Source of the DNA: a virus
Strand: one strand, 5' to 3'
Length of the DNA: 11,709 nt
Virus genome (UHGV): UHGV-0058547
Shown here: positions 1 through 11,709 of the stretch, piece after piece
Numbering within the stretch: the stretch's first letter is position 1
Layout of the letters: the number at the start of each line of letters is the position of its first letter
Position numbers and translations under genes: made by a program
Notes under the pieces: model-generated
The model's database searches: none
What the model was told of the DNA's origin: nothing
The model's input: only the letters and a program-made list of their open reading frames with translations

Positions 1-699
1 ACCGGAGGAAGTAGGAACAGTAGCGGACTCACCACCACCGGACTCACCACCACCGGACTCACCACCGCCAGACTCACCACCACCATTTTGGGGGGTTGAG
101 GGTTTATCAGAGGGGTCAGCTACAGCACCTGTAGGCTTCCATGTTGCAGCGCAAACAGTACCATCACCCTGACAAACAATGACACCAGTAGCCTCATATT
201 CACAGCCGTTATAGTAGATATAGCGACCACCATCATATGAATCAACATTATTAAATACACCTTCTTCTGGCGGCTTCGCTTCACAAATTTCTTCTGGTGT
301 CGGGTCAGTAGGTTTTTCATCAGGAACAGAACGCTGAATATTACCAACAATATAAGCCGTTAAAGACCAATATTTATCCTTCTGCCCTGGTGAATCGCTG
401 TAAGTACAATCGCCAGTAAAAACAAGACGGAATTCAGAATCAGGCCAGATACCCTCATAAGTTGGTTTAATCCGAGTAAATACACTCTGAGCACTGGATT
501 TAGCACCCTGACAAGCGGAGGCCTGCATAGCAGCATCAATATAGTAAACCGTTATCTTAGAGCCATCCTGATTGGTTATTTGCTTACTTTCAGCATAGGC
601 AGAACTTTGATAAGTGGATTTAGTAATGCTTTCCCATGACTCAGCATGTGAAAAAGGAGAAATGAGGACAGCGGAAAGAATTAATATTTTCCTTCTCAT
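1..699 (-). CDS. gIII: Adsorption/minor coat protein pIII, N-terminal portion (partial; ORF runs off the left edge)
   Basis: ATG at 699 on the minus strand; signal-peptide-like [19 protein letters not shown]. The motif [28 protein letters not shown] resembles the M13 g3p N1 (TolA-binding) segment YEGCLWNATGVVVCTGDETQCYGTWVP (recalled) and is preceded by about 150 aa of another domain, an IKe-like domain order. It ends in (GGGES)4. The frame is open from 699 to 1; I translated 1..141 and the start codons myself. Confidence 0.85.
25..84 (-). repeat. Four tandem 15-nt repeats (ggactcaccaccacc and variants) encoding the (GGGES)4 linker of pIII
   Basis: Direct reading: copies at 25-39, 40-54, 55-69 and 70-84; translation on the minus strand gives GGGES four times. 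Confidence 0.9.
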
Positions 700-707
700 A
701 GTAACCC

Positions 708-736
708 GCTTTAATAAAGGGGCAACGAGTGCCCCT
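708..736 (-). terminator. Candidate rho-independent terminator after gVIII
   Basis: On the phage strand: 7-bp stem AGGGGCA / UGCCCCU (718-724 pairs with 730-736), 5-nt loop, then U-rich UUAUUAAA. It sits between the gVIII stop (746) and the gIII start (699), where Ff phages have the strong gVIII terminator. Confidence 0.5.
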
Positions 737-745
737 GAGTGAAAT

Positions 746-988
746 TCAAACCGCTTTTGAAGAGAATTTTTTGAAAATACGAATGGCAAGCCCAGCGCCA
801 ACCACAGCAACAACAACAGGCCATACTTTACCAATGAGATCATTTGCCTGAGTCAACAAAGCATCCATTGCCTGACCTGCATAATCAGTACCACCTGTAG
901 CGCCTTCAGCCGCAAAAGAACTTGCAGAAATAAAAAGCGCAGTTGAAGCCAGAGCAATTTTATATTTAACAGTAGACAGAATTTTCAT
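746..988 (-). CDS. gVIII: Major coat protein pVIII precursor
   Basis: 80 aa with signal peptide ending SSFA|AEG; mature part AEGATGG...[26 protein letters not shown] closely resembles the M13 (…FKKFTSKAS) and IKe (…FKKFSSKAV) coat proteins (recalled). GGAG 9 nt upstream of the ATG. Confidence 0.93.
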
Positions 989-1007
989 AGGAATAACTCC
1001 ATTAAGG

Positions 1008-1103
1008 TTACATTAATCGGTCAGAAAATGATTTAAATGAACCGACCGCATAGAAAAGGGCAAAACCAAAGGTATAAGCCCCGAAGAAATAAACGATATA
1101 CAT
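1008..1103 (-). CDS. gIX: Minor coat protein pIX-like (31 aa, hydrophobic)
   Basis: MYIVYFFGAYTFGFALFYAVGSFKSFSDRLM. The ATG overlaps the gVII stop (TAATG). Size, hydrophobicity and position match Ff gIX; no strong sequence identity is expected. Confidence 0.7.
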   Translation of the reverse strand: MYIVYFFGAYTFGFALFYAVGSFKSFSDRLM

Positions 1104-1189
1104 TAACGAAAGACCCCCGCAGTAATCGCGCCGAGGCCAAAAGAAATAACGATGCCAGACGCTATCAAAATTTGAATAACATCGTCCAT
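1103..1189 (-). CDS. gVII: Minor coat protein pVII-like (28 aa)
   Basis: MDDVIQILIASGIVISFGLGAITAGVFR, translated by hand from the minus strand. The C-terminal half resembles M13 pVII ...ISVVLCFALGIIAGGQR (recalled). Lies between the gV-position ORF and gIX. Confidence 0.7.
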   Translation of the reverse strand: MDDVIQILIASGIVISFGLGAITAGVFR

Positions 1190-1191
1190 AT

Positions 1192-1509
1192 TTAACCTTT
1201 GATCTCTGCGATGCCACCATCGGAAGCAACATTATAAGTTACACCTTCCCTACCCTCCATTGACCACGCACGGACATAGACAGGAATTTGAACTAATTTC
1301 CCAATGAAAGCATTCGCCTGGTTCATTAGACCTGCGTTAACGAGAGCCTGAGAAACTCGAATAATAATTTGATCCTGCTTTGTACCACCAAAACCATCAG
1401 GTATTTCAAGGCCAATACCAATTTCATTATAATAGCCCTGACCATTAACTTTATTACGTTGGCGGGCTCCCAACATTTTACCCTTAACGAAAAGACCATA
1501 ATTAGACAT
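1192..1509 (-). CDS. 105-aa protein in the gV position; candidate ssDNA-binding protein
   Basis: ATG at 1509 with AAGGAA 7 nt upstream; placed between gII and gVII as gV is in Ff phages. Longer than Ff/IKe gVp (87-88 aa) and not obviously similar to M13 gVp by eye, so the function is assigned from position only. Confidence 0.55.
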   Translation of the reverse strand: MSNYGLFVKGKMLGARQRNKVNGQGYYNEIGIGLEIPDGFGGTKQDQIIIRVSQALVNAGLMNQANAFIGKLVQIPVYVRAWSMEGREGVTYNVASDGGIAEIKG

Positions 1510-1520
1510 ATTACTTTCCT

Positions 1521-2615
1521 TTAATGCCAGCTACTGGCGTGCGAAATACGGTTGTAATCGAAAATAAAACCTTTCTCATAAATCCATAAGGGGATTTCCG
1601 CTGGCTTGGCTTCCAGCGTTCTTATTAGCGGAACAACGTTATTAGAGTCTGGTGAATCACAATAGAAATTAATATCGATACCGAACGAAAGCAATTCTCT
1701 TCTATGGCGATAAAAAGTGTTATGAGGTAACATTTCTTTCATGTTAGCCCCTTGTTTCCAAAGTAAATAAGTTGACTGTATTTTTCTTGGCAGTTTCGTT
1801 ATTTTTTCATCACTTAAAATAGCATTCTGATTCATTTCTATTCTCCCTACATATTCAGAGAATAATTGACGTGGTGTTTTCATATTCCAGTTAGCGCCAA
1901 GCGTTAAATTTAAATCAATAAGCTCAGTTGTTCTTAATGTTAATTCAATACGTAATTTATCTTTCGTCCAGTCCAGTAACCCGGCTCGTACAAACTCTTC
2001 GGCTATCTGGTGCCCTTTTTTACCAGAAACGTGTTCATCATATTTTGAATAAAATTTCAGACTCCATCGACGGGAGTTTTTACCTAAATAAACTGTACCG
2101 CCTTTCCCACATGCGCGACCATGGCGTGTTTTAGCTTTAAATTCGGCGGCATAAAGCCATGATCTGACATTTTCCAGCGTAGATAATGAATACATGTAAT
2201 TAATGTCAATACGTGAAATTTTATACTGACCTGCCATAACGGCTTTATAAGACGCTAAATCATGAGGAATATTCAATAAGGATAAAATCCTGGCATAGAC
2301 CGTCAACATGAGCCCTTGTATATCATCCGACCCAACAACAGAATGCCCCTGCAGAAACTTGGAAGGATTACCATCAATGTACAAATGTGTCGCTTTACCT
2401 TCGCCATTAGATCCTATCGATCGTACTTTCATCGTTGCTTCATGCGAACCGCGAACAGTCAGTCGCTTAACGGTTTCCCACTCAATTGCACCGTCAGCAT
2501 CAACGCTGACAACACTCCCCGCCGGAAGCGGTTTGTGTGTGCAAGGGAAAATCCCGGTAAGCCAATCGATCACGAATAAATCCTCAAAATTACAAAAATG
2601 ACGACTTACTAACAC
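1521..2615 (-). CDS. gII: Rolling-circle replication initiation protein pII
   Basis: 364 aa. GNPSKFLQGHSVVGSDD and SNNVVPLIRT align with M13 pII KASPAKVLQGHNVFGTTD and CNNVVPLVRF (recalled). The only in-frame start after the upstream stop is GTG at 2613-2615, with no obvious SD, so the start is uncertain. An in-frame internal start for a pX-like product is possible but not resolved. Confidence 0.85.
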   Translation of the reverse strand: MLVSRHFCNFEDLFVIDWLTGIFPCTHKPLPAGSVVSVDADGAIEWETVKRLTVRGSHEATMKVRSIGSNGEGKATHLYIDGNPSKFLQGHSVVGSDDIQGLMLTVYARILSLLNIPHDLASYKAVMAGQYKISRIDINYMYSLSTLENVRSWLYAAEFKAKTRHGRACGKGGTVYLGKNSRRWSLKFYSKYDEHVSGKKGHQIAEEFVRAGLLDWTKDKLRIELTLRTTELIDLNLTLGANWNMKTPRQLFSEYVGRIEMNQNAILSDEKITKLPRKIQSTYLLWKQGANMKEMLPHNTFYRHRRELLSFGIDINFYCDSPDSNNVVPLIRTLEAKPAEIPLWIYEKGFIFDYNRISHASSWH

Positions 2616-2742
2616 ATGAGTTCAGTAGTTCATTAGTGTTTTAACATTACACCAGTGAGCTAGTGAGTTCAAGAGGATTGGATGATGTGAGTTCATGAGC
2701 ATGTATACTCACTTCAAATATTGCATTGAACGAGCGTAAAAA
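2616..2742. promoter_or_regulatory. Divergent control region between gII and the RHH gene, with three copies of GTGAGTTCA
   Basis: Copies at 2617-2624 (TGAGTTCA, overlapping the gII start), 2663-2671 and 2687-2695, plus partial GTGAGC at 2655-2660. A TATACT -10-like hexamer sits at 2704-2709 ahead of the RHH ATG at 2743. No -35 element identified. Confidence 0.45.
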
Positions 2743-2925
2743 ATGGCAAAGCGCACGACTTATAACGTGACGGAAGAAAGAAAAATGAAACTAGAACGAC
2801 TGGCTATAAATGCCAGTGTAAAACTAGGAAAAACAATTACATGGACAGAGATTTTAGGTTATCTGATTGATAACTACTCTAAAGATGCAGCAGAAGATCT
2901 CATGTCTGCCAAACAAAAGGATTAA
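2743..2925 (+). CDS. Small ribbon-helix-helix (CopG/Arc/MetJ-like) DNA-binding protein; candidate phage repressor/regulator
   Basis: 60 aa. Basic N-terminus plus alternating strand KRTTYNVT, then helix EERKMKLERLAINASVKLG, loop and second helix ILGYLIDNY: the classic RHH pattern. Transcribed divergently from gII, as rstR is from rstA in CTXphi. Confidence 0.6.
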   Translation: MAKRTTYNVTEERKMKLERLAINASVKLGKTITWTEILGYLIDNYSKDAAEDLMSAKQKD

Positions 2926-2943
2926 GTACCACGAATGGTACAA

Positions 2944-2970
2944 ACGTGCAGTATTACCTACACTGCACGT
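2944..2970 (+). other. Stem-loop (8-bp stem ACGTGCAG / CTGCACGT, 11-nt loop) followed by TCTTTATT; possible attenuator/terminator or protein binding site
   Basis: Direct reading: 2944-2951 is the reverse complement of 2963-2970. Lies between the RHH stop (2925) and the next ATG (3014). Confidence 0.3.
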
Positions 2971-3013
2971 TCTTTATTGTGCGGATTTTGAACAGCAACA
3001 AAGGATCAAAAGG

Positions 3014-3436
3014 ATGAGTAGAAATAACGAAACAAGCGGCGTTGAACTGGTTGTTGTAGGCGTATTTGCTTTCTGTCTGGCAGTTGTTGCCTGGCTAATG
3101 AAAACTTTCGATGTTGAATGGCAAACAGCACTGGAAACTGCGCCTGGCCTGATAGTCTGGCTGCTTGTTGTCGGTGCGGGGATCTTTTTCGGGATCAAAA
3201 TGGAAACTGGCCTTATTCGCTGGGGTGCTCCACTGGCGATCGCCCTTCTGATTCCGGTATTCAAGCCAATTCTTAAGGAAGCTGCCGGAGTTCGTGAAAC
3301 GGGTGGGCTGGTTTTCGATGATATGGTTTCGTGGTATGGAACTGGCTGGGGAATGTCTCTGATGTTCTTCGGGATTCTTATCGTCGGATACGGTCTGCTT
3401 TATTGGTGGCACAGAAGGAATTCATATTATTGGTGA
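3014..3436 (+). CDS. 140-aa integral membrane protein with four predicted TM helices; function unknown
   Basis: ATG at 3014 preceded by AAGGA. Hydrophobic stretches ELVVVGVFAFCLAVVAWLM, GLIVWLLVVGAGIFFGI, APLAIALLIPVF and MSLMFFGILIVGYGLLYWW. The longer track ORF from 2867 lacks an RBS, and its extension is unlikely. Confidence 0.6.
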   Translation: MSRNNETSGVELVVVGVFAFCLAVVAWLMKTFDVEWQTALETAPGLIVWLLVVGAGIFFGIKMETGLIRWGAPLAIALLIPVFKPILKEAAGVRETGGLVFDDMVSWYGTGWGMSLMFFGILIVGYGLLYWWHRRNSYYW

Positions 3437-3502
3437 ATGTCAATCACTTGAATTTACAGGTTTTTTATAATTTCAGCCCGCGCTAGTTTGATATTGTGAA
3501 AG

Positions 3503-4084
3503 GTGAAGATGAGTATGCAACCGAATGAAGAAATGGACCTCAGGAAATTTTACGCAGAGGGAACAGCTGACTACTTAAAAACTAAAATCAAAAAAAGCGA
3601 ACGACTTTTAAAAATAAACCAATATCTATCATTTGCCCTCCCTGTCCTAGTTGGAGGATACGCATCGGTTGATCACAGCTCCAAATATTTTGATTTTTTA
3701 GTTTGGGGCACAGGGATATTATCAGTGATAGTCTTGCTTTCTAATTTATACACACTGGTCATGAAGACTGATGAAAATTTATCTCGATATCTGGAATCAT
3801 ACTCTTTCAATAAACTCCTAACTGATTTGTATGGCGAACTGTCGAGCATGTTTAAATCAAAGACAGGCAACCAGCAACCCGCTAACCATTTGTTTTCAGT
3901 GATAAAATCAAAAGATGACTTCAATGCCAAGGAAGATGAAAAATATGTTAGCAATAATGATAAGAAACGGATTATGTTCGACATTCTGGTAAAGAAAAAT
4001 AAAGAATGCGTACGTTGCAATAAAATACCGACTAAATTTAACAAGCGGAAAGGTTGCACAAATTGTGGCAATCTCGTGAAATAA
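3503..4084 (+). CDS. 2-TM membrane protein with C-terminal CxxC-x12-CxxC zinc ribbon (SLATT-like topology); function unknown
   Basis: N-terminal helix, then TM hairpin YLSFALPVLVGGYASV / LVWGTGILSVIVLLSNLYTLV, a charged helical region, and C-terminal ECVRCNKIPTKFNKRKGCTNCGN. Start ambiguous between GTG 3503, ATG 3509 and ATG 3515; GAAAGG precedes. Confidence 0.6.
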   Translation: MKMSMQPNEEMDLRKFYAEGTADYLKTKIKKSERLLKINQYLSFALPVLVGGYASVDHSSKYFDFLVWGTGILSVIVLLSNLYTLVMKTDENLSRYLESYSFNKLLTDLYGELSSMFKSKTGNQQPANHLFSVIKSKDDFNAKEDEKYVSNNDKKRIMFDILVKKNKECVRCNKIPTKFNKRKGCTNCGNLVK

Positions 4085-4095
4085 AGGAGAAACAA

Positions 4096-4287
4096 ATGAG
4101 TTATAAAGTAGATCAAGTCAAAGCTCTCTGGCTTCAATTGACTGATGCGGAGAAAAAAGAATTTACAACATATCTTTTTAATGGTGAAAAAAAATCCTTA
4201 CGTGAAGGATTCGAAAGTTTTAGTGTGAATAAAAGCACTACAATGCAATTTGGTGATGCAAACGTCTGCCCTGCTTGCGGAAAATAA
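4096..4287 (+). CDS. 63-aa small protein ending in CPACGK; function unknown
   Basis: AAAGGAGA 5 nt upstream of the ATG at 4096; begins 12 nt after the preceding stop (operon-like); followed by a strong terminator. Confidence 0.5.
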   Translation: MSYKVDQVKALWLQLTDAEKKEFTTYLFNGEKKSLREGFESFSVNKSTTMQFGDANVCPACGK

Positions 4288-4329
4288 AATCTAAAAGATT
4301 TTGGTTCGCACAATGACGTTATGCTAAAG

Positions 4330-4366
4330 AGGCCGCTGCGGGATTCGATTTTCGCAGCGGCCTTTT
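4330..4366 (+). terminator. Rho-independent terminator ending the RHH/membrane-protein operon
   Basis: 11-bp GC-rich stem AGGCCGCTGCG (4330-4340) pairing with CGCAGCGGCCT (4353-4363), 12-nt loop, then TTTT. Confidence 0.75.
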
Positions 4367-4396
4367 CAACATAACGAGTCCTACATTATGCGCACC
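4364..4396 (-). other. dif-like XerC/XerD recombination site (site 2), long central region
   Basis: Minus strand reads GGTGCGCATAA-TGTAGGACTCG-TTATGTTGAAA. E. coli dif is GGTGCGCATAA-TGTATA-TTATGTTAAAT. XerC arm 11/11, XerD arm 9/11, central region 11 nt. Confidence 0.65.
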
Positions 4397-4555
4397 AACA
4401 TAAACCAAGGGAGAATCCAGTGATTTGTGGACATCCTTGTTCTCGCAGAATATGGATGTGCTGAGTCTGGTTGGTTCGCCTAACGGTTGAAATGTCTTGC
4501 GGCCTTCACTGGGCTTGTTGAGTGTTCTGAATGTTCGCTTCAGGAACTGATTCAA

Positions 4556-5647
4556 ATGAAACGATTAATACTTGCTGCGACTGTAATAAGTGCAAGCCTG
4601 CTGCCATTTACCTGTTCGGCAAATGCCGACTCACTGGGTATCAATAAAGACTGCGATAACCATCCTGTCAGCCAGTACGGCATGGACACCATTACCGCAT
4701 TCAGTCAGTACAAGACGGAATCGAAAAAATTTAAAGATGCACTGACTGCGTTCTGCAATAAAGGCAAAACCATGGGCGACATGGGATTTGAAGCTGCCAA
4801 TGCTCACTCTCTTGCTGAAGCAAGGAAATGGACTGACTCCAGTCTTCCGGGGGGAAATGAAGAGCAGAAAAAATTTTCAGCAGCCATGGGGAGCCTGCTT
4901 TACTATGCAATGCTGAATGGATTCTCTGGTTTTGACTATCCCAGGTCGCCCGAGCAAAAAGAAAAATCAGTAAGCACATTTAATCCAAATGAGATATGTG
5001 ATGACATATCATCTAAAGCAGCCAAATATTCAACCTCGAATCTCCCCCCTCAAGTACAGATTTCATTAGCTGAGTGGAATCAAATCAAAGGCGAGTTTCA
5101 GATGGTGTGTTTTGCGGGAGTTATGGCGGGTAACAATCGCCAGTCGGTTGACTCAAAAATATTGGCTGGAATGAATGATATAGGCCCAGAAGTGAATTTG
5201 AGTGCTTATCGTTCTGGTTCGGAATACCCAAAGCCTCGCAGCAAAAACAACACGGAAAAAATTGATGCTACAGCAAGGGAGAAAGCGGCTGCAAAGAAGA
5301 AAGCAGATGCAGCCAGAAAACAAAGTGCCACCAACAAAACAAAGCAGGCTGACGATTATAAATCCAGGAGTGTTCGCCTTGACTCCCCCGATTTTCAACG
5401 CTTTCAGTCTTCACTCAGAAATGAATTTATGCGGCGAATTGGTGATGCGAAGCGTTTTTCAGGAAAAGAATGTTCAATAAATGTCTGGATGTCACAGAAA
5501 GGTGAGGTTCTGTCAGCCAGGAAGGAATCCGGAGATGAAGAGCTTTGCTCTGTGGTATTGCAGGCATCGAAGGGAATGAGGCTTAGCCCTATGAGTAATG
5601 AAGTTTACGGAGTGTTCCGTAATCCATCCCTCAACTTTAAATTCTAG
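4556..5647 (+). CDS. Secreted (signal-peptide) protein with K/A-rich helical linker and C-terminal TolA domain III-like domain
   Basis: Likely start MKRLILAATVISASLLPFTCSANA (signal peptide) at 4556, AGGA 10 nt upstream. C-terminus GKECSINVWMSQKGEVLSARKESGDEELCSVVLQASKGMRLSPMSNEVYGVFRNPSLNFKF aligns with the E. coli TolA C-terminus GKTCTLRIKLAPDGMLLDIKPEGGDPALCQAALAAAKLAKIPKPPSQAVYEVFKNAPLDFKP (recalled). Preceded by a Lys/Ala-rich stretch like TolA domain II. No TM anchor. Confidence 0.7.
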   Translation: MKRLILAATVISASLLPFTCSANADSLGINKDCDNHPVSQYGMDTITAFSQYKTESKKFKDALTAFCNKGKTMGDMGFEAANAHSLAEARKWTDSSLPGGNEEQKKFSAAMGSLLYYAMLNGFSGFDYPRSPEQKEKSVSTFNPNEICDDISSKAAKYSTSNLPPQVQISLAEWNQIKGEFQMVCFAGVMAGNNRQSVDSKILAGMNDIGPEVNLSAYRSGSEYPKPRSKNNTEKIDATAREKAAAKKKADAARKQSATNKTKQADDYKSRSVRLDSPDFQRFQSSLRNEFMRRIGDAKRFSGKECSINVWMSQKGEVLSARKESGDEELCSVVLQASKGMRLSPMSNEVYGVFRNPSLNFKF

Positions 5648-6102
5648 TTCATGCCGGGTAAGAGTCTTCACTTTTGTGGGGATTCTTATTTTCTTTTTGT
5701 TGTTATTGTCAGCTCAAGCCGCATGGCTCTCCTGCGGAGGGCTTAATATTGGGATAATATTGAAACATCAAAGACAGATGCAGATAAGTACAGAAAACCG
5801 ATAATAACAATTAAACAGTAAGTCTGTATAAGAGAATAACAGAATATATAAAAGAATTAACCCCGGTTGGCGATTTGGCGATGGTAACACAGATATTTAA
5901 ATCTGTAAAATGGTTATATTTATTTTTTTATTTACCCACCCTATCGGGTGATTCCGGCGCAGTCCTGACCCTGAGTACGCTCCCTGTAATGCACCATGCG
6001 CAACGCCAGAGTCAGTGGCAATGCAAAGCCATGACTAAGGCCAAAATCACCCCAAAACCGCATACAGGCAGTCAGCGGTCACGATGTAAGCAAAATACGA
6101 GA

Positions 6103-6122
6103 TACTGTATAAATAAACAGCC
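6103..6122. promoter_or_regulatory. LexA (SOS) box-like palindrome TACTGTATAAATAAACAGCC
   Basis: CTGT-N8-ACAG with an AT-rich spacer; 16/20 matches to the E. coli consensus TACTGTATATATATACAGTA. Contains a TATAAA -10-like hexamer. Lies in an 0.8-kb noncoding stretch about 340 bp upstream of the HNH_3-like gene. Confidence 0.5.
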
Positions 6123-6460
6123 CTGCAATTGTCAGGCATATGCGCCCTCTCACACTGACACCCCCCCTGTTCCGCCCTGTTTATTGCATCTGTACAGCCA
6201 TCTGAGCGCATCCGGCTGCAACCTGACGCATTTGCATGTGCCGTATTAATGATGCCACACAGAGCGCCTGACGGTTTGTACCATCATCTGTCACAATTCA
6301 TTGTTTGAAAAATTTTACATTTTATTTTTTGAAGTGATTACATAAATATAATCCATCTCTCCGGCATGAGTGCCTGACTGAAGGTGAATCGAAAAAGAAG
6401 GACCCGCCCCGATTCTTTTTACTCCCTTCCCTTTCAGTTAAATCACGCAGGAGAAATATC

Positions 6461-7408
6461 ATGCCCCGCTACAAAAAAGGTATCCGTAATAATTGCTTTC
6501 ATCAAAATTATACTCATGACGTATTGTTCCCCGGCGCAACATTCAGAACCCGACATAATGGAGAATGCGCCATTCTTGGCCGCTCTGATGATAAATCAAG
6601 GCGAGGCTATTATGTCGTGGAATTCAAAGACAGTGGCATCATCAAGGAAGCCTATGGCTCGCATATTAAAACTGGTTCTGTATCAGACGAAGCTTTTCCA
6701 TCATCGGAGGAAGAACGACGAAAGTTACTGATGACACCAAAATATTACGGCGTCGGATATATTGGTAATGGATGTCATTCAACTATTGAAAACACCCGAA
6801 CACACCAAAGAACGAGAGCATTCATACTCTGGCATAACATGCTGGCAAGGTGCTACATGACAACCAAAGGGAAGCAGTATTTTAAAGGCTACAAAGGTGT
6901 CACTGTATGCGAGCGATGGCATAACTTTCAGAACTTCTGCAATGACCTTCCAAAATTGCATGGCTACAACAAATGGAAGGATAATCCGGGAGAGTATGAG
7001 CTCGATAAGGATTACTCACATCGCCGGATTTATTCTGCTGACACGGTGGCATTTATCAGCACAGAAGAAAATGCCAGGGAAGCTGGATTACGACGCGTTG
7101 CCATGAAGATTCCTTCCGGGCATTATCATGAAATAAATAAAATTCGAGATGAGATATTAATGGAGGCTGAAGATGAATTAAAAAACAATCAAATTCATTA
7201 TGAAGTTGTTCTTGACGGGAATATGAAAGTAATCCTGTGTGAAACTCCTTATGGCACAGTGTTGTTCTGGCCTCTCACAAAAAAGATTCAGCGTAATTGC
7301 TACATGATTGATGGTGATGTACAGGTTTATGTTTATTACCTGCGCTGGCTCATACTTCAGTGGGAAAACAGAAATCCCGACATAAACTGTGTTGCTACAA
7401 CCTGTTGA
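6461..7408 (+). CDS. 315-aa protein with central degenerate HNH_3-like module; putative DNA-binding protein or inactive homing-endonuclease relative
   Basis: AGGAG 7 nt upstream of the ATG. Central motif W-HNM-LARCY ... YFKGYKGVTVCERWHNFQNFCND ... YELDKDYSHRRIYSADTVAFISTEENAR matches the phage HNH_3-family pattern W..M..RC ... YGGRGI.VC..W..F..F ... IDRID.DGNY.P.NCRW.T..EQ..N (recalled), but the canonical catalytic residues are not evident. Confidence 0.6.
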   Translation: MPRYKKGIRNNCFHQNYTHDVLFPGATFRTRHNGECAILGRSDDKSRRGYYVVEFKDSGIIKEAYGSHIKTGSVSDEAFPSSEEERRKLLMTPKYYGVGYIGNGCHSTIENTRTHQRTRAFILWHNMLARCYMTTKGKQYFKGYKGVTVCERWHNFQNFCNDLPKLHGYNKWKDNPGEYELDKDYSHRRIYSADTVAFISTEENAREAGLRRVAMKIPSGHYHEINKIRDEILMEAEDELKNNQIHYEVVLDGNMKVILCETPYGTVLFWPLTKKIQRNCYMIDGDVQVYVYYLRWLILQWENRNPDINCVATTC

Positions 7409-7589
7409 TGATGCTATAAAATAGTCATAAAATAACCGGCATTTCACAATGCTATCTATTAATAAGAAGAAACGAACATTCAGGATGTATCTGTAATTCC
7501 GCTGTTGCAGTGATTTTCTGTGCCAGAAAACAAGTGACAACGTCTGGCAGCTCATTGCAGAAGGCTAAATGCCAGCACTTCGTGCAGTC

Positions 7590-7619
7590 ATTTAACATGT
7601 TCAACACATTATGCGCACC
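7590..7619 (-). other. dif-like XerC/XerD recombination site (site 1)
   Basis: Minus strand reads GGTGCGCATAA-TGTGTTGA-ACATGTTAAAT. XerC arm 11/11 to E. coli dif; XerD arm 9/11, with the last 9 nt ATGTTAAAT identical; 8-nt central region. Confidence 0.7.
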
Positions 7620-7657
7620 AATGGTAAGGATGGCGGGAACTGGCGTTACCGGTGCCG

Positions 7658-7891
7658 TCATTGGTCACAGACCGTAATCCACTGGCCCAGGACGTCTTTC
7701 AGGCAATGTTGGCATAAATCCAGTTTTAAGCGATTACTGTCACCAAAAATTGAACCGTATCCAGCTAAGTGATTAACAGACAGAAACTCATTGAACTCAA
7801 TGTCATCTACCACCGTCTTCGCATGGCGACCACAGCGATCGCAGGTCTTCGCACATAACATTACAGTATCGCTGGATGTGAAAAATTGCAT
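7658..7891 (-). CDS. 77-aa Cys-rich protein (CxxxCxxC ... CxxC); putative zinc-binding protein
   Basis: AGGAG 5 nt upstream of the ATG at 7891; six cysteines including C-x2-C pairs at residues 17/20 and 60/63. Same orientation as the phage core, downstream of gIV. Confidence 0.55.
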   Translation of the reverse strand: MQFFTSSDTVMLCAKTCDRCGRHAKTVVDDIEFNEFLSVNHLAGYGSIFGDSNRLKLDLCQHCLKDVLGQWITVCDQ

Positions 7892-8008
7892 TTTATCTCC
7901 TCGTAATGCTGCCGCGCCGAATCAGCAATAACGCTAAAAAAACAGAATTGTTCGGCTTGGCCAACCCCTGACACTAACAAAAGCAAGTTTTGTCATTGTC
8001 CGGGGTTA

Positions 8009-8317
8009 TCATATAAACCAATAGACCGTCCTTACGCCATTCTGGTTATCAATAACATAGCCGCATTGTTTCCTTAAAAATTCTTCTGCTAAATCAATGG
8101 CTTTTACAGAAATCTCATAAGAAGGAAGTAAAGTGTATCCTTTCCCTTCACTGGCAGCTGCTTTGATCGCATCCAGAGTATTATCAATCAGTAACAGAGC
8201 AAGTGATGCTTCATTTACCTGAGCCGAAGAACTTCTGGCTGCAAGTGTCATTGTTTTTGCTTCTTCCGCTGTAATCGTTCGTTCTGCCAGAGCAGATAAA
8301 ATCCCATAAGAATCCAT
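8009..8317 (-). CDS. 102-aa hypothetical protein
   Basis: ORF in phage orientation immediately downstream of the gIV-end hairpin; weak GGGG RBS; no recognisable motif. Confidence 0.4.
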   Translation of the reverse strand: MDSYGILSALAERTITAEEAKTMTLAARSSSAQVNEASLALLLIDNTLDAIKAAASEGKGYTLLPSYEISVKAIDLAEEFLRKQCGYVIDNQNGVRTVYWFI

Positions 8318-8342
8318 TAGTTACCCCAATCAATAATGTCCA

Positions 8343-8391
8343 TTTGATGGATAGCGAGCAGGGCTCACGCACCTACCCGCTATCCATCAAA
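8343..8391. repeat. Perfect 14-bp inverted repeat (TTTGATGGATAGCG ... CGCTATCCATCAAA) with 21-nt spacer, overlapping the gIV stop
   Basis: 8343-8356 is the exact reverse complement of 8378-8391. Position corresponds to the start of the Ff intergenic region (gIV terminator / packaging-signal hairpins). Confidence 0.6.
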
Positions 8392-9652
8392 GTGGACGAA
8401 TGATATGTGCTGTAAGCAAAATATACATAATACGCTGTTCATTGCTGTCTGCCTTGCTACTGAAAATCCAGCCTATAAGAGGAATTTTACTTATAACTGG
8501 AACTGAACGCTCGGCATTGCTGAACGATGAATCGATAAGCCCCCCCAATAACAACGTCTGACCATCCTTAATCTGGACTGTCGTCTGAATCTGGCGCTGA
8601 TTAGTAATAATATCGGATGCCTGATCATCATTGCTGATTGAATCAGCGCGAGTGTCGATAGTCAGAACTAGTTGCCCGTTACCCATGACAACAGGCGTTA
8701 CCTTGAGAGAAACGCCAACATCATGACGCTCGATAGTCTGAAACGGATTATTTACCCCGGCAGATTCGCCCGTTACCTTTCCGGTGATAAACGGCACATT
8801 CTTACCTACGGAAATGTAACCAGTCTGACCAGACTGAGTAAGAATACGCGGCGTTGAAATCACCTTAGAGCGTGAATTACTCTGGACAGCACGCAGAGAC
8901 AGCGCCAACACGTTACCATCAAAAATACCAAAAGAACCGCCCGCCGTAGAAAGAGCGCTACCCAGTGCAGAAGTATTAAAGCCCCCCGCAACCTTATGAC
9001 CGGATGCAGAACCTGCCGCAAACGATAAATCAACGCCATCAGACAAGCTGGTTTCAAACATCAGCGACTGAATGAGAACCTGATCGCGGGCAACATCCAC
9101 AGAATTGATAAAATCGGACAGAACCGGCAGCAGCTCGTCAGGCGCAGAAACAATCAGCGAGTTATTGCCTGGATAATCCACGACATTACCACCACCATTA
9201 GAATCAAGATAAATTTTAATCAGTTGCTGAACATCGGACGATCTAACTTTTGTCAGCTTAAAATTTCTGACCGTAAGCGCCACAGGTACTGGCTGGTAAG
9301 ATGGCTCAGAAGGAAAAGTATCATAAGACTGGTTATCAGAATCATCGGAATCCGAAACCATCTGTGAAGGTAATTTAGACGGCAAAGAGACTACCGCAGG
9401 ATTGCCAGAAAGCATGACAAAACCGTTAGCATTCAGAACAGACTTAAAGAAATCATCAATATTTGTTGGATTAACATCAGCATTAAATACGGTTACGTTT
9501 CCTTTAATATCAGGATTAACAATAACAGGCTTGCCAGTTTTTGAAGAATACCACTGAACAAATGAGCGAACAGATGAATTATTTAAATTAACAGTTTCAG
9601 CAGAAACGCAGAATGAACAGGCAAATAAAAAAGCAACAATAACAGAGCGCAT
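8387..9652 (-). CDS. gIV: Secretin pIV (phage export channel)
   Basis: 421 aa from ATG 9652 (AGGAG 8 nt upstream). N-terminus MRSVIVAFLFACSFCVSAETVNLNNSSVRSFVQWY parallels M13 pIV MKLLNVINFVFLMFVSSSSFAQVIEMNNSPLRDFVTWY; conserved secretin core GGSFGIFDGNVLALSLRAVQSNS..., VPFITGKVTGESAGVNNPFQTIERHDVGVSLKV, DGQTLLLGGL, IPLIGWIFSS (recalled). The track start at 9745 is a spurious upstream extension overlapping gI. Confidence 0.93.
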   Translation of the reverse strand: MRSVIVAFLFACSFCVSAETVNLNNSSVRSFVQWYSSKTGKPVIVNPDIKGNVTVFNADVNPTNIDDFFKSVLNANGFVMLSGNPAVVSLPSKLPSQMVSDSDDSDNQSYDTFPSEPSYQPVPVALTVRNFKLTKVRSSDVQQLIKIYLDSNGGGNVVDYPGNNSLIVSAPDELLPVLSDFINSVDVARDQVLIQSLMFETSLSDGVDLSFAAGSASGHKVAGGFNTSALGSALSTAGGSFGIFDGNVLALSLRAVQSNSRSKVISTPRILTQSGQTGYISVGKNVPFITGKVTGESAGVNNPFQTIERHDVGVSLKVTPVVMGNGQLVLTIDTRADSISNDDQASDIITNQRQIQTTVQIKDGQTLLLGGLIDSSFSNAERSVPVISKIPLIGWIFSSKADSNEQRIMYILLTAHIIRPL

Positions 9653-9659
9653 AATAATA

Positions 9660-10754
9660 TTACTCCTGACAGGTAACAGTCTGTAAATAACGGCCTTTTC
9701 TAATAACAACACGACAGGCATCTTTAATATCAACGGAATAACCATCTTTAATCAAATCAAAATACTGATATTTCATACCTTTTGCATCAACAAACGTAAC
9801 GGAAACGTCAAAGCCAAGTTGTGAAAAAGAATTAATAGAAAGTCGGGGTAAGTCACTGGACGAATCAGGCGTTACCGCCCTCGCCTGTTCAGCATAAGCA
9901 GATTTAATAGCTGAGATTTCATCAACATTCTTTCCAGACTGGAGCCAGAAACCAAACGCAAGCCCCAGCGCCAAAAAAGAAAGCATTAATATAAGACGGT
10001 TCGATTTGCGAAAATAAATTTTAGTGAGGCGCATATAATAATTAAATCCTCTGTGAACAGAAAATTGACCGTGCGTGATAAATGGTGGCAAAAGCGAAAA
10101 TGCGCCATGAGGATAATTATCTGTGAACGCTTGTTTGGTATTGTAAGCAGAATAAAGAGATTTTCCTGTATATATCCATTTATCAACAGTGATTGAATTA
10201 ACATTATCACCATATTTGACAATGCCAAAGTGTACCTTTGGTAAAGAAAATCTCGCCCCTGAAACCAAATTCATAATGGAGCCAACAAAAGGAATGTTTA
10301 ATTTATCTGAACGGCGACAATAAACAACATGCTCAGCAAGCGCCAGACGAGCTTGCTTATCCATTATCGAAATATCCTGAATCAAAAATATAATATCCCA
10401 GCCTAATTTTCTGGCATGTAAAAACCAGTCAATAACAGGTTGTCTGTCTTTATCACCCCATGAGCGGGAATTAAACCAAGTACCACATTCATCAAGTACA
10501 AGGAGGCCATTACGGGATTCATCGTAAGATGTATTCCCAATACCAATAGCAAGTAAATCATTTAATGAAGGCTTGTCAGGAATGCGAATAACGCGCGTTT
10601 TTTTCGCATAACGCCCAACCATAGGCATATTATGCAATTTAAGATCAAGATTAGTGGCAACAGGACAACCCTTAGCAAGTCTTTCCTGTATTCTGGAAAC
10701 ACTAACAAGTGTCTTGCCTGAGCCTAATTTGCCTGTTACTACATAAACCGCCAT
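9660..10754 (-). CDS. gI: Assembly ATPase pI (Zot-like)
   Basis: MAVYVVTGKLGSGKTLVS... with Walker A; long colinear similarity to M13 pI MAVYFVTGKLGSGKTLVSVGKIQDKI...LLVLDECGTWFNTRSW...DWFLHARKLGWDIIFLVQD...AEHVVYCRR (recalled). ATG immediately follows the gVI stop (TAAATG). Confidence 0.93.
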   Translation of the reverse strand: MAVYVVTGKLGSGKTLVSVSRIQERLAKGCPVATNLDLKLHNMPMVGRYAKKTRVIRIPDKPSLNDLLAIGIGNTSYDESRNGLLVLDECGTWFNSRSWGDKDRQPVIDWFLHARKLGWDIIFLIQDISIMDKQARLALAEHVVYCRRSDKLNIPFVGSIMNLVSGARFSLPKVHFGIVKYGDNVNSITVDKWIYTGKSLYSAYNTKQAFTDNYPHGAFSLLPPFITHGQFSVHRGFNYYMRLTKIYFRKSNRLILMLSFLALGLAFGFWLQSGKNVDEISAIKSAYAEQARAVTPDSSSDLPRLSINSFSQLGFDVSVTFVDAKGMKYQYFDLIKDGYSVDIKDACRVVIRKGRYLQTVTCQE

Positions 10755-11096
10755 TTAAATCACCCTGTTTGCATAATCAAGAAATTTTTGTTTTAAATCG
10801 AAAACAAAAACACTGATACGAGTAACCATAATAACGTTAACACACGCCTGAAAATGGTCAGGCAATACAGACGCCATTAAATGGGAGAAATCAGCAGGTA
10901 AACCGTTATACATGACCTCAGCAAGGTACTGCATTAAAAGCGTAACAGTTGTTGTAATTAATGCGACCAATGCAAAGGCGATTAATCCTGTTCTGGTAGC
11001 AAGTCGAGCTAAAAAAACCGCCACATAGCCAATAAACAAAGGAACAAGACCAATAAGAAAACGCAACAATGCAGGAATACCTAATAATAAAGGCAT
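10755..11096 (-). CDS. gVI: Minor coat protein pVI
   Basis: MPLLLGIPALLRFLIG... versus M13 pVI MPVLLGIPLLLRFLGF... (recalled). ATG at 11096 overlaps the gIII TGA by one base; the track's GTG at 11099 is one codon upstream. Confidence 0.88.
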   Translation of the reverse strand: MPLLLGIPALLRFLIGLVPLFIGYVAVFLARLATRTGLIAFALVALITTTVTLLMQYLAEVMYNGLPADFSHLMASVLPDHFQACVNVIMVTRISVFVFDLKQKFLDYANRVI

Positions 11097-11709
11097 CACT
11101 CACCCCCTTTGCGAAGCAATGAAGTTAAAGAAGTAAAGACATACCAGAACGTAAGGCAATAAAAAACCCATGAAAGAACATCTTTAATAGTCAGTAATTT
11201 ATCGCAACCAATATCAATCTGATAAACCTCTCCGGGAAAAATAATAAAATCAGAGCAGCCGTTACCATTGGGTAAATTAGGCAGCATAGCACCTTTATTT
11301 AAAAATGCTTCCCATAAAGCACCGTGAGAATCCTTTTCAATTCCCAATTCAGAATCAGCTAAAGTAGAAGCGCCATCTAATTCAGAGTCGCCCTTTCCAT
11401 AACGAGAATCACCACCTGAAGGGTCAGCAAAACGGCCAGCCCCCCGCGTAAGATTGTTAATGGAATCGTCAAGACGATTTATATTATTCCTGGTTTGTTC
11501 ATCGGCATTTTTTTTATCATCTGATGAAGTGTCTTTCTCCGTTAATTTATCATGAATATCGCTGGCTATTTTGGGTGAAGCACCTTCGATCGCAGACTGA
11601 ATATCACCTTTAGAAAGACTGGAACCACTAGAGCCACCGCCAGAACTACCGCCAGAACTACCGCCAGAACTACCGCCAGAACTACCGCCACCGGACTCAC
11701 CACCGGACT
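11096..11709 (-). CDS. gIII: Adsorption/minor coat protein pIII, C-terminal portion (partial; ORF enters from the right edge)
   Basis: Frame is open from the window edge to the TGA at 11096-11098 (translated by hand). C-terminus ...NLPNGNGCSDFIIFPGEVYQIDIGCDKLLTIKDVLSWVFYCLTFWYVFTSLTSLLRKGGE parallels M13 g3p ...ECRPFVFGAGKPYEFSIDCDKINLFRGVFAFLLYVATFMYVFSTFANILRNKES (recalled). Preceded by (GGSS)n and GGES linker repeats. Confidence 0.88.
   Translation of the reverse strand, partial: SGGESGGGSSGGSSGGSSGGSSGGGSSGSSLSKGDIQSAIEGASPKIASDIHDKLTEKDTSSDDKKNADEQTRNNINRLDDSINNLTRGAGRFADPSGGDSRYGKGDSELDGASTLADSELGIEKDSHGALWEAFLNKGAMLPNLPNGNGCSDFIIFPGEVYQIDIGCDKLLTIKDVLSWVFYCLTFWYVFTSLTSLLRKGGE
11641..11688 (-). 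repeat. Four tandem 12-nt repeats (cagaactaccgc) encoding the (GGSS)n linker of pIII
   Basis: Direct reading of 11641-11688; minus-strand translation gives alternating GG/SS. Confidence 0.9.

Follow-up and report, generated by a model that had tools for sequence, protein, structure and literature searches.

Gene III at the two ends of the contig

The window, a stretch of 11,709 nucleotides of a filamentous phage genome, carries gene III in two pieces at its opposite ends. The question raised by this locus is why the two pieces do not read into each other, and whether sequence has been left out between them. The N-terminal part runs on the minus strand from 699 to 1 (233 codons, beginning with MRRKILIL), and its start is identical to that of the RefSeq 'attachment protein' CDS in the loci of two relatives. 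The C-terminal part runs from 11707 to 11096 and encodes 203 amino acids and the stop, with two nucleotides remaining at 11708-11709. The first-pass annotation had described gene III as cut by the window ends and had stated that a direct join of 11709 to 1 would shift the frame of the attachment protein (pIII). Both statements held. The 699 nt on one side make up exactly 233 codons and the 614 nt on the other make up 204 codons and 2 nt. The literal circular join was rejected as biology, as the frameshift leads into early stop codons. Coordinates of the individual features are compiled in Table 1.

Table 1. Positions of the features identified in the window, with the evidence for each.
Feature	Position	Strand	Evidence or remark
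Putative foreign tail, 24 nt, 'ATVPTSSG' in the gene III frame	1..24	.	exact match to microvirus pilot gene through nt 27
pIII linker, (GGGES)x4 part, residues 206-225, 15-nt repeat	25..84	-	Tandem Repeats Finder; translation; homologous linkers in C10/UM146/ECONIH2
pIII second domain, N1-type TolA-binding, four Cys, residues 130-195	115..312	-	PDB 4EO1, PF05357
pIII first domain, IKe-type pilus-binding, residues 20-128	316..642	-	PDB 4EO0, PF21443
pIII start codon and signal peptide, residues 1-19	643..699	-	translation; aligns with IKe signal peptide (NC_002014)
gVIII	988-746	-	
gV	1509-1192	-	
gII	2615-1521	-	
Accessory ORF, 'mobilome CxxCx(11)CxxC protein' in relatives	3509-4084	+	PF27874 precomputed match
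363-aa ORF with signal peptide (MKRLILAATVISASLLPFTCSANA)	4556-5647	+	secreted TolA-C-terminal-domain protein, in the 3.2-kb module
dif-like (attP-type) site ATTTAACATGTTCAACACATTATGCGCACC	7588..7622	.	prophage right and left arms meet; aligns with the dif at the UM146 boundary
gIV	9745-8387	-	
gI	10754-9660	-	
gVI (DUF5455)	11099-10755	-	next after gene III
pIII C-terminal domain and membrane anchor (LSKGD...LLRKGGE)	11096..11617	-	stop 11096-11098; overlaps gene VI start
pIII linker continuation: partial GGGES-type unit, one 12-nt GGES unit, GGGSS(GGSS)4GGGSSGSS	11618..11709	-	contig end

By exact look-up of the C-terminal gene III fragment, the window was found to be an entire metaSPAdes contig (ena:ERZ1311532:NODE_3971_length_11709_cov_4.07) with a coverage of about 4x. 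Its ends have no direct overlap reaching 6 nt, so the contig was left open by the assembler. The k-mer-length direct terminal overlap which marks an assembler-closed circle is absent from the window, whereas a microvirus contig of the same assembly possesses one of 55 nt. This microvirus contig (5,951 nt) represents a complete circle with about 5,896 unique nt. The minus strand of the window holds a complete inovirus gene set, and no host DNA was found between gII, the accessory genes, the dif-like site and the genes downstream of gIV.

The window showed 98.2-99.8% nucleotide identity to the filamentous prophages of UM146, C10 and ECONIH2, with 99.3-99.8% for UM146 and C10 and 98.2-98.8% for the tandem prophage of ECONIH2. 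All three prophages are integrated at dif, next to hipBA, C10 and ECONIH2 possess tandem copies, and the UM146 prophage abuts an exact 28-bp dif. ECONIH2 was named in the description of the UPphi viruses, which comprise UPphi901 and relatives reported at 98% or more identity and were placed beside IKe and I2-2 (Shapiro & Putonti 2020, Virus Evol; PMC7307601). The features of this group were found here as well. The near-identical core genes gII-gV-gVII-gVIII-gIII-gVI-gI-gIV and two small genes downstream of gIV are shared with the UPphi prophages at 98-99.8%. Shared too are a dif-like site, corresponding to an integration at dif that is often in tandem, reverse-oriented accessory genes beside the att site and a variable number of GGGES repeats in g3p. 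The UPphi g3p proteins differ from each other chiefly in this repeat number (PMC7307601). The two small ORFs (8009-8317, 102 aa; 7658-7891, 77 aa) are syntenic with two hypothetical CDSs downstream of the prophage secretin gene and gave no Pfam match above cutoff; the corresponding region is intergenic in IKe and M13. Unlike its UPphi relatives, the window contains an extra 3.2-kb module (4397-7619), has a unit of about 11.7 kb against about 7.6-8.5 kb, and begins with an apparently artefactual tail of 24 nt. Judged by its sequence, the phage of the window is an already described E. coli filamentous phage, a member of the UPphi group and a relative of IKe.

The window, a linear contig of low coverage, is compatible both with a circle, replicative or virion, and with two neighbouring copies of a tandem array. 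Since the relatives are tandem prophages at dif and the contig has no terminal overlap, its two gene III fragments may stem from adjacent identical copies. It is very unlikely that the fragments come from two different phages, that is, from co-resident UPphi variants or from non-identical tandem copies. Copies within one array can indeed differ, as in ECONIH2 (PMC7307601) and C10, and the window, with its 3.2-kb module between two dif-like sites, could derive from a heterogeneous array. However, the N-terminal part (99.3-99.4% at the nucleotide level) and the C-terminal part (identical in protein sequence) match the same full-length genes, and the copies in sequenced arrays carry identical gene III. 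Moreover, such an origin bears on topology alone and leaves the explanation of the frame mismatch unchanged.

The first 24 nucleotides and the linker of pIII

The frame mismatch is very probably explained by a UPphi-type phage contig which is broken in the linker repeat of gene III and carries a tail of microvirus sequence at its start. The 24-mer at this position (ACCGGAGGAAGTAGGAACAGTAGC) was found in none of the 5,426 E. coli genomes searched and in a single contig of the viral and metagenome collections, the above 5,951-nt microvirus (NODE_8562_length_5951_cov_19.07), which shares assembly ERZ1311532 with the window. The match sits inside the gene for a DNA pilot protein of 410 aa. Counted from nt 1, the window and the microvirus agree at 27 of 27 positions and thereafter at 38 of 42. 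Most of the E. coli matches listed at the contig start begin at 24, 26 or 27, the others at 31 or 42, and none of the listed E. coli relatives covers positions 1-23. Of 20 related microvirus pilot proteins, 19 have the peptide ATVPTSSG, and among the loci retrieved the 24-mer was confined to those coding for the identical pilot protein. The most economical reading of these matches is that the first 24 nt are a chimeric tail from the more abundant microvirus and not phage sequence. The tail most likely came from a single chimeric read joined at a microhomology coding for Gly/Ser. Outside nt 1-27, the longest exact word common to phage and microvirus is 13 nt, so a pure graph-level mis-join through a shared k-mer was judged unlikely and a chimeric molecule or read would be required.

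A phiX174 spike-in was also weighed as tail donor, by way of its protein H sequence, and was dismissed: the pilot protein of 410 aa that contains the tail is that of a gut microvirus of 5.9 kb. The identical pilot protein also turned up in five or more other places, of which several are labelled as human gut metagenomes, and about 1,940 homologues are present in the protein database.

On the reading of a chimeric tail, the repetitive Gly-rich linker would have been impassable for the assembler, so that the contig begins and ends within it. A chimeric read would have extended one end of the 4x contig by 24 nt of a microvirus which is about 5x more abundant. This tail alone would produce the apparent frameshift, while the true ends would share codon and repeat phase.

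A genuine in-frame insertion of 24 nt in the pIII linker of an inovirus subpopulation, acquired from the microvirus pilot gene by microhomology-mediated recombination, is very unlikely. The pIII linker is known from phage-display practice to tolerate insertions, and the tail keeps the frame of gene III, with microhomology at both junctions (GGA at one, and at the other CACCACCGGA, common to the window end and the microvirus sequence). A 6-nt overlap (ACCGGA, 11702-11707 being equal to 1-6) would also close gene III in frame and retain ATVPTSSG, but only if the last 2 nt of the window are ignored. These last two nucleotides (CT) continue as a GGGES unit and not into the tail. The perfect identity of the tail to a co-assembled contig of about fivefold higher coverage also argues against an insertion, as does the absence of the junction between tail and gene III from the viral and metagenome contigs and from all of the 5,426 complete E. 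coli genomes. Furthermore, the contig ends after 24 nt of foreign sequence, where a single chimeric read would be expected to run out. If true, an insertion would mean that inovirus and microvirus have recombined in nature, and the pilot-protein peptide in pIII would amount to a natural 'phage display'.

Once the chimeric tail is set aside, the two gene III parts fit together in a single linker. Tandem Repeats Finder detected a 15-nt repeat coding for GGGES at 24-84 (4.1 copies, 93% matches) and a 12-nt repeat coding for GGSS at 11636-11690 (4.6 copies, 100% matches), which the first-pass annotation had taken for two linkers with different repeats. In full-length relatives, (GGGES)n runs straight into GGGSS(GGSS)n and forms one linker of 38-60 aa from the N1-like to the C-terminal domain. 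The idea of two linkers was accordingly abandoned in favour of a single composite one, as both repeat types are contiguous in the relatives. Domains 1 and 2 are connected by a short Pro-rich hinge of 12 residues. The sequence 'ggact' stands at both true ends of gene III (25-29 and 11705-11709), which agree in codon phase and in repeat phase. Overlapping these 5 nt, with nt 1-29 dropped, resulted in an open frame of 1284 nt which encodes a pIII of 427 aa with a linker of 49 aa, inside the range of the relatives.

The first-pass annotation had instead concluded that the window omits linker sequence and that the true unit is 11710+3k nt. On this model, the window would be a faithful circular permutation with ATVPTSSG as genuine linker and 1+3k nt missing between 11709 and 1. 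Although the frame arithmetic does demand a length of 1 mod 3 and some units are possibly missing (up to 7 GGGES-type units in relatives against 4+1 in the window), this model is hardly tenable, as ATVPTSSG occurs in no relative and is identical to the co-assembled microvirus, and no added bases are needed for the homologous ends to overlap in phase. The count of a codon boundary at position 1 and two spare nucleotides at the other end was correct, but the boundary itself falls within the foreign nt 1-24 and not in gene III. Likewise, the requirement of 1 mod 3 stood while the permutation did not: the mismatch is attributed to the foreign tail, and the 'ggact' join gives a unit of 11,680 nt, which is still 1 mod 3 yet shorter than the window.

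Repeat units may be missing from the linker of the window, which does not fix the true repeat number. Of the 53 E. coli relatives, 52 match only up to 11704-11705, because the last unit of the window is a 12-nt GGES; strain EC23 alone aligns to the window end. This last linker unit (11692-11709) is one Gly codon short, which reflects either genuine variation by 3 nt or another error at a contig end.

The ends of low-coverage metagenome contigs can hold some tens of bases from a different genome of higher abundance. Arguments on frame or 'missing sequence' which are drawn from the last bases of such contigs are therefore unsafe.

Domain architecture of pIII and its putative receptor

Domain organization of the reconstructed pIII was analyzed by comparison with structures, Pfam profiles and the IKe protein. 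Residues 20-128 correspond to residues 20-128 of IKe g3p (PDB 4EO0, E 9e-27) and to the G3P pilus binding domain of Pfam (PF21443, G3P_pilus-bind; E 7e-26, profile positions 2-105 of 105). Residues 130-195 correspond to residues 130-197 of IKe g3p (PDB 4EO1, E 1.1e-25). This N1-type domain also matches the N1 structures of fd/M13 (2G3P, 1G3P, 1TOL and 1FGP, E 1e-11 to 2e-13; about 1e-13 for the first three) and, over residues 135-176, Phage_Coat_A (PF05357, E 2.9e-6), and it possesses four cysteines (Cys139/166/176/183). BLASTP of the 427-aa protein gave a collinear alignment to IKe pIII (432 columns, 52% identity, E 5e-136). The C-terminal domain is collinear with residues 262-432 of IKe pIII and does not differ from that of C10 and UM146. 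The functions assigned to 4EO0 and 4EO1 follow the Pfam names and Jakob et al. 2012.

The pIII thus has the pilus-binding domain first, the TolA-binding N1 second and full-length collinearity with IKe including the C-terminal anchor, as in the IKe-type (Lineavirus) g3p. The IKe-like domain order, reverse to that of M13/fd, which had been proposed from the position of the cysteine motif, was confirmed by these structure and profile matches and by the collinear alignment. For domain 1, the phage records contained relatives in IKe and I2-2 (46.8% identity) and in the Erwinia PEar phages (45%), and in no other phage. An If1-type architecture was rejected: the N1 match was no more than weak (2X9A, E 0.004), and domain 1 did not match If1.

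Signal peptide, pilus-binding domain, short hinge, N1, one Gly-rich linker and C-terminal domain are common to the pIII of the window and that of IKe and I2-2 (genus Lineavirus). They differ in the linker, which is made up of GGGES/GGSS in the window and of GG(T/D/S)-rich sequence in IKe. IKe and I2-2 are also without integration at dif, in contrast to the UPphi phage (PMC7307601). With the pIII of Ff phages (M13/fd/f1), the window protein shares a homologous N1 with the same four-Cys pattern and Gly/Ser/Glu-rich linkers of GGGS/EGGGS type. In Ff, however, N1 comes first, followed by the F-pilus-binding N2, and there are two Gly-rich linkers, whereas in the window N1 is second and the linker is single. 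No N2 homologue was found in the window pIII, the matches to fd g3p structures being confined to residues 5-87 of fd.

The infection course of Ff and IKe phages is established, that of the IKe type proceeding by way of N/I2/P-type conjugative pili and TolA, and together with homology it suggests how this pIII may act. Domain 1 would bind the tip of a conjugative non-F pilus and the N1 domain would then bind domain III of TolA. The flexible (GGGES)n(GGSS)n linker would tether both to the C-terminal domain, its length drifting by repeat slippage. The C-terminal domain would anchor pIII in the virion tip and insert into the inner membrane.

From sequence comparison, a conjugative non-F pilus (N/I-type) is a reasonable inference for the putative receptor. 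The first-pass annotation had hinted at a non-F pilus, and the same had already been proposed for this phage group: the UPphi authors suggested IncI pili as receptor and failed to obtain new infections (PMC7307601). At 46.8% identity of domain 1 to IKe, the pilus specificity may differ. The domain order of pIII, the probable conjugative-pilus receptor and the variation in GGGES copy number are already present in the literature, and the finding is an ordinary one. Gene III of the window is one more copy of a UPphi/IKe-type attachment-protein gene and raises no new question about gene III.

The dif-like sites, the 3.2-kb module and the accessory arm

Within the dif-like site at which the prophage arms meet, a match to the XerC arm was found at 7609-7619. 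A search of the window for dif that allowed up to 3 mismatches found nothing, and the dif-like sites of the window are all diverged. At 4383-4398 and 7606-7621, ACATTATGCGCACCAA (the XerC arm of dif) occurs as a direct repeat which flanks the 3.2-kb module. The module is missing from the 8.4-kb prophage of UM146 and partly replaced in C10, and what is left of it in E. coli A27 lies next to dif and is not accompanied by phage core genes. By analogy with CTXphi and its RS1/TLC elements, the window looks like a UPphi core with a second, Xer-dependent module.

The module encodes the secreted 363-aa protein, the C-terminal ~100 aa of which are homologous to domain III of E. coli TolA (PF06519, E 6e-11; structures 3QDP, 2X9A_B and 1TOL, E about 3e-9). 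Of 5,426 complete E. coli genomes, 29 carry the gene at full length, in each case on the chromosome. TolA domain III is the target of the N1 domain of g3p, and the protein may act as a decoy in superinfection exclusion; such a periplasmic decoy could also serve colicin tolerance. No description of a decoy role for a TolA-like phage protein was found in the literature searched.

Just upstream of the first dif-like site, at 4317-4376, a strong GC-rich stem-loop (GGCCGCTGCG...CGCAGCGGCC) is followed by TTTT. It was seen as an inverted BLAST self-match against the relatives and could be a terminator or a part of the att site or origin. In UM146 and ECONIH2, the position of the accessory ORF at 3509-4084 is taken by a zinc-binding protein of the ECs_2282 family and a hypothetical protein, a replacement which marks the accessory arm as mosaic.

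Among further E. coli records, EC5502 (NZ_CP092647.1) matches the phage at 15-16 separate places, which points to an array of unusual length or with scattered copies. Two matching places are reported on plasmids, and a 386-kb record of E. coli KE48 (NZ_CP141085.1) also carries a UPphi attachment-protein gene.

Follow-up and report, generated by a model that had tools for sequence, protein, structure and literature searches.

What kind of protein occupies the gene V slot, the position of the ssDNA-binding protein gene, in a filamentous prophage whose product at that position does not resemble the gene V proteins (gVp) of M13 or IKe? The stretch of DNA that raises this question (hereafter the window, 11,709 nucleotides in full) represents a single unit of an E. 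coli prophage that is filamentous (Inoviridae) and of the UPΦ type. This assignment was made because the UPΦ901 primers match the window, the forward primer exactly at 100-119 and the reverse primer with two mismatches at 550-569, and because RefSeq E. coli genomes contain an element of approximately 99% identity, frequently in tandem copies. Prophages of the UPΦ type were described by Shapiro and Putonti (2020; PMC7307601).

The core genes of the prophage were located by translation, by profile matches and by comparison with RefSeq homologues, and all of them lie on the minus strand (Table 1). Gene II is identified by matches to PF05144 (E 9e-70) and PF05155 (E 2e-29) and to phrog_17464 at residues 261-360, and gene X lies inside its C-terminal part. 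For gene IX, the part of the frame that matches phrog_28333 is the last 29 residues of a 74-aa open frame. Gene III is split between the two ends of the window, and once these ends are joined its halves are out of frame inside a GGGES/GGS glycine-rich linker repeat; the window thus has the appearance of a unit, circularised or tandemly repeated, that was broken or mis-joined within the repeat. UPΦ901 has been described with a copy of dif for XerCD integration, and a dif site was hence expected here as well. No match to the E. coli dif site was found anywhere in the window with up to three mismatches allowed; the attachment site may be more degenerate in the window, or it may lie outside the prophage unit.

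Table 1. Core features of the prophage unit, with coordinates in the window and the basis of each assignment.
Feature	Coordinates	Strand	Basis or remark
Gene II, rolling-circle replication initiator	1521..2573	-	open frame reaches GTG at 2615; RefSeq homologue 1053 nt
Gene II stop with Shine-Dalgarno AGGAAAG of the gene V ORF	1514..1523	-	sequence read directly
Gene V-position ORF, 105 aa, I2-2-type putative ssDNA-binding protein	1192..1509	-	PF17426
Gene VII, 28 aa, MDDVIQILIASGIVISFGLGAITAGVFR	1103..1189	-	translation; RefSeq homologue 'tail virion protein G7P-2'
Gene IX, 31 aa	1008..1103	-	phrog_28333 'minor head protein', E 3e-8
Gene VIII, major coat protein	746..988	-	PF19199, E 3e-19; phrog_1646, E 4e-33
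gVI	10755..11099	-	
gI	9660..10754	-	
gIV	8387..9652/9745	-	
Gene III, in two pieces at the window ends	1-699 and 11096-11709	-	

The window also carries accessory genes. Among these, and on the strand opposite to the core genes, is a 193-aa ORF (3503-4084, +) that RefSeq annotates as 'mobilome CxxCx(11)CxxC protein'; it ends in a CxxC…CxxC motif and gave no match in Pfam. A cargo of about 3.3 kb (~4300-7600) comprises a TolA-like ORF, a hypothetical ORF annotated in RefSeq, and a 315-aa ORF (6461-7408) for which Pfam likewise returned no match. The TolA-like ORF (4487-5647, +) has a signal-peptide-like N-terminus and a TolA C-terminal domain (PF06519, E 6e-11; TIGR02794 tolA_full, E 4e-16 at residues 256-386). 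In infection by Ff-type phages, pIII binds domain III of TolA as its co-receptor; a TolA copy encoded by the prophage could therefore exclude superinfecting phages by serving as a decoy, or could interfere in some other way with Tol-dependent entry. The cargo is rare: strain C10 was the single one among 5426 complete E. coli genomes to cover at least 80% of the window, and the best matches listed are without the 3.3-kb cargo (65% coverage). In strain C10 (NZ_CP195940.1, locus 1-14952), the prophage occurs as tandem non-identical copies, the first without this cargo and the second with it; after them come a HipA-family toxin and an ESPR autotransporter, both as pseudogene remnants. In other E. 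coli genomes, the element is found in up to 15-16 places per genome. UPΦ phages have been described with two conserved hypothetical genes, h1 and h2.

The first-pass annotation had placed a 105-aa ORF in the gene V slot, and its coordinates proved exact: on the minus strand, the frame runs from an ATG at 1509 to a TAA at 1194..1192, with gene II upstream and genes VII, IX, and VIII downstream. Read on that strand, the sequence leading into it is TAA-AGGAAAGTAAT-ATG, in which an AGGA Shine-Dalgarno, 7 nt before the gene V ATG, shares nucleotides with the gene II stop (1523..1521), and the gene VII ATG (1189) follows 2 nt after the gene V stop. This tight packing of genes II, V, and VII agrees with the arrangement annotated in M13, IKe, and I2-2. 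The notion that the ORF arose by chance and is no gene carries next to no weight. Its sole merit is that the open frames were listed by a purely mechanical program; it is excluded by the match to Pfam family PF17426 (E 8e-51) and by the homologues described below, which remain conserved down to ∼21% identity, and the proper Shine-Dalgarno, the tight packing, and a RefSeq CDS annotated at the same place also speak against it. Two overlapping ORFs, at 1326..1499 (-) and 1369..1524 (+), lie inside or opposite this strongly conserved coding frame and were rejected as spurious.

The family to which the protein belongs is well delimited by profile searches. Residues 2-104 align with model positions 1-108 of the 108 positions of PF17426, 'Putative Gamma DNA binding protein G5P' (Putative_G5P), at E 8.3e-51 (171.1 bits against a cut-off of 25), and PHROGs places the protein in phrog_1547 (PHROG 1547; E 4e-51), which it labels 'unknown function'. 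Among cultured phages, I2-2 has the closest relative, its gene V product (NP_039617.1; 39% identity over 102 aa, E 2e-30 by BLASTP), which is also a member of PF17426 (E 4e-25), and a RefSeq protein named 'DNA-binding protein' (WP_001734928.1) is 99% identical. Of the 5426 complete E. coli genomes, 48 have the gene at 99% identity or more; among these, the median is two copies per genome and the maximum 15. A profile search of 5.8 billion proteins yielded 130 relatives, and HMMER, run exhaustively on 1.84 billion representatives of clusters at 50% identity, yielded 197 at E ≤0.001, nearly all of them single-domain proteins of about 100-120 aa; the giant surface proteins (1251-3490 aa) in the HMMER list, whose scores were put down to repeats or composition, were dismissed. 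Every one of the 81 relatives that were aligned matches PF17426. Homologues are carried by YpfΦ/CUS-1 (the gene after YPO2274) and by UPΦ901, and the gene V sequences of UPΦ and YpfΦ are more than 85% identical (PMC7307601).

Two oddities were encountered among the family members. One homologue (144 aa, from an ENA metagenome) is predicted to be a fusion of HTH_3/HTH_19 with PF17426; the prediction may reflect an error of gene calling, or repressor and gene V protein may truly be fused. Two other members are attributed to Gram-positive MAGs (Aerococcus sp. and Corynebacterium sp.), one sharing 64% identity with the E. coli protein, the other nearer to the Pseudomonas members. Because both sequences are close to those of proteobacterial phages, their attribution probably reflects binning contamination and not true hosts.

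The absence of any obvious identity to M13 or IKe gVp, which had been noticed from the letters at the outset, was borne out by each method used. BLASTP produced chance alignments only (E = 4.9 for M13 and 6.3 for IKe). In a Pfam scan at E ≤10, neither the window protein nor any of its 81 relatives matched PF02303, the family of the canonical gVp, whereas the positive controls did so readily (M13 gVp at E 1e-42, IKe gVp at 2e-23). When the family alignment was compared using hhalign with an alignment of gVp sequences (M13, IKe, PEar6, Dulem virus 52, phiLf, and toucan80), the probability was 0.14% over five aligned columns, which is not significant. However, a control comparison of SSB with gVp alignments was also not significant, indicating that hhalign is too insensitive at such a distance; a very old common ancestry within the OB superfamily would be compatible with these negatives. 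The first-pass annotation had offered two possibilities, a divergent ssDNA-binding protein or a different protein recruited to the slot, and the outcome falls between them: the clear profile match leads not to the canonical gVp but to a separate, catalogued family of putative inovirus ssDNA-binding proteins, PF17426, which is named for the same role.

We turned to predicted structure for likenesses at greater distance. A single-chain AlphaFold2 model of the gene V protein based on the 81-sequence alignment (mean pLDDT 90.5, pTM 0.79) consists, as assigned by DSSP, of β1 (6-19), β2 (26-37), β3 (43-52), helices at 54-58 and 61-67, β4 (72-84), and β5 (87-94). A second model, of a P. aeruginosa member with 28% identity (pLDDT 92.1), has the same topology, and the order in both, β1-β2-β3-helix-β4-β5, is the canonical order of the OB fold. 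The best 50 PDB matches of both models in Foldseek are OB cores of bacterial-type SSBs, many of them bound to ssDNA, with the sole exception of an OB-fold subunit of the trypanosome RNA-editing complex in the search made with the window protein. Represented among them are the SSBs of E. coli, P. aeruginosa, S. aureus, B. subtilis, H. pylori, and mycobacteria, and that of the Plasmodium apicoplast. These matches have a probability of 1.00 and E values of 1e-5 to 1e-4; for the window protein, the superposition is moderate (TM 0.4-0.57, rmsd 5-6 Å), and the second model scored lower. No chain of f1/M13 gVp or Pf3 SSB was among the best 50 PDB matches of either model, and the PDB holds many gVp entries. 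A comparison with predicted viral structures (BFVD) ranked phage SSBs highest, among them the SSB of OH3, a filamentous Thermus phage. The gVp of f1 (1VQB/1GVP) is an all-β OB variant with a DNA-binding wing and a dyad loop, and it is without a helix between β3 and β4; by topology, the predicted gene V protein therefore seems nearer to an SSB core without its tail than to gVp.

The likeness to SSB is confined to the structural models. None of the 81 members matched PF00436 in a Pfam scan at E ≤10, and hhalign gave a probability of 0.1% for the family alignment against an eight-sequence SSB alignment, which was built by hand from seven phage SSBs and the E. coli SSB. A search of PDB chains with the single protein and with the 81-member profile returned only one chance match (E 0.52). 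At the level of sequences and profiles, these searches provided no link from PF17426 to any protein with proven ssDNA binding.

Residues conserved across the family can be placed on the predicted fold. Position 40, in the L23 loop, is aromatic (F/Y) in 100% of the family, and W82, at the end of β4 beside the L45 hairpin, is retained in 99%; aromatic residues are also found at position 78 (F/Y) in 81% and at position 92 (Y92) in 80%. Position 51 is basic (K/R) in 100% of the family and K71 is kept in 98%, the conserved structural glycines are G10, G14, G41, G86, and G89, and the gene V protein has a pI of 9.3. By its location at the end of β4, W82 is presumably comparable to W88 of E. coli SSB, the sequences having been read by eye. 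The family-wide pattern of conservation fits what would be expected of a putative ssDNA-binding surface.

The genomic position of the family is equally constant. In every genome examined, the PF17426 gene directly follows a gene for Phage_CRI/G2P_X_C or another Rep gene and precedes the small coat genes. This set consisted of I2-2, inoviruses from human and lemur saliva, Pseudomonas filamentous phages, a Pasteurella multocida prophage, and a Terasakiella contig, and it included three saliva inoviruses or Dulem viruses and two Pseudomonas phages. None of the inovirus genomes and prophage loci in the set has a second annotated ssDNA-binding protein.

The two replication genes and the remaining core genes of the window differ in their affinities. 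Gene II is 56% identical to that of I2-2 and ∼23% identical to those of M13 and IKe by BLASTP, and gene V, at 39% to I2-2, has no detectable identity to M13 and IKe by the same method. In contrast, genes I, IV, VI, and VIII show identities of 50-73% to IKe and I2-2 where compared (gene VIII being 60% identical to gene VIII of IKe) and of 35-54% to M13. Judged by these identities, the pattern in the window is replication-module exchange of the kind that Stassen et al. (1992) reportedly described for I2-2, with an I2-2/YpfΦ-type module of genes II and V apparently joined to coat and assembly genes like those of IKe, I2-2, and M13. In the published account of the UPΦ group, which names the window-type gene 'gene V', genes II and V form a module whose identity to YpfΦ exceeds 85% and whose similarity to IKe and M13 is below 15% (PMC7307601). 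The description of the protein as atypical thus stands in comparison with M13 and IKe, but not within the I2-2/YpfΦ/UPΦ replication module, of which it is typical.

We propose, with a probability of roughly 80%, that the gene V protein is the plus-strand ssDNA-coating protein of this phage, a functional counterpart of the Ff gVp that comes from a different OB-fold lineage. The analysis establishes the family membership, the synteny, a fold prediction, and the modular pattern; ssDNA binding, its cooperativity, the oligomeric state of the protein, and any repression of gene II translation are inferred. The mechanism we envisage is modelled on Ff biology. The protein would be translated from a gII-gV-gVII operon as a single OB domain without a C-terminal tail and would coat nascent viral plus strands cooperatively, making contact with ssDNA through the aromatics F/Y40, F/Y78, W82, and Y92 and the basic residues K/R51 and K71, on the hairpin loops and barrel face. 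Coating would block synthesis of the complementary strand, i.e., conversion to the replicative form, and the DNA would be delivered to the pI/pIV export machine, at which pVIII would displace the gene V protein. By analogy with Ff, the protein may also down-regulate translation of gene II. Our literature search (I2-2 gene V protein, PF17426, YPO2275) found no ssDNA-binding assay for any member of the family, and Pfam's own name for it carries the word 'putative'.

Two other explanations deserve to be weighed against the coating role. The protein might be a direct, extremely diverged descendant of the Ff/IKe gVp (PF02303) instead of a member of a module-exchanged OB family, as its slot, its similarly small size, its single OB-type domain, and its presumed job are the same, and as gene II still shares PF05144 and ∼23% identity with M13 and IKe; the whole module could be old. 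We nevertheless consider such descent unlikely, because BLASTP, the Pfam scan of the 81 members (E ≤10), and hhalign all came back empty, the models contain a two-part β3-β4 helix that f1 gVp lacks, neither gVp nor Pf3 SSB is represented in the best 50 PDB matches, and module exchange is already known.

An OB-fold protein could also fill this slot and do something other than coat ssDNA, for instance as a regulator of replication or copy number, as an RNA-binding protein that serves only as a translational repressor, or as a host-interaction factor. OB folds are functionally diverse, some of them without DNA binding, and this explanation draws further support from the PHROGs label of phrog_1547 and from the empty search for experiments on the family. 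Even when these jobs are taken jointly, we find them quite improbable: with no second annotated ssDNA-binding protein in the genomes and loci examined, such a phage would have to be reconciled with a strictly conserved gene position, with the conserved aromatic and basic residues, and with structural neighbours that are, at their best, ssDNA-bound SSBs. We thus retain the coating of plus strands as the favoured role of the gene V protein.

The gene V ORF is real and is unrelated in sequence to the M13/IKe protein, but its family is already catalogued in Pfam, RefSeq, and PHROGs. The finding is an ordinary one because the protein falls in PF17426, a family first seen in phage I2-2, and because its non-homology to IKe and M13 has been published for the same phage group (PMC7307601), the observation is already in the literature. 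The UPΦ prophages, of which the gene is a known component, are relatives of YpfΦ/CUS-1, which is found in pathogenic E. coli and Y. pestis, and the dissimilarity between the gene V protein and M13/IKe gVp is in print as a case of filamentous phages exchanging replication modules. PF17426 occurs in prophages linked to virulence, and the main value of the analysis lies in correct annotation: the label could be sharpened from 'putative G5P', 'DNA-binding protein', or 'unknown function' to 'SSB-like OB-fold, probable ssDNA-binding protein'. Novelty, of a mild kind, is limited to the predicted fold of the family, which appears closest to the SSB core; this raises the possibility of a nucleoprotein architecture that is SSB-like rather than gVp-like.

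Among known systems, the nearest is the gene V product of I2-2, which belongs to the same Pfam family over its full length (108 aa, versus 105 aa in the window), has the same place between gII/X and gVII, and has the same I2-2-type gene II as its partner. The window copy resides in an integrated, cargo-carrying UPΦ-type prophage of 11.7 kb whereas I2-2 is a non-integrating phage of 6.7 kb; otherwise nothing essential differs. The gVp of Ff (M13/f1/fd) and IKe occupies the same slot, is likewise a single OB-type β-barrel domain without a tail, and presumably has the same role in sequestering plus strands. It is shorter, however, at 87-88 aa as compared to 105 aa, it has no detectable sequence or profile similarity to the window protein, and it lacks the canonical OB helix between β3 and β4 that is predicted for the window protein. 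With the SSB core (PF00436; E. coli 1EYG, P. aeruginosa 6IRQ), the modelled protein shares the order of strands and helix, the long L23 and L45 hairpins, and a core of ∼105 residues. Bacterial-type SSBs assemble as homotetramers or as dimers of double-OB chains. Cellular SSB possesses in addition a disordered linker and an acidic C-terminal tip of the DDDIPF type, and the window protein has neither, since it ends at residue 105 (…ASDGGIAEIKG), some 10 residues after β5. It is conceivable, although we regard it as rather doubtful, that PF17426 is a tail-less SSB-like OB domain that descended from, or converged on, a cellular or plasmid SSB and joined the inoviruses together with the rolling-circle module. 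If this were true and the assembly were also SSB-like (a tetramer with wrapped DNA), the pre-assembly nucleoprotein of the I2-2/YpfΦ/UPΦ phages would be built unlike the Ff paradigm, in which gVp dimers arrange two antiparallel strands in a rod.

Follow-up and report, generated by a model that had tools for sequence, protein, structure and literature searches.

The 11,709-nucleotide stretch of viral DNA analysed here (UHGV virus genome UHGV-0058547, hereafter the window) carries three copies of an 8-bp box between the divergently transcribed replication gene gII and a gene for a 60-aa protein of the ribbon-helix-helix (RHH) type. Judging from sequence comparisons, these boxes would be the operators of the 60-aa protein, acting as a phage repressor, a reading to which we give a probability of about 0.8. 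The boxes are conserved, they accompany the RHH gene rather than gII, and the intergenic region is exchanged between phages together with the regulator gene as one cassette. The system is most likely a phage immunity switch of an ordinary kind, and the present predictions are the first map of its binding sites.

The prophage and its divergent control region

The window is about 99% identical to E. coli chromosomal prophages adjoining hipA, with a coverage of 90% in strain C10 and of 65% in UM146 and many others. It is a filamentous (Inoviridae) prophage, circularly permuted or in tandem copy, of the dif-integrating CUS-1/YpfPhi type (PMC4266046), and its minus strand encodes gII, a G5P-type ssDNA-binding protein, coat and attachment genes, a Zot-like gI and a secretin. 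The gII product matches the Pfam families Phage_CRI (E 8.8e-70) and G2P_X_C (E 2.1e-29). In a megablast search of GenBank phages with the whole window, nothing was matched but a short gIV segment, in IKe and PEar phages, and we therefore consider that no close phage genome has been deposited.

Some features of the window lie outside the region studied here. The attachment gene, which encodes g3p, has Gly/Ser-rich linker repeats with periods of 15 and 12 nt; they occupy positions 1-97 and 11624-11705 and run off both ends of the window, which would fit a circular or tandem genome opened within gIII. A degenerate dif-like site on the minus strand (7591-7620, GGTGCGCATAATGTGTTGAACATGTTAAAT), in which the XerC arm is intact, the centre too long and the XerD arm incomplete, is probably attP or a tandem-copy junction, in which case the window would span a circular or prophage-prophage junction. 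Between the regulator module and this junction there is a variable accessory region (3503-7408), including at 3503-4084 a gene that PGAP names ‘mobilome CxxCx(11)CxxC protein’. In a 386-aa cargo ORF on the plus strand (4487-5647), Pfam identifies a TolA C-terminal domain (PF06519, E 6.3e-11), and an internal start, MKRLILAATV..., resembles a signal peptide. Domain III of TolA is the co-receptor of the filamentous phage g3p, and, as a speculation, a phage-borne TolA domain could serve as a decoy or exclusion factor.

The extent of the control region depends on the start of gII, which opens the leftward phage operon. A previous reading of this DNA, made from the sequence only, delimited a 127-bp intergenic region and had its first repeat overlapping the gII start. 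However, PGAP calls gII as 1053 nt (350 aa) in identical prophages, the Pfam Phage_CRI alignment begins at residue 16 of the 364-aa long ORF, a GAGGA motif is suitably placed, and nucleotide homology to the gII of UPphi stops at 2572. On these grounds gII most likely starts at GTG 2573 and not at 2615, and the region consequently measures 169 bp, with no box on the start codon: the first copy sits in the leader, 43 nt upstream of the GTG (Table 1).

The repeat itself had been described as a triple 9-mer. Two exact copies of this 9-mer (GTGAGTTCA) exist at 2663-2671 and 2687-2695, and the repeat is real, but the third copy (ATGAGTTCA, 2616-2624) has one mismatch, and the true unit is the 8-mer TGAGTTCA, found at 2617, 2664 and 2688. 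Three occurrences of any 8-mer in the 169-bp region were obtained in 23 of 20,000 dinucleotide shuffles. The sequence-only reading had also asked about the conservation of the 9-mer; among relatives the 8-bp core is kept, and the first base (G/A) varies. The partial GTGAGC copy that it reported, at 2655-2660, is likewise real and corresponds to the left box of a two-box site. Outside the control region, one additional box at 7792-7799 (minus strand) was taken as a chance occurrence, because it is solitary and its position is not conserved in relatives.

Table 1. Coordinates of the control region and its neighbouring genes in the window. Operators and promoter hexamers are predictions.
Feature	Position	Strand	Details
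gII, replication initiator (Phage_CRI and G2P_X_C)	1521-2573	-	350 aa; start GTG 2573
Divergent control region, gII/RHH gene	2574-2742		Corresponds to CTXphi ig-2; wholly replaced in UPphi
Shine-Dalgarno of gII	2581-2585	-	GAGGA, 7 nt before GTG 2573; read from the sequence
Predicted operator O3	2609-2640		CTAACACA, TGAGTTCA (strong, 2617-2624), GTAGTTCA, TTAGTGTT
Predicted P_gII -10	2644-2649	-	TAATGT on the gII strand
Predicted operator O2	2656-2679		TGAGCTAG, TGAGTTCA (strong, 2664-2671), AGAGGATT; contains P_gII -35
Predicted P_gII -35	2667-2672	-	TTGAAC, inside the strong O2 box
Predicted operator O1	2688-2711		TGAGTTCA (strong, 2688-2695), TGAGCATG, TATACTCA; covers P_RHH spacer and -10
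Predicted P_RHH -10	2704-2709	+	TATACT, abutted by O1
60-aa RHH-type regulator	2743-2925	+	PHROG 2503 (‘hypothetical protein’, ‘unknown function’)
Two DNA hairpins just 3′ of the RHH stop codon	2926-2941 and 2946-2968		DNA fold z = -5.5

Linkage of the boxes to the RHH gene

Exact copies of TGAGTTCA or TGAACTCA are concentrated in the control regions, with 35 in 2.4 kb of intergenic sequence against 3 in the 63.8 kb outside, an enrichment of about 310-fold over 12 sequences (the window and 11 loci). They fall at -119 to -126, -72 to -82 and -48 to -55 from the RHH ATG, and the same pattern is seen in 13 IMG/VR loci. Variation was also counted in five prophages whose gII is of the window type (identity of 90-100% where measured): it affects 2 of 24 strong-box columns versus 51 of 106 columns outside the boxes (Fisher p = 2e-4), and the two represent one coupled GT>AC change that merely inverts the box.

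As an alternative, in part raised before, the repeats could be pII-binding or enhancer elements of the plus-strand origin, and they do adjoin gII. The origins of Ff phages contain repeated pII-binding sequences, and this precedent would favour such a role. However, the boxes and gII dissociate in both directions. RHH homologues 59-98% identical to the window protein carry TGARYTCA boxes, including six loci from Providencia, Citrobacter-like genomes and metagenomes (L009, L011, L013, L015, L016 and L018; 59-86%) whose gII proteins are 27-37% identical, over 42-98 residues only. Thus, exact boxes appear wherever the RHH gene is present, even beside a gII of only about 30% identity. Conversely, UPphi of E. 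coli UTI89 has a gII 86% identical to that of the window, a helix-turn-helix (HTH) regulator, and neither TGAGTTCA nor TGAACTCA upstream. In 113 E. coli genomes the match to positions 2450-2950 consists of the gII coding part only (about 82% identity) and ends at the start codon. Moreover, the box sequence changes with the RHH subfamily, which also argues against pII sites. On this double dissociation we rejected the boxes as origin elements, a role that we now consider very improbable.

A better candidate for the origin is the double hairpin after the RHH gene, which co-varies with the type of gII. Its sequences, GTACCAcgaaTGGTAC and GTGCAGT-N9-ACTGCAC, are kept in every locus with a window-type gII, whichever the regulator or the downstream gene; in UPphi the stem of the first hairpin differs and still pairs, whereas in loci with the other gII type another conserved double hairpin takes their place. 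These hairpins are candidates for a pII-recognised origin or ssDNA signal, like CTXphi ig-1. The nearby sequence at 2965-2980 (CACGTTCTTTATTGTG) resembles the f1 nick site, but it was discarded, as it lies on the strand opposite to gII and is not conserved in loci L006, L020 and L022.

The comparison with UPphi also delimits the exchanged unit. Homology is lost at the start codon of gII. It returns with the hairpin past the regulator stop codon, which marks the right edge of the cassette, and continues into a conserved gene for a 140-aa protein (PHROG 4174, unknown function) present with either regulator type. What has been exchanged between the CUS type and UPphi is exactly the intergenic region plus the regulator, as one cassette. 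The UPphi cassette occupies the same position between gII and the 140-aa gene, and its intergenic region, of similar length (171 bp versus 169 bp), is unrelated to that of the window and has its own repeats. Instead of an RHH protein and TGARYTCA boxes, it holds a 148-aa HTH-domain regulator and, at 4125-4295 of the UTI89 locus (L003), a 27-nt inverted repeat and long TGAGCA/TGCTCA palindromes. The HTH cassette of UPphi is likely a heteroimmune counterpart of the RHH cassette of the window.

Neighbouring genes were read in 17 loci (L009-L022 and L063), and in all of them, as in the window, the regulator gene is divergent from gII and adjoins it. Phage If1 is the exception. Its RHH homologue, an unannotated ORF at 1792-1983 (L065, U02303.1) in the annotated ‘major intergenic region’, does not adjoin gII; it is 58.5% identical to the window protein and 90% to P0075, it has no box array upstream, and a transposase-like ORF348 lies nearby. 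The scan of genome contigs with the RHH alignment yielded 4 loci only.

A different possibility is that the boxes are sites for a host regulator, such as RovA/SlyA, or shared promoter elements, with the RHH protein acting elsewhere. In Y. pestis, RovA is reported to bind the putative promoter region of YPO2274, and its loss raises phage transcription (PMC4266046), which indicates that host factors also act here; in addition, one of the boxes contains a -35 hexamer. Against this, boxes are found in phages of Escherichia, Salmonella, Brenneria, Phytobacter, Scandinavium and Providencia only alongside the RHH gene, and UPphi, which shares the E. coli host, has none. A promoter function leaves unexplained why the 8-mer recurs three times, twice outside any promoter hexamer, and the co-variation of box sequence with the RHH subfamily likewise speaks against a host protein. 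We regard this explanation as unlikely.

The regulator and its predicted operators

For the 60-aa protein there is no match to a curated RHH model, nor to any Pfam family at E <= 10 (HTH families among them), nor to a PDB sequence. Pfam and PDB sequence profiles were thus uninformative about the fold, and structure comparison alone pointed to RHH. The AlphaFold monomer model (pLDDT 76) predicts an extended N-terminus (residues 1-10) followed by two helices (11-28 and 34-59), which is the beta-alpha-alpha order of the RHH fold, and its closest structural matches are the antitoxins MazE, ParD and TacA. A G-x-S/T/N turn between helices A and B is a motif of the RHH family, and it is present as G29-K30-T31, whose T31 never varies in the close family. 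Conservation is highest in the N-terminal strand, where M1, K3, R4 and T6-E11 are invariant among the same proteins, whereas the C-terminal tail varies. A symmetric dimer would agree with the boxes, which have dyad symmetry and tolerate GT/AC flips.

By tblastn, the protein is 40.7% identical over 57 aa (E 4e-6 to 6e-6) to annotated rstR genes of CTXphi strain IB1617 (GQ466611.1, ‘environmental RstR; transcriptional repressor’) and pre-CTX (KR063268.1). It also matches ‘RstR-like’ genes of the Vibrio phages VAI1 and VAI2 (PMC7412436). From these alignments, the 60-aa protein is a true homologue of the environmental RstR allele of CTXphi/pre-CTX, and the early suggestion of a switch analogous to RstR/rstA is thereby supported. 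In the case of YpfPhi, the product of YPO2273, a candidate counterpart of the window ORF, was proposed in a review as an RstR-like regulator ‘homologous to RstR’, and resident YpfPhi confers partial protection against superinfection; in 2014, the role of this putative regulator was still awaiting experimental demonstration (PMC4266046). Our tblastn matches make this proposed homology plausible for this allele class. In a literature search of incomplete coverage we found nothing on these boxes, nor any link between rstR, or this class of RstR, and ribbon-helix-helix proteins. The present analysis would assign a function and a fold to PHROG 2503.

The anatomy of the boxes was obtained by aligning the three sites across 11 non-redundant loci. 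The strong box is an 8-bp dyad, TGARYTCA, with GT, AC or GC at its centre and TGAR (TGAG or TGAA) as half-site, and weaker boxes flank each strong box at O1, O2 and O3 in an exact 8-bp register. The strong box of O3 is kept at its place in the 11 loci, in some of them flipped to TGAACTCA. At O2, TGAGTTCA is invariant and unflipped in 11/11 loci, next to a degenerate left box (TGAnCTnn). O1 shows GT/AC flips in loci L011 and L013 and the palindrome TGAGCTCA in L010, and L013 has a perfect 16-bp tandem, TGAACTCATGAGTTCA. Flips are seen at O1 and at O3 and in no locus at O2, whose GTTCAA reads TTGAAC on the other strand and would also serve as the -35 of P_gII. The distance between O1 and O2 is 24-25 bp in all loci, and since it reaches 25 bp in some of them, a continuous 8-bp register across O2 and O1 is not universal. 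A pentamer AGAGG (2672-2676) directly after the strong O2 box is kept in 9/11 loci; it may be a weak third box, given that AGAG resembles TGAG, or something else.

A generic scan for sigma-70 promoters and terminators over 2400-3100 gave no promoter at its threshold, and we infer the promoters instead from their conservation across loci. All window-class RHH loci examined (the 11 non-redundant loci and two IMG/VR loci, duplicates of two of these in the intergenic region) present TTGAAC, 17 nt and a TAnnnT-type hexamer, the latter as TAATGT, TAAGGT, TATGTT, TATCTT, TATTAT, TAGTAT or TTATAT, which points to a conserved, sigma-70-like leftward promoter, P_gII. For the rightward promoter, P_RHH, the -10 is TATACT, TAGAAT, TAAGAT or TATAAT at the same place in relatives, all of them TAnnnT, and no good -35 was found. 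A TG directly abuts both -10 hexamers, which is not the canonical extended -10 position. No LexA box is present; the best match has 5/8 core positions. Transcription would start near 2637 (minus strand) from P_gII and near 2716 (plus strand) from P_RHH. Relative to these promoters, O2 would lie on the -35 and spacer of P_gII, O3 downstream of its -10 (at about +5 to +28 of the predicted gII transcript) and O1 on P_RHH. These detailed overlaps are somewhat less secure than the operators themselves, although still rather probable.

With this arrangement, the control region would work as an immunity region with operator clusters O3, O2 and O1. P_gII would drive gII and then the phage production genes behind it. 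One RHH dimer per box would contact the DNA through the N-terminal beta-ribbon (K3-R4-T5-T6-Y7-N8-V9-T10), and binding of adjacent dimers would be cooperative, like that of MetJ on tandem met boxes. Occupancy of O2 and O3 would block P_gII and shut off the replication and assembly operon, and that of O1 would autoregulate the RHH gene. The outcome would be prophage maintenance and superinfection immunity, with the cassette setting the immunity specificity, and a RovA/SlyA-type host control may act on top.

The direction of this regulation could also be different, with the RHH protein binding the boxes mainly as an activator or bifunctional switch, for example activating P_RHH, with its weak -35, from O2 in the manner of lambda CI at PRM, or else as an antitoxin-like autoregulator unrelated to immunity. 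Both the lack of a good -35 in P_RHH and the antitoxins among the nearest structural matches are in line with these variants. Nevertheless, the gene downstream is not toxin-like, but the 140-aa PHROG 4174 gene; the position of O2 over the -35 of P_gII argues for repression of gII; and the homologues are annotated as the CTXphi repressor RstR. Such variants are improbable in our opinion, and repression of gII from the boxes is preferred.

Known systems and the wider regulator family

The closest functional parallel is the rstR/ig-2/rstA module of CTXphi, which Kimsey and Waldor reportedly characterised for the El Tor HTH allele. As in the window, a small regulator is divergent from a rolling-circle replication gene, with three intergenic operators (putative ones in the window), the regulator and the intergenic region are swapped as a heteroimmune cassette, and the phage integrates at dif. 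The El Tor RstR is an HTH protein whose large operators are bound by tetramers, and PrstA is also controlled by LexA; the window differs in the predicted RHH fold, the 8-bp dyad boxes and the absence of a LexA box. We would classify the module as of RstR/ig-2 type in function and, for one allele class, also by homology.

In its design, the predicted operator array resembles that of MetJ, the E. coli RHH repressor that binds with one dimer per met box and cooperative neighbours, in that 8-bp dyad-symmetric boxes are arranged head-to-tail in an 8-bp register. The window protein has no match to MetJ in Pfam, and this is a likeness of design and not of family membership; the box is TGARYTCA instead of the met box AGACGTCT, the arrays lie at divergent phage promoters, and we know of no co-repressor for the window protein. 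Other small RHH repressors, such as Arc and Mnt (P22 immI) and those of ParG/omega type, also bind short repeated subsites as cooperative dimers, with ACTC boxes of 8-bp period for ParG and a single 21-bp operator for Arc. They share with the window the control of divergent or adjacent promoters by a small RHH repressor, whereas the operator architecture and the replicon types are other and no sequence homology is detectable. The operator design is thus reminiscent of MetJ met-box arrays and ParG/omega repeats, outside those families.

The full HMM search for distant relatives of the regulator gave 64 cluster representatives, which differ in the predicted beta-strand. In viral contigs, their loci again contain divergent gII genes, many of them starting MFFDWLTIEQDFG-like, and repeated motifs near -120 to -145, -70 to -100 and -45 to -60. 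A scan of viral contigs for subgroup A4 produced no loci. None of the distant loci examined in viral contigs has boxes of the window type. Instead, the predicted strand KRTTMAIT occurs with GCATGTA or GCATGCA, KRTTISIS and QRTTMSIS with ATTCATG or GAATGCA, KRKNLGVP with GCTCACA (TGTGAGC), and KYTSLRV with CATGTAT(G/A)C, while the rstR-env region of pre-CTX has GCATGC-type repeats. A change of box with the regulator subfamily at a fixed geometry is what should be expected of the operators of that regulator. Together with the association of the boxes with the RHH gene and the swap of the cassette, this supports the operator role that had been suggested for the repeats. Nevertheless, the relation between strand and box is not one-to-one, because the KRTTMAIT and KYTSLRV classes both have similar ATGTATGCA-type boxes.

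These observations allow a broader, more tentative hypothesis, which we consider possible but on balance doubtful: a widespread and unannotated family of inovirus RHH repressors, with a fixed three-operator geometry, boxes that follow the DNA-facing residues of the beta-strand, and a mobile cassette. Candidate pairs of strand and box would be R-T-N with TGARYTCA, R-T-A with ATGCATGTA, and R-T-S with ATTCATG. The family may include the environmental RstR allele of CTXphi and the unannotated ORF of If1, and its cassette may move freely between unrelated replication modules. If this hypothesis is true, sequence could tell the immunity type of filamentous prophages in enterobacteria, Yersinia and Vibrio. 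Within the same hypothesis, the repressor of the window may also form a MetJ-style polymer in 8-bp register over 2656-2711, silencing both promoters together.

Extraintestinal pathogenic E. coli and pandemic Yersinia pestis harbour prophages of the CUS-1/YpfPhi type. For these prophages, the three predicted operators, two promoters and a candidate recognition strand are predictions at the base-pair level, which make the question of the regulator directly testable. The regulator and its control region would travel as a portable immunity cassette, present in phages whose replication proteins are unrelated, and its exchange bears on which filamentous prophages may coexist in a host or exclude one another.

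Follow-up and report, generated by a model that had tools for sequence, protein, structure and literature searches.

By sequence comparison, the four small genes examined here (g1 to g4) fall into two units within the regulatory and accessory arm of a filamentous prophage: g1 and g2 belong to the phage backbone, and g3-g4 is a separate, horizontally exchanged cassette. The best explanation that we can offer, and one to which we give roughly an even chance, joins a g1/g2 backbone to an exchangeable g3-g4 cassette in which g3 would be a membrane effector with a conflict function. The pair would most likely act as a self-contained conflict module, whether for exclusion, abortive infection, or addiction. 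The features of this arm are listed below by their positions in the window, the whole 11,709-nt stretch of DNA that was analyzed.

2616-2742, no strand: control region between the divergent replication gene and g1, with repeats; swapped together with g1 in phages with an HTH repressor
2743-2925, plus strand: g1, small regulator of 60 aa in an rstR-like position (ORF, phrog_2503, synteny)
3014-3436, plus strand: g2, 140-aa protein with four transmembrane (TM) segments (hydropathy, phrog_4174, conservation in sister phages)
3435-4300, no strand: hypervariable cargo slot, here holding the g3-g4 cassette (limits of blastn HSPs)
3509-4084, plus strand: g3, 191-aa inner-membrane protein of the "mobilome CxxCx(11)CxxC" family (TIGR04402/PF27874, AF2, dN/dS)
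4096-4287, plus strand: g4, 63-aa predicted cytoplasmic partner of g3 (synteny, alignment, dN/dS)
4303-4329, plus strand: dif-like Xer site 1, GGTTCGCACAA-TGACG-TTATGCTAAAG (arm scan)
4327-4366, no strand: GC-rich 17-bp hairpin followed by UUUU (folding)
4364-4396, minus strand: dif-like Xer site 2, inverted (arm scan)

Judged by its relatives, the host element is a UPphi/CUS-1/YpfPhi-type filamentous prophage (inovirus) of E. coli that integrates at dif via host XerCD. The closest matches of the window are tandem inovirus prophages linked to dif/hipA, and the secretin of the element is IKe-like; both observations fit the published descriptions of UPphi, which include variable reverse-oriented ORFs beside dif (PMC7307601), and of YpfPhi and CUS-1, in which attL-adjacent ORFs have no known function (PMC4266046). 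When the whole window was compared with phages by megablast, the match was limited to about 190 bp of IKe/PEar gene IV. A first-pass annotation had described four co-oriented ORFs outside the inovirus core, and the sequence bears this out: g1 to g4 are real ORFs, all lie on the plus strand, and the inovirus core includes none of them. Its further proposal, that the four genes together make up one module, fails on comparison with related prophages. In blastn alignments with three of these (L002-L004), positions 2501-3434 and 4301-4440 are kept at 93-99% identity, while 3435-4300 is replaced. On its left, this replaced slot starts with the first base past the conserved flank, which falls within the stop codon of g2; on its right, it stops 2 nt short of the first Xer site.

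The slot is occupied by at least nine unrelated alternative gene sets in near-identical E. coli prophages. These include a protein with AbiJ_NTD4 (8.6e-27) plus DUF7014, a REase_DpnII-MboI nuclease (6.9e-59; PADLOC Aga_Helical-REase 1.3e-34) with DUF6953, and a Fic/Doc protein (Fic 4.3e-14). Several slot alleles match PADLOC candidate-defense models, PDC-S23, PDC-S32, PDC-S35, and PDC-S64 among them, and five of these gene sets are unknowns in their own right. The g3-g4 cassette is present in one of 5426 complete E. coli genomes and is missing from sister phages whose core genes are 99% identical. Because a search with the Enterobacterales alignment found nothing in GTDB species representatives or IMG/VR, the module is a strain-level accessory, and the window is no IMG/VR contig.

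On the backbone side, g1 diverges from the replication gene (gene II; 1521-2615, minus strand), and the control region between them contains three exact TGAGTTCA repeats, at 2617, 2664, and 2688, as well as a 10-nt inverted repeat. There are four exact copies of TGAGTTCA in the window, and these three lie within 79 nt. g1 matches phrog_2503 (E 3.6e-34), and its homologues adjoin rep genes in three further loci (L008, L011, and L013). In two other loci (L016 and L028), a 148-aa HTH_3 protein stands in place of g1 and the intergenic region, and homology to HTH-repressor sister phages begins only at about position 2915 of the window. g1 therefore has the properties of a repressor in the RstR position, in that it is divergent from rep, is preceded by operator-like repeats, and is exchangeable along with that region for an unrelated repressor allele; it is probably the immunity/replication repressor of the phage. 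The fold of g1 may be of the ribbon-helix-helix (RHH) type, as the first-pass annotation had it. A profile built from four g1 homologues matches the ParG RHH domain (1p94, residues 35-74) from end to end, with a weak E of 0.16 against PDB sequences, and Pfam ParG weakly matches one homologue (E 0.02), but the single g1 sequence has no match in Pfam or the PDB.

The second backbone gene, g2, does encode the four-TM protein that had been predicted, with hydrophobic segments at residues 10-28, 43-61, 65-83, and 111-129. It matches phrog_4174 (E 1.5e-85), has no match in Pfam, and is 93-99% conserved across sister prophages regardless of their cargo. We considered g2 as a member of the cargo and rejected this assignment because g2 is conserved in the lineage alongside at least nine other cargos and is missing beside several g3-g4 pairs; it is absent from L008, L011, L013, L015, and L025. 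On these patterns of conservation, g2 is best regarded as a lineage-conserved backbone protein that stands outside the cargo pair. The operon-like spacing once ascribed to all four genes holds for g3-g4, which are separated by 11 nt with AAGGAG ahead of g4, but not for g1-g2 (88 nt) or g2-g3 (72 nt). A promoter scan called none upstream of g1, g2, or g3. A perfect TATAAT occurs at 3466-3471, and because it lacks a usable -35 element, we propose no promoter there.

At the other end of the cassette, Xer site 1 is kept in all sister prophages and is likewise found 3' of g3-g4 in Pectobacterium, Edwardsiella, and L008. The inverted Xer site 2 consists of a perfect XerC arm, GGTGCGCATAA, at 4386-4396, an 11-nt center, and TTATGTTGAAA at 4364-4374. 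The hairpin between the two sites, which had been read as a strong terminator, is real (-41.9 kcal/mol for a 96-nt stretch, z -7.46), but its outer stem pairs both XerD-type arms. A review of YpfPhi describes CTXphi-type sites in which XerC/XerD sequences are inverted (PMC4266046), and the hairpin here, as it lies between two inverted XerC/XerD-type sites, belongs to an attP of that type. A plain terminator was rejected as the identity of the hairpin because it is a stem between inverted Xer sites; a simple terminator scan did not call it. From its position and pairing, we take it to be primarily the attP stem that joins the inverted Xer sites, and it may also terminate transcription of the cargo.

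Within the cassette, g3 belongs to a named family. It matches NCBIfam TIGR04402 at 143 bits (cut-off 70; E 1.1e-41) over profile positions 2-179 of 180, precomputed PF27874 matches cover all g3 homologues, and an identical gene in E. coli C10 carries the same RefSeq family annotation. The family comprises 269 clusters of proteins of about 190 aa in a search of representatives; a tblastn search with g3 against INPHARED phages gave no match, and in the literature searched we found no occurrence of TIGR04402 or "mobilome CxxCx." An alternative start for g3 is a GTG at 3503. The expectation of a two-TM protein ending in CxxC-x12-CxxC is met by a strong TM segment at residues 63-81, a weaker one at about 36-54, and a C-terminus of the form CVRC-x12-CTNC (C167, C170, C183, and C186). 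The spacer between the CxxC pairs is 12 residues in the Enterobacterales branch that includes g3, with 11 in some close relatives, and is mostly 11 in distant members. In a confident AF2 model (pLDDT 81, pTM 0.66), a helix at 5-52 continues into TM1 and is followed by a short loop at 53-58 and by TM2 at 59-87, with K/R-rich segments on the cytoplasmic side of both TM segments. The overall layout begins with a cytoplasmic helix at the N-terminus that bears an AEGTAD motif and continues with a two-TM hairpin, three cytoplasmic helices, and a C-terminal four-Cys zinc ribbon. g3 is under purifying selection (dN/dS 0.05 and 0.014). Truncated or fused copies do exist, in Klebsiella (L009, 130 aa) and Yersinia (P0032, a fusion), which indicates that the module is dispensable and may be costly.

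The resemblance of g3 to SLATT proteins, which had been noted from topology, stands at the level of layout but not of profile matches. Hydropathy and the AF2 model agree on an N-terminal cytoplasmic helix followed by a two-TM hairpin in a protein of about 190 aa. No profile of the SLATT clan (SLATT_1-6, DUF4231) reaches threshold on g3; SLATT_1 (13.3 bits against a cut-off of 41, E 0.061) and DUF4231 (13.7 bits against 24.7, E 0.09) match the TM hairpin below threshold. Across 66 members of the g3 family, all matches are likewise sub-threshold, with DUF4231 matching eight (best 8e-4), SLATT_4 three (4e-3), and SLATT_6 two (0.015), and SLATT-type matches fall on hydrophobic helices, where chance similarity is frequent. 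A Foldseek search of BFVD with the g3 model placed SLATT-annotated proteins at ranks 1, 2, 6, 10, 13, 14, 21, 26, and 47, or nine of the top 50 matches, although the best E was only 0.048 and TM-scores were 0.25-0.48. The same search against the PDB was uninformative (best E 0.83), and the g3-family profile had no meaningful match among PDB sequences. Taken together, these results suggest a SLATT resemblance that is recurrent but sub-threshold. SLATT effectors are predicted pore-forming suicide effectors (bioRxiv 10.64898/2026.04.29.721553; PMC11381338). They share with g3 the length of about 190 aa, the N-terminal cytoplasmic helix, the two-TM hairpin, tight coupling to a partner gene, and carriage on prophages and mobile elements, but g3 has an additional cytoplasmic helical domain and zinc ribbon. 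In addition, the partner in SLATT systems is a cyclase, SLOG protein, TIR protein, or reverse transcriptase, whereas the partner of g3 is a 63-aa protein; in no context examined is there a SMODS cyclase, SLOG, TIR, or reverse transcriptase beside g3, nor does any other sensor accompany it.

This partner, g4, is the predicted 63-aa protein with a CPACGK end. Its N-terminal helices carry a W..L...EKKEF motif and its C-terminus forms the knuckle TMQFG....CPACGK; it has no match in Pfam, NCBIfam, PADLOC, or PHROG, and its AF2 model is poor (pLDDT 60). A PADLOC-DB v2 scan of g1 to g4 returned zero matches at E <= 1. Selection on g4 is also purifying (dN/dS 0.20 and 0.09), and for both genes it extends to phage-less remnants. 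Directly downstream of every g3 homologue examined, in Enterobacterales and at six distant loci, there is a small ORF. Where it carries the motif [WF]..L[ST]..E+.E ... G.....C.(C)CG[KR]-COOH, this partner ORF is 59-71 aa long and overlaps the g3 homologue or lies within about 30 nt of it. The terminal cysteine motif is kept in five of the six distant loci, the exception being L020 (Ignavibacteriaceae), where the partner has 117 aa and no cysteines and its homology is uncertain. Motif-bearing partners were found in Enterobacterales, Methylomarinum, Sedimentisphaerales, Desulfobacterales, a Rhodococcus plasmid, and an IMG/VR viral contig. g3 and g4 are thus small, adjacent, co-oriented, and translationally coupled, with a Shine-Dalgarno sequence in the 11-nt gap here and overlapping reading frames in L008 and L027.

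The pair also travels independently of its neighbors in this prophage. It occurs at 99% identity with an HTH_3 repressor instead of g1 (L028), without g2 in L008, L011, and L013, and with neither g1 nor g2 in Pectobacterium and in the distant loci L017-L020, L027, and L030. Members of the TIGR04402 family reside on mobile elements that include inovirus prophages (the window, L001, L009/L010, and L028) and dif-linked remnants (L005-L008, L011, and L013). Further mobile contexts are a Rhodococcus MOBF plasmid, where the gene lies beside restriction and helicase genes (L027), and the viral contig, which carries a cytosine methyltransferase gene (L030). In Pectobacterium (L005-L007), g3-g4 is found without any phage gene in a module of about 1.2 kb between chromosomal dif and attP-type sites. 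This arrangement resembles the pdif modules of Acinetobacter plasmids, which are small gene sets, often for toxin-antitoxin systems or resistance, bracketed by XerC/XerD sites. The Pectobacterium module may also be simply a deletion remnant of a prophage.

We envision the following as the most likely mechanism. g1 would serve as a small repressor-type regulator, divergent from the replication gene and with operator-like repeats between the two. g3 would sit in the inner membrane as an N-in/C-in two-TM hairpin with its helical domain and zinc ribbon in the cytoplasm, and g4 would be an obligate partner in the cytoplasm, coupled to g3 in translation and carrying a single CPxCG knuckle at its C-terminus. 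In this scheme g3 may permeabilize or depolarize the membrane, and our guess is that g4 would either restrain or trigger it. The lysogen would thereby be able to exclude other phages or to abort their infection, or the element would become addictive. The function would be comparable to that of lambda cI-rexAB or of the SLATT effectors of CBASS and DRT10. In lambda, rexA and rexB are prophage genes 3' of the repressor gene cI, and they encode a polytopic membrane protein together with a partner in the cytoplasm; the two are thought to depolarize the membrane upon superinfection. g3-g4 shares the location 3' of a repressor and the combination of membrane protein and cytoplasmic partner, with expression from the repressor promoter being putative, but there is no relationship in sequence or fold, and RexB has four TM segments and RexA about 280 aa.

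It seems reasonable to assign a conflict function to g3-g4 on the basis of its indirect association with slot-mates and the sub-threshold SLATT signals. The first-pass proposal of an exclusion, abortive-infection, or toxin module can be retained in this form for g3-g4, whose slot-mates are of conflict type, but not for g1 and g2, which are phage backbone. More tentatively, g3-g4 could be an uncharacterized, self-sufficient two-component conflict system that operates without a nucleotide second messenger, is present in at least four or five phyla, and in Enterobacterales forms an Xer-flanked cassette that moves between filamentous phages, chromosomes, and possibly plasmids.

Alternatively, and with a lesser though still appreciable probability, g3-g4 could be an addiction pair similar to toxin-antitoxin systems, with g3 as a membrane toxin and g4 as its labile antidote, and would mainly stabilize the prophage or dif-linked element rather than stop other phages. 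The small size and tight coupling of the genes, their purifying selection in minimal dif-flanked remnants without phage genes, the Fic/Doc toxin in the same slot of another prophage, and the retention of g4 sequence in some strains where g3 is inactivated are all consistent with this idea. Moreover, one distant g4-type partner weakly matches TIGR02574, "putative addiction module component" (E 0.0026), but this match is below the cut-off and is found in one of seven partners. Neither g3 nor g4 has homology to a known family of toxins or antitoxins, and having the large gene ahead of the small one would be uncommon, though possible, in a type II system. Addiction is also compatible with abortive infection, and the two are not mutually exclusive.

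A rather unlikely explanation is that g3-g4 is a lysogenic-conversion factor that acts on host physiology or virulence, for example in envelope stress signaling or in metal handling via its Cys motifs, with no role in conflict. The Cys-rich termini could bind metals, and the accessory region of CTXphi provides a precedent by carrying toxin genes. CUS-1 and YpfPhi also confer a modest fitness gain in vivo via unknown genes (PMC4266046). However, the slot-mates are conflict-type genes, and the occurrence of the pair in free-living and sediment bacteria of several phyla, as well as on the Rhodococcus plasmid beside restriction and helicase genes, argues against a role specific to animal hosts.

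It is highly improbable that the four genes form a single operon in which an RHH-type g1 regulates g2, g3, and g4 acting jointly. Co-orientation and the lack of a called terminator between the genes fit such an operon, as do g1-like genes directly 5' of g3-g4 in L008, L011, and L013, but this adjacency arises because several inovirus backbones have their cargo slot immediately 3' of the repressor gene, and g1 and g2 are kept with at least nine other cargos while g3-g4 also occurs with an HTH repressor, without g2, or without both. We find it equally hard to credit a role in the phage's own cycle, such as control at the membrane of assembly or egress, or modulation of Xer recombination at attP, even though the cassette directly adjoins attP, g3-g4 is Xer-linked in all Enterobacterales contexts examined, and IMEX-encoded Xer activation factors are known (XafT, PMC12715192), because sister phages with 99% identical cores do without it, distant homologues lie outside inoviruses on the plasmid and the methyltransferase-bearing contig, and the module persists without any phage genes.

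The reading of g3-g4 as exchangeable cargo fits into a broader discussion of accessory genes in filamentous phages. The dif-side ORFs of UPphi (h3-h5), CUS-1 (orf1/orf1a), and YpfPhi (YPO2271/YPO2272) are of the same lineage, position, and orientation as g3-g4, being placed 3' of a repressor-type gene and beside an Xer attachment site. They differ among phages that are nearly identical elsewhere, and no function is known for them (PMC7307601, PMC4266046); the TIGR04402 protein and its 63-aa partner are not among the ORFs in these two studies, which do not resolve the slot boundaries, the conflict-type alternative alleles, or the conserved pair. The slot also has the attributes of the phage-encoded hypervariable regions (pHVRs) of Vibrio inoviruses, in which anti-phage systems are found alongside toxins and unknown genes and which are still present in degraded prophages (PMC12715192): its position is fixed, its flanks are conserved, and phages that are nearly identical fill it with unrelated gene sets, of which some are defense-like. 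In both cases a fixed hotspot in an Xer-integrating inovirus undergoes horizontal exchange and is retained in degraded prophages. In contrast, the pHVRs are found in Vibrio and are linked to xafT-type lysogeny modules, whereas the slot described here is in Enterobacterales, adjoins a CTX-type inverted attP pair, and carries a different cargo family.

The function of the terminal ORFs in CUS-1, UPphi, and YpfPhi, the phage of the plague bacillus, has been an explicit open question since 2002-2007. Our analysis shows that the dif-proximal ORFs of this lineage make up an exchangeable cargo slot, several alleles of which are of conflict type, and it singles out from these alleles a compact system of two genes that is conserved across phyla. 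The named family TIGR04402/PF27874 thereby gains a previously unannotated partner gene, g4. The distribution of the pair further suggests that Xer-site-linked mini-modules, through putative Xer-dependent movement, may carry such cargo among phages, chromosomes, and plasmids.

The four forward-strand ORFs that the first-pass annotation read as one operon, an RHH regulator with three membrane or zinc-ribbon proteins, are all in place:

2743–2925, + strand: g1, ORF of 60 aa
3014–3436, + strand: g2, ORF of 140 aa with four hydrophobic segments
3509–4084, + strand: g3, ORF of 191 aa, GTG start possible at 3503
4096–4287, + strand: g4, ORF of 63 aa with the C-terminal end CPACGK

The operon-like spacing ascribed to them holds for g3–g4, whose 11-nt gap contains AAGGAG, but not for g1–g2 and g2–g3, with gaps of 88 nt and 72 nt; thus, only g3 and g4 look translationally coupled. 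In blastn comparisons with sister prophages (related E. coli prophages), the rep end, g1 and g2 (2501–3434) are kept at 97–99% identity and attP (4301–4440) at 93–96%, whereas 3435–4300 has no match. The four genes therefore form two units rather than one module, and little speaks for a four-gene operon.

The window represents a filamentous-phage genome in circularly permuted form, with major coat, gene V-like, gene II, secretin, Zot/pI, pVI and pIII genes on the − strand. It matches E. coli tandem prophages beside hipA at about 99% identity, and its similarity to sequenced phages is limited to part of IKe/PEar gene IV, at about 80% identity. These features are in keeping with the published description of UPphi viruses, which have IKe-like morphogenesis genes alongside YpfPhi/CUS-1-like genes II and V, integrate as tandem copies at dif and carry a few reverse-oriented, strain-variable dif-adjacent ORFs (PMC7307601). 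YpfPhi has a regulator in the rstR position and two attL-adjacent ORFs of unknown function, in place of which CUS-1 has unrelated ORFs (PMC4266046). Two further ORFs lie between attP and gene IV:

7658–7891, − strand: 77-aa ORF with CxxC pairs
8009–8317, − strand: 102-aa ORF

A family search gave no significant match for either; by position alone, they apparently occupy the site of the UPphi paper's lineage-specific 'h1/h2'.

Divergent from gene II, the replication gene, g1 is separated from it by a 127-nt intergenic region with three exact TGAGTTCA repeats and one inverted repeat. In a second prophage set homology begins only at window position ~2915, and a 148-aa HTH_3 protein replaces g1 and the intergenic region. 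The 60-aa RHH-like g1 and the HTH_3 protein are alternative repressor alleles, each with its own intergenic region (2616–2925 in the window versus 2056–2502 in locus L016 and 6789–7235 in contig L028), on backbones that are otherwise homologous. Such a swap is classic for heteroimmune repressor alleles and resembles the rstR classes of CTXphi. Aligned with the ParG RHH domain, a profile of g1 homologues matches over its full length at E 0.16, and Pfam ParG reaches E 0.02 in one homologue; because these matches are weak, the proposed RHH identity of g1 is plausible rather than firm. The second gene, g2, belongs to phrog_4174 and is kept alongside most cargos, and it is missing from some prophages (L015, L025) and from all remnant loci.

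Between the g2 stop codon and the phage Xer attachment site lies a hypervariable slot (3435–4300), which here holds g3–g4; the whole region is present in one of 5426 complete E. coli genomes (strain C10). Alternative cargos are an ECs_2282 zinc-binding protein with a second ORF, an STM4504/CBY_0614 protein, a PD-(D/E)XK nuclease with DUF6953, a Fic/Doc protein and five further sets of hypothetical proteins. Pfam and PADLOC scans class slot alleles as AbiJ_NTD4 with DUF7014 (PDC-S32), REase_DpnII-MboI (Aga_Helical-REase at 1.3e-34; PDC-S35), Fic (PDC-S23) and a zinc ribbon with a PDC-S64 match. Because several alleles are thus predicted to encode conflict-type proteins, the slot resembles, and behaves like, the hypervariable regions of Vibrio inoviruses, which harbour anti-phage systems and persist when the prophage has degraded (PMC12715192).

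The strong terminator assigned to the end of g4 is indeed a very stable hairpin (4327–4366; −41.9 kcal/mol for the folded stretch, z −7.5), but it sits between inverted XerC/XerD-type sites:

4303–4329, + strand: Xer site 1, GGTTCGCACAA-TGACG-TTATGCTAAAG
4386–4396, − strand: perfect XerC arm of the inverted Xer site 2

The fold prediction pairs the two XerD-type arms, and the hairpin with its flanking sites is a CTXphi-type attP arrangement, the inverted sites of which are described in a YpfPhi review (PMC4266046). A consensus terminator scan made no call on the hairpin; because a UUUU run follows, it may have a second role in transcription termination. E. coli plasmids contain about 478 matches, at about 93% identity, to a 72-bp piece with Xer site 1 and the hairpin (4302–4373). 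On the one IncF plasmid inspected (L029, 2501–2571) this piece lies directly 3′ of an STM4504/CBY_0614 gene of the AbiJ_NTD4+DUF7014 family, also an alternative phage-slot cargo, which suggests that cargo and adjacent Xer half-site were transferred to plasmids together, as one unit.

Two dif-like sites of the same orientation enclose a segment of about 3.2 kb (4397–7619) between phage attP and the phage h1 gene; the perfect XerC arm GGTGCGCATAA stands on the − strand at 4386–4396 and again at 7609–7619. In E. coli C10 this DNA follows the second prophage copy and adjoins a hipA remnant. It looks like a separate Xer-linked insert outside the 8.7-kb phage (compare L028). It contains:

4559–5647, + strand: ORF whose product has a typical Sec signal peptide (MKRLILAATVISASLLPFTCSANA) and, at its C-terminus, TolA domain III

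The protein scores 43 bits against PF06519 (TolA domain III; cut-off 25). TolA-III is the co-receptor of filamentous-phage g3p and of colicins, and the ORF adjoins an inovirus prophage; for these reasons, its product could be a candidate secreted TolA-III decoy acting in superinfection exclusion or colicin protection. No family was found for the neighbouring 315-aa ORF (6461–7408).

The g3–g4 genes are an autonomous pair, exchangeable cargo at the phage's Xer-proximal hotspot. On L028, an 8.7-kb contig, the HTH repressor allele is followed by a 99%-identical g3 and then, at the place of g4, by a 63-aa ORF. At L008, L011 (Edwardsiella) and L013 (Providencia), the pair comes after a g1-like gene and g2 is missing; L008 and L013 have two g4 paralogues. 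These paralogues are in tandem (L008 6166–6547; L013 9723 to about 10100) and both end C..CGK; Providencia-type g3 loci with doubled g4 are divergent, at about 50% identity. In Pectobacterium the pair stands alone about 270 nt from chromosomal dif, with ordinary chromosomal genes on either side and the same inverted Xer sites and hairpin downstream, so that g3–g4 persists in Xer-site-flanked remnants. Compared with these copies, g3 has dN/dS values of 0.05 and 0.014, and g4 has values of 0.20 and 0.09; both genes are therefore maintained even without the phage. The module also occurs in decayed form: Klebsiella L009 (68–460) has a truncated g3 of 130 aa in one of three tandem prophage copies, and Yersinia enterocolitica P0032 is a 67-aa deletion fusion of g3 residues ~115–143 with the C-terminal half of g4.

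The g3 product, with one strong and one weaker TM segment and the C-terminus CVRC-x12-CTNC, is a certified member of NCBIfam TIGR04402 ('mobilome CxxCx(11)CxxC protein'; 143 bits, cut-off 70), combining two TM segments, a cytoplasmic domain and a zinc ribbon. Pfam PF27874 is found on all g3 homologues. An exhaustive profile search gave 269 clusters at E <= 1e-3; among the 150 matches listed of these, nearly all have about 190 aa and a full-length match. The family conserves a GTA motif (AEGTAD here) in the helix ahead of TM1, Pro and Gly within TM1, D-x-K, a basic stretch ahead of the ribbon and four cysteines. An AF2 model (pLDDT 81, pTM 0.66) runs from a long helix into TM1 through a six-residue loop, TM2 and three cytoplasmic helices to a terminal beta-hairpin ribbon, and charge distribution places both termini in the cytoplasm.

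The suggested resemblance to SLATT effectors finds consistent but weak support. SLATT_1 (E 0.061) and DUF4231 (E 0.09) align with the TM hairpin of g3; 66 relatives gave 13 member-family matches to DUF4231, SLATT_4 and SLATT_6, all sub-threshold; and 9 of the top 50 Foldseek hits in BFVD are SLATT-annotated (best E 0.048). PDB searches were uninformative. On these signals g3 is not established as a clan member, but it has a SLATT-like architecture. Characterised SLATT systems have a cyclase, SLOG, TIR or reverse transcriptase nearby, whereas g3 has none.

Searches of Pfam, NCBIfam, PADLOC and PHROGs assigned the partner, g4, to no family, and its AF2 model, with three short helices and a hairpin at the end, is of poor quality (pLDDT 60). 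It has close homologues in Klebsiella, Enterobacter, Serratia, Pectobacterium, Yersinia, Cronobacter, Edwardsiella and Salmonella. In each of the six distant loci retrieved (Sedimentisphaerales, Methylomarinum, Desulfobacterales, Ignavibacteriaceae, a Rhodococcus MOBF plasmid and an IMG/VR viral contig), a small ORF also lies behind the g3 homologue, either overlapping it or at most about 30 nt away. Five share an N-terminal helix, [WF]..L[ST]..E+.E, and the C-terminus G(P).....C.CCG[KR]; the exception, from Ignavibacteriaceae, is a longer ORF without these cysteines. On the Rhodococcus plasmid (R. erythropolis; L027, NZ_CP091860.1), the 71-aa g4-family ORF (5518–5733) is unannotated. It overlaps the end of a gene annotated as 'mobilome CxxCx(11)CxxC protein' and is absent from the gene table shown for the plasmid, distributed in incomplete form by PLSDB; a restriction endonuclease and a protein kinase flank the locus on one side, and a helicase-related and DUF1156 pair on the other. 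In one distant partner, an 'addiction module component' model gives a weak match that stays below its cut-off (E 0.0026). The g4 gene is a constant neighbour of g3 and both genes are constrained; given its recurrence in distant loci, the pair is an old two-gene unit.

We give an even chance, divided between defence and addiction outcomes, to g3–g4 being a conflict module with a membrane effector. Oligomers of g3 in the inner membrane could dissipate membrane integrity or potential, and g4 might silence g3 as an antidote or link it to a trigger; competing phages would be excluded or infection aborted, or the host would become addicted to the element. A lysogenic-conversion role without conflict appears improbable, and a role in the phage's own life cycle has little to recommend it for a pair that also stands alone beside chromosomal dif.

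Earlier publications cover the phage lineage with its variable dif-proximal ORFs, the inverted Xer sites and the view of inovirus hypervariable regions as defence hotspots; TIGR04402 is a named, uncharacterised family of which our literature search found no mention. Our analysis adds the exact slot boundaries in UPphi/CUS-1-type phages with a catalogue of conflict-type alleles, the SLATT-like evidence for g3, a conserved, unannotated partner gene of TIGR04402 proteins across phyla, and the persistence of g3–g4 as Xer-site-flanked mini-modules.

Follow-up and report, generated by a model that had tools for sequence, protein, structure and literature searches.

The 11,709-nt stretch of DNA analysed here (the window) most probably joins two mobile elements, fused at their attachment sites, in one 11.7-kb unit: a filamentous phage of the UPphi group (element 1, about 8.5 kb, 7620-11709 plus 1-4396) and a separate integrative mobile element exploiting Xer, or IMEX, which we call the module (element 2, about 3.2 kb, 4397-7619). 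We assign this reading a probability of about 0.8. Neither element encodes an integrase; both would insert with the help of the host enzymes that unlink chromosomes, XerC/XerD. The 3.2-kb element appears to be undescribed. The unit is a circle or else a single repeat from such elements in tandem. Both ends of the window lie within the GGGES repeat of gene III, which is split with one half at each end and, in the sequence as given, is not joined in frame.

The attachment sites of the two elements are as follows.
4303-4329, plus strand: site A, one half of the phage attP, dif-like and inverted, GGTTCGCACAA / TGACG / TTATGCTAAAG
4330-4363, no strand: G+C-rich stem-loop (inverted repeat I1) that folds and closes the phage attP hairpin on the XerD side
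4364-4396, minus strand: site B, phage attP half with an 11-nt spacer; the phage-to-module junction lies here
7590-7619, minus strand: site C, module attachment site with an 8-nt spacer; the module-to-phage junction lies here

Sites B (GGTGCGCATAA / TGTAGGACTCG / TTATGTTGAAA) and C (GGTGCGCATAA / TGTGTTGA / ACATGTTAAAT), which the original prediction had picked out as sites 1 and 2, share the same orientation, match E. coli dif at 11/11 positions of the XerC arm and 9/11 of the XerD arm, and differ from each other in both spacer and XerD arm. Their predicted 16-nt identity on the XerC side, ACATTATGCGCACCAA, is present at 4383-4398 and 7606-7621, and their spacers are indeed 8 and 11 nt rather than 6, lengths that are normal for attachment sites of this kind, as in CTXphi. 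Defining a composite site as a XerC arm with at most one mismatch and a XerD arm with at most two, 5-12 nt apart, we found a mean of 0.0005 such sites per dinucleotide-preserving shuffle of the window, and two in none of 2,000 shuffles; arm matches and shuffles together bear out the prediction of two direct dif-like sites. B and C also coincide exactly with similarity breakpoints in unrelated public genomes. Site B recurs as the phage-phage junction of tandem prophages and as the phage-chromosome junction in E. coli UM146, while the right junction of every module copy examined is of the site C type, which is conserved in more than 15 loci.

The phage occupies the two outer parts of the window.
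7620-11709, minus strand: first part of the phage, comprising accessory genes, IV, I, VI and the 3' part of III
7658-7891 and 8009-8317, minus strand: two small UPphi-type accessory genes
8387-9745, minus strand: gene IV, secretin
9660-10754, minus strand: gene I, Zot-type
10755-11099, minus strand: gene VI
1-4302, minus strand: second part of the phage, comprising the 5' part of III, VIII, V and II, followed by plus-strand accessory genes
about 1-699, minus strand: 5' part of gene III
746-988, minus strand: gene VIII
1192-1509, minus strand: gene V
1521-2615, minus strand: gene II
2743-4287, plus strand: accessory genes, including one for a mobilome CxxCx(11)CxxC protein

The inovirus set II, V, VIII, III, VI, I and IV is thus present. 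The pI protein is 66% identical to that of IKe, and g3p carries GGGES repeats. The closest published group is UPphi, which is IKe-like and dif-integrating, UPphi901 having been compared by its description. UPphi901 and the other UPphi viruses are dif-integrating relatives of IKe and I2-2 (Shapiro & Putonti 2020, PMC7307601), marked by IKe/I2-2-like core genes at roughly 70% amino-acid identity. They resemble the phage here in that core, in their GGGES g3p and in integrating in tandem at dif, in E. coli and related hosts; as here, two small genes separate dif from gene IV, and variable ORFs running in reverse lie by dif. The window differs in carrying the extra 3.2-kb IMEX, and a term search of that paper turned up neither a folded two-site attP nor a separate Xer element.

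Public genomes confirm integration at dif. In UM146 the phage lies alone at the E. coli dif, beside hipBA; on its left a perfect dif leads into window sequence starting at 7620, and on its right the junction consists of sites A and B. Where prophage copies are in tandem they are joined exactly, site B being followed by 7620 onward, and UPphi-type prophages reach a median of two copies per phage-carrying E. coli genome. The original prediction, which likened the phage to CTXphi, VGJphi and the CUS-1/Ypf-type prophages, therefore holds as to dif integration; its assignment to CUS-1/Ypf strictly does not, pI and the GGGES repeats placing the phage with UPphi.

The phage attachment site is double. 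Site A, which the original prediction overlooked, is also found in the prophages of UM146 (L003 12307-12333), C10 (L002 3921-3947) and Kluyvera (L013 991-1017). Sites A and B are inverted with spacers of 5 and 11 nt, as in a CTXphi-type attachment site, and on the minus strand they form a predicted hairpin of -30.5 kcal/mol (z -6.8; no shuffle folds as well) that is kept in UM146 and Kluyvera. An Rfam scan of the whole window returned a single sub-threshold match, which lies over this hairpin. The spacer of site B, TGTAGGACTCG, has its first 4 nt (TGTA) in common with the dif spacer TGTATA, on the XerC side only. The paired inverted sites and one-sided spacer homology suggest that the phage belongs to the CTXphi type. 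Removal of 4397-7608 recreates the exact junction of tandem prophages (L002 3921-4040), so that the predicted excision to an ~8.5-kb phage fits; the part of that prediction that left a single attP-like site does not stand, since site B pairs with its inverted partner at 4303-4329 in a folded attP.

We propose that sites A and B would fold, in the packaged strand (the minus strand of the window), into a forked hairpin that mimics dif; that XerC would exchange one strand pair beside its arm, where TGTA matches dif TGTATA; and that replication would then complete phage integration. The spacers of CTXphi are 12 bp at attP1 and 5-7 bp at attP2 (PMC4246890), and CTXphi and RS1 resemble the phage in having inverted dif-like sites with unequal spacers (11/5 here), a packaged-strand fold, dif homology on the XerC side only and tandem prophage arrays. 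They differ in that the sites lie 34 nt apart here as against 90 bp in CTXphi, the phage backbone is unrelated, and the case here is one from sequence. CUS-1phi and Ypfphi have been placed in the same CTXphi-type class (PMC4246890, PMC4266046). Elements of that class integrate irreversibly from single-stranded DNA through XerC only, and their phage is made from tandem arrays.

The module fills the remainder of the window.
4397-4472, plus strand: module, left end, which makes up the loop in the predicted fold
4473-4506, plus strand: site D, a motif conserved between genera that combines CGGTTGAAATGTCTTGCGGCCTT with a XerC-like arm in inverted orientation
4556-5647, plus strand: cargo gene, variable, for a secreted protein of 363 aa whose fold is that of the TolA C-terminal domain (domain III)
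5648-6460, no strand: conserved non-coding core, the cargo terminator followed by about 750 nt that include the upstream sequence of the 315-aa gene
6461-7408, plus strand: 315-aa protein, hallmark of the element family, with homologues in seven genera
7561-7594, no strand: conserved sequence to the XerD side of site C, made up of AAGGCTAAATG, the hairpin GCAC-TTC-GTGC and CATTTA, in that order

Members of the module family have in common the 315-aa protein, the site with an 8-nt spacer and the flanking motifs; the first ~25 nt of the module repeat the sequence that adjoins dif on its XerC side in the E. coli chromosome. The module lacks an integrase, a replication gene and virion genes, and no recombinase was found among its scanned proteins (Pfam, NCBIfam, PHROG and PADLOC; small ORFs with Pfam only), nor did PADLOC defence models match. 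The 315-aa protein matches phrog_2081 (E 2e-35), and in its middle domain it is similar to the part of phage 'HNH endonuclease' families that binds DNA; its AlphaFold model (mean pLDDT 86) gave no strong structural match. The cargo matches Pfam PF06519 (E 6e-11), TIGR02794 and the TolA chains 3QDP, 2X9A and 1TOL in the PDB (E about 3e-9), and module variants of 66% coverage carry other genes in the cargo position. The non-coding core is kept in 86 of the 97 E. coli module copies and can be aligned across five genera. This core of ~800 nt holds no conserved ORF, Rfam match or convincing consensus fold (the covariation term is unfavourable) and no similarity to the phage intergenic region, and so a phage-type origin or packaging signal in the module could not be shown.

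The distribution of the two elements separates them. Among 5,426 complete E. coli genomes, 56 have the phage and 97 the module, the latter including E. coli C and almost always without the phage; the two are adjacent in strain C10 only. Constant co-linearity of the segment with the phage, which the original prediction had said would refute it, is therefore not what is seen. E. coli module copies lie between a perfect dif and a site-C-type junction, as in A27, beside hipA, and the module stands alone at dif in E. coli C, A27 and others. Related modules with the same layout occur in Serratia (in tandem), Yersinia, Buttiauxella and Kluyvera (at dif) and on metagenome contigs, and phage-module arrays in E. 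coli C10 and Kluyvera georgiana. In every case the module has its end exactly at site C and its start directly behind a XerC arm. The predicted pairing of a dif-integrating inovirus with a small piggy-backing element is upheld in that each is found alone at dif, the module also on a plasmid. It is very improbable that the 3.2-kb segment is a phage accessory 'moron' region with site C a decayed duplicate of the phage site: UPphi phages do have variable accessory ORFs beside dif (PMC7307601), but about 96 E. coli genomes, other genera and the plasmid have the segment without any phage, the boundaries of the segment are constant (the site C end and the start after a XerC arm), and site C is unlike site B in spacer and XerD arm. 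The distribution data contradict that reading, and we rejected it.

The plasmid copy locates the crossover. The IncF plasmid pEk72-1 carries the module at a Xer site (96.7% identity, covering exactly 4386-7619), and the empty site in its sister plasmid p49589CZ reads GGTTCGCATAA/CAAAGA/TTATGTTAAAT. In pEk72-1 the arms are swapped, the left junction having the module arm GGTGCGCATAA and the right retaining the plasmid arm GGTTCGCATAA, which places the crossover between position 4 of the XerC arm and the spacer, that is, on the XerC side. The target spacer CAAAGA has no bases in common with the module spacer on that side, and is thus a poor fit to the published rule that XerC-first exchange needs homology by the XerC arm. 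With dif-like arms, an insertion that restores the target at one end and leaves a hybrid site at the other, and no recombinase of its own, the module has the sequence features of an IMEX. A TLCphi-type IMEX was considered and rejected, as scanned module and phage accessory ORFs gave no match to DUF3653/XafT, the Xer activation factor that such elements encode, and the plasmid crossover lies on the XerC side rather than being XerD-first.

How might such a module engage the Xer machinery? In single-stranded DNA its motifs are predicted to make a three-way junction in which a dif-like duplex is restored, a model that is suggestive, not proven. Site D has complements in site C and in AAGGC (7561-7565), and the partner of TAAATG is the outer half of the XerD arm. 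In all taxa tested, forty conserved complementary positions yield one and the same three-way junction (the folds covered eight whole junctions; in ten trimmed sequences, 95% of the cells counted were paired), and the minus strand is the more stable in 8/8 taxa. Natural deletions take out both loops and leave the stems: the left end (4397-4472) is only 8 nt long in Yersinia L009 and metagenome L018, and in L018 the block has lost the inner hairpin while the outer stem is retained. One compensatory change, from G-C to A-T, is accompanied by a G-T intermediate. The shared junction, the loop deletions, the compensatory change and the strand preference argue against a rival account to which we give somewhat less than even odds, namely that the module integrates as double-stranded DNA in the manner of VGJphi, by a reversible XerC-only exchange at a single site C, site D and AAGGCTAAATG being protein-binding accessory sequences or relics. 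That account draws on the presence of both arms in site C alone, on the TGT beside its XerC arm that matches dif, on the thin covariation of the fold (3/40 pairs, with the observed values reached by 26-34 of 500 shuffles), and on the lack of a replication origin in the module, which leaves no obvious route to a single-stranded circle of its own. For a VGJphi-type assignment of the module the signs are mixed: the TGT in common with dif would suit it, and the conserved inverted partner (site D), the foldable structure and a plasmid target without spacer homology would not.

Building on the three-way junction, we put forward, as a tentative proposal that we think rather unlikely, that the modules form a new Enterobacterales family of cassette-like IMEXs. 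The junction would arise from the AAGGCTAAATG hairpin together with site C and its inverted counterpart, site D, and would contain a complete XerC-spacer-XerD duplex, the XerD arm being assembled from two helices. Such modules would integrate as single-stranded DNA and spread on single-stranded vehicles, namely filamentous phage genomes and conjugating plasmids; the 315-aa protein, with its likeness to DNA-binding proteins, would act as a new accessory or activation factor for Xer; and module excision could free otherwise irreversibly integrated phages.

Other known elements differ from the module. The gonococcal genetic island (57 kb) and EludIMEX-1/EcloIMEX (25-29 kb) are also integrase-less, with direct dif-like flanks and a well-conserved XerC side (PMC5357621), and EcloIMEX lies between setB and yeiP rather than at the chromosomal dif (PMC12198106). 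In size these elements exceed the module (about 2-3.3 kb) tenfold, and the module occurs in tandem at the true dif and at plasmid and phage sites, with its own hallmark protein and an 8-nt spacer; size and the setB-yeiP location led us to reject EcloIMEX/EludIMEX as its identity. The pdif modules are bounded by inverted XerC/D-XerD/C pairs with 6-bp spacers. Those of Acinetobacter are small Xer-bounded cassettes that move between replicons (PMC7399989, PMC5790767). Here the sites are direct, the spacer is 8 nt and one site regenerates the target; as the bounding sites have the same orientation in every locus, an Acinetobacter-type pdif module was likewise rejected.

The junction between the two elements is itself rare. 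The module-to-phage junction (7590-7660) is in none of the 5,426 complete E. coli genomes and is also absent from the viral, species-representative genome and metagenome collections searched; a scan of viral contigs for the exact junction pattern and for a general site-C pattern gave no matches. Since this junction is unique to the window, the joined form would be rare or transient. It is improbable that the join is an assembly chimera in which two dif neighbours were wrongly closed through a shared dif-like repeat. Its occurrence in this window alone would fit such an error, but the junction identity is merely 16-17 nt, which assembler word sizes commonly exceed, and each half of the junction is an authentic end of its element; genuine Xer recombination would yield the identical sequence.

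We propose that a crossover at the boundary of XerC arm and spacer, between sites B and C, would give the join. This could happen by recombination of two circles, by co-excision of a dif-phage-module array via the outer dif and site C, or by rolling-circle copying across a phage-module-phage array, all three of which predict the same sequence. A real possibility, though one we would bet against, is that the window is not a free cointegrate but one circularly permuted repeat of a chromosomal dif array, (phage-module)n or phage-module-phage. Arrays holding both elements exist, tandem arrays are typical of UPphi-type prophages in view of their median copy number and of published tandem integration (PMC7307601), and window ends within the gene III repeat fit a contig broken in repeated DNA; yet the order module then phage is in no complete genome or contig searched, the known arrays being phage-then-module only.

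Once joined to the phage, the module could ride in phage particles. Co-excision produces a VGJphi-CTXphi hybrid that goes into particles (PMC4246890), and TLCphi assists CTXphi excision in Vibrio cholerae (PMC6744903). There, neighbouring Xer elements at dif leave as one circle that a phage partner can package (PMC4246890; PMC6744903), as may have happened here. The passenger here differs in being neither phage nor satellite, without replication or virion genes, its hosts are Enterobacterales, and its packaging is a conjecture.

Xer-exploiting elements are known mainly from cholera, where CTXphi, RS1, TLCphi and VGJphi at dif create and reshuffle toxigenic clones. Something similar may be at work in E. 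coli and related bacteria, as the window suggests: a CTX-type phage and a tiny integrase-less element have dif in common, form arrays and, in this window, are fused. The module has three kinds of target, the chromosomal dif, a plasmid site of the multimer-resolution type and a phage attachment site, and could therefore move cargo among chromosomes, plasmids and phages without a recombinase of its own. TolA domain III is a binding target of both filamentous-phage g3p and the group A colicins, and the secreted TolA-domain-III cargo of the module suggests a putative decoy that would protect the host against g3p phages and group A colicins. The presence of the module in E. coli C makes direct study possible. 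The three-way-junction site, if true, would be a new way to build a Xer substrate from single-stranded DNA.

Both dif-like Xer sites claimed at the ends of the 3.2-kb module, sites B and C, are present in the sequence together with the 16-mer that they have in common (copies at 4383-4398 and 7606-7621). Such sites rarely arise in dinucleotide-preserving shuffles of the window: composite sites of equal quality occurred at a mean of 0.0005 per window, and two of them in 0 of 2,000 shuffles. The original prediction also held that the phage would be left with one attP-like site, and here it overlooked an inverted third site, A, which is separated from site B by a G+C-rich stem-loop. The sequence pattern ATTTAACATGTTCAANACATTANGCGNACC could serve to recognise module-type sites in Enterobacterales assemblies.

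Dif-like sites in the window
4303-4329, plus strand: site A, GGTTCGCACAA / TGACG / TTATGCTAAAG, inverted relative to site B
4364-4396, minus strand: site B, GGTGCGCATAA / TGTAGGACTCG / TTATGTTGAAA
7590-7619, minus strand: site C, GGTGCGCATAA / TGTGTTGA / ACATGTTAAAT

The proposal that the 3.2-kb segment is an element separate from the phage is borne out by its distribution, as we find it alone at dif, in other genera and on a plasmid. A search of 5,426 complete E. coli genomes finds the module in 97, with at least 80% of its length present in 29. It is not always co-linear with the phage: among these complete genomes the two adjoin in C10 only. Strain A27 has an intact module, with a perfect dif on one side, a site-C junction beside hipA on the other, and no phage in the vicinity. 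A 99.9% identical module sits at dif in E. coli C (NZ_CP020543.1) and its relatives WG5, C122 and NCTC122, and E. coli C has an ISSen4 (IS3-family) element inserted upstream of the module's TolA-like gene. Loci in other genera, reached through homologues of the module's 315-aa protein, show the E. coli layout in Yersinia, Buttiauxella and several metagenome contigs, modules in tandem in Kluyvera intermedia, and the order dif, module, site C, module, site C in Serratia liquefaciens. In Kluyvera georgiana, a phage-type A+B junction is followed by module, site C and chromosome, on a contig with just ~1 kb left of the junction. Across module loci the site-C spacer reads TGTGTTGA, TGTTTTGA or TGTATTGA, with the fourth position alone varying.

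Some of these loci have further peculiarities. The Buttiauxella module is nearly cargo-free, and an extra site D motif past its right junction (L011 7270-7400) hints at either a remnant or another, distinct module farther downstream. On both a Citrobacter IncF plasmid (L006 2690-2720) and an E. coli contig from a metagenome (L015 3520-3560), the same upstream sequence (...GAGGTGACATTTTAAACTTGCTTTGAC) is joined to the module's left end, with no XerC arm between them; on the contig the result is a composite of 8.5 kb that reaches from dif to site C.

A plasmid insertion locates the crossover. In the Enterobacter kobei plasmid pEk72-1, a module copy of 96.7% identity spans exactly window 4386-7619. 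A synthetic query for the empty site hit 647 plasmids at a coverage of 80% or more, the best at 99.7% identity. The empty site of p49589CZ_IncFII reads GGTTCGCATAA / CAAAGA / TTATGTTAAAT, while the left junction in pEk72-1 is GGTGCGCATAA / CAAAGA / TTATGTTAAAT, with the module's XerC arm, and the right junction is GGTTCGCATAA / TGTGTTGA / ACATGTTAAAT, with the plasmid's XerC arm. Because the XerC arms are swapped between the two junctions, exchange must have occurred between XerC-arm position 4 and the spacer, and this point, as read from the junction sequences, coincides with the XerC cut position. The plasmid and module spacers have nothing in common on the XerC side.

The module's contents are partly exchangeable. 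Its 363-aa cargo protein combines a signal-peptide-like N-terminus with TolA domain III (Pfam E 6e-11; E ~3e-9 against the PDB TolA chains 3QDP, 2X9A and 1TOL). Both phage g3p and the group A colicins bind TolA domain III, and the cargo could conceivably act as a decoy. In variants with 66% module coverage, other genes replace the TolA-like gene, while the module ends, an ~800-nt non-coding stretch and the 315-aa gene (6461-7408) are retained. The non-coding stretch (5648-6460), a terminator-like hairpin followed by ~750 nt of conserved DNA, is found in nearly all variants and across genera; a search of it for a conserved ORF, an Rfam match or a convincing consensus fold found none. Part of it (5658-5962) matches many Citrobacter/Klebsiella IncF plasmids at ~87% identity, and the one inspected, L006, has a related module. 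Elsewhere (P0042, P0049), the middle domain of the 315-aa protein is found as an in-frame insertion within thymidylate synthases (467-543 aa) and in phage proteins with an HNH-endonuclease annotation, a distribution that points to derivation from a homing-endonuclease DNA-binding module. Scans of the module proteins found neither a recombinase nor a replication protein, nor any DUF3653 domain.

Near the module ends, two sequence blocks are kept from genus to genus. One is site D (4473-4506), which combines an inverted XerC-like arm with CGGTTGAAATGTCTTGCGGCCTT; the other, on the XerD side of site C (7561-7594), is AAGGCTAAATG plus a small hairpin. We built and folded the junction of a hypothetical free module circle for eight taxa, and the predicted minus-strand fold was the same three-way junction every time (z -4.3 to -6.8). 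In this fold, the partners of site D are the XerC arm, part of the spacer and XerD-arm positions 3-6; TAAATG (7566-7571) takes up CATTTA (XerD-arm positions 7-12), and an AAGGC/GCCTT pairing closes the junction. Natural deletions remove loops and retain stems, with a 77-nt loop reduced to 8 nt in Yersinia and in the metagenome locus L018, which also has no inner hairpin. Spacer base 4 covaries with site D (G-C, n=5; A-T, n=3; G-T, n=1), and in all eight taxa the minus strand is the more stable of the two, by 2.9-5.9 kcal/mol. In a test made on the very sequences from which the structure was derived, which are 92% identical, only 3 of 40 pairs covary and 26-34 of 500 shuffles attain the observed values. 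We regard a folded three-way-junction attachment site for the module as suggestive, and would put its odds somewhat below even (about 0.4).

The phage carries a set of inovirus genes, all on the minus strand.

Phage genes
1521-2615, minus strand: gene II (Phage_CRI)
1192-1509, minus strand: gene V (inovirus gene)
746-988, minus strand: gene VIII (inovirus gene)
~699 down to 1 (5' part) and 11707 down to 11096 (3' part), minus strand: gene III, split across the window ends
10755-11099, minus strand: gene VI (inovirus gene)
9660-10754, minus strand: gene I (Zot)
8387-9745, minus strand: gene IV (secretin)

Since gene III is divided between both ends, the window is, by its gene order, a circularly permuted molecule or a single unit of a tandem array. 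The cut falls within the gene's glycine-rich GGGES/GGSS repeats (1-100 and 11620-11709; 15-nt and 12-nt tandem units), and the halves are out of frame when joined as given, so that the repeat number at closure is uncertain and exact closure unproven. The packaged strand of inoviruses has the sense of the structural-gene mRNAs, which here makes the minus strand the packaged one. The phage fits the published UPphi group (PMC7307601): its pI shares 66% identity with the IKe protein, its g3p has GGGES repeats, and it integrates in tandem at dif. In UPphi901, according to that description, genes II and V are similar to their Ypfphi counterparts. Among its accessory genes, ORF 3503-4084 matches NCBIfam TIGR04402, 'mobilome CxxCx(11)CxxC protein' (E 1e-41), at a position where UPphi-type prophages elsewhere (UM146) have different genes. 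A membrane-protein-like ORF (2867-3436; phrog_4174) has plasmid copies at ~94-95% identity, for example H31 and H32, where it adjoins an HTH regulator; such copies may explain a large share of the 481 hits to plasmids from the E. coli search.

The phage is also found without the module. Of the 5,426 complete E. coli genomes, 56 contain it, at a median of two copies each. In UM146 the prophage adjoins hipBA; its left junction is a perfect dif that runs into window sequence starting at 7620, and its right junction consists of sites A and B. Beyond the latter, the phage left end recurs in degenerate, N-rich form (L003 12401-12470), which may be a collapsed or poorly resolved extra tandem copy in the assembly. 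At the C10 tandem phage junction, site A, hairpin and site B are followed by window 7620 onward, exactly as in the window minus 4397-7608. Sites A and B are predicted to form a forked hairpin (XerC-arm duplex, asymmetric 11/5-nt bubble, XerD-arm duplex and G+C-rich closing stem), with a fold energy of -30.5 kcal/mol (z -6.8) on the minus strand versus -27.8 kcal/mol on the plus strand, and the same fold recurs in the UM146 and Kluyvera prophages. This predicted structure has the design of CTXphi, in which attP1 and attP2 have spacers of 12 bp and 5-7 bp (11 and 5 nt here) and XerC-only exchange integrates from single-stranded DNA (PMC4246890). Reviews place CUS-1phi and Ypfphi in the same attachment class (PMC4246890, PMC4266046). 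The available text of the UPphi paper describes attachment as a copy of the dif site, with no mention found there of a hairpin or folded attachment site (PMC7307601).

The UPphi-type phage group, the CTX-type attachment design and non-phage IMEXs (integrative mobile elements exploiting Xer) are already known. We found no description of the small element, its hallmark 315-aa protein or a phage-IMEX fusion in Enterobacterales in the limited full-text literature covered. The non-phage IMEXs GGI and EludIMEX/EcloIMEX measure 25-57 kb, whereas the module is ~3.2 kb (PMC5357621, PMC12198106), and EcloIMEX elements are located at setB-yeiP rather than at dif (PMC12198106). A TLC-type identity is ruled out by the missing DUF3653 match in the ORFs scanned and the crossover on the XerC side; a pdif module is likewise ruled out, since the bounding sites are direct whereas pdif sites are inverted.

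Some element ends also resemble the sequence beside dif. The module's first 10-40 nt past the XerC arm (window 4397-4421) mirror what the host chromosome has next to the XerC arm of dif, each in the version of its own species (L004, L007, L009 and L018; E. coli 23/24, Serratia 20/24, Yersinia first 11 nt), while Kluyvera and plasmid copies show no such likeness; the phage's counterpart flank (7620-7640; AATGGTAAGGATGG) is similar to that of Yersinia dif. Crossovers or conversion tracts running outward from the XerC arm could account for this copying.

No second instance of the module-to-phage junction was found in the E. coli genomes or in the viral, species-representative genome and metagenome collections searched. 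A crossover between sites B and C at the XerC-arm/spacer boundary would give both window junctions exactly. The phage replicative form might have recombined with a module circle, or rolling-circle copying might have run over a phage-module-phage array. Arrays of the dif-phage-module kind occur in C10 and Kluyvera, and excision between the outer dif and site C of such an array could also have released both elements together, a route that would parallel the VGJphi-CTXphi hybrid and the TLCphi-assisted excision of CTXphi (PMC4246890, PMC6744903).

What the first reader, a model, noticed from the sequence alone, without database searches (positions are those of the whole stretch)
5648..6460. 0.8-kb stretch with no credible ORF, locally GC-richer and repeat-containing
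The region between the TolA-like and HNH_3-like genes has only low-complexity, RBS-less ORFs on either strand, yet is compositionally distinct (GC-richer around 5940-6250 by eye). It contains the LexA-like box, an 8-bp inverted pair ATAAACAG (6113-6120) / CTGTTTAT (6177-6184), TGTCAG...CTGACA (6141-6146 / 6164-6169), the palindrome CTGTACAG, and a TATAAT hexamer at 6347-6352. It could be a decayed gene, a structured RNA, or the displaced replication/packaging signals.
Basis: seen in the sequence. Interest (0 to 1): 0.45.

Follow-up and report, generated by a model that had tools for sequence, protein, structure and literature searches.

The report
Control region of a dif-integrating element
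The 0.8-kb "empty" stretch is not a dead gene or part of the phage: it is the conserved non-coding control region, with a host SOS (LexA) operator at its centre, of a small mobile element that inserts at the chromosome's dimer-resolution site (dif) and here sits in or next to a filamentous phage.

Summary
The stretch 5648-6460 is truly non-coding. No reading frame is conserved, substitutions show no 3-base periodicity, and there is no protein or Rfam match.

It does not belong to the filamentous phage. It is the backbone of a separate ~3.2-kb element (4376-7620). Chromosomal copies are flanked by canonical dif on one side and a 30-bp dif-like site on the other, so it is an IMEX (integrative mobile element exploiting Xer). 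The element occurs in E. coli, Yersinia, Serratia, Buttiauxella, Kluyvera and on IncF plasmids, sometimes in tandem.

All ~10 lineages keep a 0.8-0.9-kb gap with the same block order:
- cargo terminator;
- an invariant 33-nt stem-loop;
- a leftward extended -10 promoter;
- a ~350-bp spacer that evolves at about the neutral rate, whose length changes only in ~11-bp steps;
- a conserved LexA box at the spacer's centre;
- an AT-rich promoter block;
- a leader that tends to pair with the ribosome-binding site of the HNH-endonuclease-like gene.

Best reading: an SOS-responsive, helically phased divergent-promoter region. A replication origin is not excluded.

Unexpectedly, the whole element has no GATC sites (0 observed, ~95 expected).

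The parts
4376..7620 (+). The whole ~3.2-kb dif-flanked element (IMEX) that contains the finding. Order: left junction, cargo promoter region, TolA-like cargo gene, the gap, the HNH-like gene, 30-bp dif-like site.
   Evidence: The same unit is 96.7% identical in plasmid pEk72-1, 99.9% in E. coli C next to hipBA, and ~70% in other genera. Chromosomal copies are bounded by canonical dif on the left and the 30-bp variant on the right.
5656..5698 (+). Intrinsic terminator of the cargo gene(s): stem-loop plus T-run. It marks the right-hand boundary of the exchangeable cargo cassette.
   Evidence: Terminator scan. Fold z=-4.96. Consensus fold on the + strand -21 kcal/mol against -10 on the - strand. 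G-T wobbles fit only the + strand. 98.5% homology with E. coli C10, which has different cargo, resumes at 5662.
5713..5745 (.). Invariant 33-nt motif TCAAGCCG(C/T)ATGGCTCTCCTGCGGAGGGCTTAA, an imperfect stem-loop. Its partner is unknown.
   Evidence: Nearly invariant in all lineages, differing only at the C/T position, one extra C in Scandinavium and the last bases in L098, even where the HNH-like proteins are 60% identical. A 19-mer core scanned in metagenomes recovered this element family plus unrelated chance matches that share only the 19-mer. It gave no hit in IMG/VR. In E. coli genomes a 43-nt query centred on the motif matched only 91 genomes at >=95% identity, 1-6 copies each, almost all chromosomal, as for the element.
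5881..5909 (-). Conserved leftward sigma-70 promoter of the extended -10 type: TTTACA (5909-5904), 17 nt, TGn, TACCAT (5886-5881). The palindrome ACAGAT-N6-ATCTGT (5889-5906) lies in its spacer. It points towards the cargo, antisense.
   Evidence: It is the only promoter-like site found at the same alignment column in all 9 distinct lineages, always with a 17-bp spacer and TG (scores 7.8-13.1). The tool scan also lists it.
5937..5950 (.). Conserved 5-bp hairpin CACCC-TATC-GGGTG, preceded by a T-rich tract. It forms the left edge of the spacer.
   Evidence: Alignment. It is one of the few consensus helices found. Fold.
5951..6287 (.). GC-richer, C>G spacer. Its sequence evolves at about the neutral rate but its length is constrained.
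   Evidence: Divergence is close to or above third-codon-position divergence of the neighbouring gene in 4 of 5 lineage pairs; the exception is Cfre/L105, which looks like a recombinant. Hairpin-to-CTGTCAC distance is 346-348 nt in 7 sequences and 337, 337, 359 and 369 in the others, so net changes are about -11, -11, +11 and +21. No ORF, no periodicity, no consensus RNA fold. C>G in nearly all lineages.
6077..6082 (.). GGTCAC, conserved in 10 of 11 sequences (TGTCAC in L098), exactly 28 nt before the LexA core.
6103..6122 (.). LexA (SOS) operator TACTGTATAAATAAACAGCC, core CTGT-N8-ACAG at 6105-6120.
   Evidence: Unique in the window, 0.09 expected. Conserved in every lineage while the flanking spacer is at neutral divergence. 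16 of 20 positions match the consensus TACTGTATATATATACAGTA (read from sequence; more than 3 mismatches).
6288..6352 (+). Conserved AT-rich promoter block for the HNH-like gene. Best candidate: TTGTTT (6301-6306), 16 nt, TATTTT (6323-6328).
   Evidence: A promoter-like pair sits at the same columns in 8 of 9 lineages. Block conservation.
6372..6460 (+). 5' leader of the HNH-like mRNA. It holds conserved GCCTGA (6372-6377), conserved AGGACCCGCCCCGATTCTTTTT (6399-6420) and the ribosome-binding site CAGGAG (6448-6453).
   Evidence: The only consensus pairs are CCUG with CAGG of the ribosome-binding site. Single-sequence folds give the same enclosing helix in 8 of 10 lineages, with pairing probability 0.59-1.0. 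There is no covariation, because both sides are invariant.
6461..7408 (+). 315-aa HNH-endonuclease-like gene. It is the only protein gene conserved in the element.
   Evidence: phrog_2081 E=2e-35. Homologues listed. AlphaFold pLDDT 86.6. No close solved fold; weak domain matches to Tudor/CarD, Hpy99I (beta-beta-alpha-metal) and the MotA C-terminal domain.
7590..7619 (+). 30-bp dif-like attachment site ATTTAACATGT-TCAACACA-TTATGCGCACC: XerD arm, 8-bp centre, XerC arm.
   Evidence: The same site closes the element in all chromosomal lineages and separates tandem copies.

Best explanation
The 813 bp are the non-coding control region of a small mobile element that integrates at dif through the host Xer recombinases (an IMEX). 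They are neither phage DNA nor a gene remnant.

Reading left to right:
- an intrinsic terminator ends the exchangeable cargo cassette;
- an invariant 33-nt stem-loop follows;
- a strong extended -10 promoter fires leftwards, antisense to the cargo;
- about 425 bp to the right, an AT-rich promoter fires rightwards into the element's only conserved gene, an HNH-endonuclease-like protein;
- the leader of that gene tends to mask its ribosome-binding site.

Between these two back-to-back promoter blocks lies a GC-richer spacer. Its sequence is free but its length changes only by about whole helical turns. A LexA operator sits at its centre.

Inferred mechanism:
- The element has no repressor gene of its own and uses host LexA as its sensor.
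- In undamaged cells the HNH-like gene is kept low by LexA, by a phased DNA architecture linking the two AT-rich blocks, and by the leader.
- DNA damage (SOS) relieves this.

Shown: non-coding status, membership of the element, block conservation, the leftward promoter, the LexA box and the quantised spacing. Inferred: which promoter LexA controls, and what the 33-nt motif binds.
For: Separate element:
- Identical or related copies lie in chromosomes and IncF plasmids without the phage.
- They are flanked by dif and dif-like sites.
- They occur in tandem arrays of 3.06-3.25 kb.
- The closest phage copies lack the stretch.

Non-coding.

Not a known RNA and no conserved fold.

Same block order and 0.8-0.9-kb length in about 10 lineages.

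Leftward promoter present in 9 of 9 lineages.

LexA box unique in the window and conserved within neutrally evolving DNA.

Spacing changes of about -11, -11, +11 and +21 bp, arising from indels at different positions.

Leader pairing with the ribosome-binding site.

No repressor or recombinase domain in the element's ORFs.
Against: - No convincing promoter lies within about 40 bp of the LexA box on either strand. The box is about 200 bp from both conserved promoters, which is unusual for LexA operators.
- The leader fold is weak (z -0.1 to -1.4) and has no covariation support.
- The most conserved feature, the 33-nt motif, has no role in this model.
- The total lack of GATC in the element hints at a replicative or single-stranded phase that this model does not address.
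- The helical-phase argument rests on only four length variants.
- No transcript or binding data exist.
Confidence: 0.6

Rival explanations
1. The stretch is, or contains, the replication origin and cis-acting sites of the excised circular element. After SOS induction the HNH-like protein nicks or binds the invariant 33-nt stem-loop or the AT-rich blocks and starts episomal, possibly rolling-circle, replication. The element would then be a satellite-like mini-replicon that uses phages and plasmids only for transfer.
For: - The whole element is GATC-free in 10 copies (0 observed, about 95 expected), while flanking DNA is normal. Phage phiX174, a rolling-circle ssDNA phage, is likewise devoid of GATC (PMC5014478).
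- Tandem arrays occur.
- AT-rich blocks flank a phased spacer.
- The invariant hairpin fits a site recognised by a conserved factor.
- The HNH family includes nicking enzymes (own knowledge: I-HmuI).
Against: - No iterons or direct-repeat family.
- No DnaA boxes or IHF sites conserved.
- No known Rep, HUH or primase domain.
- The presumed catalytic His of the HNH motif appears to be Lys (ELDKD, read).
- Tandem arrays and spread are equally explained by repeated Xer integration into any replicon that has a dif-like site.
Confidence: 0.2
2. The main product of the stretch is a non-coding RNA. The conserved leftward promoter makes an RNA of about 170 nt or more that carries the invariant motif as a 3' stem-loop. 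This RNA would regulate the cargo operon in cis (antisense) or the HNH leader in trans.
For: - The strongest and best-conserved promoter points this way.
- Its first ~25 nt, an internal block (5785-5802) and the 33-nt motif are conserved.
- It runs antisense to the cargo 3' end.
Against: - No terminator on the - strand; the hairpins there are weak and lack a U-tail (read from sequence).
- The middle of the putative RNA carries large indels, including a 44-nt deletion in L112.
- No consensus structure on the - strand beyond the motif.
- The G-T pair in the motif favours the + strand.
- No Rfam match.
Confidence: 0.15
3. Decayed or frameshifted gene.
For: A 124-aa ORF is open in the E. coli type. 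The GC-richer composition resembles coding DNA.
Against: - Every frame is broken in most lineages.
- No codon periodicity.
- Indels are 11 or 14 nt.
- HMMER against 1.84 billion representatives found no real family, only near-identical ORF calls plus one weak partial hit.
- No Pfam or NCBIfam hit.
- A pseudogene would not keep its length while its sequence drifts.
Confidence: 0.02
4. Displaced origin or packaging signal of the filamentous phage.
For: It lies between phage genes IV and II, where the Ff intergenic region sits.
Against: - Absent from the closest phage genomes.
- No similarity to the rest of the window.
- Always linked to the HNH-like gene in phage-free contexts.
- The phage's own att region with its strong hairpin is at 4303-4400.
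Confidence: 0.03

Closest known systems
CTXphi regulatory intergenic region (ig-2 / PrstA) and the IMEX arrays of Vibrio cholerae (CTXphi, RS1, TLCphi)
   Same: A Xer/dif-integrating element sits in tandem arrays with filamentous prophages. It has a non-coding control region with a host LexA site in front of the element's key gene. (LexA control of PrstA is from own knowledge; IMEX features are from PMC6744903.)
   Different: There is no RstR-like repressor, no pII/Cri-type Rep and no XafT (DUF3653). The conserved gene is HNH-like. The LexA box is about 200 bp from the nearest recognisable promoter. No sequence similarity.
TLCphi-type satellite IMEX
   Same: Small size (3-5 kb), integration at dif beside a filamentous phage, and a double-stranded att site with XerC and XerD arms.
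   Different: TLCphi has an HUH replication protein and XafT. Neither was found here.
EcloIMEX elements of Enterobacter (blaIMI carriers)
   Same: Xer-dependent islands at dif in Enterobacterales (PMC7855592).
   Different: As I recall (own knowledge), those are tens of kilobases in size. PMC7855592 describes their conserved end as carrying blaIMI, hypothetical proteins, a protease, an ABC ATPase and a glycosyltransferase, with no HNH gene or 0.8-kb gap mentioned. I did not compare sequences directly.
cer / psi plasmid Xer sites with accessory sequences
   Same: The 8-bp central region is like cer. Xer sites can be flanked by ~200 bp of phased non-coding accessory DNA.
   Different: Accessory sequences abut the XerC arm. 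The gap is 1.1-1.2 kb from either site. The 170-bp left end (4400-4555) is the better candidate for that role.
SOS-controlled type I toxin loci (tisB/istR, dinQ/agrB)
   Same: A LexA box in a few hundred bp of 'empty' DNA with divergent or antisense promoters.
   Different: No conserved small ORF on either strand. No Rfam hit.
phiX174 GATC avoidance
   Same: Complete absence of GATC in a small enterobacterial mobile genome (PMC5014478).
   Different: Here the GATC-free DNA is an integrated element with no known replication or capsid genes. The neighbouring phage DNA is not GATC-free (21 sites): its left part has the expected number and its right part about half.

Membership tests
IMEX (integrative mobile element exploiting Xer) | Bounded by dif or dif-like sites: 11-bp XerD arm, 6-8-bp centre, 11-bp XerC arm | tested here: met
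   Canonical 28-bp dif on the left and the 30-bp variant on the right in E. coli C, Buttiauxella, Yersinia, Serratia, L098 and L105/L106. Site definition from PMC6744903.
IMEX (integrative mobile element exploiting Xer) | Sits at the chromosomal dif locus or at a plasmid/phage dif-like site | tested here: met
   Next to hipBA/dif in E. coli C and C10. Also found at dif-like sites of IncF plasmids and of the phage.
IMEX (integrative mobile element exploiting Xer) | No integrase of its own | tested here: met
   Only the TolA-like or other cargo ORFs and the HNH-like ORF are present. No recombinase domain in Pfam, NCBIfam or PHROGs.
IMEX (integrative mobile element exploiting Xer) | Integration and excision depend on XerC/XerD | not testable with these tools
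   Needs xerC/xerD mutants or in vitro recombination.
LexA (SOS) operator | CTGT-N8-ACAG palindrome with AT-rich centre | tested here: met
   6105-6120, unique in the window, kept in all lineages.
LexA (SOS) operator | Overlaps or abuts a promoter (about -40 to +30) | tested here: inconclusive
   Only weak, non-conserved -35/-10 pairs lie near the box. The conserved promoters are about 200 bp away.
LexA (SOS) operator | Bound by LexA; target induced by DNA damage | not testable with these tools
   Needs EMSA or ChIP and expression assays.
Filamentous-phage intergenic region (origin and packaging signal) | Part of the phage genome and conserved among related phages | tested here: not met
   Absent from the Salmonella replicative form and from the E. 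coli KE48/C10 prophage copies. No similarity to the rest of the window.
Structured non-coding RNA (Rfam family or new) | Covariance-model match, or a conserved fold with compensatory changes | tested here: not met
   No Rfam hit above noise. Consensus helices occur only at the terminator/motif, the 5-bp hairpin and the LexA palindrome. The leader helix is invariant.
Pseudogene | Residual reading frame, codon periodicity, protein homologues | tested here: not met
SOS type I toxin-antitoxin | Conserved small hydrophobic ORF plus antisense RNA | tested here: not met
   No ORF of 8 aa or more shares a stop column in more than 5 of 9 lineages.
Plasmid or phage replication origin (iteron/theta or rolling-circle) | Iterons or a nick-site hairpin next to a Rep gene; DnaA/IHF sites; AT-rich unwinding element | tested here: inconclusive
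   AT-rich blocks and one invariant hairpin are present. No iterons, no DnaA or IHF sites, no known Rep domain.
Xer accessory sequences (cer/psi type) | ~200 bp directly adjoining the XerC arm | tested here: not met
   The gap is 1.1-1.2 kb from both sites.

The most novel reading that the evidence does not exclude
The gap is the SOS-triggered origin and control module of a previously unrecognised kind of minimal, GATC-free mobile element. Its only conserved protein, a divergent HNH-type enzyme, acts on the invariant 33-nt stem-loop, either as a nickase that starts episomal replication or as a homing or cassette-exchange nuclease. The element spreads by Xer-mediated co-integration into filamentous phages and plasmids. 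A variant reading is that the HNH enzyme targets unmethylated GATC and relies on host Dam to protect the chromosome, which would explain why the element carries no GATC at all.
Probability: 0.15. Interest if true: 0.75.

Novelty: new variant of a known kind. Interest (0 to 1): 0.5.

Why it matters
- It turns an apparently empty stretch in a phage window into the defining backbone of a small IMEX family. The family is widespread in Enterobacterales (97 of 5426 complete E. coli genomes; also Yersinia, Serratia, Kluyvera, Buttiauxella and IncF plasmids) and I found no description of it in the searchable literature.
- The family shuttles exchangeable periplasmic cargo. One cargo is a TolA C-terminal domain, the co-receptor domain used by Ff-type phages and group A colicins.
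- The control region gives a testable case of a mobile element that appears to use host LexA with no repressor of its own.
- It shows an unusual architecture: back-to-back promoters about 425 bp apart, with a sequence-free, helically phased spacer between them.
- The complete absence of GATC suggests a hidden replicative or single-stranded stage.
- If the HNH-like protein and the invariant hairpin prove to be an initiator/origin or nuclease/target pair, this would be a new type of minimal replicon or homing system at dif.

Tried and rejected
- Rfam, whole window and gap alone, permissive thresholds: nothing.
- Phage database, megablast with the gap: no match.
- Coding tests (six-frame comparison, shared-stop analysis, codon periodicity, exhaustive HMMER with the 124-aa ORF, Pfam, NCBIfam): no gene.
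- SOS toxin idea (small hydrophobic peptide on the - strand between the LexA box and the hairpin): peptides and start codons are not conserved.
- Long-range or local conserved RNA structure in the spacer: none. Single-sequence z-scores are inconsistent.
- Copy of the phage origin: no similarity.
- f1-like or geminivirus-like nick motif in TAATATTGGGATAATATT (5744-5761): this segment is missing in several lineages and deleted in L112.
- Host-factor sites: no DnaA, IHF, Chi or matS sites are conserved, and there are only scattered KOPS-like matches at differing positions.
- sigma-28 and sigma-54 look-alikes, checked by eye: spacing is wrong.
- Promoter at the LexA box: no conserved -35/-10 on either strand.
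- PADLOC: no defence-system match.
- Link between the HNH family and GATC avoidance in phage homologues: not systematic, 8 of 79 loci are GATC-free.
- Distant homologues sit in packed phage gene arrays, mostly with short upstream regions; I did not compare those regions for a similar gap or a LexA box.
Full report
**1. The observation**

I read 5400-6800, listed ORFs and profiled composition.

- The stretch between the stop of the TolA-like gene (5647) and the ATG of the 315-aa gene (6461) holds only short or compositionally odd ORFs. The longest is 124 aa, 5875-6249 on the + strand.
- GC is 0.475-0.505 over 5901-6300 and 0.365-0.41 on both sides.
- The LexA-like box is real (TACTGTATAAATAAACAGCC, 6103-6122). 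CTGT-N8-ACAG occurs once in the 11.7-kb window against 0.09 expected.
- ATAAACAG, CTGTTTAT, CTGTACAG and TATAAT are at the stated positions.
- The short inverted repeats are what chance gives in 813 nt and are not conserved.
- The neighbours are as described: a TolA C-terminal domain (PF06519) and an HNH-endonuclease-like protein (phrog_2081, E=2e-35; no Pfam hit).

**2. Whose DNA is it?**

The window is a filamentous phage. It carries gene II (1521-2615, -), the Zot-like gene I, secretin gene IV and others.

The segment ~4380-7620 behaves as a separate unit:
- 96.7% identical in the IncF plasmid pEk72-1;
- 99.9% identical in the E. coli C chromosome next to hipBA;
- about 70% identical in Citrobacter/Klebsiella IncF plasmids, Kluyvera, Buttiauxella, Scandinavium, Serratia and Yersinia.

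The closest phage genomes lack it. These are a 7.9-kb Salmonella replicative form and tandem prophages in E. coli KE48 and C10.

In every chromosomal copy the unit is bounded as follows:
- on the left by the canonical 28-bp dif, ATTTAACATAATATACATTATGCGCACC;
- on the right by a 30-bp variant, ATTTAACATGTTCAA(C/A/T)ACATTATGCGCACC.

In Serratia liquefaciens and in metagenome contig L106 there are 2-3 tandem copies separated by the 30-bp site, with periods of 3251 and 3058 bp.

The 8-bp centre is within the 6-8-bp range described for Xer sites (PMC6744903). The element encodes no recombinase. It therefore meets the sequence-level definition of an IMEX.

In the window it lies at the phage's own att region. 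Either it is nested in a phage genome or it sits between two tandem prophage copies. E. coli C10 shows the order phage-phage-element-hipA.

Different copies carry different cargo:
- the TolA-like gene;
- three small ORFs;
- a 311-aa plus a 119-aa ORF, and other combinations.

With E. coli C10 the 98-99% identity stops at 4572 and resumes at 5662. So the finding begins exactly where the conserved backbone resumes.

**3. Anatomy of the gap across lineages**

I aligned the gap from 8, 10 and then 11 sequences, representing about 10 lineages. All have 0.79-0.90 kb between the cargo and the HNH-like gene, with the same block order.

(a) Terminator, 5656-5698.
- Found by the terminator scan; fold z=-4.96.
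- The consensus fold is much stronger on the + strand.

(b) A 33-nt motif, 5713-5745.
- It is nearly invariant even between elements whose HNH-like proteins are only 60% identical.
- It differs only at one C/T position, by one extra C in Scandinavium, and at its last bases in L098.
- A 19-mer from it gave no hit in IMG/VR.
- In metagenomes it recovered this element family plus unrelated chance matches that share only the 19-mer.
- In E. coli a 43-nt query centred on it matched only 91 genomes, at >=95% identity, with copy number and location like the element's.

(c) A variable AT-rich segment with large indels, 5746-5850.

(d) A conserved block, 5858-5950.
- It contains a - strand promoter: TTTACA, 17 nt, TGn, TA..(A/C)T.
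- This is the only promoter-like site present at the same column in 9 of 9 lineages.
- It also contains the hairpin CACCC-TATC-GGGTG.

(e) A GC-richer spacer, 5951-6287.

(f) Within the spacer, GGTCAC exactly 28 nt before the LexA core. Both are conserved in essentially all lineages.

(g) An AT-rich block, 6288-6352, with a + strand promoter-like pair in 8 of 9 lineages.

(h) A leader with conserved GCCTGA and AGGACCCGCCCCGATTCTTTTT, followed by the ribosome-binding site.

**4. What the spacer is not**

- No frame is open across lineages.
- No ORF of 8 aa or more is shared by more than 5 of 9 lineages.
- Substitutions show no codon periodicity.
- An exhaustive HMMER search with the 124-aa ORF returned near-identical ORF calls (87-95% identity) that look like calls on this same DNA, plus one weak partial hit at E=1e-4.
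- Rfam gives nothing.
- RNAalifold finds only the terminator/motif, the small hairpin and the LexA palindrome. This holds for 120-column windows and for the whole 370-nt spacer, on both strands.
- Single-sequence fold z-scores are inconsistent.
- There is no similarity to the rest of the phage.

**5. What the spacer is**

Its sequence diverges about as fast as third-codon positions of the adjacent gene. For example:

| Pair | Spacer divergence | Third-position divergence |
|---|---|---|
| Yersinia / Serratia | 27-43% | 28% |
| window / Citrobacter | 52-54% | 48% |

One of the five pairs compared (Citrobacter plasmid vs L105) departs from this: 19-24% in the spacer against 42% at third positions. 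That pair looks like a recombinant.

The spacer's length, however, is held:
- The hairpin-to-CTGTCAC distance is 346-348 nt in seven sequences.
- It is 337 in Scandinavium and in Buttiauxella, through 11-nt deletions at different places.
- It is 359 in S. liquefaciens and 369 in L098.
- Net changes are therefore about -11, -11, +11 and +21.
- The distance between the two promoter blocks behaves the same way: 424-429, then 413, 413, 436 and 446.

In L098 the two halves change by +14 and +7, and only the sum is a whole number of turns. So the constraint appears to link the two outer AT-rich blocks rather than either block to the LexA box.

This pattern fits a DNA-level architecture: the same helical face, looping or bridging between two curved AT-rich promoter regions. 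It does not fit RNA or coding sequence. With four variants the statistical support is modest; my rough estimate is p~0.01.

**6. Mechanism proposed**

The element has no repressor gene and one conserved protein gene. A perfectly conserved host-LexA site sits in otherwise free-drifting DNA, midway between two back-to-back promoters.

I infer that LexA is the element's damage sensor and that the region sets expression of the HNH-like gene. A second layer is at the leader. CCUG of the conserved GCCUGA pairs with CAGG of the ribosome-binding site in 8 of 10 lineages, with probability 0.59-1.0.

The weak points are these:
- No conserved promoter lies within about 40 bp of the box.
- The leader fold is not statistically strong.
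- The roles of the leftward promoter and of the invariant motif are unknown.

**7. An unexpected property that bears on the rivals**

The whole element, not only the gap, has no GATC:
- 0 observed against about 95 expected over 10 copies (9 diverged lineages with different cargo);
- GATC is the most depleted tetranucleotide; the next is CGCG at O/E 0.38;
- flanking chromosome DNA and the left part of the phage have close to the expected number (phage left part 14 observed, 13.4 expected); the right part of the phage has 7 against 15.4 expected.

Complete GATC avoidance is known for phiX174. It is discussed there in terms of Dam/MutH acting on under-methylated, fast-replicating DNA (PMC5014478).

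This keeps alive the idea that the element has an episomal, replicative or single-stranded phase. In that case the gap could hold its origin and the HNH-like protein could be its initiator. Against this, there are no iterons, no DnaA or IHF sites, and no known Rep domain. The HNH motif also reads ELDKD, with Lys where His is expected.

The AlphaFold model is confident (pLDDT 86.6) but has no close solved relative. There are only weak domain-level matches: Tudor/CarD-like at the N-terminus, the beta-beta-alpha-metal nuclease Hpy99I, and a MotA-type double-wing domain.

**8. Comparison with known systems and novelty**

The closest analogues are the Vibrio IMEX arrays (CTXphi, RS1, TLCphi). They share Xer integration at dif, association with filamentous phages and a LexA input. 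Here there is no Rep, RstR or XafT homologue and no sequence similarity.

EcloIMEX islands show that IMEXs exist in Enterobacterales. Their described gene content is different: blaIMI, a protease, an ABC ATPase and a glycosyltransferase. As I recall they are also much larger.

Full-text searches combining IMEX, dif, HNH, TolA and hipA found no description of this family. That is not proof of absence.

I rate the finding a new variant of a known kind: the control region of an IMEX, with an unusual architecture.

Noticed in passing
window 4376-7620; also L001, L002, L006, L008, L091, L095, L098, L105, L125: The entire dif-flanked element lacks GATC (Dam sites): 0 observed against about 95 expected in 10 copies with different cargo. 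Flanking DNA is near expectation or only mildly depleted. GATC is by far the most depleted 4-mer.
   Followed up: partly
window 4487-5647 (+): The cargo gene encodes an exported protein ending in a TolA C-terminal domain. That domain is the co-receptor of Ff-type filamentous phages and is used by group A colicins (own knowledge). A periplasmic decoy carried next to a filamentous phage could give superinfection exclusion or colicin tolerance.
   Followed up: no
window 4572 and 5662; L125 13074 and 14386: Cargo is exchanged as a cassette. Identity with E. coli C10 is 98-99% up to about 17 nt into the first cargo ORF and again from the terminator onward, with unrelated genes between. The promoter, 5' UTR and first ~5 codons (MKRLI) are part of the backbone.
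   Followed up: partly
window 4303-4400: The phage carries two inverted dif-like sites (GGTTCGCACAATGACGTTATGCTAAAG at 4303-4329, and TTTCAACATAACGAGTCCTACATTATGCGCACC ending at 4399). They flank a perfect GC-rich hairpin (4330-4365). This layout recalls the folded single-stranded attP of CTXphi.
   Followed up: no
window 4400-4440 vs L003 10973-11016: The first ~40-58 bp of the element after the XerC arm (AACATAAACCAAGGGAGAATCCAGTG...) are 84% identical to the E. coli chromosomal sequence just beyond dif (AATATAAACCAAGGAAGAATCCAGTCG...). The ~170-bp non-coding left end adjoining the XerC arm could act as Xer accessory sequence.
   Followed up: no
L094/L095 (Serratia liquefaciens), L106, several E. 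coli genomes (up to 6 places per genome): Tandem arrays of the element (period 3.06-3.25 kb) separated by the 30-bp dif-like site.
   Followed up: partly
window 6461-7408, residues ~180-207: The HNH-like motif reads ELDKD...TVAFISTEEN: Lys (K183) sits where the catalytic His is expected, and D182-K183-D184 are invariant in 46 homologues. The N-terminal domain looks Tudor/CarD-like and the C-terminal part resembles the MotA double-wing fold. All structural matches are weak.
   Followed up: partly
window 5951-6287 and homologues: Net length changes of the spacer in four lineages are about -11, -11, +11 and +21 bp, roughly whole helical turns, and arise from indels at different positions.
   Followed up: partly
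window 3503-4084 (+) and 2867-3436 (+): The phage's own variable cargo region encodes a 'mobilome CxxCx(11)CxxC protein' (TIGR04402, E=1e-41) and a phrog_4174 protein of unknown function. Related phages carry a Doc-family toxin or other ORFs at this position.
   Followed up: no
L004 (JARKOR010000214.1): A contig labelled 'Candidatus Nanosynbacter' MAG carries the element at 98.5-99% identity to the E. coli type. This is most likely a binning or contamination artefact.
   Followed up: no
L003 2904-7765 (E. coli C): In E. coli C the left end of the element is split by an ISSen4 insertion. Just upstream of dif lie IS3-family remnants interrupted by a group II intron (ltrA).
   Followed up: no

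What the first reader, a model, noticed from the sequence alone, without database searches (positions are those of the whole stretch)
6103..6122. LexA-box-like palindrome inside a long noncoding stretch
TACTGTATAAATAAACAGCC fits CTGT-N8-ACAG with 16/20 matches to the E. coli SOS-box consensus. Filamentous prophages such as CTXphi are SOS-regulated through LexA. The site is about 340 bp upstream of the HNH_3-like gene and not adjacent to an obvious ORF, so it might control a long 5-prime UTR, a small RNA, or transcription toward the TolA-like gene on the opposite strand.
Basis: partly seen in the sequence, partly recalled or inferred. Interest (0 to 1): 0.55.

Follow-up and report, generated by a model that had tools for sequence, protein, structure and literature searches.

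The report
SOS (LexA) operator in mini dif-element
The palindrome is almost certainly a real binding site for LexA, the DNA-damage (SOS) repressor, but it belongs to a separate, apparently undescribed 3.2-kb mobile element inserted at a chromosome dimer-resolution (dif-type) site, not to the filamentous prophage, so DNA damage probably switches that small element on.

Summary
TACTGTATAAATAAACAGCC sits at 6103-6122, matches the consensus at 16/20, and is the only CTGT-N8-ACAG in the window. Its first 18 bases equal the E. coli K-12 tisB/istR-2 LexA operator, for which LexA binding is published. A LexA weight matrix gives 21.0 bits (recA 21.0, sulA 21.2). The next best site in the window scores 7.0, and 0 of 1000 random windows reach 21.

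The box lies 342-375 bp upstream of the 315-aa gene in Escherichia, Citrobacter, Enterobacter, Kluyvera, Scandinavium, Buttiauxella, Serratia and Yersinia (455 bp from a shortened gene call in Rouxiella). Core identity is 0.90, against 0.45 in the flanks.

The context is new. The TolA-like gene, the 813-bp spacer and the "HNH-like" gene form a 3,223-bp element (4397-7619) flanked by Xer sites. Elsewhere it sits at the canonical dif site, often in tandem and without any filamentous prophage. Two inverted dif-like sites fold into a CTXphi-type forked hairpin in single-stranded DNA.

The box travels with the spacer and the 315-aa gene, not with the variable cargo. The most likely role is SOS control of this backbone, as LexA controls CTXphi rstA. 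The direction of the controlled promoter is unresolved: rightward about 0.5, leftward about 0.3. No conserved ORF, RNA fold or Rfam family explains the spacer.

The parts
6103..6122 (.). LexA (SOS) operator TACTGTATAAATAAACAGCC
   Evidence: sequence. (21.0 bits, unique in the window). (18/18 identity with the K-12 tisB operator). (conserved in 9 genera). (core identity 0.90 against 0.45 in the flanks).
6108..6113 (+). Candidate -10 hexamer TATAAA inside the operator, for the rightward SOS promoter (inferred)
   Evidence: The left half ACTGTATAAA is invariant in the eight aligned sequences, while spacer positions 12-15 vary. Yersinia reads CTGTACAAA. No conserved -35 was found.
6077..6082 (.). 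Conserved GGTCAC motif, 21 bp left of the operator. A related copy, CTGTCACA, lies at 6288-6295.
   Evidence: GTCAC is kept in all nine lineages; only the first G varies (TGTCAC in L064). Its function is unknown: a regulator site, or the start region of a leftward promoter.
5648..6460 (.). 813-bp noncoding control region of the element. It consists of conserved islands separated by variable spacers.
   Evidence: Not annotated in RefSeq. No Rfam family. No conserved ORF. No conserved RNA fold.
5708..5746 (.). Block A: a 36-39-nt, almost invariant hairpin-forming island, followed by two TAATATTG repeats (5744-5751 and 5755-5762)
   Evidence: In E. coli genomes it is found only together with this element (91 genomes, 130 places).
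5881..5909 (-). Conserved leftward extended -10 promoter: TTTACA, 17 nt, TGnTAnnnT
   Evidence: scan hit. In the lineages I read out from the alignments, T1, A2 and T6 of the -10 and the upstream TG are kept while the middle bases vary.
5937..5950 (.). Conserved hairpin CACCCTATCGGGTG, preceded by a T-run. It is not a terminator on either strand.
   Evidence: Its distance to GTGAC is exactly 148 nt in six lineages.
6347..6352 (+). Proximal -10 (TATAAT) for the 315-aa gene, preceded by an A/T-rich tract
   Evidence: Conserved as T[AT][TA]AAT in all lineages. Inferred promoter.
6400..6420 (+). Conserved GGACCCGCCCCGATTCTTTTT in the leader of the 315-aa gene
   Evidence: Function unknown.
6461..7408 (+). 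315-aa homing-endonuclease-like ('HNH-like') protein, the only protein gene found in every intact copy of the element
   Evidence: PHROG 2081 'HNH endonuclease', 2e-35. No Pfam or NCBIfam hit. Relatives carry PF22083, the I-HmuI NUMOD-like domain. AlphaFold2 pLDDT 84, with no solved structural match.
4556..5647 (+). Cargo gene: protein with a signal-peptide-like N-terminus and a TolA C-terminal domain
   Evidence: PF06519, 6e-11. N-terminal sequence read by eye from the translation. Replaced by other genes in L002, L004, L069, L071 and L073.
7590..7619 (.). attP1, the right junction: ATTTAACATGTTCAACACATTATGCGCACC (XerD arm, long central region, XerC arm)
   Evidence: The same site closes every copy of the element.
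4473..4500 (.). attP2: an inverted second dif-like site, GGTTCGCCTAACGGTTGAAATGTCTTGC. It pairs with attP1 in single-stranded DNA.
   Evidence: present in all lineages, 8-75 nt from attP1 in the circular form. (forked hairpin; z -2.2 to -4.5, except the E. coli + strand, z -0.8, MFE not significant).
4367..4396 (.). Left junction: a hybrid Xer site derived from the filamentous phage, CAACATAACGAGTCCTACATTATGCGCACC
   Evidence: In other loci this position holds the canonical dif, ATTTAACATAATATACATTATGCGCACC.
4397..7619 (.). The whole 3,223-bp Xer-dependent integrative element (IMEX) that carries the operator
   Evidence: Tandem periods: 3,217 (E. coli ET479), 3,058 (L061), 3,251 (Serratia liquefaciens).

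Best explanation
The palindrome is a functional, high-affinity LexA operator in the middle of the noncoding control region of a small integrative element.

The element is about 3.2 kb (window 4397-7619). It uses the host XerC/XerD recombinases, that is, it is an IMEX (integrative mobile element exploiting Xer). It carries a CTXphi-type attachment site made of two inverted dif-like sites that fold in single-stranded DNA. Its constant backbone is the 813-bp noncoding region plus one 315-aa homing-endonuclease-like protein. The gene(s) to the left, here a secreted TolA-domain protein, are exchangeable cargo.

Proposed mechanism. In undamaged cells LexA sits on the operator and blocks a promoter that overlaps it. 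The best candidate is a rightward promoter whose -10 is the invariant TATAAA inside the left half of the box. It would read through a ~340-nt leader into the 315-aa gene, which also has a proximal promoter at 6347-6352. DNA damage triggers LexA self-cleavage and raises expression of the backbone gene. This would activate the element (replication from tandem copies and/or escape as single-stranded circles), as LexA cleavage induces rstA and CTXphi production.

Shown here: the quality of the operator, its conservation, its linkage to the backbone, the Xer-site borders, the tandem arrays and the predicted folded attP.
Inferred: LexA occupancy in vivo, which promoter is controlled and in which direction, and what the 315-aa protein does.
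For: Operator:
- Exact sequence.
- 21.0 bits, equal to the recA and sulA operators, and unique in the window; 0 of 1000 random windows reach it.
- 18/18 identity with the tisB operator, whose LexA binding is published (PMC3159453).

Conservation:
- The box is present 342-375 bp upstream of the 315-aa gene in Escherichia, Enterobacter, Citrobacter, Scandinavium, Kluyvera, Buttiauxella, Serratia and Yersinia, in an unassigned lineage with only 60% protein identity, and in Rouxiella (455 bp from a shortened gene call).
- Core identity is 0.90 against 0.45 in the flanks.

Linkage to the backbone rather than the cargo.

Element:
- Canonical dif on the left and ATTTAACATGTTCAACACATTATGCGCACC on the right in 15+ loci.
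- Three tandem copies at dif in E. coli ET479, with no filamentous-phage gene in the 24.8 kb fetched. Tandem copies also in L061 and L072.
- attP1 and attP2 form a forked hairpin in all lineages folded, with the same pairing on both strands. z is -2.2 to -4.5 in eight of nine folds; for the E. coli + strand z is -0.8.

Rightward reading:
- Both called genes of the element are on the + strand.
- The left half ACTGTATAAA, which contains TATAAA (5/6 of the -10 consensus), is invariant in eight aligned sequences, while the right half varies.
- No terminator-like site is predicted on the + strand between the box and the gene.

From established knowledge: LexA together with RstR represses PrstA of CTXphi, and LexA cleavage induces the prophage (Quinones, Kimsey and Waldor 2005, recalled, not read here).
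Against: - No recognisable -35 lies 16-18 bp upstream of TATAAA in any lineage, and the hexamer lacks the usual T at its last position. The promoter scores are low, 1.7-5.7 bits.
- The 315-aa gene has its own conserved proximal -10. The distal promoter would be 340 nt away, across sequence that is poorly conserved and contains a C-tract of variable length.
- An equally consistent leftward arrangement exists (see rival 1).
- More distant homologues of the 315-aa protein (25-40% identity) have no LexA box upstream. SOS control is therefore a property of this element, not of the protein family.
- No HUH-type replication initiator is present. Activation by replication is argued by analogy only.
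- The function of the 315-aa protein is unknown. It has no solved structural relative, and the motif invariant across the family (DKD...Y...N) contains no histidine.
Confidence: 0.55

Rival explanations
1. The same operator controls a leftward promoter. The -35 (TTTATA/TATACA) lies inside the box. A weak -10 lies directly before the invariant GTGACC (6082->6077). Transcription starts near 6075 and runs left through the constant-length 148-nt spacer toward the conserved leftward promoter at 5909-5881 and Block A. The product would be a noncoding RNA of the same sense as the window - strand, the strand predicted to integrate as single-stranded DNA. Possible roles are a regulatory RNA, an RNA antisense to the cargo, or a replication primer. 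Both directions could also be controlled at once, as I recall for the single tisAB/istR-2 box.
For: - In 8 of 9 lineages a promoter with its -35 in the box and its -10 starting 31-36 nt from the start of the box appears among the four best hits on the - strand. No + strand position recurs as often.
- The semi-conserved yAnAT lies just before the invariant GTGAC.
- The orientation CTGTTTATTTATACAG followed by a -10 is the one used at tisAB.
- The - strand RNA of 5930-6300 folds better than shuffles (z -2.2) and the + strand does not (z -0.65).
- The crossover geometry deduced from the junctions (my inference) makes the - strand the integrating strand.
Against: - The -10 candidates lack the conserved last T and score 0.7-8.3 bits, inconsistently.
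- There is no terminator, no conserved RNA structure and no conserved ORF downstream.
- The fold seen in the window is not kept in relatives.
- No protein gene of the element is on that strand.
Confidence: 0.3
2. The box drives an SOS-induced small toxic peptide, a type I toxin module like tisB/istR or dinQ/agrB, encoded in the spacer. Candidates are the 40-codon - strand ORF 6063->5941 or the 21-codon + strand ORF from 6140.
For: - The operator is identical to that of tisB.
- The window has a partly hydrophobic 40-aa ORF starting 40 nt from the box on the - strand.
- Four lineages have a start codon at the aligned position, and their peptides share WGD...FALP-like residues.
Against: - That frame is closed by stop codons in L004, L008, L011 and L060.
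- 11-nt deletions occur in three lineages.
- Substitutions show no three-base periodicity (p = 0.38-0.98).
- The + strand ORF is broken by a C-tract that varies from 4 to 8 C between copies.
- Similarity to the tisB locus stops at the 18-nt operator.
- No NCBIfam hit.
Confidence: 0.05
3. LexA binds the site, but its role is architectural rather than transcriptional. It would be part of a nucleoprotein complex on the noncoding region, such as a replication origin or a recombination accessory region, so that DNA damage frees the origin.
For: - The spacing between GTGAC and the hairpin at 5937-5950 is fixed at 148 bp despite about 50% sequence divergence. Length changes of exactly 11 bp, one helical turn, occur in two of the nine lineages and in a further E. 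coli-type copy, L057.
- Short direct repeats (TTGGCGAT x2, TAATATTG x2 at 11-bp spacing) and an A/T-rich tract resemble origin architecture.
Against: - To my knowledge LexA is not known to act in this way.
- One lineage has +14 bp and one +1 bp, which breaks the phasing.
- No origin-like similarity to the co-resident phage.
- This idea is compatible with transcriptional control and does not exclude it.
Confidence: 0.07
4. It is a chance palindrome in A/T-rich spacer DNA with no function.
For: The loose pattern CTGT-N8-ACAG alone occurs at least once in 17 of 200 shuffled windows.
Against: - A 21-bit score is never reached in 1000 random windows.
- It is invariant across nine genera while the flanks have diverged to 45% identity.
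Confidence: 0.03

Closest known systems
tisB/istR-2 LexA operator of E. coli K-12 (TACTGTATAAATAAACAGTA)
   Same: 18 of 20 bases are identical, including both half-sites and the whole spacer. Like that operator, it stands alone as a single box in a long noncoding region.
   Different: The last two bases are CC instead of TA, the same ending as the polB operator. There is no homology outside the box, no TisB-like ORF and no IstR-like RNA. The resemblance is convergence on a strong operator, not common descent.
CTXphi of Vibrio cholerae: an IMEX whose rstA promoter is repressed by LexA and RstR
   Same: - It integrates at dif without an integrase of its own.
- Its attachment site is made of two inverted dif-like sites that fold into a forked hairpin in single-stranded DNA.
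- A functional dif is regenerated on one side, and copies accumulate in tandem.
- A LexA operator sits in the control region upstream of a backbone gene.
   Different: - 3.2 kb instead of 6.9 kb.
- Neither of its two called proteins is a recognisable HUH/RstA-type replication protein, a coat or assembly protein, or a repressor.
- The two genes are antisense to the strand predicted to integrate.
- The operator lies 340 bp from the gene, inside an 813-bp noncoding region.
Satellite IMEXs: TLCphi and RS1 of V. cholerae
   Same: It is small, integrated at dif beside a filamentous prophage (here between copies of a CUS-1/YpfPhi-like phage), and lacks morphogenesis genes, so it probably needs a helper.
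   Different: - TLCphi has a double-stranded attP with a defective XerD arm and brings the activator XafT and a Cri replication protein (PMC6744903, PMC9226527; abstracts only). No Pfam, NCBIfam or PADLOC match of any other kind was found here.
- This element also occurs with no filamentous-phage gene in the DNA fetched around it.
- No sequence is shared with the co-resident phage.
CUS-1 / YpfPhi filamentous prophages of E. coli and Yersinia pestis
   Same: The same integration site (dif, next to hipA in E. coli), the same style of paired inverted Xer sites (phage pair at 4303-4329 and 4367-4396) and the same tandem organisation (PMC4266046).
   Different: The LexA box is not in the phage. The phage core in this window has no LexA-like site. 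Most prophages of this type in E. coli lack the 3.2-kb insert (65% coverage of the window).

Membership tests
LexA (SOS) operator, gammaproteobacterial type | Palindromic CTGT-N8-ACAG within a 20-mer close to TACTGTATATATATACAGTA | tested here: met
   16/20 matches, both half-sites perfect.
LexA (SOS) operator, gammaproteobacterial type | Score or heterology index within the range of experimentally validated operators | tested here: met
   21.0 bits; heterology-type index 5.3, against 2.0-11.9 for 16 K-12 operators. Relatives score 6.5-10.5. The index is my own re-computation from 15-16 sites, not the published table.
LexA (SOS) operator, gammaproteobacterial type | Overlaps or abuts the -35, -10 or start site of a promoter | tested here: inconclusive
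   Candidate -10 (TATAAA, + strand) or -35 (TATACA, - strand) inside the box. Neither gives a consistent high-scoring promoter.
LexA (SOS) operator, gammaproteobacterial type | Bound by LexA; the adjacent transcript is induced by DNA damage | not testable with these tools
   Indirect only. The identical 18-mer (tisB operator) was used for LexA binding measurements (PMC3159453).
IMEX of the CTXphi type | Integrated at dif or a dif-like site and bounded by Xer sites, with no recombinase gene of its own | tested here: met
   Canonical dif on the left and a conserved hybrid site on the right in 15+ loci. Only two called genes, neither a recombinase.
IMEX of the CTXphi type | Two inverted dif-like sites that fold into a forked hairpin in single-stranded DNA | tested here: met
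   attP1 7590-7619 and attP2 4473-4500. The same pairing is predicted in every lineage folded, with loops of 8-75 nt; z is -2.2 to -4.5 in eight of nine folds and -0.8 for the E. coli + strand.
IMEX of the CTXphi type | Rolling-circle replication protein (HUH, RstA-like) and filamentous-phage morphogenesis genes | tested here: not met
   The 315-aa protein has no Pfam or NCBIfam family and no structural match. There are no coat, Zot-like or secretin genes inside 4397-7619. The element works like a CTXphi-type IMEX at integration, but it is not a filamentous phage.
IMEX of the CTXphi type | XerC-dependent integration of single-stranded DNA | not testable with these tools
   The junction sequences fit a XerC-side crossover on the window - strand (my inference).
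SOS-induced type I toxin-antitoxin module (tisB/istR, dinQ/agrB) | Conserved small hydrophobic ORF downstream of the box, plus an antisense RNA | tested here: not met
   Frames are broken in several lineages and there is no codon periodicity. No Rfam hit. No homology beyond the box.
Filamentous-phage lysogeny switch (box between the repressor and replication genes of the phage) | Box located in the rep/regulator intergenic region of the phage itself | tested here: not met
   The phage region 2500-2950 has a best score of 1.3 bits. The box lies in a separable element that is absent from most prophages of this type.

The most novel reading that the evidence does not exclude
The 3.2-kb element would be a new type of minimal, single-strand-integrating satellite. 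In this reading it replicates without an HUH protein. Its one conserved protein, related to nicking homing endonucleases of the I-HmuI group, is made after LexA cleavage and nicks an origin inside the 813-bp noncoding region (candidate: the invariant Block A, 5708-5746). Replication across tandem copies then releases single-stranded circles. These fold their attP and are spread by a helper filamentous phage or by other means. The LexA box would be the master switch of an unrecognised class of elements that occupy dif in many Enterobacterales.
Probability: 0.2. Interest if true: 0.75.

Novelty: new variant of a known kind. Interest (0 to 1): 0.55.

Why it matters
The operator itself is an ordinary kind of feature. 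It is, however, a very strong one, and it marks the control centre of an element that I did not find described in five full-text searches and four papers consulted, none of which names it.

That element sits at the chromosome dimer-resolution site in about 1.8% of complete E. coli genomes (97 of 5426), including the laboratory strain E. coli C. It is also present in at least eight other enterobacterial genera and on plasmids.

If SOS induction mobilises it, then antibiotics and other DNA-damaging stresses would drive its spread and that of its cargo. Here the cargo is a secreted TolA-domain protein, which could block filamentous phages or colicins.

It would also show that CTXphi-style single-strand integration and LexA control can work with a two-gene element that lacks any known replication protein. 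The hypothesis can be tested directly in E. coli C.

Tried and rejected
- Rfam, at gathering thresholds for the whole window and at permissive thresholds for 5600-6500: nothing credible.
- Small ORFs in all six frames of 5860-6300 in five lineages. I followed two candidate peptides in detail and rejected both, because of stop codons, 11-nt deletions, a variable C-tract and no codon periodicity.
- A conserved RNA structure left of the box and in the region of the leftward promoter: only invariant short hairpins, no covariation. The long hairpin predicted for the window's - strand RNA is not conserved.
- A weight-matrix sigma-70 promoter scan of both strands in nine lineages: no decisive answer on direction.
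- A long single-stranded-DNA hairpin around the box, of the kind seen in plasmid leading-region promoters: the fold of 5930-6300 as DNA is no better than shuffles (z -0.8).
- Similarity between the element and the co-resident phage, which would indicate a shared origin: none. No match to any deposited phage genome.
- LexA boxes upstream of distant homologues of the 315-aa protein (gamma-type and Firmicutes-type motifs): none.
- Literature: searches for the element, its protein accessions and E. coli IMEXs found nothing that describes it.
- A viral-contig scan with the Block A pattern: no hit.

Full report
**1. The observation**

Positions 6103-6122 read TACTGTATAAATAAACAGCC. This matches the E. 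coli SOS-box consensus at 16 of 20 positions, with both CTGT and ACAG intact. It is the only CTGT-N8-ACAG in the window. The loose pattern alone is not very improbable: 0.09 matches are expected, and 17 of 200 shuffles have at least one.

I built a symmetrised weight matrix from the K-12 operators listed in Table 4 of PMC3009722, leaving tisB out.
- The site scores 21.0 bits, the same as the recA (21.0) and sulA (21.2) operators and far above polB (13.1).
- The next best 20-mer in the window scores 7.0 bits.
- None of 1000 first-order Markov random windows reaches 21.0.

A full-text search for the 16-mer showed that it is the core of the tisB/istR-2 operator. In the K-12 genome the identity covers 18 bases. 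A 24-bp oligonucleotide with that operator was used for physical studies of LexA binding (PMC3159453). The two bases that differ (CC for TA) also end the functional polB operator.

**2. Conservation**

The 811-bp spacer is 95-100% identical in 97 of 5426 complete E. coli genomes. It is about 75% identical on Citrobacter, Klebsiella and Enterobacter plasmids. I used the downstream 315-aa protein to fetch relatives from genome and metagenome collections.

Every intact relative has the box 342-375 bp upstream of the gene:
- Escherichia, Enterobacter, Citrobacter, Scandinavium, Kluyvera, Buttiauxella and Serratia;
- Yersinia, where it reads TGCTGTACAAATAGCCAGTG;
- an unassigned lineage with only 60% protein identity;
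- Rouxiella, where the distance is 455 bp from a shortened gene call.

Over nine lineages the 16-bp core is 90% identical on average, and the sequence on either side is 45% identical. The site is therefore under selection. Homologues at 25-40% identity in other bacteria have no such box.

**3. What the box belongs to**

The window is a CUS-1/YpfPhi-like filamentous prophage. Its rep gene is at 1521-2615, zot at 9660-10754 and the secretin gene at 8387-9745, all on the - strand. Most such prophages in E. coli cover only 65% of the window.

The part they lack includes a block bounded by Xer recombination sites:
- on the left, CAACATAACGAGTCCTACATTATGCGCACC (4367-4396);
- on the right, ATTTAACATGTTCAACACATTATGCGCACC (7590-7619).

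In more than fifteen other loci the same block is bounded on the left by the canonical dif, ATTTAACATAATATACATTATGCGCACC, and on the right by the same second site.
- E. coli ET479 carries three head-to-tail copies (period 3,217 bp) at dif next to hipA. No filamentous-phage gene is present in the 24.8 kb fetched.
- Tandem copies also occur in a metagenome contig (3,058 bp) and in Serratia liquefaciens (3,251 bp).
- E. coli C has one copy.
- An Enterobacter kobei plasmid has one at a dif-like site.

The block 4397-7619 (3,223 bp) is therefore an independent integrative element of the kind called IMEX.

In its circular form a second, inverted dif-like site (4473-4500) lies 8-75 nt from the first. 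As single-stranded DNA the two sites are predicted to pair into a forked hairpin with an unpaired central region in every lineage folded. z is -2.2 to -4.5 in eight of nine folds. For the E. coli + strand z is only -0.8, although the pairing is the same. This is the design of the CTXphi attachment site (recalled from the literature; reviewed in PMC4246890, of which I saw only the abstract). The junction sequences fit a XerC-side crossover on the window - strand (my inference). That strand is antisense to the element's two genes.

**4. Anatomy of the element**

The constant part is the 813-bp noncoding region plus the 315-aa gene. The gene or genes between the left border and the noncoding region vary. 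Here, and in L005, L061 and L065, it is a TolA-domain protein with a signal-peptide-like N-terminus. In L002, L004, L071 and L073 it is three small proteins of unknown function. Yersinia has two.

The noncoding region has:
- no Rfam match;
- no conserved ORF;
- no conserved RNA fold.

It consists of invariant islands separated by variable spacers. From left to right the islands are:
- Block A (5708-5746) with two TAATATTG repeats;
- a leftward extended -10 promoter, in which exactly the diagnostic bases are conserved (TTTACA, 17 nt, TGnTAnnnT; 5909->5881);
- a T-run and the hairpin CACCCTATCGGGTG (5937-5950);
- a spacer that is exactly 148 nt long in six lineages although only about half its bases are conserved;
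- GGTCAC (6077-6082);
- the LexA box;
- CCCTGTTTAT (6175-6184);
- CTGTCACA (6288-6295);
- an A/T-rich tract with TATAAT (6347-6352);
- GGACCCGCCCCGATTCTTTTT (6400-6420).

The 315-aa protein matches phage families annotated as HNH endonucleases (PHROG 2081, 2e-35). Relatives carry the I-HmuI NUMOD-like domain, and some are fused to thymidylate synthase. It has no Pfam family and no solved structural relative. The motif invariant across the family (DKD...Y...N) contains no histidine. Whether it cuts DNA is unknown.

**5. How the box most likely works**

A LexA operator of this strength, kept at a fixed place in the control region of a mobile element, most simply represses a promoter that overlaps it.

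Two arrangements fit the sequence.
- Rightward: the invariant TATAAA in the left half of the box would be the -10. No conserved -35 accompanies it.
- Leftward: TATACA/TTTATA in the box would be the -35. A weak -10 would lie just before the invariant GTGACC. This is the orientation used at tisAB.

A weight-matrix scan did not decide between them. The leftward position recurs in 8 of 9 lineages but with poor -10 hexamers. The rightward -10 is better and is invariant in eight aligned sequences, but it stands alone.

I favour the rightward reading, at about 0.5, for three reasons. Both called genes of the element are on that strand. The only conserved protein gene lies downstream with no predicted terminator in between. 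The arrangement parallels LexA control of rstA in CTXphi. The leftward reading, or control of both directions, gets about 0.3.

The consequence of induction is inferred by analogy and not shown. It would be replication from tandem copies and release of single-stranded circles that integrate at dif.

**6. Comparison with what is known, and verdict**

The site passes the sequence tests for a LexA operator. Promoter overlap is inconclusive, and binding could not be tested.

The element passes the integration-related tests for a CTXphi-type IMEX. It fails the test for a filamentous phage or a known satellite: it has no HUH replication protein and no morphogenesis genes. It is not a tisB-like toxin module.

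Five full-text searches and four papers consulted turned up no description of this element. That search was limited, so I rate the finding as a new variant of a known kind, with moderate interest.

Noticed in passing
window 6161-6167: A C-tract (7 C here) varies from 4 to 8 C among otherwise nearly identical copies, including copies within one genome (L065). This could be slipped-strand variation or homopolymer sequencing error. It breaks every + strand ORF that crosses it.
   Followed up: partly
window 5951-6076 (between the hairpin and GTGAC): The spacer length is fixed: GTGAC to the end of the hairpin block is exactly 148 nt in six lineages at about 50% identity. It is 137 nt in two of the nine lineages compared, through independent 11-nt deletions at different places; a further E. 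coli-type copy (L057) has a third 11-nt deletion. It is 149 nt in one lineage and 162 in another. There is no coding periodicity and no conserved fold. It is unexplained and may reflect helical phasing between protein sites.
   Followed up: partly
window 5881-5909 (- strand): A leftward extended -10 promoter is conserved only at its diagnostic bases (TTTACA, 17 nt, TGnTAnnnT). The transcript would run toward Block A and antisense into the cargo gene. No terminator or conserved RNA structure was found.
   Followed up: partly
window 5708-5762: Block A is about 36 nt invariant across all lineages and forms a short G+C-rich hairpin. It is followed by two TAATATTG repeats 11 bp apart; in L064 the repeats sit elsewhere in the spacer. 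CTTAATATTGG resembles the f1 gene II nick region as I recall it (CTTTAATAGTGG). That is a lead from memory only. Block A is a candidate origin or protein-binding site.
   Followed up: partly
window 4556-5647: The cargo protein has a signal-peptide-like N-terminus (MKRLILAATVISASLLPFTCSANA, read by eye) and a C-terminal TolA domain III. It could be a periplasmic decoy for the g3p protein of filamentous phages or for group A colicins, giving superinfection exclusion. Not tested.
   Followed up: no
window 4303-4396: The filamentous phage has its own pair of inverted dif-like sites (4303-4329 and 4367-4396) around a G+C-rich hairpin (about 4330-4366). This is the same CTXphi/YpfPhi-style attachment design as in the small element, but with the crossover site on the other arm.
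   Followed up: partly
window 3503-4084: A 'mobilome CxxCx(11)CxxC' protein (TIGR04402, 1e-41) lies in the variable, regulator-side part of the prophage. UM146-type prophages carry other genes there.
   Followed up: no
L007 (JARKOR010000214.1): A contig binned as 'Candidatus Nanosynbacter' carries the element with 99% protein identity to the E. coli copy. This is almost certainly a mis-binned enterobacterial contig.
   Followed up: no
L074 (Tatumella) 3347-4204; L067 (metagenome): These are decayed copies. In Tatumella only 857 bp with a truncated 315-aa gene remain between dif and the hybrid site. In L067 an IS3-family element has replaced the noncoding region from about 190 bp upstream of the gene, removing the LexA box.
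   Followed up: partly
L001 (E. coli C, NZ_CP020543.1 2,329,444-2,332,296): The laboratory strain E. coli C carries one intact copy of the element next to hipBA, bounded by a canonical dif. IS3-family elements and a group II intron lie further upstream. This makes it a convenient experimental host.
   Followed up: partly

Follow-up and report, generated by a model that had tools for sequence, protein, structure and literature searches.

A homing endonuclease-like hallmark gene in a family of dif-integrating elements of Enterobacterales

The open reading frame at positions 6461–7408 of the stretch analysed here (11,709 nt of the virus genome UHGV-0058547, hereafter the window) is a real, strongly conserved gene descended from phage homing endonucleases. 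It is the sole constant gene of 2–5 kb elements that insert into enterobacterial chromosomes at dif, their Xer site, and into plasmids at Xer sites. Judged from their sequence, these elements are a family of IMEXs (integrative mobile elements exploiting the host XerCD) in Enterobacterales. The family is apparently undescribed so far, as the literature on the accessions and on IMEX/dif elements with a homing endonuclease gene in Enterobacteriaceae yielded no description. The best explanation as a whole, a tentative one a little short of an even chance, is that the gene encodes the I-HmuI-lineage hallmark protein of a Xer-exploiting element, which would be a nicking enzyme acting at the conserved end. 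The ORF lies within a 3.2-kb module bearing exact XerC arms GGTGCGCATAA at both ends on the minus strand (4386–4396 and 7609–7619). The following parts of the module were distinguished:

4369–4396, minus strand: left junction, consisting of the element-side XerC arm (4396–4386), the phage-type central region TGTAGG and the XerD-like arm ACTCGTTATGT
4473–4504, plus strand: conserved inner inverted XerC-like arm, GGTTCGCCTAA plus TGAAATGTCTTGCGGCC
4556–5647, plus strand: variable cargo gene of this copy, encoding a secreted protein with a TolA C-terminal domain
5658–6120, strand not assigned: partly conserved non-coding stretch from the cargo to the hallmark gene, missing in the minimal element of Buttiauxella
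6265–6460, plus strand: conserved region upstream of the ORF, with an AT-rich promoter-like stretch, a leader with AGGACCCGnCCCGATTCTTTTT and then the ribosome-binding site
6461–7408, plus strand: hallmark ORF of the dif-integrating element, 315 aa, ATG start, a "hypothetical protein" of the WP_001138412.1 type
7561–7593, strand not assigned: near-invariant block with the 27-nt imperfect palindrome AAATGCCAGCAC-TTC-GTGCAGTCATTT at 7567–7593, which shares 4 nt with the XerD-like arm; a candidate site for binding or nicking
7590–7619, minus strand: right junction, an element-type Xer site with the XerC arm (7619–7609), the 8-nt central region TGTGTTGA (7608–7601) and the XerD-like arm ACATGTTAAAT (7600–7590)

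An ATG-started frame of 315 aa is present at this location, and its conservation is far above chance. An AGGAG ribosome-binding site is located 8 nt upstream of the start codon at 6461. Of 5,426 complete E. coli genomes, 95 carry the ORF intact with ≥99% identity, in 132 places altogether. Orthologs of the protein were found in at least 10 enterobacterial genera, with 54–79% identity outside E. coli (Enterobacter, Kluyvera, Scandinavium, Buttiauxella, Yersinia, Serratia, Citrobacter, Rouxiella, and Tatumella). The dN/dS ratio was 0.07–0.12, in all three parts of the protein. A search in IMG/VR revealed no near relative; the best match showed only 34–40% identity, and therefore there is no sign that the element is packaged in virions. 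A hidden gene in the 800-bp gap upstream of the ORF was also considered. The frame 5815–6246, open in E. coli and Kluyvera and broken in Serratia, was rejected because of this break and because its amino acid identity (32–44%) is that given by non-coding DNA of ~70% identity.

All copies of the element end ~210 bp downstream of the hallmark gene, at the conserved element site GGTGCGCATAA-TGTGTTGA-ACATGTTAAAT. The other boundary is a canonical dif in E. coli A27, Serratia, Yersinia, and Buttiauxella, and a plasmid Xer site elsewhere. Bounds of this kind (dif/Xer and dif-like sites in direct orientation at a host Xer site), which are one criterion of an IMEX, were found in at least seven genera and on plasmids; repeated independent integration, another criterion, is seen in the tandem arrays and differing targets. 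Some copies stand alone, others form tandem arrays of as many as six, lie on plasmids or, as in this window, adjoin a CUS-1-like filamentous prophage. Serratia contains two tandem copies of 3,251 bp, Kluyvera two copies, the laboratory strain E. coli C one, and E. coli ET791 six tandem copies of two variants with no phage genes. On plasmids, the insertions are at Xer sites with unrelated central regions. The cargo varies among the copies and the hallmark gene is constant; the minimal element, from Buttiauxella, is 1.95 kb long and contains only this gene and one small extra ORF. No integrase or recombinase domain was detected in the module of the window, its ORFs being those of the TolA C-terminal domain protein and the hallmark protein. 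That the central region always travels with the XerD arm implies exchange on the XerC side. The earlier suggestion that the protein may be a mobility factor of the module gains strong support, since no other gene is present in every dif-flanked copy across the genera, including the minimal one. The description of the module as dif-flanked stands in part: exact XerC arms are present at both ends, whereas neither site is a canonical dif, both being phage/element hybrids. Canonical dif is absent from the window at up to three mismatches.

The elements resemble the known IMEXs (CTX-phi/RS1, VGJ-phi, TLC-phi with its XafT, CUS-1/Ypf-phi, and the gonococcal GGI) in having no recombinase of their own and in being flanked by dif and dif-like sites. 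Tandem arrays, regeneration of canonical dif on the XerD side, XerC-side exchange as in the CTX and VGJ types, and a possible folded hairpin attP are further common features. In contrast to these systems, the elements contain no genes for phage morphogenesis, HUH replication or secretion, their sole conserved gene is homing endonuclease-like, and they also enter plasmid Xer sites with unrelated central regions. The pdif/dif modules of Acinetobacter are likewise small gene cassettes between XerC/XerD sites on plasmids and chromosomes. However, they have no common hallmark gene and their sites alternate in orientation, whereas every element here has one and the same gene and an asymmetric site of a specific type.

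According to the alignment of nine elements from seven genera, the 60-bp block at the right end, which includes the palindrome, is nearly 100% conserved, compared with ~72% identity of the hallmark gene. The palindrome block occurs once in the window. Folding suggests that the inner inverted XerC-like arm and the right end may form a CTX-phi-like hairpin in a circular or tandem junction. The support for this putative attP hairpin consists of conservation and the folding z-score; compensatory changes were not seen. An Rfam search over the window gave nothing meaningful.

Two further interpretations of the window were tried and rejected. The module is not recognizable as an origin or packaging signal of a helper phage, as it shows no similarity to any phage record, no repeat in common with the phage part and, beyond the attP regions, no strong hairpins. 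The window is not a clean circle, since a frameshift appears in gene III when the two ends are joined; it must be a circle that was closed imperfectly or else a contig with a phage copy at each end.

In E. coli and Kluyvera, CUS-1-like filamentous prophages use the same dif as the elements, and this speaks for a quite improbable alternative, in which the protein would nick or cut competing DNA (that of rival dif-integrating elements or of filamentous phages in replicative form) instead of aiding replication of its own element, so that the host benefits and keeps the element. The cargo in E. coli, a secreted TolA C-terminal domain, would suit an anti-filamentous-phage theme, TolA being the co-receptor for g3p of Ff phages. 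NixI (WP_032468646), an I-HmuI-like nickase of the Vibrio cholerae PLE satellites directed against the helper phage, offers a precedent and resembles the present case, by description only, as such a nickase recruited by a non-autonomous mobile element; it differs in retaining the HNH/N motif and in being an anti-helper weapon of a tailed-phage satellite (PMC9410903). However, PADLOC defence models match neither the protein nor the cargo, most elements are found alone with no phage, and in the window the element and the phage reside together peacefully. In addition, a pure defence gene would not be expected as the one invariant gene at a fixed position beside the recombination site.

Three parts make up the 315-aa protein: first an SH3-like barrel, then the central domain, and last an orphan domain at the C-terminus. 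Its features are as follows:

6518–6676, plus strand, residues ~20–72: small SH3/Tudor/Sac7d-like beta-barrel, common to the whole phage family and presumed to bind DNA
6743–7105, plus strand, residues 95–215: central domain with YGVGY, W..ML.RCY, RWHNFQNF and ELDKD...Y...N, resembling a diverged His-Me finger (HNH superfamily)
6995–7072, plus strand, residues 179–204: predicted beta-beta-alpha motif, with D182 corresponding to D74 of I-HmuI, K183 to H75, Y191 in the omega-loop, and N204 to N96
7106–7405, plus strand, residues 216–315: alpha/beta C-terminal domain, found only in element orthologs and standing in place of the I-HmuI NUMOD-like HTH of ordinary family members

Searches with the protein in Pfam, NCBIfam, PDB sequences and PADLOC gave no usable match, and Foldseek comparison of the full model with the PDB showed only marginal Tudor/SH3 matches. 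The barrel and the central domain belong to a very large phage-borne family (33,406 representatives of 50%-identity clusters), with relatives in 920 phage records; PHROG 2081, 953, and 374 match the protein at 2e-35 to 1e-17. Pfam has no model for the central domain of this family. The I-HmuI NUMOD-like domain PF22083 was found in 27 of 91 family members and NUMOD4 in none of them. In the protein itself, Pfam indicated neither an N-terminal NUMOD4 domain nor a C-terminal NUMOD-like/HTH module. Sequence comparison thus suggests that the protein kept the barrel and the central domain of the family, and that its NUMOD-like HTH tail was swapped for a new domain. The last 100 residues and the linker 73–94 are specific to the clade, and the C-terminal domain, searched alone, has no homologs beyond the element orthologs. 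The view that both ends carry unique extensions of ~100 aa therefore applies to the C-terminal one and to the linker, while the N-terminal ~95 residues are not unique, residues ~20–72 being family-wide.

Phage members of the family are free-standing beside ribonucleotide reductase or form an in-frame insertion in thyA, positions usual for homing endonuclease genes. As these relatives act as selfish insertions in phage genomes, the gene could be a free-standing rider of the homing endonuclease type with no role in the element. This is very improbable: no element lacks the gene, its distance and orientation to the Xer site are fixed where all other genes vary, its clade-specific C-terminal domain is under purifying selection, and the orthologous clade is confined to dif-integrating elements, no other setting having been found.

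The string YELDKDYSHRRIYSADTVAFIS quoted in the sequence-only reading corresponds to residues 179–200 (nt 6995–7060). This reading had assigned the central ~90 residues to the HNH_3 pattern, and the Pfam domain search does not uphold the assignment: HNH_3 (PF13392) did not match the protein at E ≤ 10. PF13392 was also absent from the 91 family members and from 20 long or distant relatives, and all true I-HmuI homologs carry it. At the level of profiles, hhalign comparison of the phage family with the I-HmuI family alignment gave 96.2% probability (E = 2.7e-9), pairing DTVAFISTEEN (194–204) with TNLRWVTQKIN (86–96 of I-HmuI), so that N204 falls on N96. An ungapped run back from this match places D182-K183 on D74-H75, with the same spacing of 21 from K to N as from H75 to N96. 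The core domain alone gave nothing against the I-HmuI family. AF2 predicts strands at 179–182 and 197–200 and a helix at 201–215, and fold comparison showed weak matches to PacI, Hpy99I, and the HNH domain of Cas9. The profile-profile alignment, the motif spacing and the weak fold matches together indicate that the central domain is quite probably a diverged His-Me finger.

[quoted passage not shown] Of these, the catalytic His at the C-terminal end of the first strand is not present, its position being occupied by the family-invariant Lys183; metal-ligand residues are found, with D182 before the His position and N204 in the opening turn of the helix. Among the 91 diverse sequences aligned, R130, Y132, W153, F159, D182, K183, D184, and Y191 are invariant and N204 and C131 nearly so; in a set of 22 diverse sequences R130, C131, Y132, Y144, V149, W153, F159, D182, K183, D184, Y191, and N204 are all invariant. 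The proposed substitution of the catalytic His/Asn/Asp is therefore correct for the His, replaced by K183, and incorrect for D182 and for N204, which falls on N96 of I-HmuI; both are retained, invariantly or nearly so. The motif can hardly be called degenerate, since D-K-D...Y...N occurs in 97 of 98 viral HSPs and is a fixed, family-wide variant rather than the result of decay. Loss of nuclease activity finds no support either, as the metal-ligand positions are intact and the signature is fixed in phage homologs at homing endonuclease-like positions. On balance, the protein seems somewhat likely to have retained catalysis.

The nearest characterized relatives are the I-HmuI/HNH_3 phage homing endonucleases (PF13392; PDB 1U3E). 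Ordinary family members have the same order of a DNA-binding N-terminus, a beta-beta-alpha domain and the NUMOD-like HTH PF22083; the second strand and the helix align, with N204 on N96; the spacing from the His position is identical and the preceding Asp is kept; and the phage relatives occupy contexts typical for homing endonuclease genes. On the other hand, the protein has no Pfam HNH_3 or NUMOD4 match, it has Lys for His75 and Thr for the structural Asn87, and ~45 additional residues are inserted between the preceding helix and the first strand. It also has an SH3-like barrel in place of NUMOD4 and an orphan domain in place of the NUMOD-like tail, and it resides in a Xer-dependent element rather than in a phage or intron. 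R.PacI (His-Me finger group 20; PDB 3M7K/3LDY) likewise has no catalytic His and works through an omega-loop Tyr (PMC5714182), and the present family has the invariant Y191. The match to R.PacI is weak, with no sequence similarity detected, Y191 being a putative counterpart of its Tyr by loop position; R.PacI, moreover, is a restriction enzyme and has an N-terminal domain of HTH-like type (PMC5714182).

The main idea of the sequence-only reading, a catalytically dead DNA binder, is rather unlikely. The His-Me-like domain and the SH3 barrel of such a protein would only bind DNA, for example the XerD-overlapping palindrome. It would be a repressor of the element, or an accessory factor that keeps XerD off the site, favours exchange by XerC only and blocks excision driven by FtsK. 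The missing catalytic His (K183) is in line with it, as is the 4-nt overlap of the palindrome, the most conserved part of the element, with the XerD-like arm, and a constitutive nuclease in 95 E. coli genomes might be costly. His-less His-Me fingers such as Smad MH1 bind DNA (PMC5714182), and TLC-phi provides the precedent of an IMEX-encoded Xer factor, XafT (PMC6744903). However, Pfam showed no similarity of the protein to XafT-type Xer activation factors (DUF3653) or to HTH regulator families. The XerC-first IMEXs CTX-phi and VGJ-phi, in turn, require no accessory factor. The strict invariance of D182, K183, D184, and Y191, and the near invariance of N204, over thousands of phage homologs in homing endonuclease-like contexts also argue against a dead binder, since they suggest an active site rather than a DNA-reading surface.

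In the preferred explanation, the hallmark protein would be an enzyme that binds DNA sequence-specifically and, like I-HmuI, still nicks a single strand. It would act in cis on the right-end palindrome that overlaps the XerD-like arm within the most conserved DNA of the element; the nick would generate or control a transferable copy, which host XerC would then integrate by XerC-side strand exchange. The site and purpose of this action at the element end are a tentative proposal, well below an even chance. Several observations weigh against the nicking enzyme. The palindrome may be the binding site of a host factor or owe its conservation to a place within attP, and XerC-first integration of the CTX/VGJ type requires no element-encoded protein. 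Searches of Pfam HNH_3, NCBIfam and PDB sequences were blank for the central domain, and its core alone failed against the I-HmuI family. K183 as a general base also counts against it, because the published classification contains no His-Me finger with Lys in this role, and of its three His-less groups two are inactive and bind DNA or substrate (PMC5714182).

There is a slim chance that Tyr191 serves as the nucleophile, as has been suggested for PacI and in a manner comparable to HUH enzymes. This would be a new catalytic flavour, with the protein serving as a non-HUH rolling-circle initiator by covalent nick-and-rejoin. Tandem or integrated copies would give rise to ssDNA circles, whose ends would fold as a CTX-phi-like hairpin attP for XerC to integrate at dif. 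If this were true, the element would be a self-sufficient one-gene ssDNA mobile element, and the phage family of 33,000 clusters would represent an unrecognised nuclease chemistry.

The invariant Lys-for-His family represents either a new mode of operation of His-Me finger nucleases or a very large radiation of nucleases that have lost activity; both outcomes would be instructive for the enzymology of nucleases and for annotating phages. The presence of a single conserved gene opens to direct testing the old question of how phage-less IMEXs make and move their copies. Finally, the element shares dif with virulence-linked prophages of the CUS-1/Ypf type and, in this window, carries a secreted TolA C-terminal domain protein; it may thus influence the traffic of filamentous phages.

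The ORF at 6461-7408 (+), referred to below as the hallmark gene, is present as the sequence-only reading had claimed: it starts with ATG after an AGGAG ribosome-binding site, and residues 179-200 of its 315-residue product are the peptide quoted in that reading. The RefSeq name of the product is hypothetical protein (WP_001138412.1). Among 5,426 complete E. coli genomes, 95 contain intact copies with at least 99% identity; these occupy 132 places, all of them chromosomal. Orthologs with 54-79% identity are present in Enterobacter, Kluyvera, Scandinavium, Buttiauxella, Yersinia, Serratia, Citrobacter, Rouxiella and Tatumella. Pairwise dN/dS of the gene was 0.07-0.12, and its clade-specific C-terminal third is constrained too (0.14-0.28), indicating that the ORF is a functional gene and not a chance reading frame.

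Between genera, codons 216-315 (7106-7405) show dS of 0.5-1.0 versus >1.6 in the rest of the gene, which may point to a mosaic history or to a cis-acting DNA element that overlaps the gene. The region upstream of the gene (6265-6460) is also conserved and consists of an AT-rich promoter-like stretch followed by a leader, whose motif AGGACCCGnCCCGATTCTTTTT (~6396-6420) lies directly ahead of the ribosome-binding site; this leader may be a structure of the attenuator or terminator type.

The window represents an E. coli filamentous prophage of the CUS-1/Ypf-phi type with an insert, and carries the following features:

746-988, minus strand: major coat protein
1521-2615, minus strand: pII-type replication protein
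minus strand: ssDNA-binding protein
4556-5647, plus strand: cargo gene of the insert, signal-peptide protein with a C-terminal TolA domain (PF06519, E 5.5e-11)
8387-9745, minus strand: secretin
9660-10754, minus strand: Zot-like protein
both window ends, minus strand: gene III, incomplete at each end

Only 65% of the window is matched by most of the related E. coli prophages, and the portion missing from them is the 3.2-kb insert holding the hallmark gene. Both window ends (1-100 and 11566-11709) lie within the glycine-rich repeat of gene III. The g3p obtained when the two ends are joined is frameshifted, with matches to the C10 protein over its N-terminal 226 aa and its C-terminal 83 aa; therefore, the window is a circle that was closed imperfectly or else a contig broken at the repeat between two phage copies. 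At 4303-4396, the attP of the CUS-1-like phage forms a strong, imperfectly paired hairpin (folding z-score -7.4, minus strand), built from the arms 4317-4340 and 4353-4376 and outer XerC-like arms, and resembles the folded site of CTX-phi.

Exact XerC arms GGTGCGCATAA (minus strand) are located at 4386-4396 and 7609-7619, and the module between them is also found without phage genes. In E. coli A27, it stands alone between the canonical dif GGTGCGCATAATGTATATTATGTTAAAT and hipA; the same standalone layout was observed in Yersinia, two Buttiauxella species and Kluyvera, and Serratia liquefaciens contains two tandem 3,251-bp copies with three sites. E. coli ET791 (locus L103, 1300-20509) has six tandem elements at dif adjoining hipA, again free of phage genes: five belong to one variant (134-aa ORF, short TolA-C protein and hallmark gene), the copy closest to hipA is a different variant, and one hallmark-gene copy is shortened to 846 nt. 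The window element sits between two phage-type junctions, and the Kluyvera georgiana element also adjoins one.

All elements have in common ~200 bp of the left end, ~175 bp upstream of the hallmark gene, the gene itself and ~210 bp downstream to the site. No recombinase gene is encoded by the element. The hallmark gene is its sole constant gene, fixed in position and orientation beside the element's Xer site, which bears out the suggested link to mobility of the module; that it is a mere passenger is highly improbable. As for the cargo, the window copy encodes a secreted TolA C-terminal-domain protein, the Serratia, Enterobacter and Citrobacter elements carry three small ORFs, and a 1.95-kb Buttiauxella element has almost no cargo.

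In place of the 4556-5647 cargo gene, other element copies have unrelated small ORFs. Ff-type phage g3p and colicins use TolA domain III as co-receptor, so a secreted copy of it could be a decoy giving superinfection exclusion. The stretch between cargo and hallmark gene (5658-6246) is partly conserved and non-coding; the minimal Buttiauxella element lacks it, and no similar sequence was found among the phage records. Within this stretch, 5815-6246 was rejected as a gene, the frame being open in E. coli and Kluyvera and broken in Serratia.

The right-hand site of the element is always GGTGCGCATAA-TGTGTTGA-ACATGTTAAAT, with minor variants, and the left-hand site is that of the host. The XerD arm keeps its central region in every element junction examined, which fits XerC-side exchange; given the established Xer mechanism, the junctions appear to be the product expected of such exchange and subsequent replication, as with CTX-phi and VGJ-phi. 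The element was also found in 42 plasmid records, in plasmid Xer sites with other central regions (CAAAGA, TGAACC), for example:

4013/7174 of plasmid L022: element in plasmid Xer site
1486/4712 of plasmid L023: element in plasmid Xer site

The central regions TGAACC and CAAAGA of these two plasmids have little or nothing in common with TGTGTTGA of the element. XerC-side exchange of CTX-phi needs central-region pairing, and the plasmid insertions are odd if the same requirement applies here.

The most conserved DNA of the element is a ~60-bp block at the right end (7561-7619), which is near-identical in nine elements from seven genera, whereas the hallmark gene is only ~72% identical. Within this block, an imperfect palindrome of 27 nt (7567-7593), AAATGCCAGCAC-TTC-GTGCAGTCATTT, shares 4 nt with the XerD-like arm and is near-invariant in seven genera. 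The left end (4473-4504) comprises a conserved inner inverted XerC-like arm and the 17-mer TGAAATGTCTTGCGGCC; the spacer from inner to outer XerC arm varies from 8 to ~75 nt depending on the genus. When folded as single-stranded DNA, the junction of a tandem or circle gives a forked hairpin on the minus strand, which is co-oriented with the phage plus strand (z -4.56; none of 200 shuffles as good), with z -1.69 on the opposite strand. Across the element sequences, no compensatory substitutions or covariation were seen in this proposed attP hairpin.

The AlphaFold2 model of the hallmark protein (48 homologs) has high confidence, with a mean pLDDT of 86.9, and shows three parts, namely, a beta-barrel (strands 27-65), a central helical-plus-hairpin domain (~95-215) and a C-terminal alpha/beta domain (219-304). 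For the barrel, matches were obtained to Tudor, SH3, CarD-N and KOW domains, with Sac7d as a weak match. Both ends had been described as unique extensions; this holds for the C-terminal 100 residues, for which no homologs were found outside the protein's own orthologs, and likewise for the linker 73-94, but the N-terminal barrel, like the central domain, is common to a very large family. The family profile retrieved 33,406 representatives of 50%-identity clusters at E<=1e-3 (3,057 at <=1e-30), and a tblastn search located homologs at 1,341 places of 920 phage records, mostly in Vibrio, Bacillus and Staphylococcus phages. Annotators have called them HNH endonuclease, wHTH protein or hypothetical, with no consistency. 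PHROG 2081, 953 and 374, labeled "HNH endonuclease", match the protein with 2e-35 to 1e-17, and this label may itself derive from the NUMOD-like tail. Typical members end in PF22083, the NUMOD-like module of I-HmuI (27/91). No experimentally characterized member was identified.

Family members occupy classic homing-endonuclease positions in phages. In phage Sophrita, a free-standing member lies between the RNR beta subunit and dUTPase genes. In-frame insertions into thymidylate synthase were found in three family proteins (P0042, P0049, P0050) and in Bacillus phage 015DV002 (1003-2697); they follow the QWR motif, in the adjacent loop, and give "ThyA" proteins of 467-564 aa with no obvious intein hallmarks, which could represent an in-frame intron ORF or a domain insertion.

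The central residues had been read as an HNH_3 pattern, but the Pfam search gave no HNH_3 match, so the protein is not a member of that family; no Pfam model matched the central domain in it or in 91 diverse members. The core had no match among PDB sequences, and hhalign found nothing when the core alone was compared with the I-HmuI family alignment. With the whole-family alignment against 65 I-HmuI homologs, all PF13392-positive, hhalign gave 96.2% probability, aligning DTVAFISTEEN (194-204) with TNLRWVTQKIN (86-96), so that N204 corresponds to the metal-binding N96 of I-HmuI. Ungapped backward extension places D182-K183 on D74-H75, with the same spacing of 21 between His(Lys) and Asn in the two proteins. 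In addition, the family profile matches I-HmuI residues 107-171, just past its HNH domain; therefore, the central domain takes the place of the catalytic domain. In the AlphaFold2 model, K183 directly follows strand 179-182, Y191 is in the loop and N204 is in the first turn of helix 201-215, an arrangement that would fit the defining geometry of the His-Me finger (PMC5714182).

R130, Y132, W153, F159, D182, K183, D184 and Y191 are invariant in 91 diverse sequences, with N204 and C131 nearly so; among 22 diverse sequences, C131, Y144, V149 and N204 are invariant in addition to these eight. DKD..Y..N was present in 97 of 98 HSPs from 79 IMG/VR contigs. The protein lacks the histidine of the HNH motif. 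Thus, the proposed substitution of the catalytic His/Asn/Asp is right for the His position (K183) and wrong for D182 and N204, which are kept. Only three groups without the His are reported in the systematic classification of His-Me fingers, namely, the PacI group, in which the role of His falls to a Tyr of the omega-loop, and two groups of inactive binders (PMC5714182). Since the predicted omega-loop Tyr is invariant, both metal-ligand positions are kept and the phage relatives behave as mobile nuclease genes, retained catalysis is moderately favored, and the earlier preference for a non-nuclease is not upheld. An inactive DNA-binding or Xer-accessory protein, with Smad MH1 and XafT as precedents, is a possible but less probable reading. 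A weapon against filamentous phages or rival elements, like NixI (PMC9410903), would be rather unlikely.

We infer the function of the hallmark protein from its context. It may bind the terminal region of the element, where the palindrome 7567-7593 is its putative target, and would probably nick there, as I-HmuI-type enzymes do; the nick would start or control the making of the copy that XerC integrates. Phage-free tandem arrays of up to six copies fit an element producing its own new copies; unequal Xer exchange between sister chromosomes could be another source of them.

The protein probably works like homing endonucleases of the I-HmuI lineage and descends from them. [quoted passage not shown] The protein is probably a variant His-Me finger, and the element a variant IMEX. 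The literature search turned up no paper that mentions these protein accessions or an element of this kind; variable accessory regions beside dif in related prophages are described in the UP-phi paper, but this module is not.

A very large family, with 33,406 clusters and 920 phage genomes, is without a Pfam or NCBIfam model of its central domain. The chromosomes of the classic laboratory strain E. coli C, of NCTC122 and of WG5 carry the element with an ISSen4 insertion and a 100% identical hallmark gene, and E. coli C and its derivatives are a convenient experimental system for the element.

What the first reader, a model, noticed from the sequence alone, without database searches (positions are those of the whole stretch)
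7658..8317. Two extra ORFs inserted in phage orientation between gIV and the first dif-like site
A 102-aa protein and a 77-aa Cys-rich protein with a strong RBS follow gIV on the phage strand, where Ff phages have only noncoding DNA. Together they could be a toxin/antitoxin or regulator pair or morons; the Cys spacing (CxxC ... CxxC) suggests a zinc ribbon.
Basis: inference. Interest (0 to 1): 0.45.

Follow-up and report, generated by a model that had tools for sequence, protein, structure and literature searches.

The report
Two accessory genes after phage gene IV
The two small genes are real and conserved, but they are the already-described, still uncharacterised accessory genes of the CUS-1/YpfΦ filamentous prophage of E. 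coli and the plague bacillus; they are two independently swappable cargo genes, not a toxin/antitoxin pair.

Summary
ORF102 (8009-8317, -) and ORF77 (7658-7891, -) follow gene IV on the phage strand and end 38 nt before a dif-like Xer site. Both are under purifying selection (dN/dS 0.06-0.14). The exact proteins occur on at least 1000 public contigs each. The window is a CUS-1/YpfΦ-type dif-integrating inovirus. By position, these ORFs correspond to YPO2280a/YPO2281, which the literature lists as having "no predictable functions", so this is a rediscovery. New here: the two genes are separable. ORF102 occurs without ORF77 in a Salmonella relative. ORF77 occurs without ORF102 in three other inoviruses and on plasmids. 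A conserved hairpin (5 compensatory pairs) separates two cargo slots that hold unrelated genes, or none, in relatives. The toxin/antitoxin-pair reading is therefore not supported. ORF77 belongs to a large family absent from Pfam and NCBIfam (1236 representative clusters). Its members are acidic, have four conserved cysteines, and are carried by mobile elements. Some are fused to, or lie next to, ParS/MbcA-type antitoxin toxin-binding domains. I infer, with low confidence, a protein-binding role in toxin-antitoxin or defence circuits. ORF102 is a lineage-restricted acidic α/β protein with no informative relatives.

The parts
8009..8317 (-). ORF102: 102-aa acidic (pI 4.7) cytoplasmic protein in cargo slot A. 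Identical to WP_000378924.1 and a member of phrog_4115. By position it is the equivalent of YpfΦ YPO2280a.
7658..7891 (-). ORF77: 77-aa acidic (pI 5.4) four-Cys zinc-binding protein in cargo slot B. Identical to WP_001159442.1 and a member of phrog_5435. By position it is the equivalent of YpfΦ YPO2281.
7897..7902 (-). Shine-Dalgarno sequence GAGGAG, 5 nt upstream of the ORF77 ATG.
   Evidence: Read directly from the sequence. Conserved in the plasmid-like homologue L004.
7903..7935 (-). Conserved leader (…ATTGCTGATTCGGCGCGGCAGCATTAC…) upstream of ORF77. Nearly identical in L004 and L015 and partly conserved in the UPΦ-like L087. Role unknown.
7962..8008 (-). Conserved ~20-bp-stem hairpin that starts right after the ORF102 stop codon and separates the two cargo slots.
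   Evidence: Single-sequence fold: z -3.5 for the 121-nt intergenic segment that contains it. Alignment fold: 18 pairs, 5 with compensatory double changes, and G·U pairs on the phage-sense strand. It is present upstream of ORF77 homologues in L004, L015, L017 and L079. It is present without ORF77 in L008, L087/L088 and L094. No Rfam family matches.
8338..8397 (-). Very stable hairpin overlapping the gIV stop codon, just upstream of ORF102. No T-run follows it.
   Evidence: -46.4 kcal/mol, z -7.7.
8387..9652 (-). Gene IV (secretin), the last core morphogenesis gene. It forms the upstream boundary of slot A.
   Evidence: (PF00263/PF03958).
7620..7657 (-). Conserved left flank of the attachment site (…CGCCAGTTCCCGCCATCCTTACCATT). 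It is shared by CUS-like phages and the Phytobacter inovirus and is also present in UPΦ-like phages.
7590..7619 (-). dif-like Xer site with an 8-nt spacer. Here it is the junction between the prophage copy and the neighbouring 3.2-kb element X.
   Evidence: The identical site lies at the right end of X in E. coli C10 (L003 21920-21949).

Best explanation
SHOWN. The interval holds two real protein-coding accessory genes of a CUS-1/YpfΦ-type, dif-integrating filamentous prophage. They sit in two separate cargo slots between gene IV and the phage's Xer attachment site. Slot A runs from gIV to a conserved hairpin. Slot B runs from the hairpin to attP. Each slot has been filled independently during evolution:
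- Slot A holds ORF102, an unrelated 82-aa basic protein, or nothing.
- Slot B holds ORF77, an unrelated 65-aa acidic protein, a reverse-strand gene, or non-coding DNA.
The two ORFs are therefore morons, not an obligate pair. By position they correspond to the YpfΦ ORFs YPO2280a and YPO2281, which occupy the position that ctxAB has in CTXΦ.

SHOWN. ORF77 is one member of a large family with no Pfam or NCBIfam model. Members are about 75 aa, acidic, and have four conserved Cys residues. They are carried by inoviruses, plasmids, transposon-like islands and other phages. About 5% of representative members are fused C-terminally to the ParS/MbcA/Xre toxin-binding antitoxin domain, and others lie immediately downstream of a ParS-like or HTH antitoxin gene.

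INFERRED (roughly 30% for the specific mechanism). ORF77 is a cytoplasmic zinc-stabilised protein-binding module. It may plug into type II toxin-antitoxin or abortive-infection circuits as an antitoxin-like neutraliser or modulator. That would help the episomal or integrated phage to persist in its host.

ORF102 is a lineage-restricted acidic α/β protein. It is probably also a host-modulating cytoplasmic factor, and nothing further can be inferred. Both are probably transcribed by read-through from the gII-gIV operon, because no consensus promoter or intrinsic terminator is predicted between gIV and attP.
For: Identity of the element:
- Core inovirus synteny is seen.
- A perfect dif lies about 40 nt after ORF77 at the prophage end.
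- The phage forms tandem arrays at dif next to hipA.
- A 7938-bp circular replicative form in Salmonella carries identical copies of both ORFs.
- The literature describes two unknown ORFs next to attR in YpfΦ and CUS-1 (PMC4266046).

Real genes: dN/dS 0.06-0.14; full-length PHROG matches; at least 1000 contigs each.

Separability:
- ORF77 homologue (71% identity) in a plasmid-like contig without ORF102.
- ORF102 homologue (60% identity) after gIV in a Salmonella phage without ORF77.
- DNA homology breakpoints define an ORF77 cassette at about 7667-7935.
- ORF77 homologues lie directly after gIV in Phytobacter, K. michiganensis and metagenomic inoviruses.
- A UPΦ-like phage and a divergent CUS-like phage carry unrelated genes in the same slots around the same hairpin. 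The UPΦ paper notes two unknown genes in the same region (PMC7307601).

Hairpin covariation.

ORF77 family:
- 1236 representative clusters at E<=1e-3 and 610 at E<=1e-10.
- Conserved residues C17, D18, C20, E32, E35, G44, S47, G50, D51, D58, C60, Q61 and C63.
- Median pI 4.9, and no conserved basic residue except K65.
- Fusions among 146 representatives: Xre_MbcA_ParS_C in 8, DUF4926 in 2, TacA1 in 1. NCBIfam Xre_ParS_antitoxin matches 7.
- A ParS-like gene lies immediately upstream in L031/32, L038/39/46/50 and L090.
- A HigA-like HTH gene overlaps the start of the family member in L063.
- A GNAT gene lies 20 nt downstream in L042.
- Other homologues sit on small plasmids with SIR2 and ParE and next to Nampt plus an NMNAT/Nudix gene.

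No promoter or terminator consensus is found on the - strand between gIV and attP.
Against: - The function of either protein is untested. No partner, zinc binding or phenotype has been shown.
- The ORF77 structure model is unreliable (pLDDT 55), so even the fold class is uncertain.
- The link to toxin-antitoxin modules rests on a minority of family members. No single conserved neighbour exists across 60 genomic loci.
- The position of some family members downstream of antitoxin genes fits equally well with the domain being a toxin or effector.
- In the E. coli CUS lineage the two ORFs always travel together (49 of 49 genomes). This may only reflect recent clonal spread, so cooperation between them in this phage is not excluded.
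- I did not compare directly with Y. pestis sequence. The equivalence to YPO2280a/YPO2281 rests on position and on the published 99% identity between CUS-1 and YpfΦ.
Confidence: 0.6

Rival explanations
1. One reading: ORF102 and ORF77 form a two-gene toxin/antitoxin (addiction) module that stabilises the episome or prophage.
For: The two are small adjacent co-directional genes on a mobile element. Relatives of ORF77 are fused to antitoxin domains. The two always co-occur in E. coli CUS prophages. Cargo of related phages includes a Doc toxin, so toxin-antitoxin genes are plausible cargo here.
Against: Each gene occurs without the other in natural relatives. A 117-nt spacer with a conserved hairpin separates them, rather than overlap or tight coupling. 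Neither matches Pfam, NCBIfam or PADLOC models. Both proteins are acidic, whereas most toxins are basic.
Confidence: 0.06
2. ORF77 is a small zinc-finger DNA-binding transcription regulator. It would be the stand-alone version of the N-terminal domain that replaces the HTH/RHH DNA-binding domain in ParS/TacA-type antitoxins. It might autoregulate through the inverted repeat upstream of its gene.
Confidence: 0.18
3. The ORF77-type domain is itself a small toxin or effector, neutralised in cis or in trans by ParS/HigA-type antitoxins. On the phage it would act as an orphan effector, for example in superinfection exclusion or host growth modulation.
For: In L031/32, L038/39/46/50, L090 and L063 the family member occupies the toxin position immediately downstream of an antitoxin-type gene. 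The invariant acidic residues and a Gly-rich loop could form a metal or active site.
Against: Stand-alone copies are stably carried at high copy number with no adjacent antitoxin (up to 16 places in one genome; replicative form). One member is fused to a whole TacA antitoxin domain and one is followed by a GNAT gene, which places the domain on the antitoxin side. A 75-aa enzyme would be unusual.
Confidence: 0.1
4. ORF77, with or without ORF102, is an accessory factor for Xer-mediated integration or excision (XafT-like, or a directionality factor) that acts at the adjacent attP.
For: ORF77 or its homologue is the last gene before attP/dif in three or four different inovirus lineages. The ORF77-attP junction is conserved between CUS-like and Phytobacter phages.
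Against: Slot B is empty or holds unrelated genes in other dif-integrating relatives that have the same attP flank. Most family members are in contexts without adjacent Xer sites, such as plasmids, transposon-like islands and chromosomes. There is no similarity to XafT/DUF3653. The protein is acidic.
Confidence: 0.06
5. The ORFs encode virulence or fitness factors that act on the animal host, as positional analogues of ctxAB.
For: They occupy the same genomic position as ctxAB in CTXΦ. YpfΦ and CUS-1 give a modest in-vivo fitness advantage (PMC4266046).
Against: By inspection of the two sequences, neither protein has a signal peptide or a hydrophobic membrane-spanning stretch; overall hydropathy is near zero (GRAVY about 0). 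ORF77 relatives are widespread in environmental, non-pathogenic bacteria.
Confidence: 0.03

Closest known systems
YPO2280a and YPO2281 of Yersinia pestis phage YpfΦ, and their homologues in E. coli prophage CUS-1
   Same: Two small ORFs of unknown function lie immediately after the secretin/assembly module and next to attR/dif in a dif-integrated, tandemly repeated inovirus. The E. coli hosts here include the K1/B2-type strain UM146.
   Different: Nothing of substance. This window appears to be that same phage lineage, with a different variable cargo region and an extra Xer-bounded element next to it. Direct alignment with the Y. pestis sequences was not done.
The two unknown genes of UPΦ phages (Lineavirus-like, dif-integrating; PMC7307601)
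   Same: Same architecture: gIV, small ORF, conserved hairpin, small ORF, attP with the same left flank. This is seen in the UPΦ-like replicative form L087.
   Different: The proteins are unrelated (an 82-aa protein of pI 11.5 and a 65-aa acidic protein, against ORF102 and ORF77). Only the non-coding framework is shared.
ctxAB of CTXΦ (a moron at the gIV/zot-distal end of a dif-integrating inovirus)
   Same: Cargo genes at the equivalent position next to the Xer attachment site (PMC4266046).
   Different: ctxAB encodes a secreted AB5 toxin. ORF102 and ORF77 show no signal peptide on inspection and no similarity to it.
ParS/MbcA/Xre-RES type II antitoxins (Pfam PF09722, NCBIfam NF049845)
   Same: The ORF77-type domain forms the N-terminal half of some proteins whose C-terminal half is this toxin-binding domain.
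   Different: ORF77 itself has no ParS_C domain and no adjacent RES/ART toxin. It is only the stand-alone N-terminal module.
MqsA/YgiT-type zinc-binding antitoxin domain
   Same: A CxxC…CxxC zinc site in a small domain associated with toxin-antitoxin systems. The resemblance is recalled from memory.
   Different: Profile comparison gives probability 0.6%, and no NCBIfam YgiT model is hit. ORF77 is not a member.

Membership tests
CUS-1/YpfΦ accessory ORFs (YPO2280a/YPO2281 equivalents) | Located directly downstream of the secretin gene (pIV) and adjacent to the dif/attR end of the prophage | tested here: met
   gIV, then ORF102, then ORF77, then dif within about 40 nt.
CUS-1/YpfΦ accessory ORFs (YPO2280a/YPO2281 equivalents) | Host phage is the CUS-1/YpfΦ lineage: core gene order, dif integration, tandem repeats | tested here: met
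   tandem prophages next to hipA at the terminus, at >=99% identity in strain UM146 and other E. coli genomes. The description in PMC4266046 matches.
CUS-1/YpfΦ accessory ORFs (YPO2280a/YPO2281 equivalents) | Sequence identity to the Y. pestis CO92 proteins | not tested
   No Y. pestis sequence was retrieved. Equivalence rests on the published 99% nucleotide identity between CUS-1 and YpfΦ across these ORFs.
PHROG families phrog_4115 and phrog_5435 | Full-length significant match to the family profile | tested here: met
   E 2e-68 (residues 1-102 of 102) and E 4.5e-46 (residues 1-77 of a 96-position profile). Both families are of unknown function.
Type II toxin-antitoxin pair | Tightly linked or overlapping two-gene operon | tested here: not met
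   A 117-nt spacer containing a conserved structured element separates the genes.
Type II toxin-antitoxin pair | The partners co-occur across relatives | tested here: not met
   Each gene is found without the other.
Type II toxin-antitoxin pair | Similarity of at least one partner to a known toxin or antitoxin family | tested here: not met
   Pfam, NCBIfam and PADLOC give no significant hits for either ORF. Only distant relatives of ORF77 carry fused antitoxin domains.
Type II toxin-antitoxin pair | One product is toxic and the other neutralises it | not testable with these tools
   Needs expression experiments.
Zinc ribbon / treble-clef zinc finger | Two conserved CxxC (or equivalent) ligand pairs | tested here: met
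   C17 is present in 53 of 54 stand-alone homologues, and C20, C60 and C63 in all 54. C20, C60 and C63 are invariant in all 146 representatives and C17 is present in at least 90%.
Zinc ribbon / treble-clef zinc finger | Fold: two β-hairpin knuckles (ribbon), or knuckle + β-hairpin + helix (treble clef) | tested here: inconclusive
Zinc ribbon / treble-clef zinc finger | Binds zinc | not testable with these tools
   Needs metal analysis of purified protein.
MqsA/YgiT zinc-finger antitoxin | Profile-level similarity to the MqsA N-terminal domain or the YgiT models | tested here: not met
   hhalign probability 0.6%. No NCBIfam hit.
XafT-like Xer activation factor | DUF3653/HTH domain, with presence tied to Xer sites | tested here: not met
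   No Pfam match. Most family members are not next to Xer sites.

The most novel reading that the evidence does not exclude
ORF77 would be the phage-borne stand-alone form of a large, undescribed zinc-binding domain family (1236 clusters at 50% identity). Such a domain would act as a portable toxin-binding or defence-interfering module, in effect an 'orphan antitoxin' used by inoviruses and plasmids to disarm host toxin-antitoxin or abortive-infection systems. The conserved hairpin between the two ORFs would be a host-recognised single-strand element, such as a complementary-strand origin. It would also serve as the recombination joint that lets dif-integrating enterobacterial inoviruses exchange cargo.
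Probability: 0.15. Interest if true: 0.6.

Novelty: already known. Interest (0 to 1): 0.3.

Why it matters
YpfΦ and CUS-1 give Y. pestis and extra-intestinal E. coli a measurable fitness advantage in animals. The 2014 YpfΦ review (PMC4266046) names the function of the terminal ORFs as a key open question.

This analysis does not answer that question, but it narrows it in four ways:
- The two ORFs should be studied separately, not as a pair.
- Neither shows a signal peptide or membrane segment on inspection, so they probably act inside the bacterium.
- ORF77 is not phage-specific. It belongs to a widespread family carried by mobile elements and linked to antitoxin domains, which gives a concrete hypothesis and many homologues for structural work.
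- The region has a modular slot-hairpin-slot-attP layout shared by otherwise unrelated enterobacterial inoviruses. This explains how cargo is exchanged between them.

Tried and rejected
- Pfam, NCBIfam and PADLOC scans of both ORFs gave nothing significant. Permissive Pfam scans of 54 family members gave only generic zinc-finger noise.
- The INPHARED phage collection had no match by DNA (near and distant modes) or by protein.
- A PDB sequence search with the ORF77 profile found nothing.
- A profile search for more ORF102 relatives found only the same 10 clusters.
- A search for one conserved neighbour of ORF77-family genes across 60 loci found none.
- MqsA similarity was rejected.
- Rfam gave only sub-threshold miRNA-like hairpin matches for the two hairpins.
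- The promoter/terminator scan found no - strand sites in 7400-8700.
- The apparent 'G2P-ORF102 fusion' members of the ORF102 cluster are ordinary gII fragments, linked into the cluster through one chimera, P0019. I rejected them as evidence of a recurrent fusion.
- The Gonzalez et al. 2002 CUS-1 paper was not available.

Full report
**What is in the window.** The ORF list shows an inovirus on the - strand. Reading in the phage direction, the genes are gII (2615-1521), gV (1509-1192), gVIII (988-746) and the 5' part of gIII (about 700-1). From the other end of the window come the 3' part of gIII, then gVI (11099-10755), gI/Zot (10754-9660) and gIV/secretin (9652-8387). These are followed by ORF102 (8317-8009) and ORF77 (7891-7658). 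The window starts and ends inside the glycine-rich repeat of gIII, and the two ends do not join in frame. It is therefore one unit cut from a tandem arrangement.

Megablast against complete E. coli genomes and the annotated regions identify the element. It is the CUS-1/YpfΦ-type filamentous prophage, integrated in tandem copies at dif next to hipA.

**The observation.** It is confirmed.
- Both ORFs are at the stated coordinates.
- ORF77 has a GAGGAG Shine-Dalgarno sequence 5 nt before its ATG, and C17xxC20…C60xxC63.
- A dif-like site, GGTGCGCATAA-TGTGTTGA-ACATGTTAAAT, lies at 7590-7619, 38 nt after the ORF77 stop.

The ORFs are real genes.
- dN/dS is 0.064 and 0.106 for ORF77 (against L004 and L015) and 0.141 for ORF102 (against L008).
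- They match phrog_5435 and phrog_4115 over their full length.
- They are annotated as WP_001159442.1 and WP_000378924.1.
- Each exact sequence occurs on at least 1000 contigs.
- In 5426 complete E. coli genomes, 49 carry the 660-bp region at >=99% identity. 49 genomes also carry gIV at >=99% identity.

**Already described.** The YpfΦ review (PMC4266046) makes three relevant statements. [quoted passage not shown] CTXΦ carries ctxAB at this position. The UPΦ paper (PMC7307601) reports two unknown genes in the region that is intergenic in M13, IKe and I2-2. The finding is therefore a rediscovery. I did not align with Y. pestis sequence directly.

**The two genes are separable.**
- A 71%-identical ORF77 homologue (P0008) sits in a plasmid-like contig (ParM/StbA, Plasmid_stab_B, UmuD/IMS, methyltransferase). 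That contig has no ORF102 and no phage genes.
- A 60%-identical ORF102 homologue (P0021) follows gIV in a Salmonella CUS-like prophage that has no ORF77.
- DNA homology between the window and the plasmid-like locus covers 8007-7677, that is, the intergenic region plus ORF77.
- Homology with the Salmonella phage covers 8500-7936 and 7666-7589. The ORF77 cassette (about 7935-7667) is replaced there by about 300 nt of unrelated sequence.
- ORF77 homologues lie directly after gIV, without ORF102, in three other inoviruses. These are from Phytobacter (79% identity, dif about 40 nt downstream), K. michiganensis (56%) and a metagenome (57%).
- A UPΦ-like 9.5-kb replicative form has a different layout: gIV, an 82-aa basic ORF, the hairpin, a 65-aa acidic ORF, then attP.
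- A divergent CUS-like prophage in E. coli ERP001 has the 82-aa gene in slot A and a reverse-strand gene in slot B.
- A 7938-bp circular Salmonella 'plasmid' is the replicative form with identical ORF102 and ORF77. Its variable cargo, here a Doc toxin, lies beyond attP.

**The framework between the genes.** A hairpin starts right after the ORF102 stop (7962-8008, - strand). It is conserved in six diverged sequences. It has 18 pairs, five of them with compensatory double changes, and G·U pairs on the phage-sense strand. It occurs both with and without ORF77.

The leader just upstream of ORF77 and the left flank of attP are also conserved across otherwise different phages. A second, very stable hairpin overlaps the gIV stop (-46 kcal/mol, z -7.7). 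No Rfam family matches either hairpin. No consensus promoter or terminator is found on this strand, so read-through from the gIV operon is the simplest expectation.

The layout is therefore slot A, hairpin, slot B, attP, with independently exchanged cargo in each slot.

**ORF77.** Word-based homology search found only 14 clusters. An exhaustive profile search found 1236 representative clusters at E<=1e-3 and 610 at E<=1e-10.

The consensus is CDRCG…E.QEF…GYGS.FGDG…DLCQHC.K..LG. C20, C60 and C63 are invariant and C17 is present in at least 90% of members. Stand-alone members are acidic, with median pI 4.9 and median net charge -4. The conserved residues are Asp/Glu/Gly/Ser/Gln, and there is no conserved basic patch. 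The family has no Pfam or NCBIfam model and no relative with a solved structure.

Links to toxin-antitoxin modules:
- Of 146 representatives, 8 carry a C-terminal Xre_MbcA_ParS_C toxin-binding domain, 2 carry DUF4926 and 1 carries TacA1. NCBIfam of them Xre/ParS antitoxins.
- In several Betaproteobacteria a ParS-like gene lies immediately upstream of the family member.
- In one locus a HigA-like HTH gene overlaps its start, and in another a GNAT gene follows 20 nt downstream.

Other homologues sit on small Rep3 plasmids with SIR2 and ParE, on Klebsiella IncF plasmids, next to TniQ-like genes, and next to Nampt plus an NMNAT/Nudix gene. No single neighbour is conserved.

My inference is that ORF77 is a zinc-stabilised protein-binding module connected with toxin-antitoxin or defence circuits. 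Acting as a neutraliser or modulator is more likely than acting as a DNA binder. The toxin, DNA-binding and Xer-accessory readings remain open and are listed as rivals.

**Verdict.** The feature is real, conserved and already known, and its function is unknown. 'Morons' and 'zinc-binding' are supported. 'Toxin/antitoxin or regulator pair' is not. The added value is threefold: the separability of the two genes, the slot-hairpin-slot-attP architecture shared across inovirus lineages, and the placement of ORF77 in a large antitoxin-linked family borne by mobile elements.

Noticed in passing
window 4363-7619 (element X = 4394-7589): A separate ~3.2-kb element is bounded by two Xer-type junction sites: 4363-4393 (-), GGTGCGCATAA-TGTAGGACTCG-TTATGTTGAAA, and 7590-7619 (-). 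It lies between two phage copies here, and between the last phage copy and a hipA remnant in E. coli C10. Its 386-aa ORF (4487-5647, +) has a TolA C-terminal domain (PF06519, E 6e-11). TolA-C is the co-receptor bound by filamentous-phage g3p, so this may be a dif-integrated element encoding a g3p decoy or superinfection-exclusion protein.
   Followed up: partly
window 7962-8008 (-); also L004, L008, L015, L017, L079, L087, L094: A conserved hairpin with compensatory changes and sense-strand G·U pairs is shared by several otherwise dissimilar dif-integrating enterobacterial inoviruses and by two plasmid contexts. No Rfam family matches, and IKe, I2-2 and M13 records give no match. It could be a single-strand element (complementary-strand origin or packaging signal), an RNA structure, or the joint for cargo exchange.
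   Followed up: partly
window 8338-8397 (-): A very stable hairpin (-46.4 kcal/mol, z -7.7) overlaps the gIV stop codon, with no T-run after it. This is the position where Ff phages have the packaging-signal/terminator hairpin. An analogous hairpin follows gIV in E. coli ERP001.
   Followed up: no
window 2743-4287 (+); L001, L002, L003, L078: The region between attP and the 60-aa regulator gene is the truly variable cargo region of this phage lineage. It carries a 'mobilome CxxCx(11)CxxC protein' here and in C10, an STM4504/CBY_0614 family protein in NCTC9104, a PD-(D/E)XK nuclease in strain 1368KP, and a Doc (death-on-curing) toxin in the Salmonella replicative form.
   Followed up: no
P0019 (Citrobacter youngae, 3550-bp contig): A single chimeric ORF joins the first ~43 residues of gII to residues 35-102 of ORF102. 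The join lies at a short stretch of amino-acid similarity (gII …HEAT…, ORF102 …NEAS…); the underlying DNA was not examined. It looks like a deletion derivative (miniphage-like). It also caused gII fragments to be clustered with ORF102 in the 90% clusters.
   Followed up: partly
NZ_CP092647.1 (E. coli EC5502): This genome has 16 separate places matching the ORF102-ORF77 region, an unusually high number of prophage copies in one assembly.
   Followed up: no
L014 (JARKOR010000214.1, labelled Candidatus Nanosynbacter MAG): This contig carries a 100%-identical ORF77, ORF102 and a perfect E. coli dif. It is almost certainly an enterobacterial contig mis-binned into a Saccharibacteria MAG.
   Followed up: no
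window 1-745 and 11096-11709: The window begins and ends inside the GGGES-repeat linker of gIII, and the two ends do not join in frame. The sequence is therefore not a cleanly circularised genome.
   Followed up: yes
L002 19076-19918 (E. coli E1): A truncated gII copy plus a second copy of the 60-aa regulator gene follows the complete prophage. This is reminiscent of RS1-type satellite or partial elements next to CTXΦ.
   Followed up: no

Follow-up and report, generated by a model that had tools for sequence, protein, structure and literature searches.

What purpose is served by a long, perfect inverted repeat that straddles the end of the secretin gene in a filamentous phage? The question arises at positions 8,343 to 8,391 of virus genome UHGV-0058547. 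The initial annotation of this 11,709-nt stretch of DNA (hereafter the window) recorded a perfect 14-bp inverted repeat overlapping the gIV stop codon, and suggested that it might be the packaging signal, or a terminator, of a rearranged genome.

The window represents an IKe-like inovirus of E. coli that integrates at dif and is of the UPphi type. Its core phage genes are all on the window minus strand, where gII, gV, gVII, gIX, gVIII, gIII, gVI, gI and gIV follow one another in canonical order. In filamentous phages, transcription of every gene has the sense of the viral strand; given the location of the core genes, the packaged strand is therefore the window minus strand. The description of the genome as rearranged does not hold: the core order is canonical, the window as given is complementary to the viral strand, and the intergenic region has been expanded. 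In the expansion, 3′ of gIV, are two small genes (102 and 77 aa), a dif-like site that we read as attP, and ~5 kb of cargo in the opposite orientation, a layout already described for UPphi phages (PMC7307601). The genes on which the argument depends are the following.

8387..9652 (longest ORF to 9745), minus strand: gIV, secretin; the 421-aa form is the RefSeq annotation in identical prophages
9660..10754, minus strand: gI, assembly ATPase of the Zot type (66% identity to IKe pI); putative partner of the hairpin at the assembly site
1103..1189, minus strand: gVII, 28 aa, ending ...AGVFR; putative trans-acting partner of the hairpin
1008..1103, minus strand: gIX, 31 aa; putative trans-acting partner of the hairpin
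8009..8317, minus strand: accessory gene of the h1 type (phrog_4115; 102 aa, uncharacterised), beginning 69 nt past the gIV stop

The ORF at 8387..9745 matches Pfam Secretin (6.6e-43) together with the N0 and Secretin_N domains, and the gIV product is 67–72% identical to IKe pIV. UPphi phages have been described as Lineavirus-like elements integrated at dif as tandem repeats, with Ypfphi-like gII and gV, two genes of unknown function (h1 and h2) where IKe, I2-2 and M13 are intergenic, and additional reverse-oriented ORFs (Shapiro & Putonti, PMC7307601). In agreement, UPphi-type copies often form tandem arrays beside hipBA and a fim-like cluster, that is, at dif; the gIV–hairpin–h1 segment (8200-8560) has near-identical copies in 49 of 5,426 complete E. 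coli genomes. One chromosome, that of E. coli EC5502 (NZ_CP092647.1), contains 16 separate matching places, which suggests a very long tandem prophage array at dif.

Two further observations concern the records themselves. At both ends (1-40 and 11670-11709) the window runs into the (GGGES)n repeats of the glycine-rich linker of gIII, and gIII is frameshifted when the two ends are joined; the record probably represents a circular or tandem assembly that broke or collapsed within the linker repeat. Among the pIV matches, two come from contigs with unexpected labels, one from a 'Candidatus Nanosynbacter' MAG (JARKOR010000214.1, 100% amino-acid identity) and one from 'Paenibacillus tengchongensis' (NZ_WACP01000037.1, 97% identity, coverage 0.57). 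Both contigs were most likely mis-binned or are contaminants, and their labels would not name true hosts.

The inverted repeat itself was found exactly as recorded. Its arms are separated by a 21-nt spacer, and the gIV stop codon (TGA, 8389-8387 on the minus strand) lies inside the arm at 8378-8391. Read along the minus strand from 8397 to 8338, the repeat extends into a hairpin of ~27 bp, whose parts are listed here.

8338..8397, minus (viral/sense) strand: full hairpin, from the minimum-free-energy folds as DNA and as RNA
8378..8391, minus strand: 5′ (ascending) arm of the 14-bp stem, TTTGATGGATAGCG, holding the gIV stop TGA
8343..8356, minus strand: 3′ (descending) arm of the 14-bp stem, CGCTATCCATCAAA, which covaries with the 5′ arm in relatives
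8357..8379, minus strand: conserved apical module CGGGTAGG-T-GC-GTGA-GC-CCTGCT, recognised by comparison with relatives

The ascending side consists of the foot GTCCA, a bulged C, the 5′ arm, GGTAGG, a bulged T and GC; across a 4-nt loop (GTGA) the descending side continues with GC, CCTGCT, the 3′ arm and the foot TGGAC. The upper stem thus comprises 6 bp with two G.T wobbles, topped above the bulged T by a GC/GC cap. Part of the ascending limb (8379-8370) reads CGGGTAGGTG and carries the motif CGGGT...GGTG.

The 14-bp repeat is the longest perfect inverted repeat of the whole window, and none of 100 dinucleotide shuffles of the window contained one of this length (maximum 13 bp); allowing for imperfections, the repeat widens to 20-nt arms with 90% complementarity and a 9-nt gap. 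As the initial annotation noted, the hairpin can form in the ssDNA genome or in mRNA; in the predicted folds, as DNA it has a free energy of −24.5 kcal/mol (z = −9.2), as RNA −46.4 kcal/mol (z = −10.8), and in neither case was any of 200 shuffled sequences as stable. A scan of both strands showed it to be the most stable 70-nt fold of the window. The hairpin is real, it is under strong selection, and it is not a product of chance.

A counterpart is found in IKe. The IKe record (NC_002014) annotates positions 6141-6196 as 'stem loop structure pot. transcription termination, morphogenetic signal', and elsewhere the IKe packaging signal is placed at 6141-6197 (bioRxiv 10.1101/2023.12.30.573655); it is from this GenBank annotation and secondary citations that the packaging role of the IKe element is known here. 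Since IKe gIV ends at 6151, the annotated stem-loop overlaps the gIV stop just as the window hairpin does. The IKe sequence GCCGGGTAGGTGCGCTAGCCCTGCCCG matches GCGGGTAGGTGCGTGAGCCCTGCTCGC in the window at an equal distance from the gIV stop, and the two phages have in common an almost invariant apical module, CGGGTAGGTGCG-NN-AGCCCTGCC. In every relative the shared apex (CGGGTAGGTGCG-NN-AGCCCTGC) stands 12-14 nt from the gIV stop. The correspondence around the stop codon can be seen by setting the IKe strand, ...GCGC TTTGA GGCTGCCGGGTAGGTGCGCTAGCCCTGCCCGTAGACTCTT GCGCC..., beside the window minus strand, ...CCAC TTTGA TGGATAGCGGGTAGGTGCGTGAGCCCTGCTCGCTATCCATCAAA TGGAC.... A covariance model (R1) built without IKe gave 69.3 bits for the window and 47.5 bits (E = 5e-10) for IKe. 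As judged by these comparisons, the hairpin is homologous to the IKe morphogenetic signal.

The resemblance to the IKe or Lineavirus type of signal (I2-2 and the Erwinia PEar phages included) extends to the overlap with the gIV stop, the location on the viral/sense strand, the length of the hairpin, the apical module and the presence alongside of homologous gVII, gIX, gI and gIV. There are also differences. The lower stem of the window hairpin is perfect over 14 bp, whereas that of IKe has internal loops; its sequence is wholly different, by way of compensatory change; and the distance between stop codon and apex differs by 1 nt. Accessory genes, the dif-like attP and cargo come next after the window hairpin, rather than the origins directly, and the replication module (gII/gV) is not IKe-like. 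Unlike the situation in both IKe and Ff, h1 begins 69 nt downstream of the gIV stop, which places the hairpin within a possible gIV–h1 transcript.

To define the range over which the hairpin is conserved, relatives were gathered through pIV, that is, independently of the hairpin itself. This gave 4 GTDB loci and 26 IMG/VR loci, to which IKe, PEar1, E. coli A20 and VL46 were added. A hairpin forms at the gIV stop in each of the 17 distinct post-gIV sequences, and in every case the fold of the sense strand is the more stable, by 3-10 kcal/mol relative to its complement. The placing of the repeat at the start of an Ff-type intergenic region, made originally from the window alone, thus extends to every relative, with the hairpin at the gIV stop as in IKe.

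Plain MAFFT alignment of 76-nt segments followed by RNAalifold misaligned the A20-type sequences and returned only 11 pairs, and was replaced by a trimmed, gap-free alignment and a covariance model. In the gap-free alignment of nine sequences (A3, made with MAFFT only), both partners have changed in 10 of 22 pairs, and 93.8% of cells hold a pair, a share that falls to 34-46% if the partners are displaced by 1-3 columns; the observed pairing, compensatory-pair count and covariation score were each matched by none of 500 shuffles. With 12 distinct sequences in a model-based alignment, compensatory change is evident at 12 of 21 pairs, and 92% of cells are paired (32-47% for slid partners); this second alignment was fitted to the structure and so favours pairing, although the MAFFT-only alignment agrees with it. 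A typical case is ATAGCG/CGCTAT in the window, which is replaced by CTGGCG/CGCCAG in the relative L017. The covariation shows selection for pairing in the single-stranded sense strand, be it viral ssDNA or mRNA, both of which have the same sense.

Change is unevenly spread along the stem. Pairs 16-32 (T.G), 18-30, 19-29, 21-28 and 22-27, along with the bulged T, are invariant among the 12 sequences, and pairs 15-33 and 17-31 have changed on both sides in just one sequence each. Within the apical module, only the two middle loop bases vary freely, as seen among IKe and the I2-2-size, PEar and UPphi relatives.

The covariance model, built from the nine-sequence alignment, has a single match in each phage unit, and every time the match is at the gIV stop. 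Outside its seed it recovers IKe (47.5 bits) and the loci L027 (49.5 bits) and L006 (45.1 bits), and it prefers the sense strand (69 bits) over the antisense strand (33 bits). With filters off, no second site was found in the window (next best 12 bits, E = 0.15). The 18-base apical motif, searched for in 2.9 million IMG/VR contigs, occurs 16 times. Fifteen of these contigs, with one match each, had already been recovered through pIV; the sixteenth (L051) was rejected as a chance match in GC-rich DNA without a hairpin. In IMG/VR the exact apical motif is essentially confined to the post-gIV sites of this clade. Rfam has no family at the hairpin, its sole match in the window being a sub-threshold sRNA at 4313-4364.

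Identity between the window and IKe is 63% for gVII, 57% for gIX, 60% for gVIII, 53% for gIII, 52% for gVI, 66% for gI and 67% for gIV; for gII there are partial matches only, at 24-28% identity, and for gV no significant match to IKe was found. Throughout the clade, pVII (SFGLGAITAGV-x-R) and pIX are conserved in their C-terminal halves; in Ff it is the C-terminal tails of these proteins that face the DNA hairpin (PMC10175506).

A natural exchange of modules is provided by the CUS/Ypf-type prophage at dif in E. coli NC101. Its gII and gV are equal in length to those of the window and have neighbouring RefSeq accessions, and it shares with the window the phage side of dif as well as a noncoding block (7892-8008, 85.6% identity). 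The secretin, Zot and coat genes of this prophage, compared by annotation, differ from those of the window in annotation and length. No hairpin follows the secretin gene in this prophage, and the covariance model has no match there, the best score (13 bits) falling outside the prophage. In A20-type UPphi, similarity to the NC101-type prophage begins ~40 nt past the hairpin, and between the window and L017 similarity stops at the TGGAC foot. Because similarity breaks just 3′ of the hairpin in both cases, the hairpin can be regarded as the last element of the IKe-like assembly module. On this comparative evidence, the hairpin is carried along with the IKe-like assembly genes (gVII, gIX, gI and gIV), and not with the replication or dif-integration modules.

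The gene that follows the hairpin is replaceable. In the window it is the 102-aa h1; in A20, and at 8606-8854 of L002, it is an 82-aa basic protein, which A20 has in common with the NC101-type prophage; and in L017 it is another ORF. Since the neighbouring gene varies among relatives, the slot just 3′ of the hairpin is a hot spot of gene exchange. The second small gene, h2 (7658-7891, minus strand; 77 aa, phrog_5435), encodes two CxxC pairs and has the look of a zinc ribbon.

Between h1 and h2 lies the noncoding block at 7892-8008. It contains two hairpins, one of which (7963-8007; DNA fold z = −3.95) is followed by a T7 run. A20 has the block at 82% identity although other genes flank it there, and CUS/Ypf-type prophages, with only gII/gV otherwise in common, have it at ~85% identity; altogether it occurs in 166 E. 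coli genomes. The block is a likely replication origin (minus and/or plus strand), moving with the replication module. The plus-strand nick-site motif of Ff and IKe, TTTAATAGTGGACTCTTGTT, was not found with up to 3 mismatches, which fits a gII that is not IKe-like.

Comparison with the packaging signal of Ff gave a different outcome from the comparison with IKe. Where IKe shares the apex and is detected at 47.5 bits, alignable homology to Ff was not evident: the covariance model gave no match at E ≤ 1 in the M13 intergenic region. What the hairpin has in common with hairpin A of Ff (f1/M13/fd) is its place as the first element after gIV, a long imperfect viral-strand structure, and a short motif. 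According to Russel & Model (1989), as cited in bioRxiv 10.1101/2023.12.30.573655, the ascending limb of the Ff signal has CGGGT followed closely by GGTG; the same succession is present in the window (CGGGTAGGTG) and in M13 (CGGGTGTGGTGG). The presumed partners are also the same, namely pVII, pIX and pI (PMC10175506). The f1 signal (nt 5511-5564) starts ~10 nt past the gIV stop, without the overlap seen in the window, and Ff reportedly tolerates changes in the loop (bioRxiv 10.1101/2023.12.30.573655), whereas the apex of the window type is almost invariant. The relation to the Ff signal is thus one of position, architecture and short motif only.

The packaging hairpin of integrative inoviruses of Xanthomonas likewise has conserved stem and loop nucleotides. 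It differs from the window hairpin, a ~27 bp stem at the gIV stop, in being 20-26 nt long with a 7-8 bp stem, in its usual location inside gII, and in its consensus (bioRxiv 10.1101/2023.12.30.573655). Moreover, the Xanthomonas signal reportedly works in either orientation (bioRxiv 10.1101/2023.12.30.573655), whereas the window hairpin is strongly strand-biased.

Taken with the homology to IKe, the covariation of the stem, the bias toward the sense strand and the co-inheritance with IKe-like assembly genes make it highly probable that in this filamentous phage, IKe-like and integrating at dif, the hairpin serves as the packaging (morphogenetic) signal. A working packaging signal must exist somewhere in these genomes, because UPphi901 DNA in culture filtrates survived DNase treatment, as detected by PCR (PMC7307601). 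The same description of UPphi mentions neither a packaging signal nor a hairpin; the hairpin is a known kind of element, and this instance of it appears not to have been annotated before for this phage group.

Of the two functions offered for the repeat by the initial annotation, it is packaging that draws support from each of these lines, and termination that loses ground. A stem-loop containing GC pairs at the 3′ end of a gene is a feature shared with Rho-independent terminators. However, the window hairpin lacks a U/T tract, its stem is far longer than is typical of such terminators, and its apex is conserved across genera. No T-run was found 3′ of the stem, where the next bases are TGGACATTATTGATTGGGG (TGGACATTATTG), T-rich tails are not conserved among relatives, and a scan for the terminator consensus called none at the hairpin. 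We therefore rejected an intrinsic (Rho-independent) terminator as the main function. Termination after gIV in f1 is Rho-dependent. Only 69 nt beyond the gIV stop, h1 begins with its own Shine-Dalgarno sequence (GGGGTAAC), and the short distance means that transcripts either read through the hairpin or start anew.

A broader role confined to mRNA, whether as terminator or attenuator between gIV and h1 or as a 3′ stem guarding gIV mRNA from exonucleases, would accord with the stability of the RNA fold (−46.4 kcal/mol, z = −10.8), with covariation that fits RNA as well as ssDNA, with the separate gene that follows, and with the words 'pot. transcription termination' that the IKe record attaches to the same end of gIV. 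We nonetheless consider it improbable, since mere stability needs no invariant upper stem, fixed wobble, fixed bulge or CGGGT..GGTG motif, and since the element tracks the assembly genes across module swaps; the negative terminator scan, the missing T-run and the unconserved T-richness downstream weigh against it as well. A secondary role at the RNA level beside packaging, such as pausing, mRNA stabilisation or attenuation of h1/h2, is a possibility that we entertain only tentatively.

Three other functions would place the hairpin in the replication, regulation or integration of the phage, and against these the homology to IKe, the linkage to the assembly module and the natural module swap in NC101 favour packaging. 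It is very unlikely that the hairpin is a single-strand initiation signal, part of a minus-strand origin read by host RNA polymerase or primase. A stable viral-strand hairpin within an expanded intergenic region would suit such a role, and minus-strand origins of the Ff type are hairpins beside the packaging signal, as in the IKe annotation; yet in IKe they are annotated (6333-6385, 6410-6438) separately from the homologous hairpin, the window hairpin does not move with gII/gV, NC101 has the same replication module without it, and the block at 7892-8008, with its two hairpins, moves with the replication module and is the better candidate. Less likely again is a palindromic operator, bound as duplex by a phage regulator, for instance of h1/h2 or of the cargo. 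Perfect 14-bp arms are typical of some operators, and genes of unknown function are at hand, among them a small candidate regulator at 2743-2925. The freely compensating lower stem, the conserved G.T wobbles and bulges and the two-fold strand bias point instead to a folded single strand, and the element is kept in IKe and PEar1, where the annotation has no genes after gIV, and in a 6,744-nt contig of I2-2 size. That the hairpin is a folded single-stranded attP for XerCD, as in CTXphi, is barely credible, even though the phage integrates at dif, often in tandem (PMC7307601), and the XerC arm of dif starts with six bases, GGTGCG, that are also present in the loop region. At a distance of 750 nt there is a complete dif-like site (7590-7619), where the host–phage junctions of A20 and NC101 are found; beyond that 6-mer the XerC and XerD arms are absent from the hairpin; and the hairpin is conserved in IKe, which does not integrate (PMC7307601), and in PEar1.

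The dif-like site merits a brief description. A search of the window for E. coli dif, allowing up to 3 mismatches, gave no match; by eye, the minus strand at 7590-7619 reads GGTGCGCATAA-TGTGTTGA-ACATGTTAAAT, with a perfect XerC arm, a centre of 8 nt rather than 6, and 2 mismatches in the XerD arm. Matches of the window to E. coli chromosomes start at 7585-7606, and a perfect dif adjoins the phage flank CCTTACCATT in both A20 and NC101. From the form of the site and these flanks, it follows that the window carries attP or an inter-copy junction, not a host junction.

Beyond this site, the window has more cargo (~5 kb, 2616-7590) than VL46/UPphi901-type copies, which carry three reverse ORFs (unit 8,454 bp). 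One gene (4487-5647, plus strand) encodes a 386-aa protein with a hydrophobic, signal-peptide-like N-terminus and a C-terminal TolA domain III (Pfam TolA_C 6.3e-11; phrog_5772). TolA domain III is the co-receptor of Ff pIII, and by analogy a phage-encoded periplasmic TolA_C protein could be a decoy against superinfection or colicin uptake. Another ORF (6461-7408, plus strand; 315 aa) matches HNH-endonuclease PHROGs (phrog_2081, 2e-35) and has no Pfam match; it is unusual cargo for an inovirus. PADLOC gave no match for any accessory or cargo gene. A perfect 11-bp inverted repeat (AGGCCGCTGCG/CGCAGCGGCCT) with a 12-nt loop, the second most stable fold of the window (−21.5 kcal/mol), is located at 4330-4363, flanked by two plus-strand cargo ORFs. 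It has a sub-threshold Rfam match to Ms_IGR-8 (22 bits, E = 0.37), and a homologous-looking hairpin at 17927-17969 of L052 scores 12.2 bits with the covariance model, equal to the 4330-4363 repeat itself. This repeat is probably a terminator.

How might the hairpin at the gIV stop act as a packaging signal? The mechanism that we propose is carried over from the biology of Ff and IKe (PMC10175506 and general knowledge), so that the packaging activity and the protein contacts are predicted ones. Rolling-circle replication would release the viral strand (the window minus strand), which pV would coat except at the self-paired hairpin, leaving this exposed at one end of the pV–DNA rod. At the inner-membrane assembly site (pI/pXI with the channel formed by pIV), pVII and pIX would engage the hairpin through their basic C-termini, an interaction modelled on Ff genetics as cited in PMC10175506. 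Engagement would start extrusion and set the polarity of the DNA in the virion.

Such a mechanism would place different demands on the two halves of the stem. The lower stem would only need to pair; its 5′ arm would be bound in addition by the last gIV codons and the stop, and the 3′ arm would follow the 5′ arm through compensatory change. The almost invariant upper stem, with its fixed T.G wobble, bulged T and G-N-N-A loop, is likely the recognition surface. These ideas can be joined in a single proposal, in which the apex is a sequence-specific recognition module of the Lineavirus-type assembly machinery, while the hairpin as a whole is a recombination joint with the accessory, replication and dif modules and an RNA-level gate on h1/h2. 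The notion of a joint is prompted by UPphi variants whose similarity ends at the 3′ foot of the hairpin, and that of apex recognition contrasts with Ff, where changes to the loop are reportedly tolerated (bioRxiv 10.1101/2023.12.30.573655). We regard the joint proposal as speculative and, taken as a whole, rather doubtful.

The known picture of filamentous phage assembly is unchanged by these findings. What they supply is a precise candidate packaging signal for the UPphi group, whose members are prophages in uropathogenic and other E. coli. The difference between a freely covarying lower stem and a near-invariant apex tells which bases should be mutated if recognition by pVII, pIX or pI is to be mapped. 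Finally, the assignment of the hairpin to the assembly module, and of the second noncoding block to the replication module, should aid the annotation of mosaic inoviruses and the design of phagemids and helpers.
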